Shown piece after piece: positions 1 through 64,000 of a stretch of DNA of 64,000 bases. Under the pieces are notes generated by a model. The model was not told the origin of the DNA. It made no database searches and was given only the letters and a program-made list of their open reading frames with translations. The stretch comes from a virus: positions 264 through 64,263 of the IMG/VR virus record IMGVR_UViG_3300048915_000044; one strand, given 5' to 3'. How positions within the stretch are numbered: the first letter of the stretch is position 1; each line of letters starts with the position of its first letter. The translations under genes and the position numbers were made by a program.

Positions 1-328
1 TGACGGTCAGGCGAGAGCTGGCGACCTTCGAATCATCCTCATGGCGCGACAGCGTGCCGGACTGCTCGACGACGGCAAACTTCGAAGTCGCTGGCCGGTA
101 GTAGCGCAGGACATGCAGCGGGTCTTCGCAGGCATGAAGGCCGCCAGAGCATGCCTGGACTTCGCCCTTGTGCTCGAACGTCTCGCCGACGGCGTACTGC
201 ATGCCTCGGCACTTCCAGTCCATGTCGAAGCCTTTGTACGAGACGATCGTCTCGGTGTGCTGGGGCACCGCGACTTCCGCGGCGGTCTTGCTCGTCTTCT
301 TGGCGGCTTTCGCCTTCGGTGCGGTCAT
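1..328 (-). CDS. DUF7666-like phage protein (runs off the left edge)
   Basis: Manual translation: MTAPKAK...YKGFDMDWKCRGMQYAVGETFEHKGEVQACSGGLHACEDPLHVLRYY...DDSKVASSRLT, a motif typical of this phage family. Not in the ORF track. Confidence 0.75.
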   Translation of the reverse strand, partial: MTAPKAKAAKKTSKTAAEVAVPQHTETIVSYKGFDMDWKCRGMQYAVGETFEHKGEVQACSGGLHACEDPLHVLRYYRPATSKFAVVEQSGTLSRHEDDSKVASSRLTV

Positions 329-379
329 GTCATTCCTTGGTAAGTAGAGAGGCCCTGCAGGGTGTGCGGCGATGGGGGG

Positions 380-742
380 TCAGTCCTTGCGCATCGACTC
401 GGCGAACGCGGACGCCATGCGCTCGGCCAGCTTGTCCATGTCGGCGGAGAGCACCTTGTCTGCGGTCATCCGAATGAGCTCGCGGATGCGCGCGGCCAGC
501 GCTTCGTCTTCCTTGAGCAGGCGGGCCGTTTCGGTGCGGGCCAGTTGCTCCACGGCCGACTCGAACGCGAGTTCGATGGGCGACTTCTTGCGATCCCAGG
601 AGTTGGTGCTGGGCGCCATCAATGCTTGGATGGCCTTTTCGAGGACGCTCGCCCGAACTTCAGGGGTGAGGACACCAAGCATTGCTTGGACGGTGGCTTC
701 GCGGAGGGCATCTCCGTCGAGTTTCAAGGTGATGTCGGTCAA
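380..742 (-). CDS. Hypothetical phage protein
   Basis: 120-aa ORF with GGAG RBS, in operon orientation. Confidence 0.7.
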   Translation of the reverse strand: MTDITLKLDGDALREATVQAMLGVLTPEVRASVLEKAIQALMAPSTNSWDRKKSPIELAFESAVEQLARTETARLLKEDEALAARIRELIRMTADKVLSADMDKLAERMASAFAESMRKD

Positions 743-753
743 TCTCTTCTCCT

Positions 754-930
754 TCAGGGGTGAGGCGCGCTGGCCGCTTGTTCGGCGTGGTGCGCCCAGG
801 TGTCGAGGAACGGCTCGCGCGCCGCTCGGTGCTTGTTGGCTGCGATCGCACCCATCACGGCCATGCCGAAGGTCGCGAGGTTGAAAGCGATCAGGGCGGC
901 GTAGAGAAGGCGGCGGCGGGTGAACTTCAT
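754..930 (-). CDS. Small membrane/exported peptide (58 aa)
   Basis: Manual translation MKFTRRRLLYAALIAFNLATFGMAVMGAIAA...; ATGA overlap with the upstream ORF. Confidence 0.65.
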   Translation of the reverse strand: MKFTRRRLLYAALIAFNLATFGMAVMGAIAANKHRAAREPFLDTWAHHAEQAASAPHP

Positions 931-1109
931 TTGGCGCAGTCCTTGGGCTCAGAGGACGTGCCGCAGAAGGGGCACTTGGGGTGGTAGGACAGGTACGACA
1001 GGCCGCAGGCAGGAGCGGGACAGCGAACGGTGGTTGCGCGAGCGGTCGGCGTGGGCGCGGGACGCTCGCGGCGCTCGCGGTAGTAGTCGGGGGTGCCTTT
1101 GGCAGTCAT
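927..1109 (-). CDS. Small zinc-ribbon protein
   Basis: CPAPAC...CPFC motifs; 4-nt overlaps with both neighbours. Confidence 0.65.
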   Translation of the reverse strand: MTAKGTPDYYRERRERPAPTPTARATTVRCPAPACGLSYLSYHPKCPFCGTSSEPKDCAK

Positions 1110-1693
1110 GCTTGGACTCCCTTGCGCGCGCGTTTTGATGGCAGAGAGAGCGCTCGCTCAACATCCCAGCCAGCCCGCAAGCGGCGCGAGAGCAGGTCAT
1201 AGTTGACGCCGAGTTGCCTAGCCCATTCCGCGAGGTGCAGAGTGCGGCCCTGGTATGTCAGCAAGGGGCCGGTTTCGTGTGATCCGCGCGTGAGAGCGCG
1301 ATCAAGTTCCCACCCAGCCCTGATTCGGTTCCACAGAGTCCCTGTTGGGATTCCAGCGCAGCGCGCCCACTCAGCAACGGTCTTGGACTCGCCTCGCCAC
1401 ACAAGGATGCGATTACTCGTCCGGTTGTTGTTCTGTTCCAGGCGGGTAGCCCACCGACAGTTGCCGGGGCCGTAGCCCTCCGAGTTCCGCAGCCGGTCAA
1501 GCGTATGCGCAGGTGTTGGGCACTCGCCCATGTCCTCCAGGAACGCTGGAAACTCTTCCCAGCGCGCGCAGACCTTGATGCCGCTGCCGCCGTACTCGGG
1601 ATAGTTGATCGCGTTGGGGTCATTGCAACGCTGGTTCATGGACTTCCAGCGCGCATAGGTCAGCGTACCGCTGAGACCATGGGTCTTTGCCAT
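1106..1693 (-). CDS. HNH homing-type endonuclease with C-terminal DNA-binding repeats
   Basis: HGLSGT.TY.RWKSMNQRC.DPN..NY..YGG.GIKVC.RW..F..FLEDMG...HTLDR..N..GY.PGNCRWAT..EQNNN; true start is the ATG at 1693 after AGGAG. Confidence 0.9.
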   Translation of the reverse strand: MAKTHGLSGTLTYARWKSMNQRCNDPNAINYPEYGGSGIKVCARWEEFPAFLEDMGECPTPAHTLDRLRNSEGYGPGNCRWATRLEQNNNRTSNRILVWRGESKTVAEWARCAGIPTGTLWNRIRAGWELDRALTRGSHETGPLLTYQGRTLHLAEWARQLGVNYDLLSRRLRAGWDVERALSLPSKRARKGVQA

Positions 1694-1748
1694 TCCGTGC
1701 TCCTGAACGAGACTGAGACCACTCAGCGCGTTTTCAAGCACGACGGGT

Positions 1749-1813
1749 GGGCGGGATGTTGAAAACCTGAGTTCAGTCAGGCAGGCAGCCTTACGGGTAG
1801 CCTCATCCCGCCC
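1749..1813 (-). ncRNA. c4-like antisense RNA (P1 c4 / P4 CI type)
   Basis: Closing stem GGGCGGGATG/CATCCCGCCC encloses CTGAACTCAGGTTTTCAA, which is complementary to sites at 1867-1887 and 1721-1738. Confidence 0.65.
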
Positions 1814-1899
1814 AAAACTAAAATGTTTGGACGTGACAAAGCCGCGCTGACGGGGCGGCATAACCGCTGAACTCATGACGTTTTCAAGCGTCTTTGGCG

Positions 1900-1928
1900 A
1901 GTGTATGCCTACGCGACGCAACGTGCAA
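1900..1928 (-). promoter_or_regulatory. Sigma70-like promoter for the c4-like RNA/HNH unit
   Basis: TTGCAC-N17-TACACT on the minus strand. Confidence 0.6.
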
Positions 1929-1980
1929 CCGTCGAGGGGCGCGACCAGATTCCAGCGCACGGGCATGAGGGCCTTGACCG

Positions 1981-2346
1981 TCATGCTGCAGGCGCCCTGT
2001 TGGCGGACTTGAGCCAGCCACCGGCTTGACTGCCGATGCTTCCGAGCAGCTCCATCGACTCAGCCCACAGCTTCGGTGCCGTCAGGTATCGCGCGTCATG
2101 GCAGACGCGCAGCAGCACCGTGACGGCGCGCTGCCGCTGGAGCAACTCCTGGATGTAGGCCGCCCGCACCTCGCGCTGCGAGGCGTTGGCGAGTGCCATC
2201 AGGTCGAGCATCTCGATGCAGTGCTGCATGATCTTCTCGCCCAGCAGCCGCTTGACGCTGCGCGGGAGCTGCTCCTGCACCTTCACCGCAAGGGCGAGCA
2301 GGCGCACGCCAGTACGATGGATCGGCAGTTGGTCGTGGATAGCCAT
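1981..2346 (-). CDS. avd: DGR accessory variability determinant (Avd, four-helix bundle)
   Basis: LPIHRTG..LL......QLPR..KR.LGEK....C.EML.L...AN...R...L.......G.QAGGWLKS pattern, directly downstream of two CLec targets. Confidence 0.88.
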   Translation of the reverse strand: MAIHDQLPIHRTGVRLLALAVKVQEQLPRSVKRLLGEKIMQHCIEMLDLMALANASQREVRAAYIQELLQRQRAVTVLLRVCHDARYLTAPKLWAESMELLGSIGSQAGGWLKSANRAPAA

Positions 2347-2378
2347 GTGGCAGGGCTCAATTCAAAGGATTGAAGGAC

Positions 2379-2825
2379 TCAGGGATTCAATCTGCGGAGG
2401 GCTCGCGCGCAGTGCTTGCAGTCGACGTAGTTCGCGTACTGGCTGCCGAGGCCGAAGTCCTGCATCCAGGCGCCCGAGCCGTTCTCATGCTTCTCGCTGG
2501 ACCAGTACCAGCAGTCCTGGAAGCCTGCCTTCGCGTTGGCGAAGAGCAGCGACTGCTCGCGGCGGGTGGGCAGCTCGCCGCCAGCCTTCGCCGCCCAGGC
2601 CTTGGCATCAGCCCAGGTCGCCTCGGTCTCGCCTGGCAGGAGCACCAAGTGGTGCGACGGCGTCCCGTCGTCGTTCAGGATCAGGCCGGCGTAGGTCTCG
2701 CCTTCGGCCAGGTCGATCTCGGCTTCGTCGATGGTGATGACGCGCGGCTTCGCGCGCTCGAACGCGACAACCTTCTCGTTCAGGCGTGCGACGTCGGCCT
2801 TGAGCTCTTCGATGGTGATGGTCAT
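2379..2825 (-). CDS. DUF1566 / C-type-lectin-fold DGR target protein 2
   Basis: TWADAKAWA..GGELPTRREQSLLFAN...WYWSSE...AW.Q.F..G.Q......ARA.R; C-terminal variable repeat. Confidence 0.9.
   Translation of the reverse strand: MTITIEELKADVARLNEKVVAFERAKPRVITIDEAEIDLAEGETYAGLILNDDGTPSHHLVLLPGETEATWADAKAWAAKAGGELPTRREQSLLFANAKAGFQDCWYWSSEKHENGSGAWMQDFGLGSQYANYVDCKHCARALRRLNP
2394..2480 (-). repeat. DGR variable repeat (VR) in target 2
   Basis: 87 nt; differs from 2867-2953 at 19 positions, all at codon positions 1-2. Confidence 0.85.
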
Positions 2826-2845
2826 GTGCGTGGCTCCTGGAAGGA

Positions 2846-3250
2846 TCAAAGGACCAAAGGAATCATGCGGACGGCTCGCGCGCAGCTCTTGCTGGTGACG
2901 TAGCCCGCGCTCTGGTAGCCGTAGCTGAAGTACTGCAACCAGGCGTACGAGCCGCTGTAGGCTTCCGACGTCCAGTGCCACTCGGGCTCGAACTGGGCCT
3001 TCGCGTTGGCGAAGAGCATGGCCGCGGCCGGGCGCGCCGGCAGCTCGCCTCCGACGCTCTCGGCCCACTTCTTGGCGTCGGCCCAGTTCAGCTCCTCGTC
3101 GGGCTTGTCGGCCAGGAGAACGACGGCGACATGCACGCCGCTGGGAAGCGTCAGAATGCCCTGGAACGTGCCGCCCTCGAGCGGCGAGCCGAGCGCCAGG
3201 GCGGCGACGGCCGCGAGCGCAAGGGGCTTGATTTCGGTCTTGGTGGTCAT
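2846..3250 (-). CDS. DUF1566 / C-type-lectin-fold DGR target protein 1
   Basis: NWADAKKWAESVGGELPAR...WHWTSE..YAWLQYFSYGYQ...ARAVR. Confidence 0.9.
   Translation of the reverse strand: MTTKTEIKPLALAAVAALALGSPLEGGTFQGILTLPSGVHVAVVLLADKPDEELNWADAKKWAESVGGELPARPAAAMLFANAKAQFEPEWHWTSEAYSGSYAWLQYFSYGYQSAGYVTSKSCARAVRMIPLVL
2867..2953 (-). repeat. DGR variable repeat (VR) in target 1
   Basis: Paralogous to 2394-2480; followed by a TCCTTT-rich tail, as is the other VR. Confidence 0.85.
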
Positions 3251-3276
3251 GGATGCCTTTCAGGCGTGGTGAGGAT

Positions 3277-3365
3277 TGGTGGGCGGCCCGGGCGCAACTC
3301 CGGGTTCTTGCTTACGCCAGGGAGGCGTGGCGCACTCGGTCAGCTCACGGCGCTTGCCGCCGCCC
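3277..3365 (-). ncRNA. tRNA-shaped element of unknown function
   Basis: GGGCGGC...GCCGCCC-A-CCA closing stem with a CCGG/CCGG hairpin just before it; no canonical TTCRA loop. Confidence 0.4.
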
Positions 3366-3378
3366 CGTTGTTGGTCTG

Positions 3379-3669
3379 TCAGATGAACATCGCGAGGCAG
3401 TCGTACTGCTCGTCGTAGCGCACGCCGCAGCGCGCCAGCTCGACGACCTGCTCCTGAGTGATGACTTCGGCCAGTGCCTCGCAGTCGGTAACGAGGTAGA
3501 TCTCGTCGTGCTCGGCTGCCAAGACCATGTCGTCGCTGCCGGGCGCGAGTTCGGAGAGCAGCAGAAACGCCGCGATGTCGGGCCTCGGATGGCGAGGGTT
3601 CTCGATGCGGTCGAACTGGATGTATTCGTCCTCGGCTGCCTCGAAGGCTCTCTGAAGATCAACGGTCAT
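3379..3669 (-). CDS. Acidic hypothetical phage protein
   Basis: 96-aa ORF with GGAG RBS. Confidence 0.75.
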   Translation of the reverse strand: MTVDLQRAFEAAEDEYIQFDRIENPRHPRPDIAAFLLLSELAPGSDDMVLAAEHDEIYLVTDCEALAEVITQEQVVELARCGVRYDEQYDCLAMFI

Positions 3670-3808
3670 GTGATGCTCTCCGGGGTAGAAAAGTGGCGGC
3701 GCCGTTGGGGTGTCGGGTTACGCTGATGGGCTCGGAAGGGGAGTGACGTCGCCCGCACAGTTGCTGCCGACACGGCGCCGCCGAAACTGGTTCGGTTGCG
3801 AAGTTGGT

Positions 3809-5422
3809 TTAGTCCCAGCGGTCGATCAGGTACTCCATCGGGACTGGGCCGCCATGGACGCGCACACTGATCGGCGAGTTCGAACCGGCGCTGATCTGCA
3901 AGCCGGCTGCATGTGGCTGGTCGAGACCCTGCATGTCAGCGTTGCGAGAGAACGACTCGATCACCGAGCGCATGCCGTGGAACTCGCTGCGAAGAATCTC
4001 GGGGAACAGCGCTGCGCCGGCCGAGCGAGTTTCTCGAGCATCGCGAACGACAAACGTCGCGGACTGGCCTTGGTGGCTCATGCCGCTGCCCCACATGGAG
4101 GGCTTGAGGGCAACGGCCGAGACCTCGTGGTACTTGTCGCCCAGCAGGCCGTATTGCGATGCCGGCGCGCCACCATTCCAGACGTACCACGACACCGGGT
4201 TGCGCGCGTCCTCGCGATCCCATTGCAGAATGGGCGGCGCCGAGGCATCCGCGGCGGTGACGAAGACGACCCAGTTCGACGAATGCGACGGCACCAGGAC
4301 ATCGATGCGTTCGGCGTTCGGCAGCACGGTACGCGAGAACTTGTCGAAGGTCATCGTCTGCGCCGGTACGCGCATGCTGGCCGGCATCGGATCGGCTCCC
4401 TTAGCCTTGAGGTGGCCGAACACGCCAGCCCTGGTCGGGTCGGAAGTGCGCGGCGCAGGCTTCCACAGCGCTTGCAATTCGTCCATGCGCGCAAGGCGGC
4501 GCGTCAACGCCCCGGCCGCACCGAGCTTCGCGAACGCGGCTTCTGCTGCGGCGATGGCGCCGGCACTTGGGGCGGACTGCGGGCGCTGGTATTGCAGCGG
4601 GTGCATTTTGGCAGCGAACTTGCGCGAGACATCGGCGAAGTCCAGGCCGGCGGCGATGTCCTCCAGCAGCGAGCCGATCATCGACGAGCGCGGGTGGCAG
4701 AAGCCGGCCGGCGCCGCGGCGATGCGGCGCCAGGTCAGGTTGCGGCGCAGCGCCTGGTTGCGGTTGTCGTCGCGGATGGCGATGAGGTCGCGCAGGAACT
4801 GGGCCGGGCCGATCACCTTCTCGGAACGATAAAGGGCGTCGGAGTTGAGCAGCTGCAGAGCTTGGTCGACCTGGGCGCCCGTGAAGTCGCCGAGCGCGCG
4901 CTGCATGTTGCGGTAGTCCTCGCGCTTCTCGGCCATCGATTGACCGGCAGTCAGCAGCGGATGCTTGTGGACCATCGTGATGGGCAGGGTTGCCGACAGG
5001 TGGCGCCAGATGCCCGTGACGGGTTGCCCCAAGGTCTTGTCGCCGGACTGGAATACACCCGTCACCTCGGCGCGACCGACTGCGTGCTGAAGGGCAATGA
5101 TCGAGGGAGCGCAGTCAGCATCCGCCTCGCCACCGCTCCACATAGCCGATGTGGCGACCCCGTTCTGGTCGATGAAGACGAGGCCACCGAAGCGCTCGAT
5201 GAAGTGCCGGCAGGCGTTGCAGTTGTGGTATTGCTGGTCGTGCGGCGCAAAGTGCCCGAGGTAGGTTTCCCACAGGCCCTCGGCGTTCGTGGTGAACAGA
5301 GCTCCATGCTCCGCCGCCATGGCGCTGAACCGGGCGCTCATGCGCGCAAGGAAGGCGTCATAGGAGGGGTCGTCGTGGTTGCCGTGTTGTCGGTCGGCTT
5401 CGGAGGTGAGGACTGCGGGCAT
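3809..5422 (-). CDS. Conserved 537-aa phage protein of unknown function
   Basis: Long ORF with AGGAG RBS; HNCNACRHF metal-binding-like motif. Confidence 0.85.
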   Translation of the reverse strand: MPAVLTSEADRQHGNHDDPSYDAFLARMSARFSAMAAEHGALFTTNAEGLWETYLGHFAPHDQQYHNCNACRHFIERFGGLVFIDQNGVATSAMWSGGEADADCAPSIIALQHAVGRAEVTGVFQSGDKTLGQPVTGIWRHLSATLPITMVHKHPLLTAGQSMAEKREDYRNMQRALGDFTGAQVDQALQLLNSDALYRSEKVIGPAQFLRDLIAIRDDNRNQALRRNLTWRRIAAAPAGFCHPRSSMIGSLLEDIAAGLDFADVSRKFAAKMHPLQYQRPQSAPSAGAIAAAEAAFAKLGAAGALTRRLARMDELQALWKPAPRTSDPTRAGVFGHLKAKGADPMPASMRVPAQTMTFDKFSRTVLPNAERIDVLVPSHSSNWVVFVTAADASAPPILQWDREDARNPVSWYVWNGGAPASQYGLLGDKYHEVSAVALKPSMWGSGMSHQGQSATFVVRDARETRSAGAALFPEILRSEFHGMRSVIESFSRNADMQGLDQPHAAGLQISAGSNSPISVRVHGGPVPMEYLIDRWD

Positions 5423-5449
5423 TCGATTCTCCTGGGGTGGGGGGATGGA

Positions 5450-6793
5450 TCAGGTCGCGACGGTCTCGCGCGCCTCGTCGGTCAGGCGCCGCAAGGTGCC
5501 CCACCATTCGGGGCTCGGCTTCGGGTGCGCGGGAAAGCGACCGGCGAAGGCTTCGTCGATGTGCGCCAGCAGGGCGGACAGCGCATCGGCGGCGGACGGT
5601 TCGGGTTCGGCGAACGTGACCGGCCCCGGGGTGGGATGCAGCACGCCGGTCGACACGGCCATGCGGCCGGTGTAGGCCACCGGTTCTTCGGCGGCCGGCA
5701 GCGTCCAGGGCTTGGTGGCGATGTCATCCATGTCGGCGGCGGGTGTAGCCTCGTAGGCATCCGCGATCACCTCGGCCGGCGTGGCGTCGGCGGCGACCTG
5801 CAGCGCTCCGGCCGCAGCCTTTTGCGCCAGGCGGTTGGCTTCGATGATCCGTTTCAGGTCGGCATCTTTTGCGGCCTGCGCTTCGGCCTGCTGGCGGCCG
5901 AGCTCGGCTGACGCCGCTTCTCGGGCAGCCTTCGCTTCGGCGTCGCGCTGGGCCTGCGCCGCAGCCTCGACCCGGTCTGCCTCGGCCTTCTCCGCCGCCG
6001 CGATGACCGCCAGCTTGCGATCGATCTCCGCTTGCTTCTCAGCGAGAGCGCGCTCCTTCTCCGCGAGTTCGGCGGCGACGCGCTCGTTCTCGATGCGCTG
6101 GGCTTCGCGGGCGGCGGCTTCGTCCTCGGCGGTCTTGGTGCTGCTGAAAAGCGCCTGTAGTGCTTCGAGGGTCTGCTCCTTCTGCATCTCGGCGCCGACG
6201 GCGAACTCTTCCCACTGCTCCGGGATGGTGTCGATGCCCGACACGCCATTGATGATGGTCAGGATCTGCGCCGAGGTCTTGCCCTGCGCCTGGCCGACGT
6301 AGCTGGCCAGCTTGGCGATGTTCTCGCGGTGGACGGCGACGCGGGCCGCTTCCTTGGCCTCGCGCTCGGCCTTCTCGGCAGCGAGGTCGGCGTCGCGCGC
6401 TTCGATTTGCGGCGTGATGAGCTTCTCGGCCTCGGCGAACCCGGCCTCGATGGACTCCAGGCGGGCGCCTACGGCCTTGCTGACCGCCGTGAGCTTGGCC
6501 TTGAGGCCCTTGTTGACCTTGCGAGCCTCGGCGAGCGGGGCGTTGATGAGCCGCTCGCGCAGGGACTTGGCCTCGGCCAGCTTCGTCGCCGTCGACAGGT
6601 CGTGAACGACACCGGTCAGCTTCTGGCGGGCGGTTTGCAGCGCCACGTTGGACACGTCGAAGTGGGCCAGTGCGATCTTCTGCAGGTCGATGTCCTCGAT
6701 GGCGAGGTCGGCGGCCTTGGTGGTGGCGACGGACGACTGCGGCGCGGCGGTCTCGGGTTCGTCGAGGGTCGGGAAGATGTCGAAGTCGGACAT
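5450..6793 (-). CDS. Coiled-coil protein of the recombination module
   Basis: A/E/K-rich heptad region; next to the exonuclease. Confidence 0.8.
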   Translation of the reverse strand: MSDFDIFPTLDEPETAAPQSSVATTKAADLAIEDIDLQKIALAHFDVSNVALQTARQKLTGVVHDLSTATKLAEAKSLRERLINAPLAEARKVNKGLKAKLTAVSKAVGARLESIEAGFAEAEKLITPQIEARDADLAAEKAEREAKEAARVAVHRENIAKLASYVGQAQGKTSAQILTIINGVSGIDTIPEQWEEFAVGAEMQKEQTLEALQALFSSTKTAEDEAAAREAQRIENERVAAELAEKERALAEKQAEIDRKLAVIAAAEKAEADRVEAAAQAQRDAEAKAAREAASAELGRQQAEAQAAKDADLKRIIEANRLAQKAAAGALQVAADATPAEVIADAYEATPAADMDDIATKPWTLPAAEEPVAYTGRMAVSTGVLHPTPGPVTFAEPEPSAADALSALLAHIDEAFAGRFPAHPKPSPEWWGTLRRLTDEARETVAT

Positions 6794-6809
6794 GGGGTTC
6801 TCCAGCGGG

Positions 6810-7673
6810 CTAGAAGAAGTCGGGCAGGGCGACGGCGCCCGCGGGGACGGTGCGGCGGGTGGCGGGCTCTGCGGCGGCAGACGGCTCGCTGGGCTGGCCG
6901 GGCAGGTCTTCCCAGGGCAGCGTCTCGGGCTGCTTGCCGTTGTGGGTGCGGTCGAACTCGTTGACGACCTGCCGGTAGTAGCGGCGCGCGGCGGCGACCT
7001 TGTCGGCGATCAGCGACTCGAGCGCGCGGTCACGTTCGACGAGCCACGTCGTCCAGCGGTGCGCTTCCGGGATGTGGTCCACGAAGTGCAACTGCGGCGG
7101 CTCGAACCCGACGAGTTCTTCCGGGGTGCTGACCAGCGTGTAATCCACGCTCCAGGTCTCGGCATCCCAGAGGATCATGTACCCGCGCATCTGCCATTCG
7201 TAGCCCGAGTCGTAGCAGTCGGCCAAGACGATCGGCATCGACTCCATGGAGTAGGGCGCCTTGATGTCGCGGCCATGGCGGATGGGCGCGTCGAAGATGT
7301 CGCACTCGCCGGAGATCGTGCCGTTGTTGCGGCGCTCGCTGTTCTTGACCAGCGGACGGCCCGTCAGGCGCGCCAGCATTTCGATGCACTGGCCTTCGAC
7401 GGCGCGGCCCTTGAGGATCGGACGCGTTTCGATCTCGCCCGGCTCGTAGCCGTAGATCGCCTCGCGCACCAGCTTGCGGACATGGGTCTTGCCGCCAGCC
7501 GACAGGCTCTTGCGGCGGACTTCCTCCAGGACTGACTTCTCTTCGTCGCTGCGCTTGGTCTTGGCGATGATCGCCTGCACCTCGGGCGTGACGTGCAGCG
7601 GGTCGAGATCGGCGTTCTCGGGCTTGGCCATCAGGTGGCCGATGGACGAGCAACGGATGATGAGTTCGCTCAT
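6810..7673 (-). CDS. YqaJ/lambda-exonuclease-like nuclease
   Basis: IRCSSIG...KG..VE...ISGECD...DIKAPY...YEWQMRGYM; start MSELII at 7673. Confidence 0.88.
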   Translation of the reverse strand: MSELIIRCSSIGHLMAKPENADLDPLHVTPEVQAIIAKTKRSDEEKSVLEEVRRKSLSAGGKTHVRKLVREAIYGYEPGEIETRPILKGRAVEGQCIEMLARLTGRPLVKNSERRNNGTISGECDIFDAPIRHGRDIKAPYSMESMPIVLADCYDSGYEWQMRGYMILWDAETWSVDYTLVSTPEELVGFEPPQLHFVDHIPEAHRWTTWLVERDRALESLIADKVAAARRYYRQVVNEFDRTHNGKQPETLPWEDLPGQPSEPSAAAEPATRRTVPAGAVALPDFF

Positions 7674-8554
7674 TGCGCGCCCCCGTCCGCTTGGCGGGCG
7701 GCCTTGCGCATTCCGCCGAAGTCGCCGCTCAAGTCCTTCTGCTCGCGGGCCGAGAGCTTCGCCCACCAGGCCGTCAGCGCGGCCATGCCGTTCATCGATG
7801 CATTGCGGCCGGCTTCCCGCAGGGCGTCGAGCGGGTCATGGGCGCCGTTGTCCGCCGCGTCGCCGCCCGCTGCCTTCGGCTTGGCGCGGTTCTCGTCATC
7901 CTCGCCGCCGGTGGCCGTGCCAGTGATGGCTAGCAGGGACTGGCGCTTGAGGTAGCTCGCGGACGACTGGGCGTTCTGGATCGGCGTGTTCGCCGACTGG
8001 TCATCGGCCGGGCCGTCGAGATCCAACGTATCCGAATGACCGCCGCGGTGCGACAGGATGCATGTCACCCAGACCCACGGGAAGGCCTTCTCGGTACCGT
8101 CGGCGGACAAGGCGACCTTGGAGCCGAAGGTCTGCTTGTGACGGAAGCCGAAACCATGCTTGGACAGCGCGGGCGACAGCATGCGGCAGACACTGTCGAA
8201 TTCGGCCTGCATGAAGGAGCCGGCGCGCCCGCGGTTCACCTCCTTGGCCTTCGGGATGATGATGTTCTCGCCCTTGAAGGCGGCGAAATCGGCCTCGAAC
8301 AGCAGTTTCGCGTCGCGCTGGCGATCCTGCTCCTGCTGCGCGCGGTATTGGAGGTCCATTGCCATCAGCCGCTCCAGGCGGTCGATGTCCTTGTCGCCAC
8401 TTTGCATGGCGATCTGGATCAGGTCGGCAGGCGTCACGACCCGGCCTTGAACGGCTGCGTCATTGCGCACGGTGACTGGCTGCTCGACGCGCGGCTGCAG
8501 GGCGAGTTCGACGGTTTCGCGCACGTCCTGCGTGTCGGCTAGTAGTTGGTTCAT
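7670..8554 (-). CDS. erf: ERF-family ssDNA-annealing recombinase
   Basis: LSPALSKHGF...VTC.LSH..GH...QNAQSSASYLKRQSLLAITG...EDD; start MNQLL at 8554. Confidence 0.85.
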   Translation of the reverse strand: MNQLLADTQDVRETVELALQPRVEQPVTVRNDAAVQGRVVTPADLIQIAMQSGDKDIDRLERLMAMDLQYRAQQEQDRQRDAKLLFEADFAAFKGENIIIPKAKEVNRGRAGSFMQAEFDSVCRMLSPALSKHGFGFRHKQTFGSKVALSADGTEKAFPWVWVTCILSHRGGHSDTLDLDGPADDQSANTPIQNAQSSASYLKRQSLLAITGTATGGEDDENRAKPKAAGGDAADNGAHDPLDALREAGRNASMNGMAALTAWWAKLSAREQKDLSGDFGGMRKAARQADGGAQ

Positions 8555-8576
8555 GGAATCCCCTTGAAGTTGAAGA

Positions 8577-10496
8577 TCAGCGGCCGAACAGCCACGCCGT
8601 GAAGCGGGCGAACAGGCCGGCAGGGCGCGGGGTGGGCATGGGATGGACGGGGTCGCGCATGGAACATCCGAAGGCTGACGAAAGCGTGCGGGGAGCGCGG
8701 CCGGTGTAGGCGGACGAGGACAGTCGGTACATGCGCTTCTTTCCTTTCGGTGCCGGAAAGTCCGGCCAGGGAGCCGCGAGGTCATTCGCAGCTTCGGTTT
8801 CGTGGAGCAGCGGACAGGTGCGACCTTGCCGGCAATCGAGTCCGCGCGTCTGGCAGTAGCAGCCGCTCGACTCAACGCGCGCGTCGGCCATAGAGCGCCC
8901 CCATGCAGAGCGAACGTCCCAGCGCGAGGCAGAACCACGCGAGCTGCGCGAGCCAGAAGCCGGCGAGGATCTGCAGGCCGGCGATCAAGATTCGCCCCCG
9001 AGCACCCTCACCGCGAAGCCGAGGGCTGCGACGGCAGTCGTGGCAAGCCAGACGGCCAGGGCGGGGATGCTGTGGGCACGGGCAGCCTCGTGATAGGCGG
9101 CGCGTTGGGTGGCGGTTGGGGTCACAGCTTCGCCCTCGCCCGCATCGCGCTGTCGGCGCACTGGTAGGCGATCCCCAGCAGCTCGTCGTCGGTGCATTGG
9201 TCGACGAGCACGCTCTTGTCGGCGCCGCGCCCGACCACGCCCATGATGATTGCGCCCATGGCATGCATGGCGAACTGGTCGCGGATGCTGGGTTGCTCGC
9301 CTGGCGTGGGCTCAGCGTGCAGCGGCTCGGCCGGCTCGGGAGTGAGCGTCGCTTGGGCCGACGCAGCGGCGGGGACGGAGACCTTCTTAATCATGAGTTC
9401 CACCTTCAGAGTCAGCGAGCATTCCGCTCAGTTCCAGGCGCTCGGCCTCGGGCTTGGCCCGGCCCAGCGTCACGTATTCGTCGAGCCGCGGCCGGCGGAC
9501 TTCGCTGGCGACGCTCGCCTGCAGCTGGCCGACCTTGAAAGCGAGCTTCTCGGTCAACGTCGCGATGGACGCCGCGTCACGCTTGATCGGCTCGATGGGG
9601 TCGCCAGCGCGGAAGTCGCGCAGGGCGGCGTTGTGCAACATGCCAGCGCTTTGAAGCCTCGTGGCGACATGCACGATGTCGGAGAGCAGCTCGGCGTTCA
9701 CGAGCGGTGCTCCTCGTCGAACGCCTCGTCCATGATCTCGGTGTCGTAGGGCGCTGCGTCGCGACGCAGCTGATCCCACAGGTCGTAATCCGGCTTGCTG
9801 GAGGCGATCAGCAGGGCGACGATGCCGATGATCAGCAGGACGCCGAGGACAAGGCAGATGATGACGGGGGCGCTCACGCCACCACCTCTTGCGCCATCGC
9901 CGGAATCGCAGCCGCGGGGTCGCGCCGGTCTGCGGAAGGCAAGCTTGTCGAGTGCACCGCTCGCGCTGTGTGATATTGCACAAACCGCGACTGGCGATGC
10001 AGCGCCGCGAGTTCTTCCGTGGTGGGCATGACGCCCCTCAGCGCGTTGGCGCAGATGTCTTCGAGCGCGAGGCTCAAGCGCAGGGCCTCGGCATTCGCAT
10101 CGGTGGCGTGGCGAGTGGCACTCATTGCGCGCTCCCGGTGGCATTGCGGTAGCCCATCCGCCGGCAGATCGCCGCCCACTTGTCCACGTCAACTTCGCTG
10201 AACTGGTCGAAATTGTCCTGGCCGCGGATGGTCGTGATGATCTGGTGCAGGGCAGCGCAGGCGTCCAGCGCGATGCCGACGTACTTGCTGTTCGGCGTGG
10301 GCTGCGCGTAGCGCGTCAGCAGTGCGTGGACATGCCGGGCTTCGGCGGCGTCCTCGTCTTGCGAGAACACGTCATCGGGATCAGCTGGCCGAGCGGGGCG
10401 GTAGGTCTGAGCGAAGTCGGCCGTGTCGTCCATCGCGTCGAAATCAGGCTGGATGAGCGCGGGCTCGAGGGTCTGCGCTTTGAGAGCGGTGTGCAT
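8577..10496 (-). CDS. Run of small hypothetical early genes (e.g. 9122-9403 with RDQFAM..AY..AD motif, 10122-10496)
   Basis: Tightly overlapping short ORFs downstream of PL; individual boundaries uncertain. Confidence 0.55.
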
Positions 10497-10550
10497 TTGC
10501 TTCCCCTTCCTCGGCTGCAGCGACGTGCTGTTTTCTGAGCCGATGAGGAA

Positions 10551-10591
10551 CTGTAGCCGCCGCTACCGATTTTGGCAAGAGCCAGCGCTAC
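10551..10591 (-). promoter_or_regulatory. PL promoter with OL operators
   Basis: Minus strand TTGCCA-N17-TACAGT; operator GTAGC-N4-GCTAC at 10553-10566 and a variant at 10578-10591. Confidence 0.75.
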
Positions 10592-10659
10592 CGATCATCT
10601 AGGGATAAACCCTATGTCTGTAGCTGAATGCTGGATTGGTCGGTTAGCCGACCGGGCGG

Positions 10660-11142
10660 TTACGGGTTCAGAAACCCTGCGCGAGCATCTTGGACTAGGG
10701 CGTCCATGACGCTACCCGGCGTTACCGGAAAGGTTTCCGGCGTCCGGTGGTTGTAGTTCATGACGTTCATGAACTCGCAGGGCTCAGCGCAACGCATGAT
10801 GATTGCGTTGCCCGTGATGGGGTCGTAGCTCGTGAATGAGTAGTCACCCTGAACCATGCCGTTGAAGTCGACCATGACGAGTGCTTTGGTCGCCAAGCCA
10901 GCAGCCTGGTCGACATCACTCATCGCAGTCTGGTACCCAAAGCTGGGGCCGCGCCGAGTTACCCAGTGATGTCTAGGCACCGACGGGGTTGGCTTGACGG
11001 TGGCGGCCGACACGGCCGCGGGTGCTGCATAGATAGGATCAACCACCGGCGCATCGGATGCTCTACTGCGGCCAAAGGACGCGATGGCGGCGGCTGTGAT
11101 GAGGCCAACACAGATGCCGCCGACGATGATTTCTGGACGCAT
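10660..11142 (-). CDS. Membrane-anchored protein co-transcribed with cI (exclusion candidate)
   Basis: N-terminal hydrophobic helix IIVGGICVGLITAAAIASF; starts 1 nt after the cI stop. Confidence 0.7.
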   Translation of the reverse strand: MRPEIIVGGICVGLITAAAIASFGRSRASDAPVVDPIYAAPAAVSAATVKPTPSVPRHHWVTRRGPSFGYQTAMSDVDQAAGLATKALVMVDFNGMVQGDYSFTSYDPITGNAIIMRCAEPCEFMNVMNYNHRTPETFPVTPGSVMDALVQDARAGFLNP

Positions 11143-11143
11143 G

Positions 11144-11764
11144 TCAGCCTCGGCGGCCAACTGTGCCATCGAAGATTGCCAGCACCTCGAGCCCATGTTT
11201 GACGCTCTCGAGCGTCAGGGCGCGCTCGGCCTGTGGCAGCGCGTGCCATGTGCCGTCGGGCGTGCCTTGGTATTCGCGGATATGCCAGTCTCCAGCCATG
11301 TCCTTCAGGAGCACATAGTCACCGTTTCTCGCCGGCAAGAGCCCAGCATCAAAGATCACTGTCGAGCCCCGTAGGATAGCGGGTGCCATTGTGTCGTCAG
11401 GTGCGACGACCGTGAAGCGCTGTTGCGCTTTGATCATTTTGTCATCCCTCCACGCGACCAAGGGTAGCCTAGATCGTGTCGGAATGTTCGCCGGTTCCTG
11501 GCTCACTGGCCGAGCCAATAGAAGGGGTAAAGGACCCCTTTTGTTGAATGAGTCAGCAGAAAACCATGCCCTGAACTCGTGGTGCGATTCGAGTCGGAGG
11601 ACGGTGTCCTCGGTGATCGGCCGTTCAGCGCGAAGCATCTGGCCAACGAATGAGCCGTCCTGATAGCCCAGCAGGCGCCCGAGCGCAGCTTTATTGCCGC
11701 CGATGTGGTCCACCGCAGCCTGCAGGCGCTCACGGCGCCACGCCTGAATCTCTTCCATAGACAT
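11144..11764 (-). CDS. cI: CI-like repressor (HTH + S24 domain)
   Basis: GGNKAALGRLLG...VGQML...ITE HTH; VAPDDTMAP.I..GSTVIFD...V peptidase-like C-terminus; divergent from cro. Confidence 0.88.
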   Translation of the reverse strand: MSMEEIQAWRRERLQAAVDHIGGNKAALGRLLGYQDGSFVGQMLRAERPITEDTVLRLESHHEFRAWFSADSFNKRGPLPLLLARPVSQEPANIPTRSRLPLVAWRDDKMIKAQQRFTVVAPDDTMAPAILRGSTVIFDAGLLPARNGDYVLLKDMAGDWHIREYQGTPDGTWHALPQAERALTLESVKHGLEVLAIFDGTVGRRG

Positions 11765-11773
11765 TTTTGGATG

Positions 11774-11831
11774 GTAGCTACCGCTACGGGAGCGATTGCG
11801 CTTGACGAAGCTGTAGCAGATGCTCCAGAAT
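11774..11831 (+). promoter_or_regulatory. OR operators and PR promoter
   Basis: GTAGC-TACC-GCTAC (11774-11787), GTAGC-AGAT-GCTCC (11813-11826), TTGACG at 11802. Confidence 0.7.
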
Positions 11832-11837
11832 GGGATC

Positions 11838-12134
11838 ATGAACCTCGACGAATACCTCAAACAAGCGGCCGGCGCGCTGAGTCCGGCTCAGTTGGCGGAA
11901 TCCATCGGAGTTGATCCCGCCCAGGTGCGGCAGTGGCAAATCGGATCGCGTGATCGCACGCGCAAAGGCGCTAGGCAGCCGTCCGCCGGATACGCCATGG
12001 CCCTCGAAATCGCCACCGGTGGCAAGGTGCGCCGCTGGGATTCGCGGCCGAACGATTGGCACGAAATCTGGCTTGACCTCATCGGCAGTCCCGGCGCGCC
12101 CCCAGTCCCAGCAAAGCCGGCGAAAGCCGCCTAG
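11838..12134 (+). CDS. cro: Cro/YdaS-like regulator
   Basis: LAESIGVDPAQVRQW...PS..YA..LE.ATGG.V.R...RP.DW..IW. Confidence 0.88.
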   Translation: MNLDEYLKQAAGALSPAQLAESIGVDPAQVRQWQIGSRDRTRKGARQPSAGYAMALEIATGGKVRRWDSRPNDWHEIWLDLIGSPGAPPVPAKPAKAA

Positions 12135-12200
12135 TTCCCACGCCGTGGCGCGGGCGTTCCTCTGCGCTGAGTTCACTTCAACCACCCAAAGAGGAAGACC

Positions 12201-12584
12201 ATGAAACGCAAATCCATCCCGACGTCCGAAGCCCAGCTGCGCGAATTCGTCACCGCGGGCATGAGCCGCAGGCAGATCGCCGAGAAGCTGCAGCTCGACC
12301 CCAGCCGCCTCGCTACGACGCTGACGGTGCTCGGCATCACTACCCCCCCCCGAGCAGCGGTGAGCGTGAATGCGCATGACGCCGTGGCGCTGCTGCTTCG
12401 CGGACTGACCATGAACCAGATCGGCGCCGCCTTCAAGGTGCACCCGGCGACGGTTCGCAACGCGCTGCTCGCGGCCAAGCTGCCGACTAACCTGCGCGCC
12501 GCCGTCCTCTGGAGCGAGAAGCAGAAGGCCAAGACCGTGGCTGCCCTGCGTGCCGTCGAGATTCCAGCCGAAGCCGCCGCCTGA
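12201..12584 (+). CDS. Protein with two tandem HTH motifs
   Basis: GMSRRQIAEKLQLDPSRL and GLTMNQIGAAFKVHPATVRN. Confidence 0.7.
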   Translation: MKRKSIPTSEAQLREFVTAGMSRRQIAEKLQLDPSRLATTLTVLGITTPPRAAVSVNAHDAVALLLRGLTMNQIGAAFKVHPATVRNALLAAKLPTNLRAAVLWSEKQKAKTVAALRAVEIPAEAAA

Positions 12585-12626
12585 CCCCGCAACCCTAGCG
12601 GCACTGCCGCGATTGGAGACCTTCCC

Positions 12627-13199
12627 ATGGCTGTTTCTATCAATGTTGCTGCCGCTGAGGCTGAGCACCGTGCTTGGCTTACGGCGAAGGCTGAGGGCAA
12701 ACTCGGCTACATCGATGCCGGCGCCATCGGCTTCGCTGCGAAGGCCTTCGCTGCCGCTCGCGATGGCGTGTCCTACATCCGCTATGAGCAGATGCCGCCG
12801 GAGTATGGCCGCTTTGGTTGCGATGGCCGCTATCGAATCGACGTCGAGGCCGCAAGCCCCGCAGACCGCGTCGCGCGCAAGAGTGGCAAGGTCACGCTCA
12901 CTGTTGATGCTAGCTACATGCTGGCGGCCGTGGAAGGCGGTTGGGGTCGCGACGGGTTCAACCACGACTTCATTCGCGACAACGACCGCCCCGGCATTGC
13001 CGCCATGGCTGCGAAGAACGTGCAGCCGACTCCCGAGCCAGTCCTGAGCGTCGGCGGCGAGCAAGTCACCGAGCGCGAGATCGCCCAAGCCCTGGCGCTG
13101 CTCCGCGGCCAGAACGCTCCGGCGGTCAAGGAGACGCCGCGAGGGCTGCTGACGGTGGCCGCGATGGATCACCGCCTCGGCCGCTGGAACGAGGCTTGA
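12627..13199 (+). CDS. Hypothetical protein
   Basis: 190-aa ORF with GGAG RBS. Confidence 0.75.
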   Translation: MAVSINVAAAEAEHRAWLTAKAEGKLGYIDAGAIGFAAKAFAAARDGVSYIRYEQMPPEYGRFGCDGRYRIDVEAASPADRVARKSGKVTLTVDASYMLAAVEGGWGRDGFNHDFIRDNDRPGIAAMAAKNVQPTPEPVLSVGGEQVTEREIAQALALLRGQNAPAVKETPRGLLTVAAMDHRLGRWNEA

Positions 13200-13202
13200 G
13201 CC

Positions 13203-13937
13203 GTGGCGCTCAACGAAGTCCGCCGCTTCTCCCGCAACACCGCGGGCCGGGACATCGCCGTCGGCGACATCCACGGCTGCGTGTCGCGGTTCCTTGGGTC
13301 GCTCGCAGCCATTGGCTTCGACGACACGAAGGACCGCTGTTTCTCGGTCGGCGACCTCGTTGATCGCGGCCCGGAGTCCCATCGCTGCGACGAGTTGATC
13401 GCACAGCCATGGTTCTTCGCGGTGCAAGGCAACCACGAAGACTTCGCCATCCGCTGGCCCAACGGCTACATGGACGCCAACAACTACGCGTCCAACGGCG
13501 GCGCCTGGAACATCGGCAACACGCATGACGAGCGTGTCCGATACGCCGCTCTTCTCGGCAGCCTGCCCGTCGCCATGGAGGTCGAGACGACCGCCGGCCT
13601 GGTGGGCATCGTCCACGCCGATTGCCCGAACGCGGACTGGAAGCGCTTCACGACCGAACTCGAGTCCGCGACCTCGACGCGCGGCCTGATCGCCAATGCG
13701 CGTGAGCTGTGCATGTGGAACCGCACCCGGGTGCAGAACGAAGACCGCACCCCGGTGGCCGGCGTCCGCGCTGTCGTCGTCGGGCACACGCCCATGGCGC
13801 AGCCTGTCGTCCTCGGCAACGTCTACCACATCGACACGATGGGGTGGCGTCCGCAAGGGCGCTTCACGTTCCTCGACCTGGACACGCTTCGGGTCATCGC
13901 GCCCGCGGCGGCGCCCGTCGCATGGGAAGGGGTCTGA
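13203..13937 (+). CDS. Ser/Thr protein phosphatase (lambda NinI / PphA-like metallophosphoesterase)
   Basis: GDIHG, GDLVDRG, GNHE, VGHTP, IDT motifs. Confidence 0.93.
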   Translation: MALNEVRRFSRNTAGRDIAVGDIHGCVSRFLGSLAAIGFDDTKDRCFSVGDLVDRGPESHRCDELIAQPWFFAVQGNHEDFAIRWPNGYMDANNYASNGGAWNIGNTHDERVRYAALLGSLPVAMEVETTAGLVGIVHADCPNADWKRFTTELESATSTRGLIANARELCMWNRTRVQNEDRTPVAGVRAVVVGHTPMAQPVVLGNVYHIDTMGWRPQGRFTFLDLDTLRVIAPAAAPVAWEGV

Positions 13938-14226
13938 GCAATGCAGGCTCATTCCTTCCCCGGCTTGGCTGCCCTGAGCGCCTTCACCCTCCGCACCAAG
14001 CGCTCGCGCTCGGTCGGTGCATCCAGGCTGGCCGCCAAGAAGGCGTACTCCCGCGAGATTGACATGCAGGCGCGTTTGAAGACTAGGCGCACGGCCTCGG
14101 CGGGAGTCGGTACAGGGGTTGGTTTCATCGGTAGTGGCGGGGCTGTTGTCCATGCCGCCACTGTCTCTTTTTTTGCCTAAGCGAACGAGTCATGCCGCGT
14201 CATAAAAAATTCAGGAGCATGCAGCG

Positions 14227-14643
14227 ATGCAGTTCGAACTGACCTATCGCCCGACCATGCAGGCAATCGATCCGGCGCTGATCTACAAGCAGCCGACGTT
14301 CACGAAGGCGCTTCACCTGTGCCAGACGCTGAGCGGCAAGGATGACGCCCAGTTCTACGGCCCCGATGGCATCGTCAAGGATCAGGCGCAGTGGTCGCGA
14401 ATCATGGGCCAGTCCGGCTCGGCGAACTTCCCTCAGGAGAAGCTGAATCTGTTCATGGACACCGCTGGCAATGAGGCGCCGATGCTCTGGTTGCTGCACT
14501 CCCGCAACTACGACATCACGATCCTGCGCCATGTCGAGACCGAGACCGAACGGAAATTGCGCGAGGCAACCAAGCGGGCGGAAGACGCGGAGATGCGTGT
14601 CCGCGTTCTGAGCGAAGTAATTAGCGGGAGGGTGACGTCGTGA
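14227..14643 (+). CDS. CII-like regulatory protein
   Basis: Position before the replication genes; QWSRI...KL..FMD..GNEAPMLWL pattern. Confidence 0.55.
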   Translation: MQFELTYRPTMQAIDPALIYKQPTFTKALHLCQTLSGKDDAQFYGPDGIVKDQAQWSRIMGQSGSANFPQEKLNLFMDTAGNEAPMLWLLHSRNYDITILRHVETETERKLREATKRAEDAEMRVRVLSEVISGRVTS

Positions 14644-15167
14644 CCGACAAGCCTTCGCGTGAACGAATCATGGCGCTGCTGGATGTTGAGGTGGAGACGG
14701 GAGTGATCCGCTGGCGTGAGAGCCGTGGACGGGCGCGGGCTGGGTCCATCGCGGGTCGCACCCACAAGCACGGCTATCGAGAGATCACGATCGACGGTCA
14801 GCAATTGATGGCGCACGCCATCGTCTGGCTGGTTGCTACAGGCGACTGGGCACCTTTGCTTGATCACCACGACGGCGTGCGAGATCACAACGCCTATTCG
14901 AATCTTCGCTTGGCGGACGCCGCGACCAATGCTCGCAATCGGACGAATTGGGTGCATAGGAAGTTGCTGGGGGCCTTCGCTCTCCCGAACGGTCAATTTG
15001 CAGCTCGCATCACCGCTGACGGCCGCGACTACGAACTAGGCCGGTTCGGTACAGAGCAGGCGGCACACGATCAATACAAGACGGCTCGAGCGGCCGTCGA
15101 TCTTGCGGAACTTCGAGCGCGGAAGAAGGTGCTGGAAGAAATGACTTCGCAGCGGAGCGTCGCATGA
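14640..15167 (+). CDS. HNH endonuclease with AP2-like C-terminus
   Basis: AG...HGYR.I.IDG...AH.IVW...LDH.DGVRDHN..SNLRLA...NARN...LGRF.T...A. Confidence 0.9.
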   Translation: MTDKPSRERIMALLDVEVETGVIRWRESRGRARAGSIAGRTHKHGYREITIDGQQLMAHAIVWLVATGDWAPLLDHHDGVRDHNAYSNLRLADAATNARNRTNWVHRKLLGAFALPNGQFAARITADGRDYELGRFGTEQAAHDQYKTARAAVDLAELRARKKVLEEMTSQRSVA

Positions 15168-16268
15168 CCCCAACCCTCCCACCCATCCCCTGGCAGCCGC
15201 TGCCAATCACGCCGTTGCCTGAGGTCTTTGAGGATGACACCCCGACAGGCTGGGCCTTGTGGGATGCCTCGATTCGCGTCTTGGACGTGCTGATCGCGGC
15301 GCGCAAGAGGGATGAGCGGATTGCGAAGGGGCTGTCGTGAAGATCGCCGCCTTCGCGCCCCATCTCGTCGGTCGAATGATGCCGGGGATCTTCGACTACC
15401 TCGGCATCGGCAAGGTCGAGCGCTTCCCTGGCGACCCCTACGCGCACCGCGAGCCTTGGGCGGCATTTTTCTGGATGCACTCGACCGAGTGCGCCAACGA
15501 CGAGCGCGGCTGCCGTCACGGCTTGTACCGCTCCAAGACCATCCCCATCGGCTTGCGCATTGCGGGTGAGCCGCCGCAAGCCGAGTTGTTCGCCTAACCC
15601 AAAGGCTACGCCATGCCCGACACAACGCCGTCCAACTTTCTGAAGCCCCTTGACCGGGACGCGCTCATCCATGCCGCACTCATTCGCGACACAGAAGAGA
15701 TCGACCGGATCACCGACGAACTCGCGCGGCAAGGCGTGTGCCGTCCTCGCGACGACATGAGCCGCATGGCCGAGTGGATCGAGCGCCGCGGGCTGCAAGC
15801 ACCGGCTCTCGAGATTTCGGACGCACCCATCATCAAGGTGGCGGCGGAGTCCGACATCGGCGCAACCATGGCGGCGCATTTCCGGGGGATCTTCGCCGGA
15901 GCCCAGCAATGAGCTACGCCCCCACCGAAGGCACCATTGCCGCCCGCGCCATCGAATTCATCGAAAAGCGCCTGGATCGCATGCCCAAGGGCGCGTGGCT
16001 CGCCAACACCGAAGTCAGCGCTGCGCTGGGCGTGCCGCCGAACGCCATCCGGCCCTCACTGGGCCCGGCAATCGACGCAGGGCTTATCGAGCGCTCTCTC
16101 TGCCCGAGCGGCTACACGCAGTGGCGTATGGGGTTCATCAAGCCACGTCGCCGGCCGACCAAAGCAAAGCCGCCAGAGGTGCCGAAGTTCTCGATTGCCT
16201 GGCCGCCCGGCTTCGTGTCGAAGTTCGACTCGATCAAGGTGGCGTCCTACGAAGAGCGGAGGAAGTGA
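15164..16268 (+). CDS. Four small hypothetical genes (15164-15340, 15337-15597, 15613-15912, 15909-16268)
   Basis: Overlapping start/stop coupling. Confidence 0.6.
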
Positions 16269-16834
16269 TGGCCCCCAAGAAAGGACAACGCCTTGGCGGC
16301 GTCTACGAACTGGAAGACCTGCGACTTCGCTCACGGATCGAGCCCGAGTGCGGCTGTTGGCGGTGGGGCCTTCGAAAGAATCCTGCCGGCGCGGCGAGCG
16401 TGACGATGGTTCTGGACGGCAAGAAGCGCGACATGAATGGCCGGCGCGCGGCGCTGATCCTGGCCGGCTTTAAGCCCAAGCCCGGGCAGGACGCGATTCC
16501 ATTGGCTATTTGCCCGCATGTGGACTGCGTCAACTTTGAGCACTCACGTTTCGGCAGCCGCAAGGAGCGGAACCAGGCGCTTGCCGCCCGCGGAGTCTGG
16601 GGCGACCCGAGCAACTACGCAGCGCTCGTCGCTCATGCGCGCTCGATCCGCAAACTCGACGACAACAAGCGCCTTGAGGTCGCCTGCTCGCCAGAGACGG
16701 GAAAGGCATGGGCCGAACGCCTGGGTGTCAGCGAGAGCCTCATCAGCGCGATTCGCCGTGGTGAGCGCAGGTCGCCGGTGGCAAGCGTGTTCGAGTGGCG
16801 CGGAGCCGCCGCCATGGGAGCGCAACGCCCGTGA
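16268..16834 (+). CDS. Degenerate His-Me finger (HNH-like) protein
   Basis: CGCWRW...RRAA...C...DCVNFEH. Confidence 0.55.
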   Translation: MAPKKGQRLGGVYELEDLRLRSRIEPECGCWRWGLRKNPAGAASVTMVLDGKKRDMNGRRAALILAGFKPKPGQDAIPLAICPHVDCVNFEHSRFGSRKERNQALAARGVWGDPSNYAALVAHARSIRKLDDNKRLEVACSPETGKAWAERLGVSESLISAIRRGERRSPVASVFEWRGAAAMGAQRP

Positions 16835-17655
16835 GCGAAGAAGAGAAGGTTGACGCCTTCATGCCCCTCTGGATCGGCGCCTACCTGGCTGACACGCTCA
16901 AGTTCACCACCCTGCAGCACGGAGCATACATCCTGCTGCTCATGGCGTACTGGCGCGACCGGACGCCATTGAAGGACAACGACGACGAGCTCCGCAGCAT
17001 CGCAAAGTTGGAGCGCGGCGAATGGCGCAAGAACCGGCCAGTCCTGGCCGCCAAGTTCCGCGTGTCGGACGGCTTTTGGTGGCACAAGCGCGTCGAGCAG
17101 GAACTCGCGGATGCGCAGAAGCGCAAGGCCGCAGCCGTTGCCAAAGCCAAGAAGGCGGCTGAGGCACGCTGGGCCAAGGGTGAGCCAGATGACCCCGAGA
17201 CGCCAACCGAGCATCCTGTTGAACAGTCTTCCAAGGATGAAGCAAGCAATGCTCCAAGCATTCCACAAGCACCGACTCAAGAACTGCTTGCGGACTGCCC
17301 TACATCTCCACCTACTACTACCTCTCCCTCACTACGTTCGGGAGAGGGGCGCTCCGCGACTCCTGCTCGTCCTGAGGACGTGAGCCCAGAGGTGTGGGTG
17401 GATTGGCTCGCACTACGGGCCAAGAAAAAGGCGCCCGTCACCGCGACGGTGCTGAAGGAGGCGCGCAAGGAATGCACCAAAGCCCACCTCACCCTTGAGC
17501 GATTTTTCGAGATCTGGTGCGCTCGCGGCTCACAAGGCTTGGAGGCCTCCTGGCTGCGCGAGAGCGAACGAGGCTCACCGACCAATGGAAAACACGCCGG
17601 CTTTGCCGACAAAAACTATCGCGAAGGAATTAACGATGACGGCTCTTTCACTTGA
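16831..17655 (+). CDS. DUF1376/YdaU-like replication initiator
   Basis: FMPLWIGAYLADT..FT..QHGAY.LLLM.YW...W.HKR.E.E; C-terminal W..W...R..KK.P.T domain; GTG start. Confidence 0.85.
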   Translation: MSEEEKVDAFMPLWIGAYLADTLKFTTLQHGAYILLLMAYWRDRTPLKDNDDELRSIAKLERGEWRKNRPVLAAKFRVSDGFWWHKRVEQELADAQKRKAAAVAKAKKAAEARWAKGEPDDPETPTEHPVEQSSKDEASNAPSIPQAPTQELLADCPTSPPTTTSPSLRSGEGRSATPARPEDVSPEVWVDWLALRAKKKAPVTATVLKEARKECTKAHLTLERFFEIWCARGSQGLEASWLRESERGSPTNGKHAGFADKNYREGINDDGSFT

Positions 17656-18406
17656 CCGGCAGGCGAACCGTATGGCGACATGCCCCGAGCATGGCGACTA
17701 CGAGAGCCGCAACATCCTCAAGTCGATCTGGACGAAATGCCCGGCCTGCGAGGTGATCCGGCGCGAAGCGGAGGCCGCCGAAGCCTTACGGCTTGAAAGG
17801 CAACAGGCCGAGCGGCGGCACGCTGATCGCCTGCGTTGCGCGCGGGTCCCGGTTCGTTTCATTGGACGCACCTTCGATACCTTCAAGGCTTCGACCGACG
17901 CCCAGCAAAGCGCGCTGACCATCGCGCGCGACTACGCCGAGCAGTTTGCCGAGAACTCGCGCCGCGGGCAGGGTCTGATCTTCTCCGGGCTTCCTGGTAC
18001 CGGAAAGAGTCACCTCGCGGGTGCCATCTTGCAATCGATGCTGCACCGTGACGTCTGCTACGTTACTTGCCTCGACATGATACGGGAGGTGCGCGACGCG
18101 TGGCGCAAGGGCAGCGATCGAAGCGAACTGCAGGTGCTTGGAACCTTGGGTGCTCTTGACCTGCTGGTGATTGACGAAGTCGGCGTCCAGTACGGCACCG
18201 AAGGCGAGCAGACCATCATCTTCGACATTCTCGACCGACGGTATCGAGACGTGCGGCCGACGGTGATCCTGACAAATCAGGACAAGGCGGGGCTGAAGAC
18301 GTTCATCGGCGAGCGAACCTTTGACCGCCTCACGGAGACATGCCGCTGGGTTTCGTTCGACTGGAGTAGCTATCGTGCCCAAGCGCGTCGGGACTTGGCG
18401 TCATGA
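17636..18406 (+). CDS. DnaC/IstB-like helicase loader ATPase
   Basis: CPEHG..CPAC zinc site, GLPGTGKS Walker A, LLVIDEVG Walker B, DRRY, R.FDRL. Confidence 0.93.
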   Translation: MTALSLDRQANRMATCPEHGDYESRNILKSIWTKCPACEVIRREAEAAEALRLERQQAERRHADRLRCARVPVRFIGRTFDTFKASTDAQQSALTIARDYAEQFAENSRRGQGLIFSGLPGTGKSHLAGAILQSMLHRDVCYVTCLDMIREVRDAWRKGSDRSELQVLGTLGALDLLVIDEVGVQYGTEGEQTIIFDILDRRYRDVRPTVILTNQDKAGLKTFIGERTFDRLTETCRWVSFDWSSYRAQARRDLAS

Positions 18407-19479
18407 CCGACTACGAACGCGGATTCAACGCCGGTGAACAGGATTCATGGAAGGGTAGGGGGCATCCACTACCTAAGCCTCCAGCCAACATCGCCGACGA
18501 AAGGATGCGGGGCTATTGGGATGGCCGCCTGCCTCGCAATCCTCTCTGGGCGCGTCAGCGCCGCCTTGCGCCAGCCAAATGGGATGCGGAGCGCGAGCGC
18601 TACATGGTGGGGACGAAGGAGGCCGCATGACCTACGCCAGCGAAAAGCGCCGCCTCGAGCTCAAGCACAAAGCCGCGGAGGCGGCTGCACGAATTGACGC
18701 CGCCCGAGAGCGCGTCGAGAAAAAGCACCCGAAGGACTGGGCATACCGACTTCGCGACCGCGAGTGTGCGGGCGAGAAGCTAACCGAGCCGCTGCGTAAG
18801 GCCTGGCGGCAAGCACTCGGAGAGAACTGATGCATCTCAACTGCAAAAAGGATGACATGGCCATCGTGGTTCGCGGGCCGGCCGGCGCCAGGATCCGCAA
18901 CGGTACGGTGGTGACGTGCAAGCGGTTCCTGCCGCTGGCGCGGGATTCGCAGACGGGGCGCACCGCGGAGAATGTCTGGGTGGTGGACTACAAGCCGCCA
19001 CACGACAAGACGGCCGGAGTGTGGTGCGTGGAGGATTTCCGCCTGCAGCCGCTTCCTAAGGCCGGTGATGGCGGGGTCGACGCGCGCGACGTTCTTCTCG
19101 GCCAGAGGACTCCAGCATGAGCCGCCACCGCGACTACCAACCCACGATCGACCGCGCATACAGCCAGATCGAGATCGCCCAGCGCCGCGAGGCCAAACTC
19201 CGCGAGAAGAAGGACGAATGCCACCGCGAGATGCTGCGAGCCCAAAACGCGGCAAGGATCGCCAACGAAGAGGCGGACGCGCTGCGGGATCGCATCACGG
19301 GGCTTGAGCAGAGCGTGCGTGATCTGCGTGGAGACAACGCGAAGTTGAGCCGAGAGCTCAAGAGCGAGCGCGATTTCATTCACACGATGCGGCTTGAGGC
19401 GGAAGCGCGCGCAAAGCCATGGTGGGACGGGATGCGCGAGTGGTTCCGCGACATGCTGCGAATCGGGGCCGAGGCGTGA
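18403..19479 (+). CDS. Small hypothetical genes (18403-18630, 18627-18830, 18830-19120, 19117-19479)
   Basis: Coupled short ORFs; the last is coiled-coil. Confidence 0.65.
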
Positions 19480-19982
19480 TCCGTCAGCGCGTCCCGATGA
19501 AGCGGACGGCCTTCAGGCGCAAGCCTGTCCGCGTCACGCTGCCGCTGGACGACGACCAGGCCGTCACCATCGAGCGAGTGCTTCCGCGGCTGTACCGCAT
19601 CCCGGCGTCGAGTGAGCCGCGCGCGCTGGTCTCGACGCCGAAGTTCCAGTACGTCCGAAACGCGAAGCTGATCGAGGCCTACCGGCTGATCCCGTGCCAG
19701 TTCTGCGGGTACTGGGCGAAGGGCGAGATCGTCGGCGCGCACAGCAACTGGGAAGTGCACGGCAAGGGCAAGAGCATCAAAGCGAGTGATCAATTCGCGG
19801 CTTCGGCCTGCACGACGTGCCATCACGAACTCGACCAGGGCAAGAACTGGAGCGAGGCCGAGCGCCGTCGCCGCTGGTGGGATGCGCACGTCAAAAGCGT
19901 GCGCCGACTCGTCGCTGCGAACTACTGGCCGGCGACAGTCGAAATCCCCGACACATCAACGTTTCCCAAGGAGTGGGCATGA
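19476..19982 (+). CDS. DUF968/DUF1364-like nuclease-domain protein
   Basis: CQFCG...AHSN..HGKG..KASD.F...C.TCH.ELDQG. Confidence 0.8.
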   Translation: MIRQRVPMKRTAFRRKPVRVTLPLDDDQAVTIERVLPRLYRIPASSEPRALVSTPKFQYVRNAKLIEAYRLIPCQFCGYWAKGEIVGAHSNWEVHGKGKSIKASDQFAASACTTCHHELDQGKNWSEAERRRRWWDAHVKSVRRLVAANYWPATVEIPDTSTFPKEWA

Positions 19983-20188
19983 ATCCGCCAACCGTTCGCA
20001 TCGGGGCCTTGCGAGCACCCCGTGGACTTCGTGAGGCGCGCAAGCGCTATGCCGCCGAGCATCGCGCAATGGCCGCTGCTAGGGAGCGCTCTGCGGCCTA
20101 TCACGCGGCTAAACGAGCCGTTGCGGCAGACTTGAAGTCGGCGCCAGAGGTGATAGACCACGGATTCTGGAGCCGACTATGGCGCTGA
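19979..20188 (+). CDS. Hypothetical protein
   Basis: Coupled ORF in the nin-like region. Confidence 0.55.
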   Translation: MNPPTVRIGALRAPRGLREARKRYAAEHRAMAAARERSAAYHAAKRAVAADLKSAPEVIDHGFWSRLWR

Positions 20189-20198
20189 GGCATGCCGC

Positions 20199-20651
20199 AT
20201 GACCGAAGCCCTCGACGTCATCGTCAGCACCCGCGAGGGCGCGCACAAGGTCGCCAAGCTCGCCTACGACCGGGCGCGCAACCTAATCGCCGACGGCCGC
20301 AAGGTACGAATCCTGGCCGAGGAGGCGGAAGACACGCGCTCGCTTCAGCAATCACGGTTCTACTGGGGCGTCGTGCTGGCCGAGATCAGCGAACAGGCCC
20401 GCATCGGCGGCGACCGCTGGAGCGCGGAGGCCTGGCACGAGTACGGCAAGCGGACGTTTCTCGGCTACGAATTCAAGCGCATCACGGTGGCAGGACGGAA
20501 GCGCAAGTCAACCACGAAGACGCTGCGCTCGACCACTCGCTTGTCCGTCAAGCGCATGAGCGAGTACCTTGACAAGGTGATGGCCTTCGCGGCGACTGAC
20601 CTGGGCGTGGTCTTCAGCGAGACGAAGTGGGAGAGGTATCGCGGTGAGTGA
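20199..20651 (+). CDS. NinB-like protein
   Basis: RSL.QSRFYWG..L.EISEQ...W..E.WHEY.KR.FL...STT.LSVK.MSEYLDKV. Confidence 0.85.
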   Translation: MTEALDVIVSTREGAHKVAKLAYDRARNLIADGRKVRILAEEAEDTRSLQQSRFYWGVVLAEISEQARIGGDRWSAEAWHEYGKRTFLGYEFKRITVAGRKRKSTTKTLRSTTRLSVKRMSEYLDKVMAFAATDLGVVFSETKWERYRGE

Positions 20652-21132
20652 ACCCATCACGTTCTTCGTCCCCGGCCAGCCGCAGGGCAAGGGCAGGCCC
20701 CGCATCGGCAAGATCGGCGGCTTCTCGCGCATGTTCACGCCTGAGAAGACCGTCGCCTACGAGGGCCTGATCGCATTCGCCGCGCGCCAAGAAATGGCCG
20801 GCCGGGAATTGTTGACCGGTCCGGTGTCAGTGCGCCTCTCCATCGACTTGACCGTGCCGACGAGCTGGTCGCAAAAGAAGCAACGCGACGCGATTGATGC
20901 GCGGGTGCTGCCGACGACCAAGCCGGATTGCGACAACACCATCAAGGCTGTGTTCGACGGACTCAACGGTGTCGCGTGGAGGGATGATGTCCAAGTAGTC
21001 GACCTGACCGTCAGCAAGCGGTACGCGAAGATCCCCGGCGTGCTCGTCAGCATCCGCTCAGTCCAGCAGCCCGCGCCGCAAGATTTTCGGCAAAGCGTGG
21101 CTCTGCTTGCCAGTTTTGGGCGTGTCCGCTGA
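20644..21132 (+). CDS. rusA: RusA Holliday junction resolvase
   Basis: PQGKGRPR...KPDCDNTIKAVFDGLNGVAWRDDVQVV. Confidence 0.93.
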   Translation: MSEPITFFVPGQPQGKGRPRIGKIGGFSRMFTPEKTVAYEGLIAFAARQEMAGRELLTGPVSVRLSIDLTVPTSWSQKKQRDAIDARVLPTTKPDCDNTIKAVFDGLNGVAWRDDVQVVDLTVSKRYAKIPGVLVSIRSVQQPAPQDFRQSVALLASFGRVR

Positions 21133-21175
21133 CAATCCTTGCAATCAGCGTACCCCGCTGAGTAAGGATTGACCT

Positions 21176-22120
21176 ATGAGCACAGAGCCGACGACGATCA
21201 GAGAACGGTACAGCCGCGCGATGTCGAGCAGCCACCTGGAGCTCAACGCCAACCGCCGCGGGGACATCGACGTCATCATGGCGGCCGGCGCCGTCGGGAT
21301 GCCAGACGAGCGCCGCGACGAGAGAGTCCGCACTGGGTACTCCACTCTGCCGATCAGTGCACTCCTTCTTCGCCTCATGGGTGAGTACGACGAGGCCCGC
21401 GGCCCGCGGGCGATCAGCCGCCGCAACTTCGAAACCGATAGCAGCCGCCAGCACGCCCGCGATGTGGCCGCCGATGCCGTCGCCCGCGAGACCGCCCGCC
21501 GCGCCCGCAAGTTCACCGCCGCCAACATGCGGCGCCCTGAGAAGGGCGAAGCCCAGATGACCCCCGACGAGGTTCGGGCCTGCATGGTCAAGGCCGGCGA
21601 AGACCTCCGAGACCAGATCGCCCACGACGCGCGGATGGCTCACGCGTTCGTCCTGATGCGCCTCCAGAGCCTCGCCTCGACCAAGCAAGCCTTTGGTGAG
21701 TGGGCAATGAGCATGGCCATCCGCCGCCGGTTCATGGACGTTGGTCCGCTGCCGGTGGTCGACCCGGACAAGTCCTCGCTCGTAGCTGCGTGGCGCAAGG
21801 GGAAGCTGGCCCAGCAGACCGTCGTCATGGCGCTGGCGGGTCAGGTGCTCGACCTGCTGCTCGACCCGAACTGCTACCGCTGCGAGGGCCGTGGCTTCAA
21901 CGGCGGCTACAGCCAGAACCCCCAACGCCTGTGCAACGACGAGCGCAAGGGCGGCTGCAGCGGCTCCGGCCGTCGGCCCACCAACAAGCTCGGGAACTGC
22001 AAGGAACAGCACGAGTTCGCGGCCTACCTGATGATGGAGGTCGACATCATGCTCGGTCGTACGACGCGCGAGATGAATCAGAAGCTGCGCGACGCGCCGG
22101 AAGCGATGGCGGTCACGTGA
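21176..22120 (+). CDS. Q-like late antiterminator
   Basis: Last early gene; C.RCEGRG...C.GSG zinc finger; followed by a promoter. Confidence 0.75.
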   Translation: MSTEPTTIRERYSRAMSSSHLELNANRRGDIDVIMAAGAVGMPDERRDERVRTGYSTLPISALLLRLMGEYDEARGPRAISRRNFETDSSRQHARDVAADAVARETARRARKFTAANMRRPEKGEAQMTPDEVRACMVKAGEDLRDQIAHDARMAHAFVLMRLQSLASTKQAFGEWAMSMAIRRRFMDVGPLPVVDPDKSSLVAAWRKGKLAQQTVVMALAGQVLDLLLDPNCYRCEGRGFNGGYSQNPQRLCNDERKGGCSGSGRRPTNKLGNCKEQHEFAAYLMMEVDIMLGRTTREMNQKLRDAPEAMAVT

Positions 22121-22145
22121 CATGGGCGGACTGCGCTCCTACAAT
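22117..22145 (+). promoter_or_regulatory. Late promoter (pR'-like)
   Basis: GTGACA-N17-TACAAT overlapping the Q stop codon. Confidence 0.7.
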
Positions 22146-22425
22146 GCGCCCTGAATGAGGCCCCGGGGTGCCGCGGGGTTGGTGAATCTAGCGCATGGCA
22201 AGCGCTCAGGCGTCTTGACTGATCATCAGGGCAAGTGAGCGTGTGAACTTGAGCACGCGGCACACACCCAAAGCGAGCGCGCTTGCGCCCCCAGAATTAT
22301 CGCTGTAGAGTCGCACGCGTCGGGCTTGGTTTCGTCCCGTCCGACGAATTTGCTCCCGCAGGCCCTGCGGGTAAGCCGGCCAGACCGGCAGCCCTTCGCG
22401 GCGCAGCCATTCCCGATTCGTTTTC

Positions 22426-22455
22426 AAAGCCACCCATAGCGGTGGCTTTCGCATT
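22426..22455 (+). terminator. Intrinsic terminator (tR'-like)
   Basis: AAAGCCACC-loop-GGTGGCTTT then CGCATT. Confidence 0.7.
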
Positions 22456-22566
22456 CTGGGGTCGCCGTGGACACCATCTGCATCATCGCGCTCTTGATTG
22501 GGCTCGCTGCTGGTCTGCTTCGCTACGGCAAGCCGCCCCAATCCTGATCCCCGAAAGCCCCCCCCC

Positions 22567-22863
22567 ATGACCGCCACCCTCTCGACCCCGACCACCACGG
22601 CCGTTTTTCCGATCGGCACGCTCGACACGGACTGGACCTTCTCCGTGAGCGGCACGCTGGCGGATGGCTCGGCCTATTCGAACGTCTTCACCTCCGCGGC
22701 GCCGTCGATGTCGGCTGCGTTGCCAGAGGGCGCGACCGTCACGCTCGTGGTGAGCAAGAACGGCGTGAGCTCGCTCCCGTCCGATCCGCTCGTTGTCCCG
22801 CTGACCACCGTCACCCTGTCGGTGCCGGACGCGACCCAGAAGGCCGTCATCTCGGCATCGTGA
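22567..22863 (+). CDS. Small Thr/Ser-rich beta-sandwich-like protein
   Basis: 98 aa, MTATLSTPTT...; composition suggests all-beta. Confidence 0.7.
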   Translation: MTATLSTPTTTAVFPIGTLDTDWTFSVSGTLADGSAYSNVFTSAAPSMSAALPEGATVTLVVSKNGVSSLPSDPLVVPLTTVTLSVPDATQKAVISAS

Positions 22864-23170
22864 TCTTCCGCCGGCTTCTCGCGCACTTGCCGCCCTGCGT
22901 CCTTCGACTGCTGGGGCTTGTGGCGCTTGAGGTGCCGGCGCGCCGGGCGCGCATCCGCGCCTGACCTTCCTCTTCTCTACCGCCGCTCCCGCATCGCCCA
23001 TCCAGGACGTCAGTCCGCGGGCACGGGGAGCAGTCCAGTCGGCGGTGACTTGCAACACCGACAGCTCGCGACGTGGAACGAGCACTCGCGGGAATCTTTC
23101 TCCCCGCGTGAATGGCGGCACGCCCTCACGGGCGCGGCGGCGGGCGCGGGCACCAATCTAGGAAATCTCT

Positions 23171-23914
23171 ATGGCCGACTTCATTGCTGGCGAAGCGGTC
23201 ACGCTTGGCGCGACCGACGGCTCGAAGCCGGGACTGCCTGTCCGCTACAAGGACATGCTCGATGGCACATATGCCCTCGTTGTGTCCACGACTGGCGGCG
23301 GTGGCGGAGCGGGCGACGCTTCGGCCGCGAACCAGACGACGCAGATCACCGCTGCGAACCTGACCAACACTGAGATTGGCGCGCTCACCGAGACCGCGCC
23401 GGCTAGCGACACCGCATCGAGCGGCCTCAACGGGCGATTGCAGCGGATCGCTCAGCGTCTGACCAGCCTGATCGCTGCGCTGGGAACGCCCTTCCAGGCG
23501 GGCGGCGCTCTCGGGGCGGGCTCGGCCATCATCGGCAAGGTCGGCATCGACCAGACCACGCCGGGGACGACCAATGCGGTTGTGGCCTCCGTTGCCGCGG
23601 CCACAACGGTCAGCAGCACCGCCTACGAGACCTCGCACATCCTCAAGGCCAGCGCTGGCACGCTCTTCGAAGTCAGCTTCTACAACTCGTCGACCTCCGA
23701 CCAGTTCTACCAGCTGCACAACTCGGCCAGCCTGCCAGCTGACACCGCCGTGCCGGTTCGCATCATCAAGGTGCCCGCCGGCACTGTCGGCAACTTCGAC
23801 TTCGGTCTGCGTGGCCGCCCGTTTTCCACGGGCATCGTCATCTGCAACTCAAGCACCGGCCCCACCAAGACGATCGGCTCCGCTGACTCGTTCTTCGATG
23901 CGCTTGTCGCGTAA
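23171..23914 (+). CDS. Putative virion appendage protein
   Basis: 247 aa, Gly linker, AGGA RBS, beta-rich C-terminus. Confidence 0.75.
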   Translation: MADFIAGEAVTLGATDGSKPGLPVRYKDMLDGTYALVVSTTGGGGGAGDASAANQTTQITAANLTNTEIGALTETAPASDTASSGLNGRLQRIAQRLTSLIAALGTPFQAGGALGAGSAIIGKVGIDQTTPGTTNAVVASVAAATTVSSTAYETSHILKASAGTLFEVSFYNSSTSDQFYQLHNSASLPADTAVPVRIIKVPAGTVGNFDFGLRGRPFSTGIVICNSSTGPTKTIGSADSFFDALVA

Positions 23915-23926
23915 GGAATCGCGAAC

Positions 23927-24763
23927 ATGAGCTCGAATTTCAGCGCGCTGCGCAGGCAGCATCTCGCGACCTTCAATCCGACCAACTACACGCAAGACGG
24001 CGCGGTCATCGCCACGGGCGGTGGGCCGTACTCGTTCGTCGTACCAGCCAACGTCTATCAGCTCAAGGTCAACGGCGCTGGCCCTGGCGGTGGTGGCGGC
24101 GGCGGCTTTGCCTCGGCTGGCGGCGGCGGCGGCGGCGGCGGATCTGGCATGGCCCGGATCGGCATGCTCATTACCGTGACTCCGGGCGAGACGGTCACGG
24201 TTACCGTTCCCGCGGGCGGCGCTGGCGGGGCCATCGGATCTCCTGGTACCACGCCGGGCACGCAGGCATCGATCGCCAGCACGACGATCGGCACGCTGAA
24301 CCTTGGAGTGGGAAGCGCTGGGTCTGCTGGAGCCTCCACGAATGGCGGCAACGGCGGTAGCGCCGCGCAAGGGTTGATCACCGGCGGTACTGGCGGTGCC
24401 GGCACTGGCGGCGTTGGAGTCGTCGGGACCAGTCTGTTGGCGGCCAACGTTCGCAGCGGTGGCGGCATGTATGTGAGCGGAGGGGCCGGCGGAGCGGTCA
24501 ACTTCGCTGGCGGCTCCGTTCCATGGGGAGGCGGCGGCACCATCGGCACGACTGCTGGCGGCGCCCTGAATGCGTCAAACGGTGGCGGCGGCACTGGCGG
24601 TTCATCCCCCTTCGGGGCGGGTGTCGGCGGTCTGGGCGGCGCGAACGCCCCCGGCGCCTCACCCGCCGCAACCTCCTACGGCGCTGGGGGCGGCGGCGGC
24701 GCCGGCAACCAAGCCGGAGCAGCAGGCGCGAGCGCCTATTTCGAATTCATCTGGGAAGCCTGA
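23927..24763 (+). CDS. Glycine-rich domain protein
   Basis: F.VPANV..L.V...GPGGGGGG...GGGGGSG...G.GG; GAGGGGG...GA.G...F.W. Confidence 0.85.
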   Translation: MSSNFSALRRQHLATFNPTNYTQDGAVIATGGGPYSFVVPANVYQLKVNGAGPGGGGGGGFASAGGGGGGGGSGMARIGMLITVTPGETVTVTVPAGGAGGAIGSPGTTPGTQASIASTTIGTLNLGVGSAGSAGASTNGGNGGSAAQGLITGGTGGAGTGGVGVVGTSLLAANVRSGGGMYVSGGAGGAVNFAGGSVPWGGGGTIGTTAGGALNASNGGGGTGGSSPFGAGVGGLGGANAPGASPAATSYGAGGGGGAGNQAGAAGASAYFEFIWEA

Positions 24764-24765
24764 GC

Positions 24766-25713
24766 ATGACCGCACCCAACGCTTTCCTGGTCGATCTGAA
24801 TTCGACGATCACCCCCAATGTCGGCGTCTCCGTGGACACCTCTGGTGCGCCCACGATGCTGACGCAAGACAGCAGCGGCAACCAGGTTTCCACCCCGGTG
24901 GGCGGCGGTGGCGGCGGCGGCACGCCCGCGAGCTCGATCAGCCCCAAAGCGGCCGGGACTGGCGCCGTCGGCTCGGCGCTGGCCTACGCCCGCCAAGACC
25001 ACGCGCACCCGGTCAACGATGGCGTCGACATCGGCCTGATCAACTCAACCCAGAAGACGCAGATCGCAGCCGGCGCGACGACCGCGCTGCTCAATGCCGC
25101 CAAGACGGCGTTGAAGGATCCGGCCGGCGGCGCCGACGTCAACCTGGGTGTGAGCACCTTCAACGGCCTCACCGACAAGACCAGCGCGGACATCGTCGGC
25201 ACGAACACTGGCGTTGCAGCTGCACTGGCGACCAAGATCACAGTGCCCACCGCTTGGGCGGCGAGCGCTGGCGGGGGAACCCCGACGCTGACCTCCGGTA
25301 CCGCGGTTCTGGGCACAGCCTTCCGCAACACCACTACGGGATACACCACATTCACGACGCCGATCGACACGATCCCTGGCGTCAACTTCGGCGACATCCT
25401 CGAGTGCTTCACCAGCGGCACGTACACGCTGACGCCGGCCAACAACATCATCCCGCCGCTCACACTGGGGGCGACGTACACGCTGCTTTCCAGCGACAAC
25501 GGGCGCGTCTTCAGTACGCCTGTCAACTGCGTGGTGACAGTGCCGACCGGTCTGGGTTCGGGATTCGGGTGCGGTTTCATGGGATCCGGAGCGGTGACTT
25601 TCGCCGGCACTGCGGCGCCAACCGACAACCGCAAGACTGGCTCTACAGCCCCATTCTGCGGACTGGTGTGCTCTTCGGCTGATACATACCAGGCACGCGG
25701 AGAGAAGGCCTAA
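24766..25713 (+). CDS. Putative fibre/appendage protein
   Basis: YARQDHAHP motif; C-terminal YTLLSSDNG..VTVP.GL..GF domain typical of phage fibres. Confidence 0.75.
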   Translation: MTAPNAFLVDLNSTITPNVGVSVDTSGAPTMLTQDSSGNQVSTPVGGGGGGGTPASSISPKAAGTGAVGSALAYARQDHAHPVNDGVDIGLINSTQKTQIAAGATTALLNAAKTALKDPAGGADVNLGVSTFNGLTDKTSADIVGTNTGVAAALATKITVPTAWAASAGGGTPTLTSGTAVLGTAFRNTTTGYTTFTTPIDTIPGVNFGDILECFTSGTYTLTPANNIIPPLTLGATYTLLSSDNGRVFSTPVNCVVTVPTGLGSGFGCGFMGSGAVTFAGTAAPTDNRKTGSTAPFCGLVCSSADTYQARGEKA

Positions 25714-27515
25714 TGCTGCCGAACTATGTCCTGGCTGCTTTGTTCAGCAGCGGGTCAAGCGCGGCCGGGTTTCCGGTTCTATCGAATCCGCCATTTCTTG
25801 TCGTCGGCGACTCGATGGCGCAGAAGGAAAATTTCGCGCTCGCGATTGGAGGCTCGACGCTGACGCGCGACGGTCTCACGCATCTTGGTCGCATCACAGC
25901 CCCGATAACTAACAGCGGATCAAACTCGCTCTGGGGCACGCCGAGAATCTCGATCGTCAATACGACAGACACGTCCTTTGAGGTCATTGGCCGCAACAAC
26001 TTCCAGGACTCGACGACCACCGGCATCAGCATCCACACGCTGGCCGCTGACACCTACGCCTCCCGCCCTTTGACGATCGCGCCATCGACTGGAGCATCGA
26101 CTGGGCAAGCCATCGGCAACGGTGATCTCATCAACCTGGAGCGGTTCACGCATCGAGGCGTGACTCCGCACACCAACGCCCTGATGGGCGGCAGTATCGA
26201 CATCCTGGGCAACCTCGGACACCCGGGCGCGCTGGTGGGTGATGGTGCCGGAAACCTGAGCGCACAGGCGGCGAGTGAACTCGCTTATGCCAAGGCGATT
26301 TGCGCCACGCAGACGAACCCCGTCGTTATCTGGCGGATGGGCATCAACGACATCAAGCCGGGCGGGACCGCTGACAACACATTTGCGTCAGCAAAGAAAT
26401 TCCTGGATGGCTTGACCGGGCTCGATGGCCTCGGCGGAAGCGCTGTCGTCGTCATTCGCTCTTGTTCCTCGGTTGGCTCGGCGGTGACGAACTACGCCAC
26501 GCTCAACGAGCAGGTCATCGGAAAGTGCTCAACATCGAACGTTGCGGGCCTGAGTGTCGACGCGACGCTGTACAGCGGGCATCACACCTACAACTACCAG
26601 CTCTGGGCCTATGCAGTCGCAAACCCAAACAAGTTCTTGTTTGTGGACTGCACCTCACAAAGCTACGACTTCGTTAACCATTCAACCTACGACGCGACGT
26701 TTCCGGATGCCAGCGGCCATACGCATACAGGCGACGGGACGCACTATGAGACGGTGTCCTGCATGTTGCAAGGATACCGGGAAGCCGCTGCTCTAAATGC
26801 GGCGGGAGTGACGGTTCCCGTCGTCGTTCCGCGCAGCGCCGCGGATGCGACGACGCCGGGCGGCCGCACGCGCATGGCAAATCGCGGCCCGTGGGGAAAC
26901 ACAGGGACGAGTACTCCCATAACGACGGGATTTCTTGCTGGCGGTAGTGCCAGCACTCTGCTTCCGAAGGGCGGGGTTGGTGGGCAGCCCCCCGGCTGGG
27001 TGTGTGGACGCACGGCCGGTTCAGGAACCATGGCGGTCTCGGTCTATGACCCATTGGACGGGCTAGGGTTTTGGGTCAACGCCGAGTGCAAGGCGGGGGC
27101 CGCCAACGACGCTTTGTTGATCTACCCATGGGGTAGCTCCGGCGCCTCGCTGGCGACCTACGGCATCAGTAGCAGCACCGATGAGAGCGAGTACCAGTTC
27201 GTATTCGAGTTGCAATGGGATAACGCAACCGCTGCGGGGCTGCTGGGGATTCGCGCGACCTTTCAGACGAACGGCAGCGGTCTCTACGGCTACACCACGA
27301 ACGGCGAGAGCCTGGACGACGGCATTGGCTTCCCGGACACCTCACCCGTCGGCAACCGAAAGATTGCCACTGGTTGGATCCAAATGAGCGATCCGTTCAC
27401 GGGTGGGGTCCAGAAACTAACTTCGCTGACGCCGTTCATTACCGTGCAGATGGGAACCATCCTTGGCGTAGCTGCCAACGTGGGCGTGCGCTGCGTCGGC
27501 GTCAACAAGCGATAG
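25713..27515 (+). CDS. SGNH/GDSL hydrolase-like protein
   Basis: VVGDSMA, LGHPG, MGIND, DGTH blocks. Confidence 0.75.
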   Translation: MLPNYVLAALFSSGSSAAGFPVLSNPPFLVVGDSMAQKENFALAIGGSTLTRDGLTHLGRITAPITNSGSNSLWGTPRISIVNTTDTSFEVIGRNNFQDSTTTGISIHTLAADTYASRPLTIAPSTGASTGQAIGNGDLINLERFTHRGVTPHTNALMGGSIDILGNLGHPGALVGDGAGNLSAQAASELAYAKAICATQTNPVVIWRMGINDIKPGGTADNTFASAKKFLDGLTGLDGLGGSAVVVIRSCSSVGSAVTNYATLNEQVIGKCSTSNVAGLSVDATLYSGHHTYNYQLWAYAVANPNKFLFVDCTSQSYDFVNHSTYDATFPDASGHTHTGDGTHYETVSCMLQGYREAAALNAAGVTVPVVVPRSAADATTPGGRTRMANRGPWGNTGTSTPITTGFLAGGSASTLLPKGGVGGQPPGWVCGRTAGSGTMAVSVYDPLDGLGFWVNAECKAGAANDALLIYPWGSSGASLATYGISSSTDESEYQFVFELQWDNATAAGLLGIRATFQTNGSGLYGYTTNGESLDDGIGFPDTSPVGNRKIATGWIQMSDPFTGGVQKLTSLTPFITVQMGTILGVAANVGVRCVGVNKR

Positions 27516-27527
27516 AGACGCTGCGGA

Positions 27528-30032
27528 ATGAACATCCTCACGCCATTCCAGCGCAACGCGATCATGCGCGCTGCGGCGCTCATCGGGACGTCGACATTCC
27601 GTTCCATCGGAGCGCTGGGCACAAACATCGAGTGGGTCAACTCGACCAACGCGAACCGGATCCATACGAACGCCTTCTACAACGGCGCGCGGATGAATCA
27701 GCTTGGGCTTCCCGGCACCAACGCGCCGCGAGACGCCACCACGGGATGGCCGACGACGGCGTTCTACGTCTGCCTGAGCTCTTCGCTGACCAATGGCACT
27801 ACGCTGTTCGATGGCGCCGTCCCGCCCGGCACGTACACCTGGTCCTACACCTATCCGACAGGCAGCCCCGTCGTCCTGACGCTGCAGTCATCGGGTTCGA
27901 ACACGCCAAATTGCGTCGGCATCTCTGGGCTGACATTCGGCGCGACCACGTCCAGCGGCGGGTTCACGACCCAGCCGTTCACCTTCACGCTTGCTCCTCA
28001 AGGCACGTTGACGCTCAGCTTCGACGGGCCCATCAGTGGGCCGATTCCGTGCGATTGCCCGATCGACGGCCAGGCGACGACTGCTGGCCAGCCGATGTTC
28101 CGCGACGAGGCGCTGGCTTCGTACTCGCAGTACGCGACGCTGCGCACGCTGGACGTCCTCAATGGCGGCGGGCGCCAGGACATTCTCTGGAGCGACCGGC
28201 CGCCAAACTACACCGGGCCGCAGATCGCGCAGGACATTCCATCGTGGGAGCGCGTGATTGCGCTCATGCTGGCGATCAAGAACTATCCCGGCTCCAAGCT
28301 GAAGAAGTGGAAGGTCAACCTCCCCCCGTTCTCCGATCCGACGTCCTACGCCGCCCCGCTCGCCGCGCTGTTCACCGCGCAGGGCGTCCCGGCAGGCTTT
28401 GCGCAATTCGAGTACGGCAATGAGCCGTTTAACTTCTCGGGTACCAATTCGACGCGTTGGCATGGTTGGGAGAACGCGGCATTCAACACCGTCAACGGGA
28501 TCGCCAACTACGATCTGCTCGCAAACGCTGGCGCGCCATCGGCGCTGTACCGCAGCCCCGGGCAGACCCTGTCGTCCATGTCGATCACTACGGCTGGTCT
28601 GTGCACGGTCACCCTGAGTGTCGCCTGCTCGTCGCTCCTGGATCTGACTGGCAACCCCTACATCGTCAACGGCGCGTCCATCATCGTCTCGGCCGCCGCC
28701 CCGATCTTCAATGCCGCCGGCCTGGCCGCAGACATCTCCAGGACGATGACGGTCAGCAACGTCAGCGGCAACACATTCCAGTACAGCACAGGAGTGTCCG
28801 GCGCCGGCAGCACCGCTCCTGGCAGCACGCAGATCTTCTTCAAGCCCACCTCATCTCTGCTCGCTGACAACCTGAGCTTCAGCGCGAACAGTATGCAGAA
28901 GAAGTGGTGGATGAACCAGCTCTTCGCATTCCGCTCGGCGTGGCAGGCGGTCCGCCCGAAGGCGACGTATCATGACGAGTGGTATCTCAACATCCAGCCG
29001 ATCGGCGGGGCGATCCCTCCGGCTGCCAACAAGACCCGGGTCTTTGAGTTCCCGTACGCCACCTACCTGGGTGGTGGCACGGCCAGCTCATGGGTCGACG
29101 AGATCACCACCGCGACGTATTCGGCTCCCGCGGGAACCGTGGCTGCCGAGGCGGATCTCTACAACCCAGCCATGTCGACCAGCCTCTATGCGGGGCTCAA
29201 CGACCCGACGGTCGGTCAGACGGTCGACAACCAGTGCCGTGGCCTGGTGTACCAGTGCCTGGTCTACGGGATCAAGCCCTCAACGTATGAGGGTGGCGTC
29301 GCGCTGCAAACGACGAGCTCTGCTGCATTCGTGGTTGCGTCGTCGACCAACCCGCTGATGGAGACGTACCTCACGGCGCACCAGCGCGTGGTTCTGCGCA
29401 ACGGCGTTGCTGTGTTCATGAACTTCAACAGCAGTCCGCGCATCTACGGGAACGGCTCCTCGGGCAATTCGTCCTGGCAGTCGATGCAGTATTTCAGCGA
29501 CAGCGTCAACGCTGGCGACTCCAACTACTCGGCCAAGAAGGCAGCGCTCGAGAAATTCGATGATCCTGTCTTCTACACCAACATCAACGGCAACGACCTG
29601 ACGTCGCTAGAGGTCGGACAGTACCAGAACGCCACGGTACTGACTGGCAACGACATCTTCTCGACCGGCATCAACGCCACCAATAGCGCGCTGTACTGGG
29701 GAACGGGCGGCACCGCCCTGAACCGAAACGTCGACTGGGTCTACTGCAACAACACCTTCACGCCGCGCCAAGTCTTCGTGGATGGCACGGACTCGCAGGC
29801 CACCGCAGTCCAGGTTTGGGTCTACCCGCCTGACCTAAGCGGCCCAGTCCAGATTGGTACCGTCCACCTCCCCACCAACGGCATCACCAACGCCGGTACC
29901 GGGTCAACTGTGGGCCCGTGCCCAGACCCGATCATCTGGACGCCGACGCTGGCTGGCCCCTACGTCGTCCGCCTCATCATGGTGGCCGGCGCTGGCACCG
30001 GCCCCGGCATCAGGCGCGTTCGCTTCGTCTGA
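27528..30032 (+). CDS. Glycoside hydrolase-like (clan GH-A TIM-barrel motifs) 834-aa protein
   Basis: EYGNEPFN candidate acid/base and TYEGG candidate nucleophile; no signal peptide. Confidence 0.65.
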   Translation: MNILTPFQRNAIMRAAALIGTSTFRSIGALGTNIEWVNSTNANRIHTNAFYNGARMNQLGLPGTNAPRDATTGWPTTAFYVCLSSSLTNGTTLFDGAVPPGTYTWSYTYPTGSPVVLTLQSSGSNTPNCVGISGLTFGATTSSGGFTTQPFTFTLAPQGTLTLSFDGPISGPIPCDCPIDGQATTAGQPMFRDEALASYSQYATLRTLDVLNGGGRQDILWSDRPPNYTGPQIAQDIPSWERVIALMLAIKNYPGSKLKKWKVNLPPFSDPTSYAAPLAALFTAQGVPAGFAQFEYGNEPFNFSGTNSTRWHGWENAAFNTVNGIANYDLLANAGAPSALYRSPGQTLSSMSITTAGLCTVTLSVACSSLLDLTGNPYIVNGASIIVSAAAPIFNAAGLAADISRTMTVSNVSGNTFQYSTGVSGAGSTAPGSTQIFFKPTSSLLADNLSFSANSMQKKWWMNQLFAFRSAWQAVRPKATYHDEWYLNIQPIGGAIPPAANKTRVFEFPYATYLGGGTASSWVDEITTATYSAPAGTVAAEADLYNPAMSTSLYAGLNDPTVGQTVDNQCRGLVYQCLVYGIKPSTYEGGVALQTTSSAAFVVASSTNPLMETYLTAHQRVVLRNGVAVFMNFNSSPRIYGNGSSGNSSWQSMQYFSDSVNAGDSNYSAKKAALEKFDDPVFYTNINGNDLTSLEVGQYQNATVLTGNDIFSTGINATNSALYWGTGGTALNRNVDWVYCNNTFTPRQVFVDGTDSQATAVQVWVYPPDLSGPVQIGTVHLPTNGITNAGTGSTVGPCPDPIIWTPTLAGPYVVRLIMVAGAGTGPGIRRVRFV

Positions 30033-30792
30033 TCCCGGCCAGCGCCAGAAATCCCAGCGAGAACATCAACGCCGAGGCAGGCTCCGGCACCGCCTCCAAA
30101 ACGCTGGCGGTGTCGATCAGCAAGAACAGCCCAGAGGCCGTCGTCGCAGAGGAGTTCTCAAACGAGGTCTCCAAGTGGGCGCTGGACGATTCGAACGCCT
30201 CCGTGGCGATGTCCTGCCCGAGTGAGCTGCCCAACCTCGGCGCGCCTCGATAGAGCGTGAGATTGGCGACGTTCTCAGCGTACATGTGCGGCGTTCCCCG
30301 CGTGTCCGCCTGCTCGAGCGCATCGGCCGAGATCACCAGCCGCGTGTTCGGCGATAGCTGGAAGTCGTTCCCGAAGACACTGGCGCCGAACGTGACCTGC
30401 CCTGCCACCCCAGCAGCCCAAGGGAAAGTAGGCGGCAACAGGTCATTGCGCGCGCTTGCCGCCAGAGTCGCCCCGGTGGTGAACGGATCGCCCGAGAGGC
30501 TGGCGGACGCATCGGTGTAGCTCGCTGGCGCAGCCGACGTCGACACTGGCCCCCAGCCCGAAGCGCTCGTTGCCGAAGTCTTGACGACCGGCGAGCCGTA
30601 CACCGACAGATAAGTGGTCGCGACCGCCGGCTGAGTGAATGTCACCCAGGGCGTGATTCCATCACCCGGATCCAGGTCAACGAGCGTGATCCGGAAGTCG
30701 GACAGCGTCGTTGACGCAGTGGCAGCCGTCGCGCCCTGCATCGCGACCAGCAGACATGCAGCGGCTCCCGCCGCCAATAGGTTGCGTTTCAT
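30010..30792 (-). CDS. PEP-CTERM exosortase-target surface protein (moron)
   Basis: Signal peptide MKRNLLAAGAAACLLVAMQGATA; C-terminus AVPEPASALMFSLGFLALAGIRR. Confidence 0.92.
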   Translation of the reverse strand: MKRNLLAAGAAACLLVAMQGATAATASTTLSDFRITLVDLDPGDGITPWVTFTQPAVATTYLSVYGSPVVKTSATSASGWGPVSTSAAPASYTDASASLSGDPFTTGATLAASARNDLLPPTFPWAAGVAGQVTFGASVFGNDFQLSPNTRLVISADALEQADTRGTPHMYAENVANLTLYRGAPRLGSSLGQDIATEAFESSSAHLETSFENSSATTASGLFLLIDTASVLEAVPEPASALMFSLGFLALAGIRRSERA

Positions 30793-30909
30793 CTTCTTCC
30801 CCTTCGCGTTATTGAACAGCGCACCAGGAAGACGCCCCACGCGTCCTGCTACCCCAGCGCCGGGCCAGTCTAACCCCGCGCTGCGTCGCGTTACTGTTGA
30901 GTAGATCCT

Positions 30910-31557
30910 ATGCGGAAATCGCAACTCCCGTCCGCTGGGCATGCACCCCGCCGCCCCATGCCGCCCGCAGAACTCGGCCCCGCGGTGGGCTTCGCGCCCG
31001 CCCCGGAGGTCTGGGATTGGGCGCAGCGCAACATCCTCGCAGCCGATGGCCCGCTCCATAACCCTGACCACCAACACCTAGTGGACGCCGATGTCTGCGT
31101 CCTGTGGGCCGATGGCGGCTTCACCAGCAAGATGCGCACGGTGATCGGCACCGCCGAAGAGGTGGCGTTTCGCTGCAACGCCTGGCAACGTGGCCGGCAA
31201 GAGCAGCAGATGGACCAATGGTTCGGCCATGTGCCCGGATTCCTCATCACGCTGGATGGCCGGTACACCCGGGAATGCTCCGACACAGCATGGGCTGCGC
31301 TGGTCGAACACGAGCTCTACCACCTTGCGCATGAGTGCGATCCCTTCGGCGCGCCCAAGTTCAAGAAGGACGGCAAGCCGAAGATCGCCATCCAAGGCCA
31401 CGACGTCGAAGAGTTTGTCGGGGTTGTCAGGCGCTACGGCGTGGGCGACGCGGACAGCTCAGTCGCACGCTTGGTCAAGGCCGCCAACTCGGCGCCGGAA
31501 GTCTCCAGAGCTGCCCTTTCTGGCGCGTGCGGGACATGCCTTCTGAAGGTCGCCTGA
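30910..31557 (+). CDS. Putative phage metallopeptidase
   Basis: LVEHELYH and HDVEEF..VV.RYG; usual position upstream of terminase. Confidence 0.85.
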   Translation: MRKSQLPSAGHAPRRPMPPAELGPAVGFAPAPEVWDWAQRNILAADGPLHNPDHQHLVDADVCVLWADGGFTSKMRTVIGTAEEVAFRCNAWQRGRQEQQMDQWFGHVPGFLITLDGRYTRECSDTAWAALVEHELYHLAHECDPFGAPKFKKDGKPKIAIQGHDVEEFVGVVRRYGVGDADSSVARLVKAANSAPEVSRAALSGACGTCLLKVA

Positions 31558-31588
31558 GCCGGACTCAACCCGGACGGGATTTCACATT

Positions 31589-32059
31589 ATGGCAACCCTG
31601 ACCGAGCCGCAAAAGCTCTTCATCGTTCAAGCACTTGCGTGCTACGACACCCCCACGCAGGTCAGCATCGCCGTCCGGGAAGAATTCGGCATCGATGTCG
31701 ACCGCCGCCGGGTGCAGGAATACGACCCAACCCGAGTCGGTGGGCGAAGCCTCGGGAAGAAGCTCAAGGCTATCTTCGAAGAGACGCGCGCGGCCTTCCT
31801 GAAGGATGTCAGCACCATCCCGATTGCCAGCCAAGCCTACCGCCTGCGCACGCTCAATCGCTTGCTTGTTAAGGTCGAAGGCCAGGGCAACACCGCATTG
31901 GCCGCTCAACTTGTCGAGCAGGCCGCCAAGGAAACCGGCGGCACTTTCACCAACCGCCGCGAGGTCACCGGCGCAGACGGCGCTCCGGTCATGACGCCGA
32001 TGAGCCTGGCGGACTTCTATGCAGGAACCCGCTCCGAGCCTCAACCCGGCTCTTCGTGA
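31589..32059 (+). CDS. terS: Terminase small subunit (DUF2280-like)
   Basis: K.FIVQ.LAC.DTP..V...V.EEFG...YDPT...A.RLR.L...EQAAKE.GG.FTN. Confidence 0.9.
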   Translation: MATLTEPQKLFIVQALACYDTPTQVSIAVREEFGIDVDRRRVQEYDPTRVGGRSLGKKLKAIFEETRAAFLKDVSTIPIASQAYRLRTLNRLLVKVEGQGNTALAAQLVEQAAKETGGTFTNRREVTGADGAPVMTPMSLADFYAGTRSEPQPGSS

Positions 32060-33389
32060 TTTCTGGCTGACGCCGGCGCGCAACCGAGTTCTCTACGGCG
32101 GCCGGTCGTCTTCGAAGAGTTGGGACGCTGCAGGCTTTGCGATCTTTTTGGCGCAGCGCATGCGCCTTCGGTTCCTCTGCACCCGCCAGTTTCAGAACAA
32201 GATCGAGGAGTCGGTCTACACGCTGCTGAAGGTGCAGATCGAGCGATTTGGGCTGCAAAAGCAGTTCAAGATCCTCGACAACAAGATCATCTGCAGGTCG
32301 ACAGGCAGCGAGTTTGTCTTCTACGGCCTGTGGCGCCACGTCAGCGAAATCAAGTCGCTTGAGGGCATCGATATTCACTGGGCCGAAGAGGCTCACCTCC
32401 TGACCGAGGATCAGTGGAAGATCATCGACCCCACGCTCCGCAAGGAGGGGTCGCAGCACTGGATCATCTTCAATCCTCGGCTGGCGACGGACTTCACCTA
32501 TCAGCGCTTCGTGCGCAAGCCGCCGCCGGACACGATTTCGCGGCTGATCAACTACACCGAGAACCCGTTCCTCAGCTCGACGATCCTGAAGGTCATCGAG
32601 GGCGCCAAAGCTGAAGACGAGGACGAGTTCCGGCACATCTACCTCGGCGAACCGAAGCTCGACGACGCGAAGTCGGTCATTCAGCGCTCGTGGCTCATGG
32701 CTGCCATCGACGCTCACAAGACATTGGGCATTGAGATCCGCGGCGCTAAGCGCAAGGGATTTGACGTCGCGGACGCTGGCGAAGACTTCTGCGCCACCGT
32801 CGACGCTCACGGGCCACTTGCCACCTCCAGCGACATGTGGAAGGGTGGCGAGAACGAGTTGCTCAAGTCATGCGGGCGCGTGTACCGGGCTGCTCAGGCT
32901 GGCGGCGCGTCCATCGTCTATGACGCAATCGGGGTCGGGGCGGGCGCGGGCGCGAAGTTCAACGAGCTGAACGCGGCCACCTCTGGCCCGAAGGTCGAGC
33001 ATTCCAAGTTCTTTGCGGGTGGCGCGGTCTTCCGGCCGGACTCCAAGTACACGGGAACAGAGGTCTTGAACAAGGACTTCTTCGCCAACATCAAAGCGCA
33101 GGCCTGGTGGCTAGTCGCAGATCGCCTGCGAAACACCTACAACGCCGTGCGCAACGGCCAAAAGTTCCCCGATGACGAAATGATCTTCATCGACGGATCA
33201 ATGCCGAACCTGGACCAGCTCATGGACGAACTCAGCACCCCGCTGCGCGACTACGACCTCGCGCAGCGAGTCAAGGTCGAGAGCAAGAAGGATCTGGCGA
33301 AGCGTGGCATTGCGTCCCCGAACATCGGCGACGCCTTCATCATGGCATTCCTCCCCTCGGTCATGAAGAAATCGAGCTGGTGGGGTTGA
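32019..33389 (+). CDS. terL: Terminase large subunit (PBSX-like)
   Basis: GGRSSSKS Walker A, WAEEA Walker B, GFDVAD, SPNIGDAF nuclease motifs. Confidence 0.96.
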   Translation: MQEPAPSLNPALRDFWLTPARNRVLYGGRSSSKSWDAAGFAIFLAQRMRLRFLCTRQFQNKIEESVYTLLKVQIERFGLQKQFKILDNKIICRSTGSEFVFYGLWRHVSEIKSLEGIDIHWAEEAHLLTEDQWKIIDPTLRKEGSQHWIIFNPRLATDFTYQRFVRKPPPDTISRLINYTENPFLSSTILKVIEGAKAEDEDEFRHIYLGEPKLDDAKSVIQRSWLMAAIDAHKTLGIEIRGAKRKGFDVADAGEDFCATVDAHGPLATSSDMWKGGENELLKSCGRVYRAAQAGGASIVYDAIGVGAGAGAKFNELNAATSGPKVEHSKFFAGGAVFRPDSKYTGTEVLNKDFFANIKAQAWWLVADRLRNTYNAVRNGQKFPDDEMIFIDGSMPNLDQLMDELSTPLRDYDLAQRVKVESKKDLAKRGIASPNIGDAFIMAFLPSVMKKSSWWG

Positions 33390-34906
33390 TGGGGTTCTTC
33401 GACTGGGTACGTGGCCGGCGCGAGACGCAGGCCCAGGCAGCTAGCGACGAAGCATCAATCTGGAGTACGCACGCCGCAGCGAGGGATCGTGCGCAAGGTT
33501 CGATGGCGATGGGCGAAGTCATCCGCCAAGCCATTTCCAAGCTCCCGCGCGACGCTGCAGGCAATCACGCCATGGACGACGCTGGCATTGGCGGCATCGC
33601 CCTGAAGCTTCAGGCGCAGGCGATGAACATCCCAGAAGTGCTGGCGATGTGGTACGCCTCGCAGACGTTCATCGGCTACCAGCTCGCCGCGATCCTGGCC
33701 CAGCACTGGCTGATCGACAAGGCCTGCACGATGCCGGCGCGCGACGCCATCAGGCAGGGCTTCGACATCGTCAACGTGGACGGCGACGACATCAAGCCCG
33801 AGGCGCTTAAGAAGCTCCACAAGGTCAATCGGCGGATGCGGCTCAACGCCAACATGCTGGAGTTCGTCCGCAAAGGGCGCATCTTCGGCGTGCGCCTCAT
33901 GATGTTCAAGGTCGATAGTCCCGATCCGCTATACTACGAGCAGCCCTTCAACGCCGACGGCGTGACGAAGGGCTCCTACAAAGGCATGGTTCAGGTCGAC
34001 CCGTACTGGTGCTCGCCTCAAATGGACATCGCGGCGGCCTCGCGGCCGGACACCGAACACTTCTACGAGCCGACGTGGTGGCTGATCAACGGCCAGAAGT
34101 ACCACCGCTCGCACCTGATCATCTTCCGCAACGGAGACCTGCCAGACCTGCTCAAACCGCAGTACATGTACGGCGGCATCCCGCTCCCTCAGCGGATCAT
34201 GGAACGGGTCTACGGCGCTGAGCGCACGGCCAACGAAGCGCCGCAACTGGTGCAGACCAAGCGCACGACCGTCTGGATGACGGACATGGCGAAGTTCATC
34301 GCTGGCGGCGACGGATCCGCCGAACGGATGGCCGCGTGGGTCAACCTGCGCGACAACTATTCGGTCAAGATGGGCGACAAGAACGACGAGAAGTTCGAGC
34401 AGTTCGACACCGCGCTGGCTGATCTGGACAACGTCATCATGACGCAGTACCAGATCGTCGCCGCCCAGGCCGAAATGCCCTCGACAAAGCTCCTGGGCAC
34501 CGTGCCGAAGGGCTTCAACTCCACGGGTGAGTACGAAGAGGCGAGTTACCACGAGTCGCTGGAGAGCATCCAGGCCCACGACTTGACGCCGCTGGTCGAG
34601 CGCCACCTGTTGCTGGCTAGCCGCTCGGAAGTGCCTGAGCTCAAGGACATTGACCTTACCGTCGAATGGCGTCCGCTCGATACACCGACGGCTGACGAAC
34701 AAGCCGCGATGAACCTGACCAAGGCGCAGACCGGCGCGGCCCTGATCCAGTCGGGCGCCATCTCGCCAGAGAACGAGCAGGAACGCCTGAAGCGCGACCC
34801 TGCCAGCGGCTACGCGGCGCTCGAGCTGATGCCGCCGCCGGATCCTGAGCTTGAGGCCGACCTCAACGACGATGACACCGCCCAAGACTCGCGCCCCGGG
34901 GCCTGA
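33389..34906 (+). CDS. Portal protein (DUF1073-like)
   Basis: Follows terL; L.GL.D...F.Q-type and P.TKLLG..P.GFN.TGE motifs. Confidence 0.92.
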   Translation: MGFFDWVRGRRETQAQAASDEASIWSTHAAARDRAQGSMAMGEVIRQAISKLPRDAAGNHAMDDAGIGGIALKLQAQAMNIPEVLAMWYASQTFIGYQLAAILAQHWLIDKACTMPARDAIRQGFDIVNVDGDDIKPEALKKLHKVNRRMRLNANMLEFVRKGRIFGVRLMMFKVDSPDPLYYEQPFNADGVTKGSYKGMVQVDPYWCSPQMDIAAASRPDTEHFYEPTWWLINGQKYHRSHLIIFRNGDLPDLLKPQYMYGGIPLPQRIMERVYGAERTANEAPQLVQTKRTTVWMTDMAKFIAGGDGSAERMAAWVNLRDNYSVKMGDKNDEKFEQFDTALADLDNVIMTQYQIVAAQAEMPSTKLLGTVPKGFNSTGEYEEASYHESLESIQAHDLTPLVERHLLLASRSEVPELKDIDLTVEWRPLDTPTADEQAAMNLTKAQTGAALIQSGAISPENEQERLKRDPASGYAALELMPPPDPELEADLNDDDTAQDSRPGA

Positions 34907-35732
34907 AGCCCAGCGCGGCTCAGTCCTGAGCCCGAACGCCGCGATCGAACAGGAATACACCGCGGTCATCCTCACGCTGGTTCGCCGCATGTGCGACGAC
35001 ACCAAGAAGGCGATGCAGGCTGTGTTCGCTGGTGAGGCGGCTCCGGAACTCAGCGCCATGGACGAGGTCGGCGACCTGCCAGCCGGAACCAGCACGAAAG
35101 CCCGTGTCGCGCTCAACGCGATCATGGACAAATACGAGCCGCTGTTCAACCGCTGGGCCAAGAAAGCGACCAAGCGGATGATGGACCGCACGGTCAAGAA
35201 CTCCGGCATCACGCTGGGCATGAGCCTGCGCCAAATGAGCGCCGCGGTCACGCTGGACGCTTCGAAGATCACGCCAGCGCTGATGGACATCATCAATGCC
35301 TCGACAACCGAGGCGGTGAGCCTGATCAAGTTGATCCCGGCCAAGTACCTGACCAACGTGCAGGGCGCGGTGTCGCGATCGATCACCAGCGGAAACGGCC
35401 TGCAAGACTTGGTGCCGTTCTTGGAAAAGCAGTACCAGGGCAACGTCCGCCACGCGCGGAATGTCGCGCTCGATCAGACGCGCAAGGCCTACAACAACGT
35501 GAACGCCGAGCGCATGAACTCCATCGGCGTCACCACCTACGAGTGGATCCACGCGAACGGCTCACGCGAGCCCCGCGCGCTGCACATCGCCCTGAACGGC
35601 AAGGTGTGCAGCCTCCAGGATCCACCCTACATCGGTGAGATGTACGGCGAGCCGGTGTATGGCAAGCCGGGCGACCTTCCATCGTGTCGGTGTCGGATGC
35701 GGCCAATCCTCGACTTTTCCGCTCAGCCCTAG
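34872..35732 (+). CDS. Head morphogenesis protein (Mu F / SPP1 gp7)
   Basis: ARNVALDQTRKAY...WIH...R..H.ALNGK...PG..P.CRC. Confidence 0.92.
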   Translation: MTPPKTRAPGPEAQRGSVLSPNAAIEQEYTAVILTLVRRMCDDTKKAMQAVFAGEAAPELSAMDEVGDLPAGTSTKARVALNAIMDKYEPLFNRWAKKATKRMMDRTVKNSGITLGMSLRQMSAAVTLDASKITPALMDIINASTTEAVSLIKLIPAKYLTNVQGAVSRSITSGNGLQDLVPFLEKQYQGNVRHARNVALDQTRKAYNNVNAERMNSIGVTTYEWIHANGSREPRALHIALNGKVCSLQDPPYIGEMYGEPVYGKPGDLPSCRCRMRPILDFSAQP

Positions 35733-35751
35733 GCTCGCGTTTGGGGTTGGT

Positions 35752-38700
35752 ATGCAGATCCTGACCCTAGTCCAGCGCAATGCAATCATGCGGGCATGGG
35801 CCTCGATTGGTGCTGCCCCCGCGCCATCCCCGTCCCCGTCCTCGGCGATCCCCACCCCCAGTGGCGCCAAACAGCTGACGCTCACGAGCGCCACCACGGC
35901 GACCTCTCCTTTCACCGTTGGCTTTGCGTTCGCGCAGGGTGACATTCCGGCGGGCTCTGGCGTCGTGGCCGACAAGGTCGCGAGTTTGCAGGTCGCGCCA
36001 ATGAATGCGTGGCCTGATGGCTCGCTGAAGTTCGCGATCCTATCGGGCGCCGCGGCTCTGACCGCCAACACCCCTCTGACAGTGACGCTGTCGCTGGGGA
36101 CGTCAGCGACCGGCAGTGCCCTGGCGACTATGAACCTGAAAGCGACCGGGGTTACGGCGTCGATCGCCTGCGGCTCGTTCGGTACGGTGTCCTGGGCGAC
36201 GACGGACTGGGACACGCCGTTTGCGACGCACGTCAGCGGCCCGCAAATGTCGTCATGGATCTACCGCAAGCCGGTGGGCTCCGACGCGCACCTAGTCGGC
36301 TGGCTCGAGGTTCGCCTCTACGCTGGCGGCGCGGTCGAAGTCCTGCCCTGGATCGAAAACGGCTACATCCACGTTGCCAGCCCTCAGACCAAGACGGCAA
36401 CGTTCGCATTCACGCTTGGCGTCACGCAGCGATTCAGCCAAGCCCTGAGCGTCGGCTCGCGCACGCGCACCCCGCTGATCAACGGCGCCGCGACGGCTTA
36501 CTGGCTGGGGTCTGATCCGGCGCTGCTGATCCGCCACGACACGGACTACCTGCAGAGCACGGAGATCGTTCCGCCGTACCAAGCGACAGTCGACCCGACG
36601 AGCTCGATGATCACCGCCAATCCGGCGTTGACCTACGCTCCGTTCCAGCAAGGCGGTTTCCAGTACAGCTCCGACCAGATGGCCGGCGGCGGATTTGCCA
36701 ACCCGATTGGCCTGCTGCCTCAGCATGACGTGCTGTACCTAGTCTGCGACGACCAGAGCCTATACAACACGGTCGTTCGCAATGGATTCTCGGCGGGGCG
36801 CTACGGCATCCACTACCGAGACGAGGCGACTAACCGGCCGCTGCGCTTCTCGCTGCATCCGAATCTGTCCGTCAACTCGTCGTCCACGGGCGACGTGCCA
36901 GCGGTCGACGGCTCCGCGATAGCACCGACCTGGGACGGGGCACACCACCCGTCGGTAGGCTTCATGGCCTACCTGCTCACAGGCCGCTTCTACTTCATGG
37001 AAGAAGTGCAGTTCGCCGCAACTGCAAACTATCTGGGCTCGACTGACCAGGGCCGAAACTTCGCCGCGGGCACGTTCGAACCCGTCGGCGGCGGCTTCCA
37101 AGTCCGCCAAGTCGCCTGGACGCTGCGCACGCTGATGACGGCTTGCGCAGCCACGCCCGACGGTGATGCGGCTGGCTTGCAGGCAGAGTTCTCTGCGTCG
37201 CTGGCATCGCTGGCGAATCTGTACCACTCAAAGTACATCGACAACACGAGCGGGACATCGATCAACCCGCTGGGATTCATCCAGGACAACCTGGACTACT
37301 GCTCGAGCGCGGCCGGCAACTCCAACACCTCCCAGATCGCAGCCACGAGCGGCTATATCGCTGCGACGTGGATGCATGACTTCTGCGTGGCCGCGTTCGG
37401 CTGGACGGTCAGCGCGGGCCTGCCGATCTCCTCCGCGGCCCAGACGAAGCTGCTCGACTTCTTCGTCAACTACATCTCCAAGTGCGTGGTCGGCCGCCTG
37501 GGTAGCTACACCGACTGGCTCGCCGGCACGGCCTACCTGTTCACCGAGGCGGGTTCCTACGGGACTGCTATCTCAGCGTCGCACGCCATCGACTCGACCC
37601 AGTCGACGAACACGGCACCGTATTTCACCAACTGGTACACCGCCTACCAGGTCACGAAGACCTATTCGAGCTTCTACCCGCCAGGCAGCACCGGCCGGCA
37701 GTTCCTCGAGAGTTCCAACACGCTACACCAGATCGTGGCGCCCTCGGCGGCCTCGGGCTATTTCTCCAACCTCGTCCCCGCGATTTCCTACGCCGTTCGG
37801 CATGGCGCAGCGGGCGCAGCGGATGCATACAGCCGCCTGACTGGCGCGGTCGGATGGTCCACACCAGACCCCGCCACTGGCGAGAGCATGGTGAGTCAGT
37901 GGAATACTGACTGCCCGGTGTGGGCAGTTCGCCCGCTCGTGGCGCCCCTGCCGGCATGGGCCAGGACATCAGCTGTAGGCCAGTGGATCCAGATCCCAGG
38001 CACAACCCAGCAGGGCAGCGCCGCCGACCTGTTGGGTGGACTGTCCGTGAACAGCCGACTTGCCTACTCCGGCATGGCGATGAAGGGTACGGAGATATTC
38101 CAGTGCGCCGATGGCGGACATTTTGACTACCAAAGCAATGAAGTCGTCTCCATTGACCTGGGAGTGGATGCGCCGGTTTGGCAACTGCGCTGCGCACCAT
38201 CGAACCCGCTTGCGATCAATGTCTTCTACGAGCCGGATGGCAAGCCTTGTGCCGCGCACCGGTACTGGTCTCAGGATTGGTCCAAGGAAACGGGGCGGGT
38301 CATCCTGCCCTACACGCGGTTCAACTACCCGAATTCGCAGAGCGACCCGGCAACCAACGGATTCGACCCAGTCACCAATACGTGGGATCCGGCAGGAACC
38401 TGGGCTGGCGGAACGCTGGCCAATTGCATCGATGAGGATGGCAATTTCTGGGCGGTGGGTCAGAACGGCACCAACCTGACCAAGTTCGTGCCGTCTACGA
38501 ACACCTGGACGACGGTCAACACCGGCATCACGATCATCTCCAGCCCGGCGGTGTTCGACCCCAAACGCAAGAAGCTGTTTGCCTTCTCCTACGGCGACGG
38601 CCAAGGCAATGGCACGGACGTGCGGGCGTTCCAGATCGATCGCACGACCTCGACACCAACGGCTATCACCATCAACGCGAGCTCCGCGTTCTCGGCGTGG

Positions 38701-39732
38701 CAGGCCCTTGCGCCGGCCTATCAGTCGATGGATTACGACTCGGCCAATGACCGGTTCCTGATCATTTGCCCGGCGGTCAACACCGACAGCTACGCGGGTG
38801 GCGGCGCGCCGACGGTCTACGTCATCACGCCAAACTCAGGAACCGCCTGGGACATGAGCATCCTGGCGGTCACCGGCGCTACGCCGCCGAGGTGTCTGGG
38901 CGCAGGATCGTTCAACCGGTTTCGCTACGTCCCGAGCCTCGGCGGCCTCGTCTACATGCCAAGCGGCACGGATCCGCTGTACTACCTGAAGACGAACGGA
39001 CTGGTGTCCGCCCCGGCACCTAGCCCAGCACCTTCCCCGACTCCTGCGCCAGCGCCAACACCGCCTCCGCCAGCTCCGGCTCCGTCGCCGTATCCGGGCC
39101 TCGTCTTCCTGGCGCGGATGGACGGCTCGACGTTGGTCGATGCCAAGTCCGGCCTCACGATCACCTCGCATGGCGCCACGTCATACGACGCCTCGGCGCC
39201 CGGCCCGGCATGGCAATTCGGCGGCTCCAACGGCGACACGTTGACGGTCGCCAGCTTCACCCAGAACTTCCAGCCGCCGCTGACGATGGGGGTGTTCTGG
39301 CGTCAGACGACCAGCCTTGCGAGCGGCGTATCGCTCGGCGGCTTGATGATCGACTCGTCCAAGTACCTCATCTTGCAGGTAGACGCCAACGGCAACGTGC
39401 TGGCGACAGCCTGGGGTTCTGGCGGCCCATCAAGCGCCACGGCTGCCAACAGCGGCATCTTTGCCTACAACACGTGGCAAATGTGCGCCGCGGTCTTCAC
39501 GAGCAGCACGAGTCGCCAAGCGTACGCCGCTGGCGTTGGCCTGAGTGCCGCCAACACGACGCTGGTGGATACGACCGGAACGGCGGCGGAGCTGGTGATG
39601 GGTGCGTTCCCGAACACCCTCATGAACCAGCCCATCACCGGCTTCGAGAAGGTGTTCTTCGTCATCTCGAGCGCGCTCACGCAAGCGCAGCTCGACGCGA
39701 TTGCAGCCAACCCGGCGCTACTCGCCCCCTGA
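35752..39732 (+). CDS. 1326-aa multidomain protein: lyase/toroid-like N-half, propeller-like region, Pro linker, LamG-like C-terminus
   Basis: PFTVGFAFAQGDIP..WPDGS.KFA.L N-terminus; PAPSPAPSPTP linker; W...AAVF...R..Y..G LamG-like end. Confidence 0.7.
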   Translation: MQILTLVQRNAIMRAWASIGAAPAPSPSPSSAIPTPSGAKQLTLTSATTATSPFTVGFAFAQGDIPAGSGVVADKVASLQVAPMNAWPDGSLKFAILSGAAALTANTPLTVTLSLGTSATGSALATMNLKATGVTASIACGSFGTVSWATTDWDTPFATHVSGPQMSSWIYRKPVGSDAHLVGWLEVRLYAGGAVEVLPWIENGYIHVASPQTKTATFAFTLGVTQRFSQALSVGSRTRTPLINGAATAYWLGSDPALLIRHDTDYLQSTEIVPPYQATVDPTSSMITANPALTYAPFQQGGFQYSSDQMAGGGFANPIGLLPQHDVLYLVCDDQSLYNTVVRNGFSAGRYGIHYRDEATNRPLRFSLHPNLSVNSSSTGDVPAVDGSAIAPTWDGAHHPSVGFMAYLLTGRFYFMEEVQFAATANYLGSTDQGRNFAAGTFEPVGGGFQVRQVAWTLRTLMTACAATPDGDAAGLQAEFSASLASLANLYHSKYIDNTSGTSINPLGFIQDNLDYCSSAAGNSNTSQIAATSGYIAATWMHDFCVAAFGWTVSAGLPISSAAQTKLLDFFVNYISKCVVGRLGSYTDWLAGTAYLFTEAGSYGTAISASHAIDSTQSTNTAPYFTNWYTAYQVTKTYSSFYPPGSTGRQFLESSNTLHQIVAPSAASGYFSNLVPAISYAVRHGAAGAADAYSRLTGAVGWSTPDPATGESMVSQWNTDCPVWAVRPLVAPLPAWARTSAVGQWIQIPGTTQQGSAADLLGGLSVNSRLAYSGMAMKGTEIFQCADGGHFDYQSNEVVSIDLGVDAPVWQLRCAPSNPLAINVFYEPDGKPCAAHRYWSQDWSKETGRVILPYTRFNYPNSQSDPATNGFDPVTNTWDPAGTWAGGTLANCIDEDGNFWAVGQNGTNLTKFVPSTNTWTTVNTGITIISSPAVFDPKRKKLFAFSYGDGQGNGTDVRAFQIDRTTSTPTAITINASSAFSAWQALAPAYQSMDYDSANDRFLIICPAVNTDSYAGGGAPTVYVITPNSGTAWDMSILAVTGATPPRCLGAGSFNRFRYVPSLGGLVYMPSGTDPLYYLKTNGLVSAPAPSPAPSPTPAPAPTPPPPAPAPSPYPGLVFLARMDGSTLVDAKSGLTITSHGATSYDASAPGPAWQFGGSNGDTLTVASFTQNFQPPLTMGVFWRQTTSLASGVSLGGLMIDSSKYLILQVDANGNVLATAWGSGGPSSATAANSGIFAYNTWQMCAAVFTSSTSRQAYAAGVGLSAANTTLVDTTGTAAELVMGAFPNTLMNQPITGFEKVFFVISSALTQAQLDAIAANPALLAP

Positions 39733-39792
39733 CGCCCCTCCCGTCGCCCCGACTCAAGCCCGCCTCGCGCGGGCTTTCTTCATTCCGCAGCC

Positions 39793-41409
39793 ATGACCCC
39801 TGAAACCTCCACCGCCAAGGCTGCCGGCATCGTCTACCTGGCGGGTGGCCGCGTGCTGTTGATGATGCGCTCGGACACGGCCAGCTCGAGCCCGTCCGTC
39901 TGGGGCCTGCCGGCCGGCGGCATGGAGGAGGGCGAGTCCACGCTCCAGTGCGCGACCCGCGAATCCGTCGAAGAGACCGGCCACGCGCCGAGCTCGCTCA
40001 CGCCGCTGATGGACGACGGCACGTTCGCGTTGTTCCTCTGCGCTGGCGACTACTTCCAGCCGACGCTCAACGACGAGCATTCTGGTTGGCTCTGGGCGCC
40101 GATCGACAACCTGCCCGAGCCGCTGCACCCGCGTGTCGCAGAGCAGGTCGCGATGGCCTGGGCCAGGACGCAGGAGCCGGCCGAGGTTCTCGTAGCTGCC
40201 GACGTGATGGACGGTCTGGACGCCTTCGCGATGGACAAGGAGTCCGCGCGACAGATCGACACGAATGGCTGGTGTGAGATTCCGCGCAACCCGCTGTCGA
40301 AGGTCGGCGTCTTCACCTACTCGGGCCGCCAGGTCGGCGACGCCGAGAACCCCGACAAGCCCTATCGCGTGTACCGGCCCGCTGAAGAACTCAGCGCCCC
40401 CGATTGCATCGACTCGTTTCGCCTGATTCCGTGGATCGACAACCACGTCATGTTGGGCTCCGAGGAGCAGGGCCTTATGCCCGCCGAACGCAAGGGCGTG
40501 CAGGGCGTCGTCGGCGAGGACGTGTTCTTCGAGGGCGACACGCTCTACGGAAATCTGAAGGTTTTCTCCCAATCCATGGCCGGACTGATCGAAGCCGGGA
40601 AGCGGGAATTGTCGTGCGGCTATCGCTGTGTCTATGACTTCACCCCGGGCGTGTTCCAGGGCGAAGCCTACGACTGCATCCAGCGAACGATTCGCGGCAA
40701 TCACTTGGCGCTTGTTCATTCAGGGCGCATGGGTCCGGACGTGGCAGTCCTGGACTCGATCGATCACTCAACCACCACCACCGAAACCAAGGAGCCACCC
40801 ATGGCTGATACCAAAGACGGGGGCGGCTCCGGCAATGCGCTGGACGCCGCACTCGCGACCCTGACCACTCCCGAGGCCCGCAAGGCAGCTCTCGTCGCCA
40901 TTCGCGCAGCGATGGACGAAGCCGGCGATCCGAAGGATGACGACAAGAAGGACGGCAAGGCCGAGGACGAGTTCCCGCCCAAGAAGGACGACGACGACAA
41001 GAAGTCCGAGGACTCCGACGAGGACATGAAGGAAGACAAGGCCAAGGAAACCAAGGACTCGGACCTCAAGATGGACGACATCGACGCCCGCCCCAACGCC
41101 ATGGACGCCGCGACGATCTTCAAGACCGTCACCGGTGAGATCAAGCGCCGCGACGCGCTTGCCAAGCAACTGTCCGCCCACGTCGGCACGTTCGACCACT
41201 CGGACATGACCGAGGCCGAAGTCGCCGCCTACGGCGCCAAGAAGCTCGGCATCCAAGCCGTCGCCGGCCAAGAAGCTGCTGTCCTGCAGGGCTATCTGCT
41301 GGCCGCCAGCAAGGCGCCCAAGGTCGCCACCACGGTCGCCAAGACCACCGCCGCGATGGACGCCTCCGGCGACTTCGTGTCCGCGTTCCTCACCCGCAAG
41401 GAGGGCTAA
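39793..41409 (+). CDS. Nudix-DUF2213 fusion (head maturation/scaffold protein)
   Basis: [27 protein letters not shown] Nudix box; GVFTYSG..VYRP.EEL..ELSCGY..NHLALV..GR.G; acidic scaffold tail. Confidence 0.9.
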
Positions 41410-41412
41410 GCC

Positions 41413-41919
41413 ATGAGCGCTTTCCAAACCACCGTCAACATCACCTACGGCTTCGGCGTCATCGGCGAACTGACCCAGGACGGCCCGCAGCGCGTGTCGT
41501 CCCGGATCATGAACTCGTCGGGCACGCCCAACGTGGTCGGCTACGCCTACACGCGCAGCAACTCCACCGACATCTGCACCGTCGGCGGCGCGATCACCAA
41601 CGGCTCGACCGTCTTCGGCGGCATCCTGGTCAACCCCAAGGCCTACGCCTCCTACGGCACGACGGCCGGCACGCTGGTGCCGACGCTGACCCTCCCGGAC
41701 AACGCGCAAGGCGAGTTCCTGGAGATGGGCACGATCGTCGTCAACCTGACGACCTCCGCGAACATCGGCGACCTCGTGACCTACAACCTGACGACCGGTG
41801 CCCTCGGCGCCGTCGCTCCGGGCTCGGCCGCCCCCGGCGGTTCGGCCCTCGTCCCGAACGCGATCGTGCGTTCCCTCACCTCGGCGCCGGGCCTCGTGTC
41901 CATTCGCCTGACCAACTAA
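41413..41919 (+). CDS. Head decoration/cement protein
   Basis: FQTTVN....G..GE; immediately upstream of the capsid gene. Confidence 0.8.
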   Translation: MSAFQTTVNITYGFGVIGELTQDGPQRVSSRIMNSSGTPNVVGYAYTRSNSTDICTVGGAITNGSTVFGGILVNPKAYASYGTTAGTLVPTLTLPDNAQGEFLEMGTIVVNLTTSANIGDLVTYNLTTGALGAVAPGSAAPGGSALVPNAIVRSLTSAPGLVSIRLTN

Positions 41920-41932
41920 AGGAGCGACGGTC

Positions 41933-43078
41933 ATGAAGTACCAACTCTCGGAAGTCCATTCCCACCAAGGCCCGCGCAGCTTCAAGGACTCGCGCGGCAT
42001 GCCGCTGCCCGGCCTGTCGATGACGATGGATCAGGTCGAGGGCTACCAAGCTCTGCGCCGCCTCGGCATCAACCTGCCGGAGCGGACCGTCAGCCAGATG
42101 GCGGCGGCCTCCGGCTTCGCCATGGACGATGCCCAAGGCCTCATCACGACCGCAACGATCGGCACTCCGGTGCAGTTCCTGCAGACGTGGCTGCCGGGCG
42201 TCGTCCGCATCCAGACCGCCGCCCGCAAGGCCGACGACCTGATGGGCGTGACCATGGCTGGCTCGTGGGAAGACGAGGAGATCGTGCAGGGCGTCATGGA
42301 GCCCATCACGGGCGGCGCGGTGCCCTACGGCGACTACACCAATGTGCCGCTGGCCTCGTGGAACCTGAACTTCGAGCGCCGCACCATCGTGCGCTTCGAA
42401 AAGGGTACCGAGGTCTTCCGCCTGGAAGCCGCTCGTGCCGCTCGCGTTCGCGTGGACTCCGCGGCTGAGAAGCGCAACAGCGCTGCCCTCGGCCTCGAAG
42501 TGCAGCGCAACATCGTGGCGTTCTCGGGCTACAACAGCGGCAACAACCGCACGTACGGCTTCCTGAACGACCCCAATCTGCCGGCGTACTACACGGTCGC
42601 CAACGGCGCGAGCTCGTCGCCGCTGTGGCAGAACAAGACGTTCACGGAAATCACCGCGGACATCCGTCAGGCCTGCGCCAAGCTCCAGACCCAGTCGCAA
42701 GACCTGGTCAACCCGGGCACGACGCCGACCACGCTGGCCGTGTCGACCAACACGTACGCCTACCTGTCGACGGTGGCGGTCTACGGCAACCAGTCCGTCA
42801 TGGGCTGGATCCGCGAGACCTACCCGCTGATGCGCGTCGAATCGGCTCCCCAGCTGAACTCGGCCAATGGCGGCGCGAACGTCTTCTACCTGTACGCCGA
42901 ATCCGTCAACGACGGCTCCTCGGACAACGGCCGCGTGATCGACCAGATCGTCGCGACCAAGTTCATGGCGCTGGGCGTGCAGCAGATGGCAAAAAGCGTC
43001 GTCGAGGACTTCAGTATGGCCACGGCCGGTGCGCTGCTCAAGCGCCCGTTCCTGGTCGTCCGGGCGTCCGGCGTCTAA
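41933..43078 (+). CDS. Major capsid protein (DUF2184)
   Basis: GD..NVP..W...R.IVRFE.G...EAARA...YGFLNDPNL; strong codon bias. Confidence 0.93.
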   Translation: MKYQLSEVHSHQGPRSFKDSRGMPLPGLSMTMDQVEGYQALRRLGINLPERTVSQMAAASGFAMDDAQGLITTATIGTPVQFLQTWLPGVVRIQTAARKADDLMGVTMAGSWEDEEIVQGVMEPITGGAVPYGDYTNVPLASWNLNFERRTIVRFEKGTEVFRLEAARAARVRVDSAAEKRNSAALGLEVQRNIVAFSGYNSGNNRTYGFLNDPNLPAYYTVANGASSSPLWQNKTFTEITADIRQACAKLQTQSQDLVNPGTTPTTLAVSTNTYAYLSTVAVYGNQSVMGWIRETYPLMRVESAPQLNSANGGANVFYLYAESVNDGSSDNGRVIDQIVATKFMALGVQQMAKSVVEDFSMATAGALLKRPFLVVRASGV

Positions 43079-43101
43079 GGCGCTTTCTCCCGTCAACCCC
43101 G

Positions 43102-43136
43102 AAGGCCTCGCGGCAACCCCGCGGGGCCTTTTCATT
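43102..43136 (+). terminator. Terminator after the capsid gene
   Basis: AAGGCCTCGCGG/CCGCGGGGCCTT hairpin then TTCATT. Confidence 0.8.
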
Positions 43137-43149
43137 CAAAGAGAAGAGC

Positions 43150-43554
43150 ATGGCGAACTACGTTGTTTCCACCCTGGCGACGAACATGGGCTACACGCAC
43201 TATGAGCAAGGCGTCGACAAGGGTGCCCTTCCCAGGGAAATCAAGACCATCTACATCAAGGGCGGCGCATCGGTCGCCCAGGGCGCGCGCAATTCCGTCG
43301 CTCTTTGGACGCCGGTGGGCTACCACACCGAAGTGAGCGACGAGGATCTCGCGCTCCTGGAGCAGAACGCCACGTTCAAGCTCCACAAGCAGAACGGCTA
43401 CGTTCGCGTGGACAAGAAGAACTCGGACATCGAAAAGGCCGTGGCCGACATGAACCGTGTCGATGGCGAGTCCAGCCCGAAGACCGAGGCCGACTTCCCC
43501 GGCTACATCGTCAGCACGGAAGTGCCGACGTCGCGCGACCCGCACCGCATCTAA
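43150..43554 (+). CDS. Head-associated hypothetical protein
   Basis: Conserved position after the capsid gene; G..T.VSDE...L.....F..H...G. Confidence 0.7.
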   Translation: MANYVVSTLATNMGYTHYEQGVDKGALPREIKTIYIKGGASVAQGARNSVALWTPVGYHTEVSDEDLALLEQNATFKLHKQNGYVRVDKKNSDIEKAVADMNRVDGESSPKTEADFPGYIVSTEVPTSRDPHRI

Positions 43555-43563
43555 GCGACAACC

Positions 43564-44010
43564 GTGGCCACCCACACCTTCGACCTGACGCTGTTCCAGG
43601 CGGCCTGCCCGGCGCTCGCGTCGGTGAGTCCGACGACGCTGGCGGCCACGTTCACGACGGCGACCGTCATCATGACGCCGTACGACGGCTGCCTGCTGAA
43701 CGGCGACGCCCTGCAGCTGGCGCTCAACCTGATGACCGGGCACCTGACCCAGATCGCCGCCATGCTGGTGGCTGATCCGAATGCGGTCATCGGGCCTGTC
43801 GCAGGCGCGGCCGAGGGCACCGTCAGCCTCAACCTCGTCCCGGCGCCGGCTACTGACGGATGGAAATACTGGCTGGCCAGCACGCCCTACGGCCAGCAAC
43901 TCTGGGCGCTGCTCAGCGTCAAGGCGGCCGGCGGTCTCATGGTTGGCGGCTCGCTCGAGCGCGCGTCGTTCCGCCAGGCTGGCGGCGGCTTCCTGGGCGG
44001 CTGCTACTGA
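43564..44010 (+). CDS. Head-tail adaptor (DUF4054-like)
   Basis: L.LMTGHL...EG.VS...W...T.YGQQ.W.LL. Confidence 0.85.
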   Translation: MATHTFDLTLFQAACPALASVSPTTLAATFTTATVIMTPYDGCLLNGDALQLALNLMTGHLTQIAAMLVADPNAVIGPVAGAAEGTVSLNLVPAPATDGWKYWLASTPYGQQLWALLSVKAAGGLMVGGSLERASFRQAGGGFLGGCY

Positions 44011-44564
44011 TGGCCGGTCTCGACCTTTCCCGCGTGATGGCCAAGATCGACGCCATCGGCGAGGGCTTCGCCAACCGCGAGGCCAAGGCCGGCTTCTTCT
44101 CCGGCCAGAACTACGAGGATGGCACGCCCGTCGCGTACGTGGCCGCCATCCAGGAATTCGGCGCCCCCGACCAGAACATTCCGCCGCGCCCCTTCATGCG
44201 GCCGACGGTCGAAGACAAGAAGGGCGAGTGGTCGCAGAACATCGCCGACGGAATGCGTGCCGTGGTGGCTGGTCGGCTGACGGCCGATGACGTGCTCGAT
44301 GCCGTTGGCGCTGCCGCGGCTGGCGACATCGTAAAGACCCTGGCCGCAGGCGACTTCAAGGCGCTGTCGCCCATCACCCTGATGCTGCGCAAGATGCGCG
44401 ACGAGCACAAGGGCGACTCCGGCTGGCGCGTCACCGGCGCGACCGTGGGCGAGGCCGCGCGCCGCGTGGCTGCGGGTGAGCAGGGCTCAGACCGCACCAC
44501 GCCCCTCGATGACACGGGCTACCTCATGGCCCACGTTCAGCACCAAGTCGGTGACGCATCGTGA
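44010..44564 (+). CDS. Neck protein (HK97 gp10-like)
   Basis: VA.VAAIQEFG...IPPRPFMRPT...PL.DTG.L. Confidence 0.85.
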   Translation: MAGLDLSRVMAKIDAIGEGFANREAKAGFFSGQNYEDGTPVAYVAAIQEFGAPDQNIPPRPFMRPTVEDKKGEWSQNIADGMRAVVAGRLTADDVLDAVGAAAAGDIVKTLAAGDFKALSPITLMLRKMRDEHKGDSGWRVTGATVGEAARRVAAGEQGSDRTTPLDDTGYLMAHVQHQVGDAS

Positions 44565-44938
44565 ACCTGCACCAAGCTGTCAGCGGGGTCATTGCGCGGG
44601 TCAACCCGATGCAGGCGATCACCGTGCGCCGGTCGACTGGCTTCACGCAAAACGCCGACTTCACGCGCACACCGACCTACTCGACGACCTCGATGCTGGG
44701 CCAGGTGCAGGCGCTTACATCGGCGGAACTTTCGCAGGTCGACGGCCTGAACTTGCAGGGCGAGAAGCTCGCGCTGTACGTCAACGGCAACCTGGCGGGC
44801 GTGAGTCGGCCGGACAACACTGGCGGCGACCTCGTGACGCTGCCTGACGGCTCGGTCTGGCTGGTGCTGATCCCGCTCGAGAACTTCAACCGCACTGCGG
44901 GCTGGACGAAGGTGGCGATCGTTCGCCAGGTGTCATGA
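44561..44938 (+). CDS. Head-closure/stopper protein
   Basis: MNLH..V.G.I..VNP...GGDL..W..W.K. Confidence 0.8.
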   Translation: MNLHQAVSGVIARVNPMQAITVRRSTGFTQNADFTRTPTYSTTSMLGQVQALTSAELSQVDGLNLQGEKLALYVNGNLAGVSRPDNTGGDLVTLPDGSVWLVLIPLENFNRTAGWTKVAIVRQVS

Positions 44939-45483
44939 CCCAGCCGACCCTTATGCTCACCGAGAGCAACACCCTGCAGGCGCTCGGCAACTTCCTCGTG
45001 GCCGTGCTTCCCACCGGAACCGAGGTCGTCGTCGGCCAGGACAACCGCGTGGCTTCACCGCAGTCGGCGAACTACGCCGTGATGACGCCCATCCTGCGCA
45101 CCCGGCTCGCCACGAACCTGACCGCGTACACCGACACCTACCCGGGCACGACTCAGACCCGCCAGGACATGCAGGCGACGCAAGTGACTGTCCAGGTCGA
45201 TACCTTCGGCCCGCTGTCCGGCGACCACGCCCAGATCATCCAAACGATGTTCCGTTCCGATTGGGGGGTGTACCAGTTCGCTTCCTCAGGCCTCGACGTG
45301 ACACCGCTCTACACGAGCGAGCCGCGGCAAATGAAGTTCTGGGACGAGAGCTCGCAGGTTCAGCAGCGATGGACCACAGACGTGGTCTGCCAATGCAACC
45401 CGATCGTCACTGTGCCTCAGGACTTCGCCGGCGAGATCGTCGTCGGAGTCATAGAAGTCGACGCGGCCTACCCACCGGCCTAG
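44935..45483 (+). CDS. Tail terminator/neck protein
   Basis: Upstream of the sheath; VQVD.FG...P.Y...RW. Confidence 0.8.
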   Translation: MTQPTLMLTESNTLQALGNFLVAVLPTGTEVVVGQDNRVASPQSANYAVMTPILRTRLATNLTAYTDTYPGTTQTRQDMQATQVTVQVDTFGPLSGDHAQIIQTMFRSDWGVYQFASSGLDVTPLYTSEPRQMKFWDESSQVQQRWTTDVVCQCNPIVTVPQDFAGEIVVGVIEVDAAYPPA

Positions 45484-45576
45484 CGCCATACCAACCCGCA
45501 CAAGCCGCCTTCGGGCGGCATTTTCATTCCCCGTTCGCCGCGGCACGCCCGCAACAACCAAGACCCCGGAGCGTCC

Positions 45577-47082
45577 ATGACGAAGTCCATCCCCGCCAGC
45601 TATTTCGTGTCGATCGTGCCGGGCGTCATCAGCGCCGGCGGGTCGTCCCTTGACCTCAACGGCCTGATGCTGACCAGCGGCACTCGCGCGCCGATTGGCG
45701 CCGTCCTGTCGTTTGCGTCCGCCACGGCCGTCGCGACCTACTTCGGCGGAGGCAGCACGGAAGCCGCCGCAGCCGCGATCTACTTTGCCGGCTTCGACAA
45801 CTCGAACGTCAAGCCCGGCGCGCTGCTGGTCGCCCAGTACAACACCGCGCCGGTGTCGGCCTTCCTGCGTGGCGGTTCGGTCTCGTCGCTGACCCTCGCG
45901 CAGCTGCAAGCGCTGACGCCTGGCACGCTGACCATCACCACGGACGGCACCGCCAAGACCTCGGGCACGATCACCCTGACCGGCGCGACAAGCTTCTCGA
46001 ACGCCGCCACGATCATCCAGGCCGCGTTCACCTCCCCGAACTTTGCTGTCACCTTCGACAGCGTCTCGGGCGCCTTCGTGTTCACCAGCGTCACCACCGG
46101 CGCGACCTCGACGATCACCTACTGCTCGGGATCGATGGCCGACCCGCTGAATCTGCGCCAGGCCGACGGCGCCGTCCTCTCGCAAGGCGCGATCACCGCC
46201 GTGCCCGGCACGTTCATGACGGCGATTACCGGCATCACGCAGGACTGGGCGACGTTCTTCACGACCTTCGACCCAGACAACGGCAGCGGCAACACGCTGA
46301 AGCAAGCCTTCGCCGCGTGGAACAACGCGCAGGGCAACCAGTTCGCCTACATCGCTTGGGACACCGACGCGAGCCCGACGACCACCGTCCCGGCCACGAC
46401 CAGCCTGGGCTACCTCCTGGTGCAGGCCAACTCGTCTGGGACGTTCCCGGTCTATGGAGTGGACTACTCGAAGGCCGCCTACCAATCGGGCGCGGTCGCC
46501 TCGGTGGACTTCAGCGAGACCAACGGCAGCACGAACTTCTGCTTCCGCGCGCAGACCGGCCTGACGCCCGACGTGACCGATCTCACGACGCTGACCAACC
46601 TTGAGGCGAACGGCTACAACGCCTACAGCGCGGTCGCCACGCGGAATCAGGGCTTCACATTCATGGCCCCCGGTAGCGTTACGGGGCCGTTCAAGTGGAT
46701 GCAGGACTACATCAACCAGATCTGGTTGAACAACGCCTTGCAACTGGCGCTGATGGAACTCCTGGTTTCGGTCAAGAGCGTCCCCTACAACAACGCTGGC
46801 TATGCGCTGATCCGCGCCGCTTGCATGGACCCCATCAACGCCGCCGTCAACTTCGGAGCCATTCAGCCTGGCGTGAGCCTTTCAGCCCTTCAGGTCGCCG
46901 AAGTCAACAACGCGGCCGGGCTGAAGATCGACACCACGCTTTCCGCTCAGGGCTGGTACCTCCAGATCAGGGATCCGGGTGCTATTGTCCGCGGACAGCG
47001 CAAGACGCCGAACTGCACGCTTTGGTACACCTCGGGCGGCTCCGTCAACCAGATCATCCTGTCCTCGGTCGAGGTCGCGTAA
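45577..47082 (+). CDS. Tail sheath protein (DUF3383)
   Basis: IPAS.FV.I.PGV...W.D.YINQIWL...SVPYN..G...GWYL. Confidence 0.93.
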   Translation: MTKSIPASYFVSIVPGVISAGGSSLDLNGLMLTSGTRAPIGAVLSFASATAVATYFGGGSTEAAAAAIYFAGFDNSNVKPGALLVAQYNTAPVSAFLRGGSVSSLTLAQLQALTPGTLTITTDGTAKTSGTITLTGATSFSNAATIIQAAFTSPNFAVTFDSVSGAFVFTSVTTGATSTITYCSGSMADPLNLRQADGAVLSQGAITAVPGTFMTAITGITQDWATFFTTFDPDNGSGNTLKQAFAAWNNAQGNQFAYIAWDTDASPTTTVPATTSLGYLLVQANSSGTFPVYGVDYSKAAYQSGAVASVDFSETNGSTNFCFRAQTGLTPDVTDLTTLTNLEANGYNAYSAVATRNQGFTFMAPGSVTGPFKWMQDYINQIWLNNALQLALMELLVSVKSVPYNNAGYALIRAACMDPINAAVNFGAIQPGVSLSALQVAEVNNAAGLKIDTTLSAQGWYLQIRDPGAIVRGQRKTPNCTLWYTSGGSVNQIILSSVEVA

Positions 47083-47141
47083 CTCACCAATCCAGCAACT
47101 AGCAGCCGCTCCTGGGTGGCTGTTTGCATTTCGGAGCCACT

Positions 47142-47570
47142 ATGAGCATCACCTCGGCAGACGCCGTCATCACCCTGACCGTCGCTGGTCTCTACGACAC
47201 CCCCGTGCAGTTGCAGAACTTCATGGCGGAAGACATTCTCAAGACCGCGACGGCGCGCCACGCCGAGACGACGATGGGCGCCGACGGAAAGAAGACCGCC
47301 GGATTCGTCTTCACGATGCGGCAGCAGACCTTTGCGCTGCTTGCGGACAGTCCGTCGTGTGACGTGCTGGACACGTGGAACAACGCCGAAGAGCAGGCCA
47401 TCGCGACGTTCCGCGCTGACATGACGATCACGTTTCCTTCCCTCAAGAAGGTATGGACGTGCAGCAATGGGACGCTGACCGAGTTCAATCCGATGCCCGA
47501 CGCCGGCAAGTTGCTGCAAGGGCGCCACTTCACCATTGAGTGGGAGCGCATCGTGGGAGGTCCGCAGTAA
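47142..47570 (+). CDS. Tail tube protein
   Basis: SITSA.AV..L.V.....MG.DG...G...LQ...F.I.W. Confidence 0.88.
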   Translation: MSITSADAVITLTVAGLYDTPVQLQNFMAEDILKTATARHAETTMGADGKKTAGFVFTMRQQTFALLADSPSCDVLDTWNNAEEQAIATFRADMTITFPSLKKVWTCSNGTLTEFNPMPDAGKLLQGRHFTIEWERIVGGPQ

Positions 47571-48016
47571 TGCGAAACATCGCAGACATCAAGATCACGG
47601 CCGAAGGCCGTGACGCCGGTAAGACATTTCGCATCACTGAACTGAGCGCGAGCGCCGCCGAAGACTGGGCGATTCGCGCCTTCATGGCGATTGCCAAGGG
47701 CGGCATGGAAATCCCTGACGGCGTACCGGCCTCGATTGCAGGCATTGCCATCCTGGGATTCAGGGCATTGGCCGGCATGGATGCGGCGACCGCCAAGCCA
47801 TTGCTCGACGAGATGATGGGTTGCGTCCAGTTCATCACCAGCTCTGGCGTGGTGCGCCGCCTAGTAGAAGAGGACATCGAAGAAGTCGCGACGCGCCTGC
47901 AATTGCGCAAAGAAGTCTTTGAGGTTCACACCGGTTTTTTCGCACGCGCCGTTCGCCTCAAATCGAAGAATTCCGCGTCGGGAGCGGAAGCGGCGTCCAG
48001 TACGCCCAGTGCGTGA
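47570..48016 (+). CDS. Tail assembly chaperone (gpG); -1 frameshift extends it to 48177 (gpGT)
   Basis: Between tube and tape measure; T TTT TTC slippery site at 47935-47941; -1 frame is open into VNVP...ATLHELQTVYG..DL. Confidence 0.85.
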   Translation: MRNIADIKITAEGRDAGKTFRITELSASAAEDWAIRAFMAIAKGGMEIPDGVPASIAGIAILGFRALAGMDAATAKPLLDEMMGCVQFITSSGVVRRLVEEDIEEVATRLQLRKEVFEVHTGFFARAVRLKSKNSASGAEAASSTPSA

Positions 48017-48180
48017 ATGTGCCGCTGACGATCGCTGCGGTCGTCACAAGCCCGCTTCGCCTCGCGACGCTGCATGAGCTGCAGACCGTCTACGGAGCCC
48101 AAGACCTGTTCAACTTCCTCGAGATCATGAGCGTCCAGCGCTTCAACGAGGAACTGCAAGCGAAGCACCGGGACTGACCT

Positions 48181-49836
48181 ATGGCCACGATCATCGACAG
48201 CTTGCTGGTCACCCTGGGACTTGATGTCTCTGGCGTAACCAAGGGGCAGAAGCAAGCCCAGGAAGCTCTGCAGAAGACGGGCGATGCCGCCGAGAAGACC
48301 CAAAAGGATCTCGATCAGGCCGCCAAGCGCACCGCCGAGTCCTACAAGAAGATCCGGGACGGCATCCTCGAGGTGACGGCCGCGATCGTCGGCGCGGTGG
48401 CCGGCAAGGAATTCCTCGCCTACATCACTGCAAATGACGTCGCCGTGGGCCGGCTGTCCAAGAACCTGGGTGTCGCAACTGAAGAACTATCCGCCTGGGA
48501 AGGCGTGGCACGTCGGCTGGGCGGGCAGGGCAGCGATGCTGACAGCCTGTTCCGTGGCGTCAACAAGCTGATGGAGGACTTCAAGCTCAACGGCGGCGCC
48601 GGCGAGTTCAGCCCCCTTGTGCGCGCCGGCCTCGACCTGTCCAAGTTCATGGACAAGTCGACGAGCTATACGCAGCGTCTGCTGATGATGCGCGACGCCA
48701 TGCGCAAGCTGACCGGGCCGGACGCCCAGCGCCTGGGTCAGATGGCTGGCTTCAGCGAAGAAGGCCTGAACATCCTCCTGCAGACCGACCGCGCGCTCGA
48801 GCAGATGCTCGAGACCCAGAAGAAGATGAACATCGAGTCGGAGGCCGACCGCAAGATGGCGGTTGAGCGCACCGGCGCGTGGCATGACCTGACCGAGTCC
48901 TTGACCGGCTTCGGCCGCAAGGTCGCCAATGAGCTGAGCCCGCTGCTCAATGGCGTCCTGATCGGCCTGAAGAGTGTTCTGCTCTGGATGGAAGATCACG
49001 TTCCGGTGTCGATCGGCCTGATCGGCGCGCTCGGCTCGGCGATCCTACTGCTCAAGGGCTACAGCATCGCCTCGTTTGCCGCGCAGTTTTCCGGCAGCAT
49101 GGCCGCGATGGGCATGTCCATCGGTGGCCTGATCGGCAGGCTCGGCATGCTGGGCTTGGCCTTCTCGGCAGCCTACGGCATCACATCGGCGATCGGCGAG
49201 GCGACGGGATGGTGGGACAAGCTGGGTGGCTGGTTCTACGACAAGCAGCACGGATCGAAGAACTTCCTTCCCGGCGGCTATGTGGACGGCACCGTCAAGG
49301 GCCTGGGCAATCGAGGTTCTGGCGCCACTGACTACAGTTCGCTTGAGTCTGCGGCTGGCCTTCCTGCCGGCCTGCTGTCTGCGATCAAGCGCGAAGAGAC
49401 CGGCAGCGGTTCGGGTATCGGCGCCGTCAGCCCTAAGGGCGCGCGCGGGCCGTTCCAGTTCATGCCTTCGACGGCAGCCCAGTACGGTGTCAACGACCCC
49501 GACGACCCGCAGCAGGCAGCGCAAGGCGCGGCCAAGTACCTGTCCTACCTGCTGAAGTTGTTCAAGGGCAACCTGCCCATGGCAATCGCCGCCTACAACG
49601 AAGGCGAGGGCGCCGCGTCGCGCGGCGCGATGCCATTCGAAACGCAGAAGTACGTCAGCGACGTCATGAGCCGGATCGGACCGGGCGCGACCGCGGGCGG
49701 CGCCGGTACCACGGTGACCGTCGGGGCGATCCATGTGCACAGCTCCGCCAAGGACACCCAAGGCGTGGCGCGTGACACGGTGCGCGAGCTGCGCAACTTC
49801 TCCATGGCTGCGCAGGCCAATCGTGGGGTGAGCTGA
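48181..49836 (+). CDS. Tape measure protein with lytic transglycosylase domain
   Basis: MATIIDSLLVTLGLD; EETG..AVSPKGARGPFQFMP...AIAAYN.G SLT motifs. Confidence 0.93.
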   Translation: MATIIDSLLVTLGLDVSGVTKGQKQAQEALQKTGDAAEKTQKDLDQAAKRTAESYKKIRDGILEVTAAIVGAVAGKEFLAYITANDVAVGRLSKNLGVATEELSAWEGVARRLGGQGSDADSLFRGVNKLMEDFKLNGGAGEFSPLVRAGLDLSKFMDKSTSYTQRLLMMRDAMRKLTGPDAQRLGQMAGFSEEGLNILLQTDRALEQMLETQKKMNIESEADRKMAVERTGAWHDLTESLTGFGRKVANELSPLLNGVLIGLKSVLLWMEDHVPVSIGLIGALGSAILLLKGYSIASFAAQFSGSMAAMGMSIGGLIGRLGMLGLAFSAAYGITSAIGEATGWWDKLGGWFYDKQHGSKNFLPGGYVDGTVKGLGNRGSGATDYSSLESAAGLPAGLLSAIKREETGSGSGIGAVSPKGARGPFQFMPSTAAQYGVNDPDDPQQAAQGAAKYLSYLLKLFKGNLPMAIAAYNEGEGAASRGAMPFETQKYVSDVMSRIGPGATAGGAGTTVTVGAIHVHSSAKDTQGVARDTVRELRNFSMAAQANRGVS

Positions 49837-50504
49837 TGACCGCTGGCGTCCCCGCGCTGCTCAACCCGCCCGCAGAGGGGGAGCCGCAGCCGCTGATGAC
49901 CGCTGACTCGCCGGCGATCCAGCCGACATCGCGCATCCCGGCCTGGGGCATCTACCTCAATGGTTCGCTGGCCATCCAGGCTGACTCGATCCTCAAGGTC
50001 GAGCACAAGTCAAGCGCTCGCCTGTCGACGGCGCCGCAGGAAAAGGGCGCGTTCCAGGACTACAACAAAGTCCAGGCGCCCGACGAGCACCGGGTGCAGA
50101 TGACCAAGGGCGGCGGCGAGAGCGAGCGTGCCGCATTCCTTGCCGCGATCAAGGCTGCCAAGGACTCGCTGAACTTGTACGACATCGTCATGCCCGAGGT
50201 GACGTACTCAAATGCGAATATCACGGGTTACTCGTTCCAGCGCACCGCGCGCAGCGGCGTGACCCTGCTCATCGTCGAAATGATGTTCGAAGAGGTACGC
50301 CAGGCATCCGCGCCGGTGTTCACCACGACCACGGGCGGGGGTGCGACACCGGTGGCAGCGATCACCGCACCCAAGCAGCCGACAGGCGCCGACCCGGTCA
50401 ATGCCGGCACGAAGCAGCCCGTCGCACCGACGACGGCGCAGATCGCGCCCGTCCGCAAGGCGCTGGCTCCGGCTGCTGCAGCCGGCAGCGCAGTAGGGGG
50501 CTGA
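49836..50504 (+). CDS. Baseplate/tail tube initiator (Dit-like)
   Basis: Follows the tape measure; AP.EKG.F..YNKV. Confidence 0.75.
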   Translation: MTAGVPALLNPPAEGEPQPLMTADSPAIQPTSRIPAWGIYLNGSLAIQADSILKVEHKSSARLSTAPQEKGAFQDYNKVQAPDEHRVQMTKGGGESERAAFLAAIKAAKDSLNLYDIVMPEVTYSNANITGYSFQRTARSGVTLLIVEMMFEEVRQASAPVFTTTTGGGATPVAAITAPKQPTGADPVNAGTKQPVAPTTAQIAPVRKALAPAAAAGSAVGG

Positions 50505-50505
50505 C

Positions 50506-50805
50506 ATGCAAGTCGTTCCCATCATCGACGCCTACGGACAGGAACTGACGATCACGCTCAGCGGCCAGTCCTGCCGGATCGTGCTCAAGACGCGCACGAC
50601 GGGCCTGTACTGCGACCTGTACGTCAACGACGTGCTCAAGATCGGCGGAGTTGTGTGCCGCAATCTGACGCGAATCGTCATCAACAGCTACCTGGGCTTC
50701 GTCGGTGACCTGATGTTCTCGGACACCCAGGGCGAAGCGGATCCGTCCAGCCCTGGCCTGGGATCGCGGTTCATCCTGATGTACCTCGAGGCGAGCGACC
50801 TGTGA
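50506..50805 (+). CDS. Small baseplate protein
   Basis: Y.GF.GDL.F.DT.G..DP...GLGSRF.L.Y. Confidence 0.8.
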   Translation: MQVVPIIDAYGQELTITLSGQSCRIVLKTRTTGLYCDLYVNDVLKIGGVVCRNLTRIVINSYLGFVGDLMFSDTQGEADPSSPGLGSRFILMYLEASDL

Positions 50806-51668
50806 GTTTCGTCAAGCGCCGGATTGACTTGGTCTTCCAGCTCGGCGAAGGCACGTTCGGAGAGTCCGGCACCAACACCGTGACCTGCTCTGGCCTTCGG
50901 GTGCATGCGCACATCGACAAGGTTTTCGGTCCGGGCATGGGCGAGGCGCAGATCCGCATTCATGGCCTGACGCCCTCCCTGCTGAATCAGCTCTCGTCGC
51001 TCAACCAAGCGACCATGGCGATCCGCAAGAACACAGTGATCATCTCGGCCGGGGACGATGTCAGCGGCATGGCGACGGTCTTTCAGGGCCAGATCATGAT
51101 CAGCCAGATCATGCTCAACACGGCGCCCGACACGGCGCTGATGGTGCTGGCCCAGGCCGGCGCATTCGCGGCGGTTCAGCTGGTGCCACCATCCAGCTAC
51201 CCGGGCAGTGCCGACGCCGCGGTGATCATGCAGAACCTGGCGCACCTCGCGGGCCTGAGCTTCGAGAACAACGGCGTCTCCATCCAACTGGCGACGCCGT
51301 ACTACCCCGGATCGCCGCTCGAGCAAATCCGCAAGTGCGCTCAGGCCGCCGGCATCGAGTACGTGATCGACGATACGACCCTGGCCATCTTCCCGGTTGG
51401 TGGCGCACGCGGCACGCAAATCCCGGTGATCTCGCCGGCGACTGGCATGGTGGGCTACCCGAACTACTCGACCAGCGTCTACGGCATTGAACTGACGACG
51501 CTGTTCAACCCGCTGCTGCGCCCCGGCGGGAAGGTGCAGGTCGAGAGCTCGCTGGCTGTCGCCAACGGTACGTGGCAGGTCTTCAACATGCAGCACGAGC
51601 TCGAGAGCGAAGACCCGGGTGGCCAGTGGTTCACACGGTTCAGTGGGTCGAGTCTGACCAATGGCTGA
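50802..51668 (+). CDS. Baseplate hub protein
   Basis: I.I.GL...ISAGD...VFQG...TGM.GYP..LFNP. Confidence 0.85.
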   Translation: MSFVKRRIDLVFQLGEGTFGESGTNTVTCSGLRVHAHIDKVFGPGMGEAQIRIHGLTPSLLNQLSSLNQATMAIRKNTVIISAGDDVSGMATVFQGQIMISQIMLNTAPDTALMVLAQAGAFAAVQLVPPSSYPGSADAAVIMQNLAHLAGLSFENNGVSIQLATPYYPGSPLEQIRKCAQAAGIEYVIDDTTLAIFPVGGARGTQIPVISPATGMVGYPNYSTSVYGIELTTLFNPLLRPGGKVQVESSLAVANGTWQVFNMQHELESEDPGGQWFTRFSGSSLTNG

Positions 51669-52407
51669 CGGCTACAACGGCTCGCAACGGCCCGGCTCGG
51701 CATCGTCCGACTTCAACGCCATCACCTTCCTCGTCCAGTCGCTCATGAGCGGCATGGCGACGGCCACGCTGGTGAAGGTTCGGGGCGTCACGAACGCCGG
51801 CGGGGTCTCCCCCGTGGGCTTCGTCGACATCCAGCCGATGGTCAACCAGGTGGACGGCATCGGAACGGCAGTGCCACATGGCACCGTCTTCAAGTGCCCG
51901 TACCAGCGGATCCAGGGCGGCGCGAACGCGATCATCCTTGACCCGCAAGTTGGCGACATCGGAGTGGCCGTCTTTGCCGATCGAGACATCTCAAGCGCGA
52001 CAGCCAACAAGGCACCATCGAATCCTGGCAGCGCACGTCGCTTTGACCTAGCCGACGGCCTGTACCTCGGCGGATTTCTGAACGCGGCACCGACCCAGTA
52101 TGTGCGGTTTTCGACGGCCGGAATCGATCTGCACTCGCCGACGGCGATCACGCTATCCGCCCCGACCATCACGGCGACGGCGCCCACGATCACGCTGAAC
52201 GCATCGAGTGGGATCACGCTGAACACGCCTACGGTGACTGCCACCGGCGACATCAACGCCACCGGAACGGTCGCTGCGGCTGAGGTCGACGCGCCGATCG
52301 TTACGGTCGCCACGACGCTGACGGTCGCCAGCAAGAACCTCGGCCCGAACCACGAACACGACCACGGCACGATGACTTCGTCGGGCCACACGGGAACGGT
52401 GATCTGA
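51661..52407 (+). CDS. Baseplate spike (gpV/gp138-like)
   Basis: VD.QP.VNQ...P.GDIG...F.DRDIS...RRFDL.D..H.H tip. Confidence 0.9.
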   Translation: MADGYNGSQRPGSASSDFNAITFLVQSLMSGMATATLVKVRGVTNAGGVSPVGFVDIQPMVNQVDGIGTAVPHGTVFKCPYQRIQGGANAIILDPQVGDIGVAVFADRDISSATANKAPSNPGSARRFDLADGLYLGGFLNAAPTQYVRFSTAGIDLHSPTAITLSAPTITATAPTITLNASSGITLNTPTVTATGDINATGTVAAAEVDAPIVTVATTLTVASKNLGPNHEHDHGTMTSSGHTGTVI

Positions 52408-52760
52408 TGGCCTCCACGCTCTACCTCGACAACACGAGCTGGGACTTGCAGTTGGACGGCAGTGGAAACATTGCCGTAGCGACCGAGCCCTACTCGCTGG
52501 CGCTGGCGGCGGCGAACGAATGCCGTACGTTCCTCGGAGAGTGCTACTACGACACCACCCGCGGCATCCCCTACCTGTCGCAGATCCTGGGCAAGTCCAC
52601 GCCCATCGAGTACACGAAGTCCCAGTTGGTCGCTGCGGCGCGCCTGGTACCCGACGTCGTCTCGGCCAAGGCCTACCTGACCTCATCGAGCGACCGCAAG
52701 CTCGGCGGCCAGATCCAGATCACGGACAGCAGCGGCAACGTCACCGCCGCGAGCTTCTAG
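52407..52760 (+). CDS. Baseplate wedge initiator (gp25-like)
   Basis: TL.LD...WDL.LD..GNIA...F.GE..YD...GIPY. Confidence 0.85.
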   Translation: MASTLYLDNTSWDLQLDGSGNIAVATEPYSLALAAANECRTFLGECYYDTTRGIPYLSQILGKSTPIEYTKSQLVAAARLVPDVVSAKAYLTSSSDRKLGGQIQITDSSGNVTAASF

Positions 52761-52818
52761 ACCCCTTTCGCCAGCAGACAGGCCGCCTCCGGGCGGCCTT
52801 TTGCATTCCAGGGCCGCC

Positions 52819-54225
52819 ATGACGACCAATGTCCCATCCATCACGATCGGCCCGAACGGCATCGTGATCCCGACCGAGTCGGCGATCCTGGCTGGCCGCA
52901 TCGCCGATCTTCAGACTGCTTTTGGAGGCGACCTCAATCCGTCGCCCGCGACGCCTCAAGGCCAGATCGCGGCATCGGACACCGCCATCATCGGTGCCGC
53001 AAACGACGCCTTCCTCGAAATCGCTAACGGCTTCGACCCGGCGCTGAACGCGGGACGGTTCCAGGACGCGGTGGGCCGCATCTACTTCCTCGATCGCATT
53101 CCGGCCGCATCCACCGTTGCGACCTGCGTCTGCTCTGGTCTGGATGGCACGATCATCCCGGTCAACGCTCAGGCAGCGGACTCCGCGGGCAATCGCTACC
53201 TCGCGACCGAGGCCGGAACAATCACGGGCGGCACGGTGACGCTGACATTCGCGTGCGCCGTGCCCGGCCCGACCATCTGCTTGGCTGGCAGCCTGACGAC
53301 GATCTACCAGTCCATCTCGGGCTGGGACACGATCACCAACCCGACGGATGGGGTGGTCGGCAATGATGCTGAGACGACGGCGGCTTTCGAACTCCGTCGC
53401 CAGCAGTCGGTCGCCCTGAATGCCACCGGCCAGACTGGCGCGGTGCTCGCTGCGGTGCTCGCTGTCCCGGGCGTGCTCGACGCCTACGCGATCGAGAACC
53501 CGCTAGGAACGCTGAGCGGCGCTTCGTTCACGGGCGTCATCGCCTCTGGAGTTCTCACCGCCTCCAGCGTGACCGGCGCTCTCGCTCCCGGCCAGATGAT
53601 CAATGGCACCAGCATCGTCAGTGGAACATCGATCACCGAGCAGCTGAGCGGCCCCACGGGTGGCGCCGGCACCTATCAACTCTCGATCCCGCAGAGCGTG
53701 GGCAGCGAGGCAATGACGTCCGCCGCGGGAGGCGTCCGGCTTGTCGCCAATTCCATCTACGTGGCAGCCTACGGTGGCGCTGCAGCAGCGGTCGCGGCGG
53801 CGATCCTCAAGAAGAAGAACCCTGGCTGCAACTACAACGGCAACACCACCATCAGCGTCCAGGACACGAACCCGGCCTACACGGTGCCGCCGACCTATTC
53901 GGTGACGTTCGAGACGCCAACCCCGACCCCGATCAAGTTCGCAGTCTCGATGCAGAGCAACGGCGGCGTGCCATCCACGGCCGTCGCGCAGATCAAGGCC
54001 GCAGTCGTCTCGGCCTTTGAAGGAACAGATGGCGGCCTGAACGCGCGCATCGCCAGCCCGATCTTCGCCAGCCGGTTCTATGCCGGTATCGCGTCGCTGG
54101 GCCCGTGGGCGTCGATCTACACCATCCAGCTGGGCATCGACGCAGCGAACCAGAACGCGATCCTGATGCGCATGGACCAGATCCCCACGCTGGCCCTGAC
54201 TGACATCGCCGTCACGTTCTCCTGA
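52819..54225 (+). CDS. Baseplate J-like protein
   Basis: TPQGQ...GRFQDA.G.IYF.R...E....FE.RR. Confidence 0.92.
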   Translation: MTTNVPSITIGPNGIVIPTESAILAGRIADLQTAFGGDLNPSPATPQGQIAASDTAIIGAANDAFLEIANGFDPALNAGRFQDAVGRIYFLDRIPAASTVATCVCSGLDGTIIPVNAQAADSAGNRYLATEAGTITGGTVTLTFACAVPGPTICLAGSLTTIYQSISGWDTITNPTDGVVGNDAETTAAFELRRQQSVALNATGQTGAVLAAVLAVPGVLDAYAIENPLGTLSGASFTGVIASGVLTASSVTGALAPGQMINGTSIVSGTSITEQLSGPTGGAGTYQLSIPQSVGSEAMTSAAGGVRLVANSIYVAAYGGAAAAVAAAILKKKNPGCNYNGNTTISVQDTNPAYTVPPTYSVTFETPTPTPIKFAVSMQSNGGVPSTAVAQIKAAVVSAFEGTDGGLNARIASPIFASRFYAGIASLGPWASIYTIQLGIDAANQNAILMRMDQIPTLALTDIAVTFS

Positions 54226-54227
54226 CC

Positions 54228-54881
54228 ATGATCGCCGGCTACCTTGATCCGACTGTCGATTCGACGGTCGAGATGCCCGTTGACGCAGAGATCTACCCCC
54301 GCGTCGCACCGGTCTGGCCGAAGACCATCCTCAGCCAGTACGCGAACAGCCCACGTCTGCTGTCGCTGATCGAGTCGTTCTCAGACGCCATCAACGCCGA
54401 TGGCCTGAGCGACCTGTTCGTCACGTCGATCCTGGACATCGACACGGCCGCCGGCTACGGCCTGGACGTGTGGGGCCGCATCGTCGGCGTCAAACGAACG
54501 CTCTACGTTCCCGGTGGCGCTTCGGGCAAGTTGCTTGGATGGGGCGAGCCGGGCGCGGGCAAGTTCTACGGCTGGCGGCAGGCCCCATGGAACACGCTGA
54601 ACCACCAGACCCCGAACTACATCCTGCAAGACAGCGACTACCGCCGACTGATTCTCGTCAAGGCGTTCTCGAACATCTCCGATCGCTCTATCCCAAGCAT
54701 GAACGCTGCGCTGATGCAGATGTTCGCCGGCCAGGGAAACGTCTACGTCTCTGACCTCGGAAGCATGACGGCGGCCTACGTCTTTGACTTCCACCCGTCG
54801 CAACTTGACCTCGCCATCTTGCAGCAGTCGGGCGCCTTTGCGAGCCCGTCTGGCGTGCTGATGTCTGTCGTCACCCCCTGA
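54228..54881 (+). CDS. DUF2612 baseplate wedge protein
   Basis: TILSQYANSP...TA.GYGLDVWGRIVG...YR.LI..KA..NI. Confidence 0.9.
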   Translation: MIAGYLDPTVDSTVEMPVDAEIYPRVAPVWPKTILSQYANSPRLLSLIESFSDAINADGLSDLFVTSILDIDTAAGYGLDVWGRIVGVKRTLYVPGGASGKLLGWGEPGAGKFYGWRQAPWNTLNHQTPNYILQDSDYRRLILVKAFSNISDRSIPSMNAALMQMFAGQGNVYVSDLGSMTAAYVFDFHPSQLDLAILQQSGAFASPSGVLMSVVTP

Positions 54882-54889
54882 GATACCGC

Positions 54890-55669
54890 ATGCAAAGCTC
54901 CGAAGTACCCGTCAAGTTCCCGATCGCTTTCGCGAGCGCGGCGAACCCAGCCTACATCCAGGCTGTCCCGCAAACCTACAACAGTGCCATTCCGGGCTCG
55001 TTTGGACTGGACTTGGGTTCTCCCCCGGAGACTTTCCTCGATCCAGCCTCGGGCGGCATCGCGCCACTGGGGGAATATTTCAACGGTCTGATGAACCAGA
55101 CGACGGCCTGCTTGCGCTGGATCCAGGCCGGCGGTGTGTTCAAGCGCGACGCGGCCTTTCAAACGGCCATCGGCGGATACCCGCTCGGCGCGATCCTGAA
55201 GGCTGCCAGCTACAGCGCCTTCTGGGTGTCGACCGCTGAAAACAACATGGTCAACCCCGACACGGGGACGCTGACTGCGCCGGCGACGGGTTGGTCTGTC
55301 TTGCAGCCCGGCACGTATCCTTGGAGCCAGATCACGGGCGCGCCGAACTTCACGCTCGAGTCGGAGTTCACAGGCGGCAATCACTCCCTGGCTCCCGCCG
55401 GCTTCCAGAAGTTGCCCGGCGGCTTGATCTTTCAGTGGGGGTCCTACACGGCCGCGGCCAGCGATACCGCCTACACCATTTCGCTGCCGACCACCTTTCC
55501 GAACACTCACTTCGCTGCGTTCGCCTCAGTCAAGACGAGCGGAAATATCAGTGGCTCGTGGTCGGCCTACGCCATCCCTGCATCGCTGTCGACGGTGACG
55601 TTGACGGGGGATGTCAGCAGCGGAAGCGCGACCAACATCCCCATCTCGTTCTTCTGCATCGGGAACTGA
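54890..55669 (+). CDS. Short tail fibre protein
   Basis: N-terminal P.G..FNG...AIGGYP.GA.L anchor; C-terminal G.QKLPGGLIFQWG. Confidence 0.85.
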   Translation: MQSSEVPVKFPIAFASAANPAYIQAVPQTYNSAIPGSFGLDLGSPPETFLDPASGGIAPLGEYFNGLMNQTTACLRWIQAGGVFKRDAAFQTAIGGYPLGAILKAASYSAFWVSTAENNMVNPDTGTLTAPATGWSVLQPGTYPWSQITGAPNFTLESEFTGGNHSLAPAGFQKLPGGLIFQWGSYTAAASDTAYTISLPTTFPNTHFAAFASVKTSGNISGSWSAYAIPASLSTVTLTGDVSSGSATNIPISFFCIGN

Positions 55670-55670
55670 G

Positions 55671-55922
55671 ATGGAGCCGCGCGCCTATCAAGCCTTCGCG
55701 GCCGGAACGCCTCCTGCGCTGCCCGCTACAGCCGTTCTCGGATACCCGCGAAGCGCGACGACCACGCTCAAGGCAACGACGCCGGGACCCTACTGGTTCT
55801 ACGGCTGGGGCGAGGAGATCCGCAACGTGATCATCGACGCAGGTCTCACCCCGAATCCGCGCGACAACAGCCAGCTCTACCAGGCCATCCGAATCATCGG
55901 TGTGCGCTACGGGGCGATCTAG
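55671..55922 (+). CDS. Stand-alone fibre-anchor-domain protein 1
   Basis: GYP...TTPGPYW....EEIRNVI..AGLTP...QL.QAI. Confidence 0.8.
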   Translation: MEPRAYQAFAAGTPPALPATAVLGYPRSATTTLKATTPGPYWFYGWGEEIRNVIIDAGLTPNPRDNSQLYQAIRIIGVRYGAI

Positions 55923-55925
55923 TCC

Positions 55926-56174
55926 ATGGATCGCATCTACCAAAGCGACGTCGCCTCAACGCCGACGCCGCCGCCGTTTCCTGGGTCGGCAGGTTTTCCC
56001 CAGAGCGCCGTCGCGTGGGCGAACTTCGATCCGACAGTCCCCGGCCCGTACTTCTACTTCTACGTCACCGAATCCATTCGGGCCGTGATCGTGGCGGCGG
56101 GCCTCACGCCAGATCCACACAACCTGCACCAGTTCGCGCAGGCCGTCGAGATCCTCGCCGCCGGAGGGCCGTAG
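55926..56174 (+). CDS. Stand-alone fibre-anchor-domain protein 2
   Basis: GFP...TVPGPYF...ESIRAVI.AAGLTP...QF.QAV. Confidence 0.8.
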   Translation: MDRIYQSDVASTPTPPPFPGSAGFPQSAVAWANFDPTVPGPYFYFYVTESIRAVIVAAGLTPDPHNLHQFAQAVEILAAGGP

Positions 56175-56176
56175 CC

Positions 56177-56488
56177 ATGGCCGACATGCTGTGGAAGAGC
56201 CAGGCGAGCCCGATGCAATGGGGCGCGCCAGATCAGTTCTCCGTGGGCTACCCAACGGCTGGCGATCTCGCCACGTTGACGCCGCCGACCCATGTGGGAG
56301 CGAACTGGTTCCTCGGCGCCTACCAAGAAATCCGCACGGTGATCGCCGCTGCCGGCCTCGTGTTCGACCCCACGGATACCGGCCAGCTGCTGCTGGCCAT
56401 CACCGAAATCCTCAAGCCGACCTTTGAGCTTCGCGAAGACGGCTCTTTTGAGCTTCGCGAAGACGGGTCCATCGAACTCCGGAACTGA
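56177..56488 (+). CDS. Fibre-anchor-domain protein 3 with ELREDGS tail
   Basis: GYP...EIRTVI.AAGL...QL..AI then FELREDGSFELREDGSIELRN. Confidence 0.8.
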   Translation: MADMLWKSQASPMQWGAPDQFSVGYPTAGDLATLTPPTHVGANWFLGAYQEIRTVIAAAGLVFDPTDTGQLLLAITEILKPTFELREDGSFELREDGSIELRN

Positions 56489-56491
56489 CCA

Positions 56492-58543
56492 ATGCCAGCC
56501 ATCAACAAGACGACCACCGCAGAAAACGCAGCGGGGCCGCTGACGGGGACTGAGCTCGTCCGAGGGGTTCAGGGCGGTGACAACGTCAAGATGACGACGC
56601 AGGCCATTGCCGACCTGGGCTATGCCTCGCCGTTGGCTTCGACCGGCGACCTGGTCGTTCACGGTGCCGGCTCTGATCAGCGGTTGCCGGCCGGTCCGGA
56701 TGGCTATGCCCTGCTGACAGACAGCACGCAAACGCTCGGTGTGAAGTGGTCCAACGCGCTTGCGAACAAGACCGACCTGGCGGACACCGCCAATTCCGCC
56801 AACGGCGATGCAATGCTCGGCGTCAAGACGTCAGTTGCTGGGGCGGTGGCGACGACGCAGCACCAAGTCAACGAAGAGCGGACCAGCGTGTTCCAGCTCA
56901 TGACGCCCACGCAGATCAGCACGATCACGGCGGACACGGGCGCTTCCGGCGCTGTTTGCGGCGTGGCATTCCAGGCGGGTCTGGATGGGCTGGTGCTGAC
57001 CTCGGTACCGCATGGCACTTTCCAGATCGAGACACCACAGCTCATCAAGAACGGTACCCATCGGGTGACCGTTCGGGGCGACACCCGGATTCGCTCGATC
57101 CTGCAGCCCAACGCGGTCAGCATCGCGGCCGCCCCGGTGAACGTGAACGCGTTGTTCATCAACCAGGACAACAACCCGCACTTCTGCATGGAAAACCTGC
57201 GGATGACTGCCTCGGTTGGCTACACCGGGGTTGGCATCTATTGCGTGGAGGGTGGTGGCGCTGACGCTTCGGGACAGTGCATGTTCTCGGGCATCTTCCG
57301 CAACCTGTGGATCGACTTTCCGTCCACCAACACCGGCTTCCTGACCGGCGCCACGCAGAACACCATTTTCGACACGATCACGTTCGAGAACATGAAGGGC
57401 TGTTTCACCCTTCAGGGTGTCGGCAGCCTGGACAATTTCTACACCAACATCTCGCTGTCGAATTGCTACGACCAGCTCATTCTCCAGACGGCTGACACGA
57501 ATGGCGCGTTCGCGTCGACGGTACGCGGCGTGCATGCCTACGGTCATCAGCGGGGACGTCTCTTTGACGTCCAGAACTGGACTGGCGGAGTCATTGACGA
57601 CGTGTACTTCGAGGCCGCGGCGGGCAACCTCGGAACCACGGGCATCGGCCACTTCAAGTCGTGCACTGGCACGGTGCTGAGCAACTTCTACGCGCTGACC
57701 CGCTCAGGCGTTCCGGCGTGCGCCACCGGCCTGGAGTTCGACACCTGCGTCGCCAAAGTCGAAAAGGGCTTCATCAACGCCGACATCGGCATCCGCTTGA
57801 GCGGAACGGGCGCGATGTCGCTGGACATCGTGAACGTGGACTTCACGAACTGCACCACGGCGTGCATGCAGTTCTTCGGCAACTTCCCCGGCACGGTGCG
57901 CACGCGCGGCTGCAAGTTCAACAGCAGTCAGGGCTACTGCGCGGTGTATCAGGTTGGAGGCTCCAACGACTGGTATTCGACCGATGACGAATTCCTAGAC
58001 GCCGGCCTTGGTGGCAATGCCTCCTACCGCAACCTTGCGCTGACCACCAGCGGCAAGATCGTGATGACGCGGCCGAAGATCGGTCGCACCACGAACTCTG
58101 CCGTCGCGTCTTCCTGGATCGAGGCCACGGGCACTGGCACGGTGGACATCTACGACCCGATCTTCATCGGCTCGCCGCCCACCTCGATCATGAGCTCCGC
58201 CAGCACCCAGGTGGTGAATGTCCATGTCACGCAGCCCACTGGCGTGACGCGCGTGACGACCTCGACCTATACCGTGCTCGATAGTGATCGGGACATCATC
58301 GTCAACTTCGCCGGCACGTGCACGCTCACGCTCCCCTCGATTGGATCGTCTGGCGCGTTCTTTGGCCGGCGAATCAACGTGCGCACCGTCACGGCCAACG
58401 CGGTCGTTTCCGCAGCGTCGAATGTGTGCCCACCCACGACGCTGACGCCAGGCACCGCGATCCTCGCAGCCACTGCAGGCAAGTCGGCGGAGATCGTCTA
58501 TGAGCTTGCCAACTCGGTTTGGCACAACCAACTCAGCAACTAA
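56492..58543 (+). CDS. Tailspike/depolymerase (right-handed beta-helix, pectate-lyase-like)
   Basis: D.G...QA..D...VPHG.F.I...G....SIL start; N/D/G-rich helix rungs; C-terminal YTV...D..I.VN...T.TLP. Confidence 0.85.
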   Translation: MPAINKTTTAENAAGPLTGTELVRGVQGGDNVKMTTQAIADLGYASPLASTGDLVVHGAGSDQRLPAGPDGYALLTDSTQTLGVKWSNALANKTDLADTANSANGDAMLGVKTSVAGAVATTQHQVNEERTSVFQLMTPTQISTITADTGASGAVCGVAFQAGLDGLVLTSVPHGTFQIETPQLIKNGTHRVTVRGDTRIRSILQPNAVSIAAAPVNVNALFINQDNNPHFCMENLRMTASVGYTGVGIYCVEGGGADASGQCMFSGIFRNLWIDFPSTNTGFLTGATQNTIFDTITFENMKGCFTLQGVGSLDNFYTNISLSNCYDQLILQTADTNGAFASTVRGVHAYGHQRGRLFDVQNWTGGVIDDVYFEAAAGNLGTTGIGHFKSCTGTVLSNFYALTRSGVPACATGLEFDTCVAKVEKGFINADIGIRLSGTGAMSLDIVNVDFTNCTTACMQFFGNFPGTVRTRGCKFNSSQGYCAVYQVGGSNDWYSTDDEFLDAGLGGNASYRNLALTTSGKIVMTRPKIGRTTNSAVASSWIEATGTGTVDIYDPIFIGSPPTSIMSSASTQVVNVHVTQPTGVTRVTTSTYTVLDSDRDIIVNFAGTCTLTLPSIGSSGAFFGRRINVRTVTANAVVSAASNVCPPTTLTPGTAILAATAGKSAEIVYELANSVWHNQLSN

Positions 58544-58554
58544 GGGCCGGCGGC

Positions 58555-58737
58555 ATGAACCACCACGACACGTCATGGCTGCCTGTGTGGGCCTCCTGGA
58601 TCGCCAACGGAGCCCTGTGGTTCACCTACGGGATGAGCCCTCTGCAGATTCTGGCGCTGCTTGCGACTCTGGGGTTCACGCTCCACCGCTGGTGGCGCTG
58701 GGCACATGCCACCAAGTCAGAGTTGGATGAAAGGTGA
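58555..58737 (+). CDS. Small membrane protein, holin candidate
   Basis: Two hydrophobic segments, basic C-terminus, upstream of the lysozyme. Confidence 0.6.
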   Translation: MNHHDTSWLPVWASWIANGALWFTYGMSPLQILALLATLGFTLHRWWRWAHATKSELDER

Positions 58738-58979
58738 TCGACATGAGAACCACCGACCCAGAACCCGAGCGATTCAAAGGCCTCGGCGAACGCGTGACGA
58801 AGCCGGCCCCTGCGCCGGCGGCGCCGCCAAAGCCGCAAGGCAAAAGCGGCATCGTGACCGACGAGAAGGGCCGCATGAGCACGACCACGCACATCCCGCG
58901 CCTGACGCCGCTCGAAGAGGCGGTCTGGAACTGGCGCGAGCACTACACGGAAGACGCGCTGCTGGATTTCCTGCCATGA
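58734..58979 (+). CDS. Hypothetical protein
   Basis: Coupled ORF between the holin candidate and the lysozyme. Confidence 0.5.
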   Translation: MIDMRTTDPEPERFKGLGERVTKPAPAPAAPPKPQGKSGIVTDEKGRMSTTTHIPRLTPLEEAVWNWREHYTEDALLDFLP

Positions 58980-59419
58980 ACGCCATGCAGTACAGCCGGG
59001 ACGGACTCCACCTCACGGAGTCGTTCGAGTCGTGCAGGCTCGTCGCCTACCCTGACTCCAAAGGCGTGCCGACCATCGGATGGGGCCACACGAAGTGGGT
59101 TCACCTGGGCGACAACTGCACCCAAGCGCAGGCGGATGCGTGGTTGCTGGAAGACGTGCAGGAGGCGGTGTCTGCGGTCAATCGTCTCGTGACGGTGCCG
59201 CTGACGCAGCACCAGTTCAACGCACTCGTGGACTTCTGCTTCAACGCGGGGCAGGGCAACTTCGCCAGCTCCACGATGCTGCGCAAGCTCAATGCCCGCG
59301 ACTACGCCGGCGCCGACGCAGAGTTCGCCCGCTGGGACATGTGCGGCGGGGCTCACCTTGCGGGCCTCGCCCGTCGCCGAGCCGCCGAGGCAAACCTGTT
59401 CGAAGACGAGGGCATCTGA
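58976..59419 (+). CDS. Endolysin (GH24 lysozyme)
   Basis: E...L.AY.DS.GVPTIGWGHT...FNALVDF.FN.G...STMLRKLN...GL.RRR..E. Confidence 0.95.
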   Translation: MNAMQYSRDGLHLTESFESCRLVAYPDSKGVPTIGWGHTKWVHLGDNCTQAQADAWLLEDVQEAVSAVNRLVTVPLTQHQFNALVDFCFNAGQGNFASSTMLRKLNARDYAGADAEFARWDMCGGAHLAGLARRRAAEANLFEDEGI

Positions 59420-59673
59420 TGAGCCTCAAAGACAGATTCCTGCAGAGCGTCACGGAAAAGGACGGCGTGACCTTTTGCCCAGTTCGCATCACGGCACTGG
59501 CTGCGGTCGCTGGCTACCACTCGCTGGTGGCCTACCTCGTCAGCGTCCAGCACACGCCGCTGACCATGGCGGACTGCGGGCTCTACGCCCAGCACATGGC
59601 AACGCTTGGATCGGCGCTCGGCGTGGCCATTGGCGCCAAGTCCGTCCTGAAGGGCGACGCCCCTTCGAACTGA
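59419..59673 (+). CDS. Two-TM membrane protein (holin/antiholin-like)
   Basis: Hydrophobic segments; located in the lysis cluster. Confidence 0.55.
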   Translation: MSLKDRFLQSVTEKDGVTFCPVRITALAAVAGYHSLVAYLVSVQHTPLTMADCGLYAQHMATLGSALGVAIGAKSVLKGDAPSN

Positions 59674-59729
59674 ACAAGGGCACGCGCGGCCCTTTCTCCG
59701 CGCACCACTACTCCCCATTGGAGAACAGC

Positions 59730-59990
59730 ATGACCTTCCAAATCCTCGCCATGATCGCCAGCGCCGTCGCCCTGTTCGTCGGTGGCATCGCCACCCACGG
59801 CTGGCTGACCCGCCAGAAGACCAGCGCCATCCGCGCCGATGCCATCCATGGCGCCGTCGACGTCCTGCTCGCCGCTGCCAACACAGCCTCCGATGACGCG
59901 CAGATCCTGGCCGCCACGCAGCGCAAGCAGGCGACCGCCCTGGCCCTGCAGCATGCGCTCGAGCGCCTGACCGCCGCGAAGGCTGCGTGA
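59730..59990 (+). CDS. Small protein with N-terminal TM helix
   Basis: GGAG RBS; MTFQILAMIASAVALFVGG. Confidence 0.6.
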   Translation: MTFQILAMIASAVALFVGGIATHGWLTRQKTSAIRADAIHGAVDVLLAAANTASDDAQILAATQRKQATALALQHALERLTAAKAA

Positions 59991-60493
59991 TGCCGTTCGG
60001 CCTGTCGGCAGTCGCCGTCAAGGCGATCGGGATCGGACTGCTCGTGCTGGCGTTGCTCGGCGCCCTTGCCGGTGTCGTCCACCACCTCAAGCATGAGGGT
60101 GCGACCGAGGTCATCGCTGCTGCTGCTGCCCAACATAGCAAGGACGTGGATGCGGCACGCGCCCAGGAAGCAAGGATCGCCGCAGATCAATCGGAAGCCG
60201 CTCATGAAGCCGACAAATTCAACTCCCTTGCTGCGCGTGGCGCTGAGCATGCTGTGCGCGCTGGTGACAGCGTGCAGCACCGTTTCGACGCCATCAACGC
60301 CCGCTGTGTGCCCAGTGATACCGCCGCTTCCGCCCCAGGCCAGGCAGCCAGCGATGCCGCCGATTTGCGAGCCGACGTGTTCCGAAGGCTTCGCGAGGCT
60401 GCTGGACAGTTTGCTGCCACCGCCGACCACGCCCACGGCGCCGGCCAGCTCGCTGCGGACTCCTACGACGCACTGACCCCGGGCACTCCATGA
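59990..60493 (+). CDS. i-spanin (Rz-like)
   Basis: N-terminal TM helix plus Ala-rich coiled coil. Confidence 0.75.
   Translation: MPFGLSAVAVKAIGIGLLVLALLGALAGVVHHLKHEGATEVIAAAAAQHSKDVDAARAQEARIAADQSEAAHEADKFNSLAARGAEHAVRAGDSVQHRFDAINARCVPSDTAASAPGQAASDAADLRADVFRRLREAAGQFAATADHAHGAGQLAADSYDALTPGTP
60204..60476 (+). CDS. o-spanin (Rz1-like) embedded in the i-spanin gene
   Basis: Alternate frame; lipobox LVTA-C then Pro-rich body. Confidence 0.75.
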   Translation: MKPTNSTPLLRVALSMLCALVTACSTVSTPSTPAVCPVIPPLPPQARQPAMPPICEPTCSEGFARLLDSLLPPPTTPTAPASSLRTPTTH

Positions 60494-60855
60494 AGTCGAA
60501 ACTGCCATTCCTGACGCCAGAGCAAGACGCAGAGTTCGATCGCCTGGTGCGGGTCTGGCAGGTGAAGCTGAACCTGACCGACTGGAGAATCGAGCGCGGC
60601 GTCGGCCGCTGCAACGGCTCGATGTCGAAGGTGAAGCTGTTCTACCCGGATCGGCTCGCCTCCTACAAGACCGGCAACTGGTCTGGCCCGACAACGACGG
60701 AGGCCATCGAAGCCACAGTCGTCCATGAACTCCTGCATGTCCTGCTGTTCGAGCTCACCTATTCGGTCGCGTCAGACGCCTCCTCGCAGGTGCAGTACAG
60801 CGTCGAACACCGCGTGGTCAACACGCTTGAGAAACTGCTGATGAGGTCCGAATGA
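60490..60855 (+). CDS. Zincin-motif (HELLH) hypothetical protein
   Basis: VVHELLHV...EH.V. Confidence 0.7.
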   Translation: MKSKLPFLTPEQDAEFDRLVRVWQVKLNLTDWRIERGVGRCNGSMSKVKLFYPDRLASYKTGNWSGPTTTEAIEATVVHELLHVLLFELTYSVASDASSQVQYSVEHRVVNTLEKLLMRSE

Positions 60856-62024
60856 GCGCCGATGCCTTCAAGGAACTGAGATCGTGGGCGACCGTCCGGC
60901 AGCTCGAGTACTTGGAGGCACTGGAAAAGCACGGCAGCGAGAGGGCGGCAGCCAAGGCCCTGAACTGTGCTGCCAGCAGTCTCCGAGATTCCATGGAGTG
61001 CCTGCGCAAGAAGGCGGCGCGAATGGGCAACGCGCCCGGGCACTTCAACAGCGGTGTAGCGCCTGGCTACATCATGGGAAAGGTGACGGTTCAGCGCGCG
61101 AAGGACGGCGAGGTCGAGCGCACCTGGGAGCGGCAGTCCCCGGATCAATCGCGATGGCTAGAGGCCGCACAAGCCGCAGCGACCGCGCTCGCGGATGAGC
61201 TTCCGCGCGCGAAGCCAGTGAAGGCGCCAAAGCATTCGCTGGCGCATCTCTGCAACGTCTACACCCTAACTGACAGCCACGTTGGGGCACTCTGCTGGCA
61301 TCGCGAGGGCGGGCAGGATTGGGACCTTAAAATTGCCGAGAAGACTCTCGTTGGATGCTTTGAGCAGATGGTTTCGGCCAGCCCGGCGGCCGGCCTTGGG
61401 ATCGTCGCGCAGCTTGGCGATTTTCTGCATCAAGACTCAATTTCACCGACAACTCCGACGTCACACTTCGTCCTGGACTCAGACGGACGATTCTCCAAGG
61501 TAGTGCAGATCGCGGTGCGTATCCTGCGGCGCGTCGTTGATGTCGCATTGACGCGCCATGAGAAGGTGGTCGTCCTGATGGCGGAAGGGAACCACGACAT
61601 CTCATCGTCGATCTGGCTTCGCACCCTGTTCGCAGCGCTGTACGAGAACGAGCCGCGCGTCGAGGTCATTGACTCGCCGCTCCCGTACTACGTTTACCAG
61701 CATGGCGCGACGATGCTCGCGTGGCATCACGGACACCTTAAGAAGAATGATGCGCTGCCGCTCTTGTTCGCATCGCAGTTCCCGCAGGTCTGGGGCGCCA
61801 CCTCAAAGCGTTATGCGAGTTGCGGGCATAGGCATCATGCGGAAGAGAAGGAGCACTCCGGCATGACCGTGATTCAGCACCCGACTCTAACGGCGCGCGA
61901 CGCCTACGCGGCGCGCGGCGGCTGGATCGCCGAGCGCCAAGCAACCGCCCTGACCTTCCACGCCGCGCATGGCCTAGTGGCCCGCAATACCGTCGTCCCC
62001 GAGATGCTAGAACCTGCGGGTTGA
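60852..62024 (+). CDS. HTH + calcineurin-like metallophosphoesterase
   Basis: TDSHVG, LGDFLH, GNHD, HHGH, GHRHH; N-terminal HGSERAAAKALN. Confidence 0.85.
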   Translation: MSADAFKELRSWATVRQLEYLEALEKHGSERAAAKALNCAASSLRDSMECLRKKAARMGNAPGHFNSGVAPGYIMGKVTVQRAKDGEVERTWERQSPDQSRWLEAAQAAATALADELPRAKPVKAPKHSLAHLCNVYTLTDSHVGALCWHREGGQDWDLKIAEKTLVGCFEQMVSASPAAGLGIVAQLGDFLHQDSISPTTPTSHFVLDSDGRFSKVVQIAVRILRRVVDVALTRHEKVVVLMAEGNHDISSSIWLRTLFAALYENEPRVEVIDSPLPYYVYQHGATMLAWHHGHLKKNDALPLLFASQFPQVWGATSKRYASCGHRHHAEEKEHSGMTVIQHPTLTARDAYAARGGWIAERQATALTFHAAHGLVARNTVVPEMLEPAG

Positions 62025-62049
62025 ATGCTGGATGCATCCCCAGTAGAAT
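62021..62049 (+). promoter_or_regulatory. Sigma70-like promoter for the HNH gene
   Basis: TTGAAT-N17-TAGAAT. Confidence 0.65.
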
Positions 62050-62120
62050 TAGGCAGCCCACCGGTCGTGCGTCAACACGACCGGCAGGCCTAACCACCAA
62101 CCGTTCTTGGAGAACGATTC

Positions 62121-62841
62121 ATGGCTGATGTTGATTCTAAGGTCTGCTGCGCGTGCCATGTGCTCAAGTTGCTGACGGAGTATTCGGCAGATCGGCGATC
62201 ACCCTTGGGTGTGCAGCATCGCTGTCGAGATTGCTGCCGCGCCGCCAAGAGAGCCGCTTACCACGCTGACCCAGAGGCGGCCCGGGCGAAGCAACTGGCG
62301 TATTACAACGCCAACAAGGAACGCGTCGCAGCCATCAACGCTAGATTGCGGCAGAGACATGCGGATCGCGTGAAGGCCCGCAAGCGTGCAGCCTACTTAT
62401 GTGAGCGAGACACGCCCGAGTTCAAAGCCAAGATGCAGGCTTATGTGGCAACCACCAAGGATCGCAAGCGTGCATATGACCGCGCCTATCGGGAGCGGAA
62501 GGCCGAACACCTGAAGGCCGTCAAGGCGGCATGGATGGCCGCGAACCCCGACCTGATCAAGAGCGTGAAGAACGCCTATAAGGCTCGTCGGCGCCAGCAG
62601 GAAGCGGGAGGTGATGCCACGGCTGACATCCACGCATGGGAGCAGCGCGCGCCCAAGGTGTGTGTGCCACTGGTGCAGCGCCAAGTGCGCCAACAGTTAC
62701 CACGTCGACCACTACCAGCCGTTGTCCAAGGGTGGCATGCACGTCGTCGCGAACCTCGTGATCGCCTGCCCGACATGCAACCTGCGAAAGAACGCGAAAG
62801 ACCCGTTCGAGTTCGCCAACCAGATGGGCCGTCTGTTCTGA
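62121..62841 (+). pseudogene. Frameshifted HNH endonuclease
   Basis: N-terminal C..C/C..C part is in one frame, CHWC..HVDH..PLSKGG.H...NL..AC..CN.RK in the +1 frame; the break is at (GT)4G, 62658-62666. Confidence 0.8.
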
Positions 62842-62858
62842 CAGCCAAACGAGACCAC

Positions 62859-63308
62859 ATGAGCGACATCAAGCCAACGAACCCGAAGGATGCCGTGGGA
62901 TCGCGCAAGGCGGGCATCTCCTGCGTCCCGCTAAACGTGCTCGCAGAACTTGGCGCGGCCATGACCGAGGGTGCACTGAAATATGGGCGGCACAACTGGC
63001 GAGGCGCGGGCGTGAGAGCGTCTATCTACCTCGATGCCCAGGTCGGGCGCCATCTGTTTGACTGGTGGGAGGGTGAAGATGTCGACCCGGATAGCGGGAT
63101 CAACCATATCACCAAGGCCATTGCAGGCCTTGTCGTACTGCGCGATTCGATGATGCGCGGCAACTGGGTCGACGATCGGCCGCCGCGCTCGATGCCGTAC
63201 CGCGAGGAGTTGAACCGGAAGGTCGGCGAGATGCACGACAAGCACGCGGACAAGGCTCCACACCACTGGACCATTGGGGACGAGATTCCGAACTCGAGCG
63301 CGGCATGA
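62859..63308 (+). CDS. dATP/dGTP diphosphohydrolase (DUF5664-like)
   Basis: TNPKD..G..K...VP...AM.EGA.KYGR.NWR..GVRAS.Y..A..RHL..W..GED.D.DSG..H...A.A. Confidence 0.88.
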   Translation: MSDIKPTNPKDAVGSRKAGISCVPLNVLAELGAAMTEGALKYGRHNWRGAGVRASIYLDAQVGRHLFDWWEGEDVDPDSGINHITKAIAGLVVLRDSMMRGNWVDDRPPRSMPYREELNRKVGEMHDKHADKAPHHWTIGDEIPNSSAA

Positions 63309-63556
63309 TCCTTCTCGCCTTCTCGTCGGCATTCGTCTTCGTGCTGCTGAAGTCGTTCCAGCAGTTGAACGTCTCTGCCGGGAAGTACCTGTGGGTGCTG
63401 CCGACATCGCTGGCGATGGCGGTGTGCGAGGTCTACGTGACGTGGCAGGCTGCTACGCGCGGCTGGGGCTGGATCGTCCTGCCGCTGGGCTTCGGCGCCG
63501 GCCTGGGCGCGATGGCTGGGATGTGGCTGCACGGAAGGCTGTCGCGCCGCCGCTGA
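63305..63556 (+). CDS. Small multi-TM membrane protein
   Basis: F..V.LKSFQQ.NV...Y..V..TS..MA..EV. Confidence 0.7.
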   Translation: MILLAFSSAFVFVLLKSFQQLNVSAGKYLWVLPTSLAMAVCEVYVTWQAATRGWGWIVLPLGFGAGLGAMAGMWLHGRLSRRR

Positions 63557-63725
63557 TCCCAGAAACGCGACAGCCCCGGTCTGCAGGGCCGAGGCCGTCT
63601 TCGCTGAACCGAGTGGACGTATACCCAACAGGCCGCGCCGCCTGCCCCACTCGCCGATTCCGGGTTCCCCAGCGATGCGCGCGAAAATAGCACATCGCGC
63701 GCAATTTGTAAAGACTATTTACTCC

Positions 63726-63763
63726 GCCCCTCTGGCCTTCGGGTCAGAGGGGTGTTTTGCATT
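63726..63763 (+). terminator. Hairpin terminator between convergent units
   Basis: CCCCTCTGGCC-TTCG-GGTCAGAGGGG then TGTTTTGCATT. Confidence 0.75.
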
Positions 63764-63765
63764 TC

Positions 63766-63855
63766 TGGCGGAAGGTGAGCGGATCGAACGCTCGCGGCGC
63801 TTGCGCACCGGCTACAGGTTAGCAACCTGACCCATTGCCACTCTGGCAACCTTCC
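63766..63855 (-). tRNA. tRNA-Ser(GCU), phage-type
   Basis: GGAAGGT/ACCTTCC acceptor, TT-GCT-AA loop, long variable arm, TTCGATC T-loop, encoded CCA. Confidence 0.88.
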
Positions 63856-63857
63856 AA

Positions 63858-63941
63858 TGGCGGATCGTGAAGGAATCGAACCATCACCCTTCCGAGTGCC
63901 ACTGCTTTCGAAACAGCTTTGAGCCCTGCTCGGCACGATCC
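63858..63941 (-). tRNA. tRNA-Ser(CGA), atypical
   Basis: GGATCGT/ACGATCC acceptor, TT-CGA-AA loop, long variable arm, TTCGATT T-loop, CCA; lacks U8 and has a T-stem mismatch. Confidence 0.7.
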
Positions 63942-63950
63942 GGAACTGAT

Positions 63951-64000
63951 TGGCGGGCCATCTTGGATTTGAACCAAGAACGCGCGGCTTTGGAGGCCGG
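63951..64000 (-). tRNA. tRNA-Trp(CCA), 3' part (5' end beyond the window)
   Basis: CGGC-CTCCAAA-GCCG anticodon arm, CTTGG-TTCAAAT-CCAAG T-arm, GCCA end. Confidence 0.75.

Follow-up and report, generated by a model that had tools for sequence, protein, structure and literature searches.

DGRs of the type found in the Bordetella phage BPP-1 comprise target, avd, a template repeat (TR) and a reverse transcriptase (RT) gene. Their targets are C-type-lectin-like and carry a C-terminal variable repeat (VR) with a GC-rich, conserved 3' end, differences are confined to adenine-derived positions (in NNC codons) and the gene for Avd, a four-helix bundle, directly follows the targets. These features of targets and avd recur in the locus analysed here, which lies within a 64,000-nucleotide stretch of viral DNA (the window; positions 264 to 64,263 of IMG/VR record IMGVR_UViG_3300048915_000044). 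Unlike a BPP-1-type DGR, however, the locus has neither TR nor RT, retains ~65 nt of the RNA region that follows avd and has two small targets. DGRs are usually catalogued by their RT, with the result that loci of this kind are missed. To our knowledge, the ways in which DGRs come to be lost are poorly understood, and our literature search found no direct precedent for orphan or decayed DGRs and nothing that connects homing endonucleases with the loss of a DGR.

Two further systems offer points of comparison. Free-standing homing endonuclease genes are represented in phages by the seg and mob genes of T4 and by the I-HmuI-type HNH enzymes. As with these, the window has a small HNH gene whose product includes helix-turn-helix DNA-binding modules, the gene is found in one genome but is missing from a relative whose flanks are near-identical, and its closest relatives adjoin the same kind of locus, distant homologues being found elsewhere. 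In contrast to such genes, the window cassette lies neither between two intact genes nor in an intron, replaces 1.3 kb of a functional retroelement and has a c4-like antisense RNA control region of its own, and its cleavage and homing are putative. The second system is the immI region of phages P1 and P7 (c4 antisense RNA, icd and ant; Rfam C4, RF01695, and c4-a1b1, RF03163), with which the window shares a small stem-closed RNA whose loop is complementary both to a sequence upstream and to one just before the ribosome-binding site of the gene downstream. Here, however, the RNA is recognised only by a sub-threshold match to sRNA-Xcc1, icd and ant are absent and the regulated gene encodes an HNH endonuclease.

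We consider the locus to be, very probably, a decayed and non-autonomous DGR, a frozen remnant possibly made by a homing cassette that seeks out DGRs. Its features are as follows.

2846-3250, minus strand: DGR target gene 1, an intact ORF of 134 aa with a C-type-lectin / Lcl_C-like C-terminus
2866-2954, minus strand: VR1, with conserved 3' end GCGCGAGCCGTCCGCA, 79% identical to VR2
2379-2825, minus strand: DGR target gene 2, an intact ORF of 148 aa, Lcl_C-like
2393-2481, minus strand: VR2, with a single G-to-C substitution (CTC) in its conserved 3' end
1981-2346, minus strand: avd, intact, 121 aa
1935-1997, minus strand: remnant of the RT-15 RNA motif (Rfam RF03018), overlapping the avd stop codon
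1112-1934, minus strand: replacement cassette, 823 nt
1106-1693, minus strand: free-standing HNH endonuclease gene, 195 aa
927-1109, minus strand: right-flank gene, 60 aa, whose ATG overlaps the HNH stop codon (GCATGA)

The first-pass annotation had described target 1, target 2 and avd in this order, followed by the HNH gene, and ORF and profile annotation bears this out, with all four genes on the minus strand and a non-coding stretch between avd and the HNH gene. Both targets match Lcl_C weakly (E 0.0099 for target 1, which also matches phrog_4245, and E 0.0042 for target 2). Target 1 is 90% identical in nucleotide sequence to the first target of L101, an RT-bearing relative from a metagenome, and the second targets of L101 and of a further relative, L001, are homologues of target 2. 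VR1 and VR2 are identical at 70 of 89 bases; all 19 differences fall at codon positions 1 or 2, affecting 13 codons, 12 of which end in C, whilst outside the VRs the two targets are much more diverged from each other. On sequence evidence this is the pattern of adenine mutagenesis, and the TRs of relatives have AAC codons at most of the variable positions. Two hallmarks of a complete DGR are present: a VR at the 3' end of each target gene in which only positions with adenine in the template are substituted, and an accessory avd gene beside the targets. VR1 matches the TRs of L101 and L001, and both VRs differ from those TRs at the same several non-adenine positions, indicating that both were written from a TR belonging to the window's own lineage. 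The G-to-C change in the 3' end of VR2 is also present in VR2 of L101 and so is inherited rather than a sign of decay. A short repeated motif (family D4) is conserved just after the VRs. No significant hairpin emerged just after either VR, DNA folds of the following 60-68 nt being no better than those of shuffled sequences (z -0.45 to +0.46).

The avd gene is recognised by phrog_3206 ('Avd protein of DGR', 9e-21) and, below the cut-offs of the respective models, by PF22296 (bAvd; 1.6e-08, 35.4 bits, cut-off 40) and NF033474 (4e-10, 39.9 bits, cut-off 80). Its product shares 98% identity with the Avd proteins encoded ahead of TR and RT in L001 and L101. The interval after avd that the first-pass annotation had put at about 50 nt measures 46 nt, at the end of which (window 1935) homology to every relative stops (at 1931-1935 in nearly all of them); the run of exact identity with L101 also stops at 1935, placing the left breakpoint after this base. 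Together with the last bases of avd, the 46 nt form the 5' part of the Rfam motif RT-15, of which roughly the first 65 of 192 positions are convincingly aligned (53.3 bits). This remnant falls below the RT-15 gathering score of 82 bits, which the full 192-position structure exceeds in relatives (104-181 bits overall, 147-181 bits in those bearing an RT). The function of RT-15 had been open (PMC5737381); here it can be assigned to the segment between avd and TR in the DGR clade to which the window belongs.

Neither a TR nor an RT is present in the window, as the first-pass annotation had noted, and the same is true of the entire contig of 73,878 bases (73.9 kb) from which it comes. The contig contains no match to RVT_1, a tblastn search with the RT of a relative returned only 57 residues that overlap avd and RT-15 and left the RT domain unmatched, and no third copy matching at least 60% of the invariant VR positions was found on either strand. 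The two ends of the contig overlap at 97-99% identity within a 27-nt tandem repeat, and a single phrog_4433 protein is split between them, its N-terminal part encoded at one end and its C-terminal part at the other. We conclude from this that the genome is closed and essentially complete. A CheckV completeness of 89% and classification as linear in IMG/VR might be taken to leave room for a TR and RT elsewhere in the same phage genome, one proposal having been that they lie past the left edge of the window. This proposal is refuted by the closure of the genome and by the finding that the gene after RT in L101 is the gene that comes after HNH in the window; furthermore, the complete 73.2 kb genome of a relative (G002) that is syntenic over most of its length has a single DGR, with avd, RT-15, TR and RT, at this same locus. 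Nor does the joint between avd and the HNH cassette look like an assembly chimera, as the position (1935) is bridged by contigs of run X1 (981-3337) and, independently, of run X2 (1824-2864). We regard the chance of either a distant TR and RT or a chimeric joint as negligible.

Comparison with related phages, which had been suggested from the first reading of the sequence, drew on L101, where TR and RT occupy the place of the c4-like RNA and HNH gene of the window. L101 is 90.4% identical to the left flank of the window (3365-1935) and 94.5% identical to the right flank (1111-769). Between these flanks it carries the remainder of RT-15, the TR and the RT (L101 5413-6715, 1303 nt), where the window has 823 nt, the interior of which matches nothing in any avd-bearing relative. 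The cassette has therefore replaced the TR and RT between two defined junctions, and L101 shows the state that preceded it. The central claim of the first-pass annotation, a DGR lacking TR and RT with an HNH module in their place, is supported, as is the first of its three explanations, replacement of TR-RT by the cassette with freezing of the last variants; the presence of the cassette in the window and its absence from L101 between homologous flanks is the polymorphism typical of a homing endonuclease gene. The loss of the DGR can be followed at single-base resolution by comparison with a relative in which the core survives. By tblastx, the part of the window below 1935 and the last 10 kb of the contig share nothing with the syntenic G002, this part of the genome being simply variable.

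In the sequence of events that we favour, the ancestral locus would have comprised targets, avd, RT-15 RNA, TR and RT, with both VRs rewritten from the one TR. Allelic replacement would then have removed everything from about position 65 of RT-15 to the penultimate codon of RT, the inserted 823-nt module bringing a probable promoter, a c4-like antisense RNA with two complementary sites and a free-standing HNH gene. The HNH gene ends on the same GCA-TGA as RT did, and the stop/start overlap with the next gene is thereby preserved: the L101 homologue of the 60 aa gene overlaps the RT stop in the same way as the 60 aa gene overlaps that of HNH. With TR and RT gone, the VRs can no longer be rewritten and are frozen at their last state. 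The module may be a mobile cassette of the homing type that favours DGR cores, in which case the HNH enzyme would cut alleles still carrying RT-15, TR and RT, and the cassette would be copied across when the break is repaired from a genome that has it. On this view the HNH protein is a putative cause of the replacement, its cleavage activity and target site being putative too.

The VRs would be frozen only if no other element rewrites them, and the second explanation offered in the first-pass annotation was that the locus is a satellite DGR, with avd and competent VRs kept and served in trans by the TR and RT of the host or of a co-infecting relative. The intact state of avd and both targets, retention of the conserved VR 3' end and the occurrence of related RT-bearing phages in similar rhizosphere and soil habitats are all consistent with such an arrangement. 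The changes in avd unique to the window lineage are five synonymous and no non-synonymous, a pattern pointing to purifying selection; it fits a very recent loss of TR and RT and equally a retained role. Against this, no DNA matching the invariant VR positions was found in IMG/VR (exact 87-nt and 48-nt patterns, the 87-nt search for a VR-like TR outside the window having been proposed at the outset) or in a collection of metagenome contigs (48-nt pattern), and in the closest relatives the TR departs from both VRs at several non-adenine positions that homing would have overwritten. The TR-RT of L101 was not detected in runs X1-X4, the samples that hold the window phage. The VRs are also constant across contigs from other root metagenomes: VR2 is identical, with zero differences, in a contig of run X2 (1824-2864) that also covers the junction, and so is VR1 in a contig of run X3 (2859-3070). 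These comparisons involve one further sample per VR, with contigs 2-10x deep that drop rare variants, so that variation at a low level may be present. Overall, service in trans is without support and very unlikely.

The HNH gene starts at an ATG at 1693 behind an AGGAG. Its product matches phrog_3377 (HNH endonuclease, 3e-60), with no significant match in Pfam (none above cut-off), NCBIfam or a PDB sequence search, and is made up of an HNH domain followed by two repeated helix-turn-helix-like modules. An H...N...N motif lies within residues ~60-95, N70, N78 and N90 being nearly invariant. In a wide VIA-align search, the best structural match of the AlphaFold2 model (pLDDT 89) was the HNH enzyme PacI (Z 6.2, 79 residues within 2-94), and the C-terminal repeats weakly matched the DNA-binding parts of I-TevI and I-HmuI, whilst a Foldseek search against the PDB returned nothing below E 0.1. 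Taking profile and predicted fold together, an HNH catalytic core can be recognised with moderate confidence. A longer ORF of 292 aa (1106-1984), with an ATG overlapping the avd stop and in frame into HNH, was considered as a fusion protein and set aside because homologues are 189-222 aa long and HNH has its own AGGAG and ATG; by a rough estimate of our own, an open stretch of this length has a ~7% chance of arising at this G+C content.

Within the cassette, the region ahead of the HNH gene has the following elements.

1900-1928, minus strand: candidate promoter of the cassette (TTGCAC, 17 nt, TACACT), lying 6 nt inward of the left breakpoint
1867-1888, minus strand: upstream complementary site, counterpart of a1/b1, of which 8 + 9 nt pair with the loop at ~1758-1776
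1742-1812, minus strand: c4-like stem-closed small RNA, with a sub-threshold sRNA-Xcc1 match
1721-1738, minus strand: downstream complementary site, counterpart of a2/b2, of which 8 + 6 nt pair with the loop

The promoter, proposed in the first-pass annotation, is missed by a consensus scan for sigma-70 promoters and terminators, which found no promoter in 900-3500 and scored 1900-1928 below threshold; a similar arrangement (-35, 17 nt, TACACT) is nonetheless seen, on our reading of the alignment, at the aligned position in the cassettes of two homologous loci (L116 and L117), and we regard 1900-1928 as a probable promoter. The c4-like character of the RNA stands in one respect and falls short in another. 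The fold of the RNA has a closing stem along with two hairpins. Each of two flanking sites is complementary to the loop, and the downstream site lies just upstream of the HNH ribosome-binding site (AGGAG at ~1700-1704), so that the loop complementarity expected of a C4 RNA, both upstream and at the ribosome-binding site of the regulated gene, was found. The 10-mer CTTGAAAACG occurs only twice in the 64 kb, within 1867-1888 and at 1729-1738 (0.08 copies expected). Against this, the Rfam C4 model (RF01695, gathering cut-off 45 bits) gave no match to the 311-nt region even at E = 10, sRNA-Xcc1 reached only 33.3 bits against a cut-off of 53, and the sole other match was a weak one to nadA. In the homologous cassettes of L115, L116 and L117, a true C4 RNA is found above the cut-off (58.8-60.9 bits), and in L115 and L116 the likeness to immI extends to an antirepressor gene (P22_AR_N).

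The HNH of the window groups with its four closest homologues in a single clade (support 99/96), in which the other proteins are 61-67% identical to that of the window and the other genes ~65% identical to its gene in nucleotide sequence. In this clade of five, with contexts taken from short metagenome contigs and that of L118 uninformative, all four members whose upstream context can be read, among them the window, lie directly beside a DGR remnant that lacks RT, and each does so at a different left junction. In the window, RT-15 runs to position ~65 before the cassette begins; in L119, avd is followed by RT-15 to position ~135 and then HNH; in L117, the end of a target gene is followed by ~50 codons of avd, the C4 RNA and HNH; and in L115/L116, VR-bearing targets precede the C4 RNA, the antirepressor gene and HNH. 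An exact pattern search with the VR family of L116 returned no match. Outside the clade the association is lost: HNH genes of the window type are absent from ~20 loci or genomes that have avd and from all RT-bearing relatives, three next-tier homologues sit in unrelated contexts, and an IMG/VR search returned 79 more distant loci (all at 56% identity or less), none with avd or RT nearby and none with the non-coding region 1694-1935.

These contexts raise the possibility, which we advance tentatively, that the clade consists of c4-RNA-controlled HNH cassettes parasitic on DGRs, recognising the conserved core (RT-15/TR/RT), homing into it and deleting TR and RT, so that hypermutation is switched off but the targets, and in many cases avd, are spared; on this reading the window would be one of at least four such events. 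Alternatively, a single old replacement may have been inherited vertically, with later deletions trimming RT-15, avd and the rest, and recombination in the flanks with RT-bearing relatives, the endonuclease playing no part. An identity of only 61-67% between the clade's HNH proteins and that of the window suggests age; the phage genomes compared here are mosaic, homology to L101 and G001 stopping on both sides of the DGR block; DGR cores decay without an HNH gene too; and erosion towards the targets combined with flank recombination could also yield four different junctions. The cassette ends are harder to accommodate. On our reading of the alignment, the left ends in the window and L117 fall within ~10 nt of the same cassette position, but the DGR sides differ (RT-15 position ~65 against avd codon ~50), which has the look of a discrete module joined on separate occasions, not of erosion from one side. 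Similarly, L116 and L117 have only the C4 module and HNH gene in common, neither flank matching, and the flanks of the window are 90-94% identical to those of an RT-bearing genome, whereas its HNH gene is only ~65% identical in nucleotide sequence to those of the clade. We therefore judge a single old replacement unlikely, although it deserves to be taken seriously. If HNH cassettes do seek out DGR cores, a novel type of conflict would set two mobile or semi-mobile elements against each other within phage genomes, and loci of this type would supply VR alleles frozen by nature, together with an Avd that lacks its RT, with which to ask about roles of Avd or of the targets beyond retrohoming.

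Two relatives show that RT can be lost by other routes, both without an HNH cassette. As in the window, targets, avd and RT-15 persist in G005/L005 and in L104, and RT is destroyed. In contrast to the window, G005 also keeps its TR, the RT having suffered an internal deletion of ~225 aa with a frameshift in which the YVDD region is lost, and L104 is cut inside the TR, after which come unrelated genes and an integrase. Within one DGR clade, there thus appear to be three different routes to DGR loss.

The two target genes and avd of this diversity-generating retroelement (DGR), and the HNH gene, all lie on the minus strand, as follows:

2846-3250, minus strand: target1, 134 aa, weak Lcl_C match
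2379-2825, minus strand: target2, 148 aa, weak Lcl_C match
1981-2346, minus strand: avd, matching bAvd (1.6e-08), phrog_3206 'Avd protein of DGR' (9e-21) and NF033474 (4e-10)
1742-1812, minus strand: stem-closed RNA, matching sRNA-Xcc1 below threshold (33 bits; cut-off 53)
1106-1693, minus strand: HNH gene, 195 aa, phrog_3377 'HNH endonuclease' (3e-60)

Target1, target2 and avd are all intact. For the HNH gene the best reading is 1106-1693, since its ATG follows an AGGAG and the closest homologues are 189-222 aa long; a longer ORF (1106-1984, 292 aa) opens at the ATG at 1982-1984 and runs in frame into HNH.

The variable repeat (VR) signature of the targets is real. The VRs comprise the last 89 nt of each target gene (VR1, 2866-2954; VR2, 2393-2481) and are 79% identical, the genes being much more diverged outside them. 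All 19 differences between VR1 and VR2 fall at codon positions 1 or 2, affecting 13 codons of which 12 end in C, and the remaining 70 bases are all identical. At most VR-variable positions the template repeats (TRs) of relatives have AAC codons. The non-adenine differences from the nearest relatives' TRs are the same in VR1 and VR2, so the TR that last wrote them belonged to their own lineage and has since been lost. Within its conserved 3' end VR2 has one change, CTC for GTC; VR2 of the related metagenome contig L101 has it too, so it was inherited and is no product of decay.

The first-pass annotation described a DGR lacking TR and reverse transcriptase (RT), with an HNH gene in their place, and this description holds for the whole 73,878-base IMG/VR contig, of which the window is bases 264-64263 and in which we found no match to RVT_1, no tblastn match to the RT domain of a relative and no third copy of the repeat. 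The proposal that TR and RT lie beyond the left edge of the window is refuted. The contig record is linear and rated 89% complete, but there is an overlap, at 97-99%, between its first 161 bases and its last 124; this overlap lies inside a 27-nt tandem repeat that encodes the GAATASGNY peptide repeat of a DUF7666/phrog_4433 gene, within which the contig breaks. Of the 312 positions of phrog_4433, 7-95 are encoded at one end and 249-309 at the other:

window 1-328: N-terminal part, left contig end
L120 (the right-end part of the contig) 9557-9879: C-terminal part, right contig end

The genome is thus in fact closed through this one gene, with nothing hidden beyond the left edge. At the right contig end, phrog_4433 is directly followed by a gene resembling DNA cytosine methyltransferases (phrog_363; motifs FAGxGG and GFPCQ; L120 8435-9133, contig 72434-73132).

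Avd searches yielded relatives in IMG/VR, among metagenome contigs and in two genomes. Most loci long enough to judge have the order avd, RT-15 RNA (Rfam RF03018), TR, RT, as does G002, a complete 73.2-kb phage syntenic with the window's contig over most of its length. For nearly every relative, nucleotide homology ends at window 1931-1935. The decisive evidence for the state before replacement comes from L101, to which homology ends at window 1935: window 3365-1935 matches L101 3969-5412 at 90.4% identity, after which L101 continues with the rest of RT-15, the TR (5535-5623) and the RT (to 6709), and window 1111-769 then matches L101 6716-7058 at 94.5% identity. With both flanks matched, the 1303 nt of L101 5413-6715 are the counterpart of the 823 nt of window 1112-1934. 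On the right side of this segment the L101 RT and the window HNH both end in GCA-TGA, and in both the end overlaps the start codon (ATG) of one and the same 60-aa gene, so that this stop/start overlap is preserved in the window. Of the 192 positions of RT-15 the window retains approximately the first 65 and scores 53 bits, where RT-bearing relatives score 147-181. The comparison with related phages, which the first-pass annotation had advised, therefore places TR and RT after avd where the window has RNA and HNH, and this before-and-after view supports its suggestion that an endonuclease cassette replaced TR and RT and froze the last variants.

Several features of the relatives themselves deserve mention. 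RT-15, previously without known function beyond proximity to RT genes, in this DGR clade consistently begins in the final bases of avd and reaches to the TR start (among others, L001 5302-5490, L005 10350-10541, L101 5350-5538 and L104 526-717; 147-181 bits in RT-bearing relatives). In L001 (5193-6665) and L005, the relatives read closely for this, an ATG overlapping the avd stop (ATGA) begins an open RT frame that crosses RT-15 and TR and enters the RT domain, so translation of RT may pass through the template region itself; in the window, the 292-aa ORF opens at this same ATG. The L101 VRs (4373-4475 and 4852-4954) are one codon longer than its TR, with 22 codons rather than 21 between GGCTCG and TGCGCG; either an AAC seems to have dropped out of the TR after homing last took place, or the contig is a mixture of variants.

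RT has also been lost without the cassette. G005, a complete 44-kb phage with terminal repeats, has intact targets and keeps avd, full RT-15 and TR, but its RT (L005 10640-11060) has an internal deletion of ~225 aa, removing the YVDD region, and a frameshift. L104 keeps avd and RT-15 but no RT; in its region 717-811 the TR is truncated after ~50 nt, and small genes of unrelated kind, a helix-turn-helix protein and an integrase come next. Together with the window, these give three different routes of RT loss in a single DGR clade.

The cassette starts 6 nt before a TTGCAC/17 nt/TACACT element, not called as a promoter by a consensus scan; by our reading of the alignment, two homologous cassettes have a similar layout at the aligned position. 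The stem-closed RNA has no C4 match. Two sites are complementary to its loop, 1867-1888 over 8+9 nt and 1721-1738 over 8+6 nt; the second immediately precedes the HNH ribosome-binding site. A 10-mer common to both sites occurs nowhere else in the 64 kb (0.08 expected). The c4 system of P1/P7 has this same layout. The HNH protein gave no significant match in Pfam, NCBIfam or PDB sequence searches. Its AlphaFold2 model (pLDDT 89) best matches the HNH enzyme PacI (Z 6.2, residues 2-94), and the modelled C-terminus has two helix-turn-helix-like repeats with a weak likeness to the DNA-binding parts of I-TevI and I-HmuI. The locus combines what is left of a DGR with a free-standing HNH gene controlled by a c4-like switch, a new variant with known constituents.

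At E <= 1e-20 there are 556 HNH homologues, four of them 61-67% identical to that of the window and the others <=60%; these four and the window HNH form one clade (99/96 support). The loci of the closest homologues are arranged as follows:

L119: target end, avd, RT-15 to ~position 135 (104.5 bits), HNH; neither TR nor RT present
L117: target end, ~50 codons of avd, c4-a1b1/isrK-like/C4 RNA block (C4 RNA 58.8 bits, above cut-off), HNH
L116: Lcl_C-like targets bearing VRs that show the same NNC-type differences
L115 and L116: C4 RNA (60.9 bits), P22_AR_N antirepressor gene, HNH; L115 with an integrase downstream, L116 with a small ORF (our reading of the sequence) between C4 RNA and antirepressor gene

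Leaving out L118, with upstream sequence too short to judge, all four clade members with context, the window included, abut an RT-less DGR remnant, no two of them with the same left junction; the C4 block and HNH are all that L116 and L117 have in common, and neither flank is shared. This HNH is in none of ~20 avd-bearing loci and genomes, no avd or RT lies within 6 kb in any of 79 IMG/VR loci with more distant homologues, and three next-tier homologues (44-48% identity) are found in a baseplate module or unrelated early regions. A clade tied to one type of site, with relatives scattered elsewhere, is typical of homing endonuclease genes, which the pattern here resembles, as a correlation across few short contigs. 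That this cassette family specifically invades DGR cores is the more novel reading, put forward tentatively and with rather less than an even chance of being correct.

Complete immI-like blocks (c4-a1b1, isrK-like RNA, C4 RNA) at L115 60-262, L116 1650-1852 and L117 259-459 precede the antirepressor gene and/or the HNH gene, so within a c4-controlled operon HNH is either a passenger or the gene under regulation. The L116 contig shows no avd, TR or RT, yet has three VR-like copies beside runs of N (770-1600); between two copies with identical upstream sequence there are differences at NNC codons, and the sample may thus be heterogeneous in its VRs.

Logan contigs from four root metagenomes were compared with window 1-6000. 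A single contig from X1, the likely source run, covers 981-3337; an X2 contig (1824-2864) covers the joint, avd and VR2 with zero differences, as do X3 contigs their spans of 1470-1962 and 2859-3070 (VR1). The avd-HNH joint is real. No variants were listed within 1100-3300 and the VRs look frozen, evidence that is supportive rather than conclusive since contigs hide rare variants and depth is low. Service in trans by a TR and RT elsewhere, also raised in the first-pass annotation, is unlikely and has no support: the L101 TR-RT segment was found only in X6, another rhizosphere run, and in none of X1-X4. The five synonymous and zero non-synonymous avd changes private to the window lineage (compared with L101 and L001) fit recent loss and a retained role equally well, without telling them apart. 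A 120-aa gene at 380-742 is absent from L101, and contigs of X1 and X4 jump from 379 to 764 with 23 other letters between, so these samples also contain a variant that lacks the gene.
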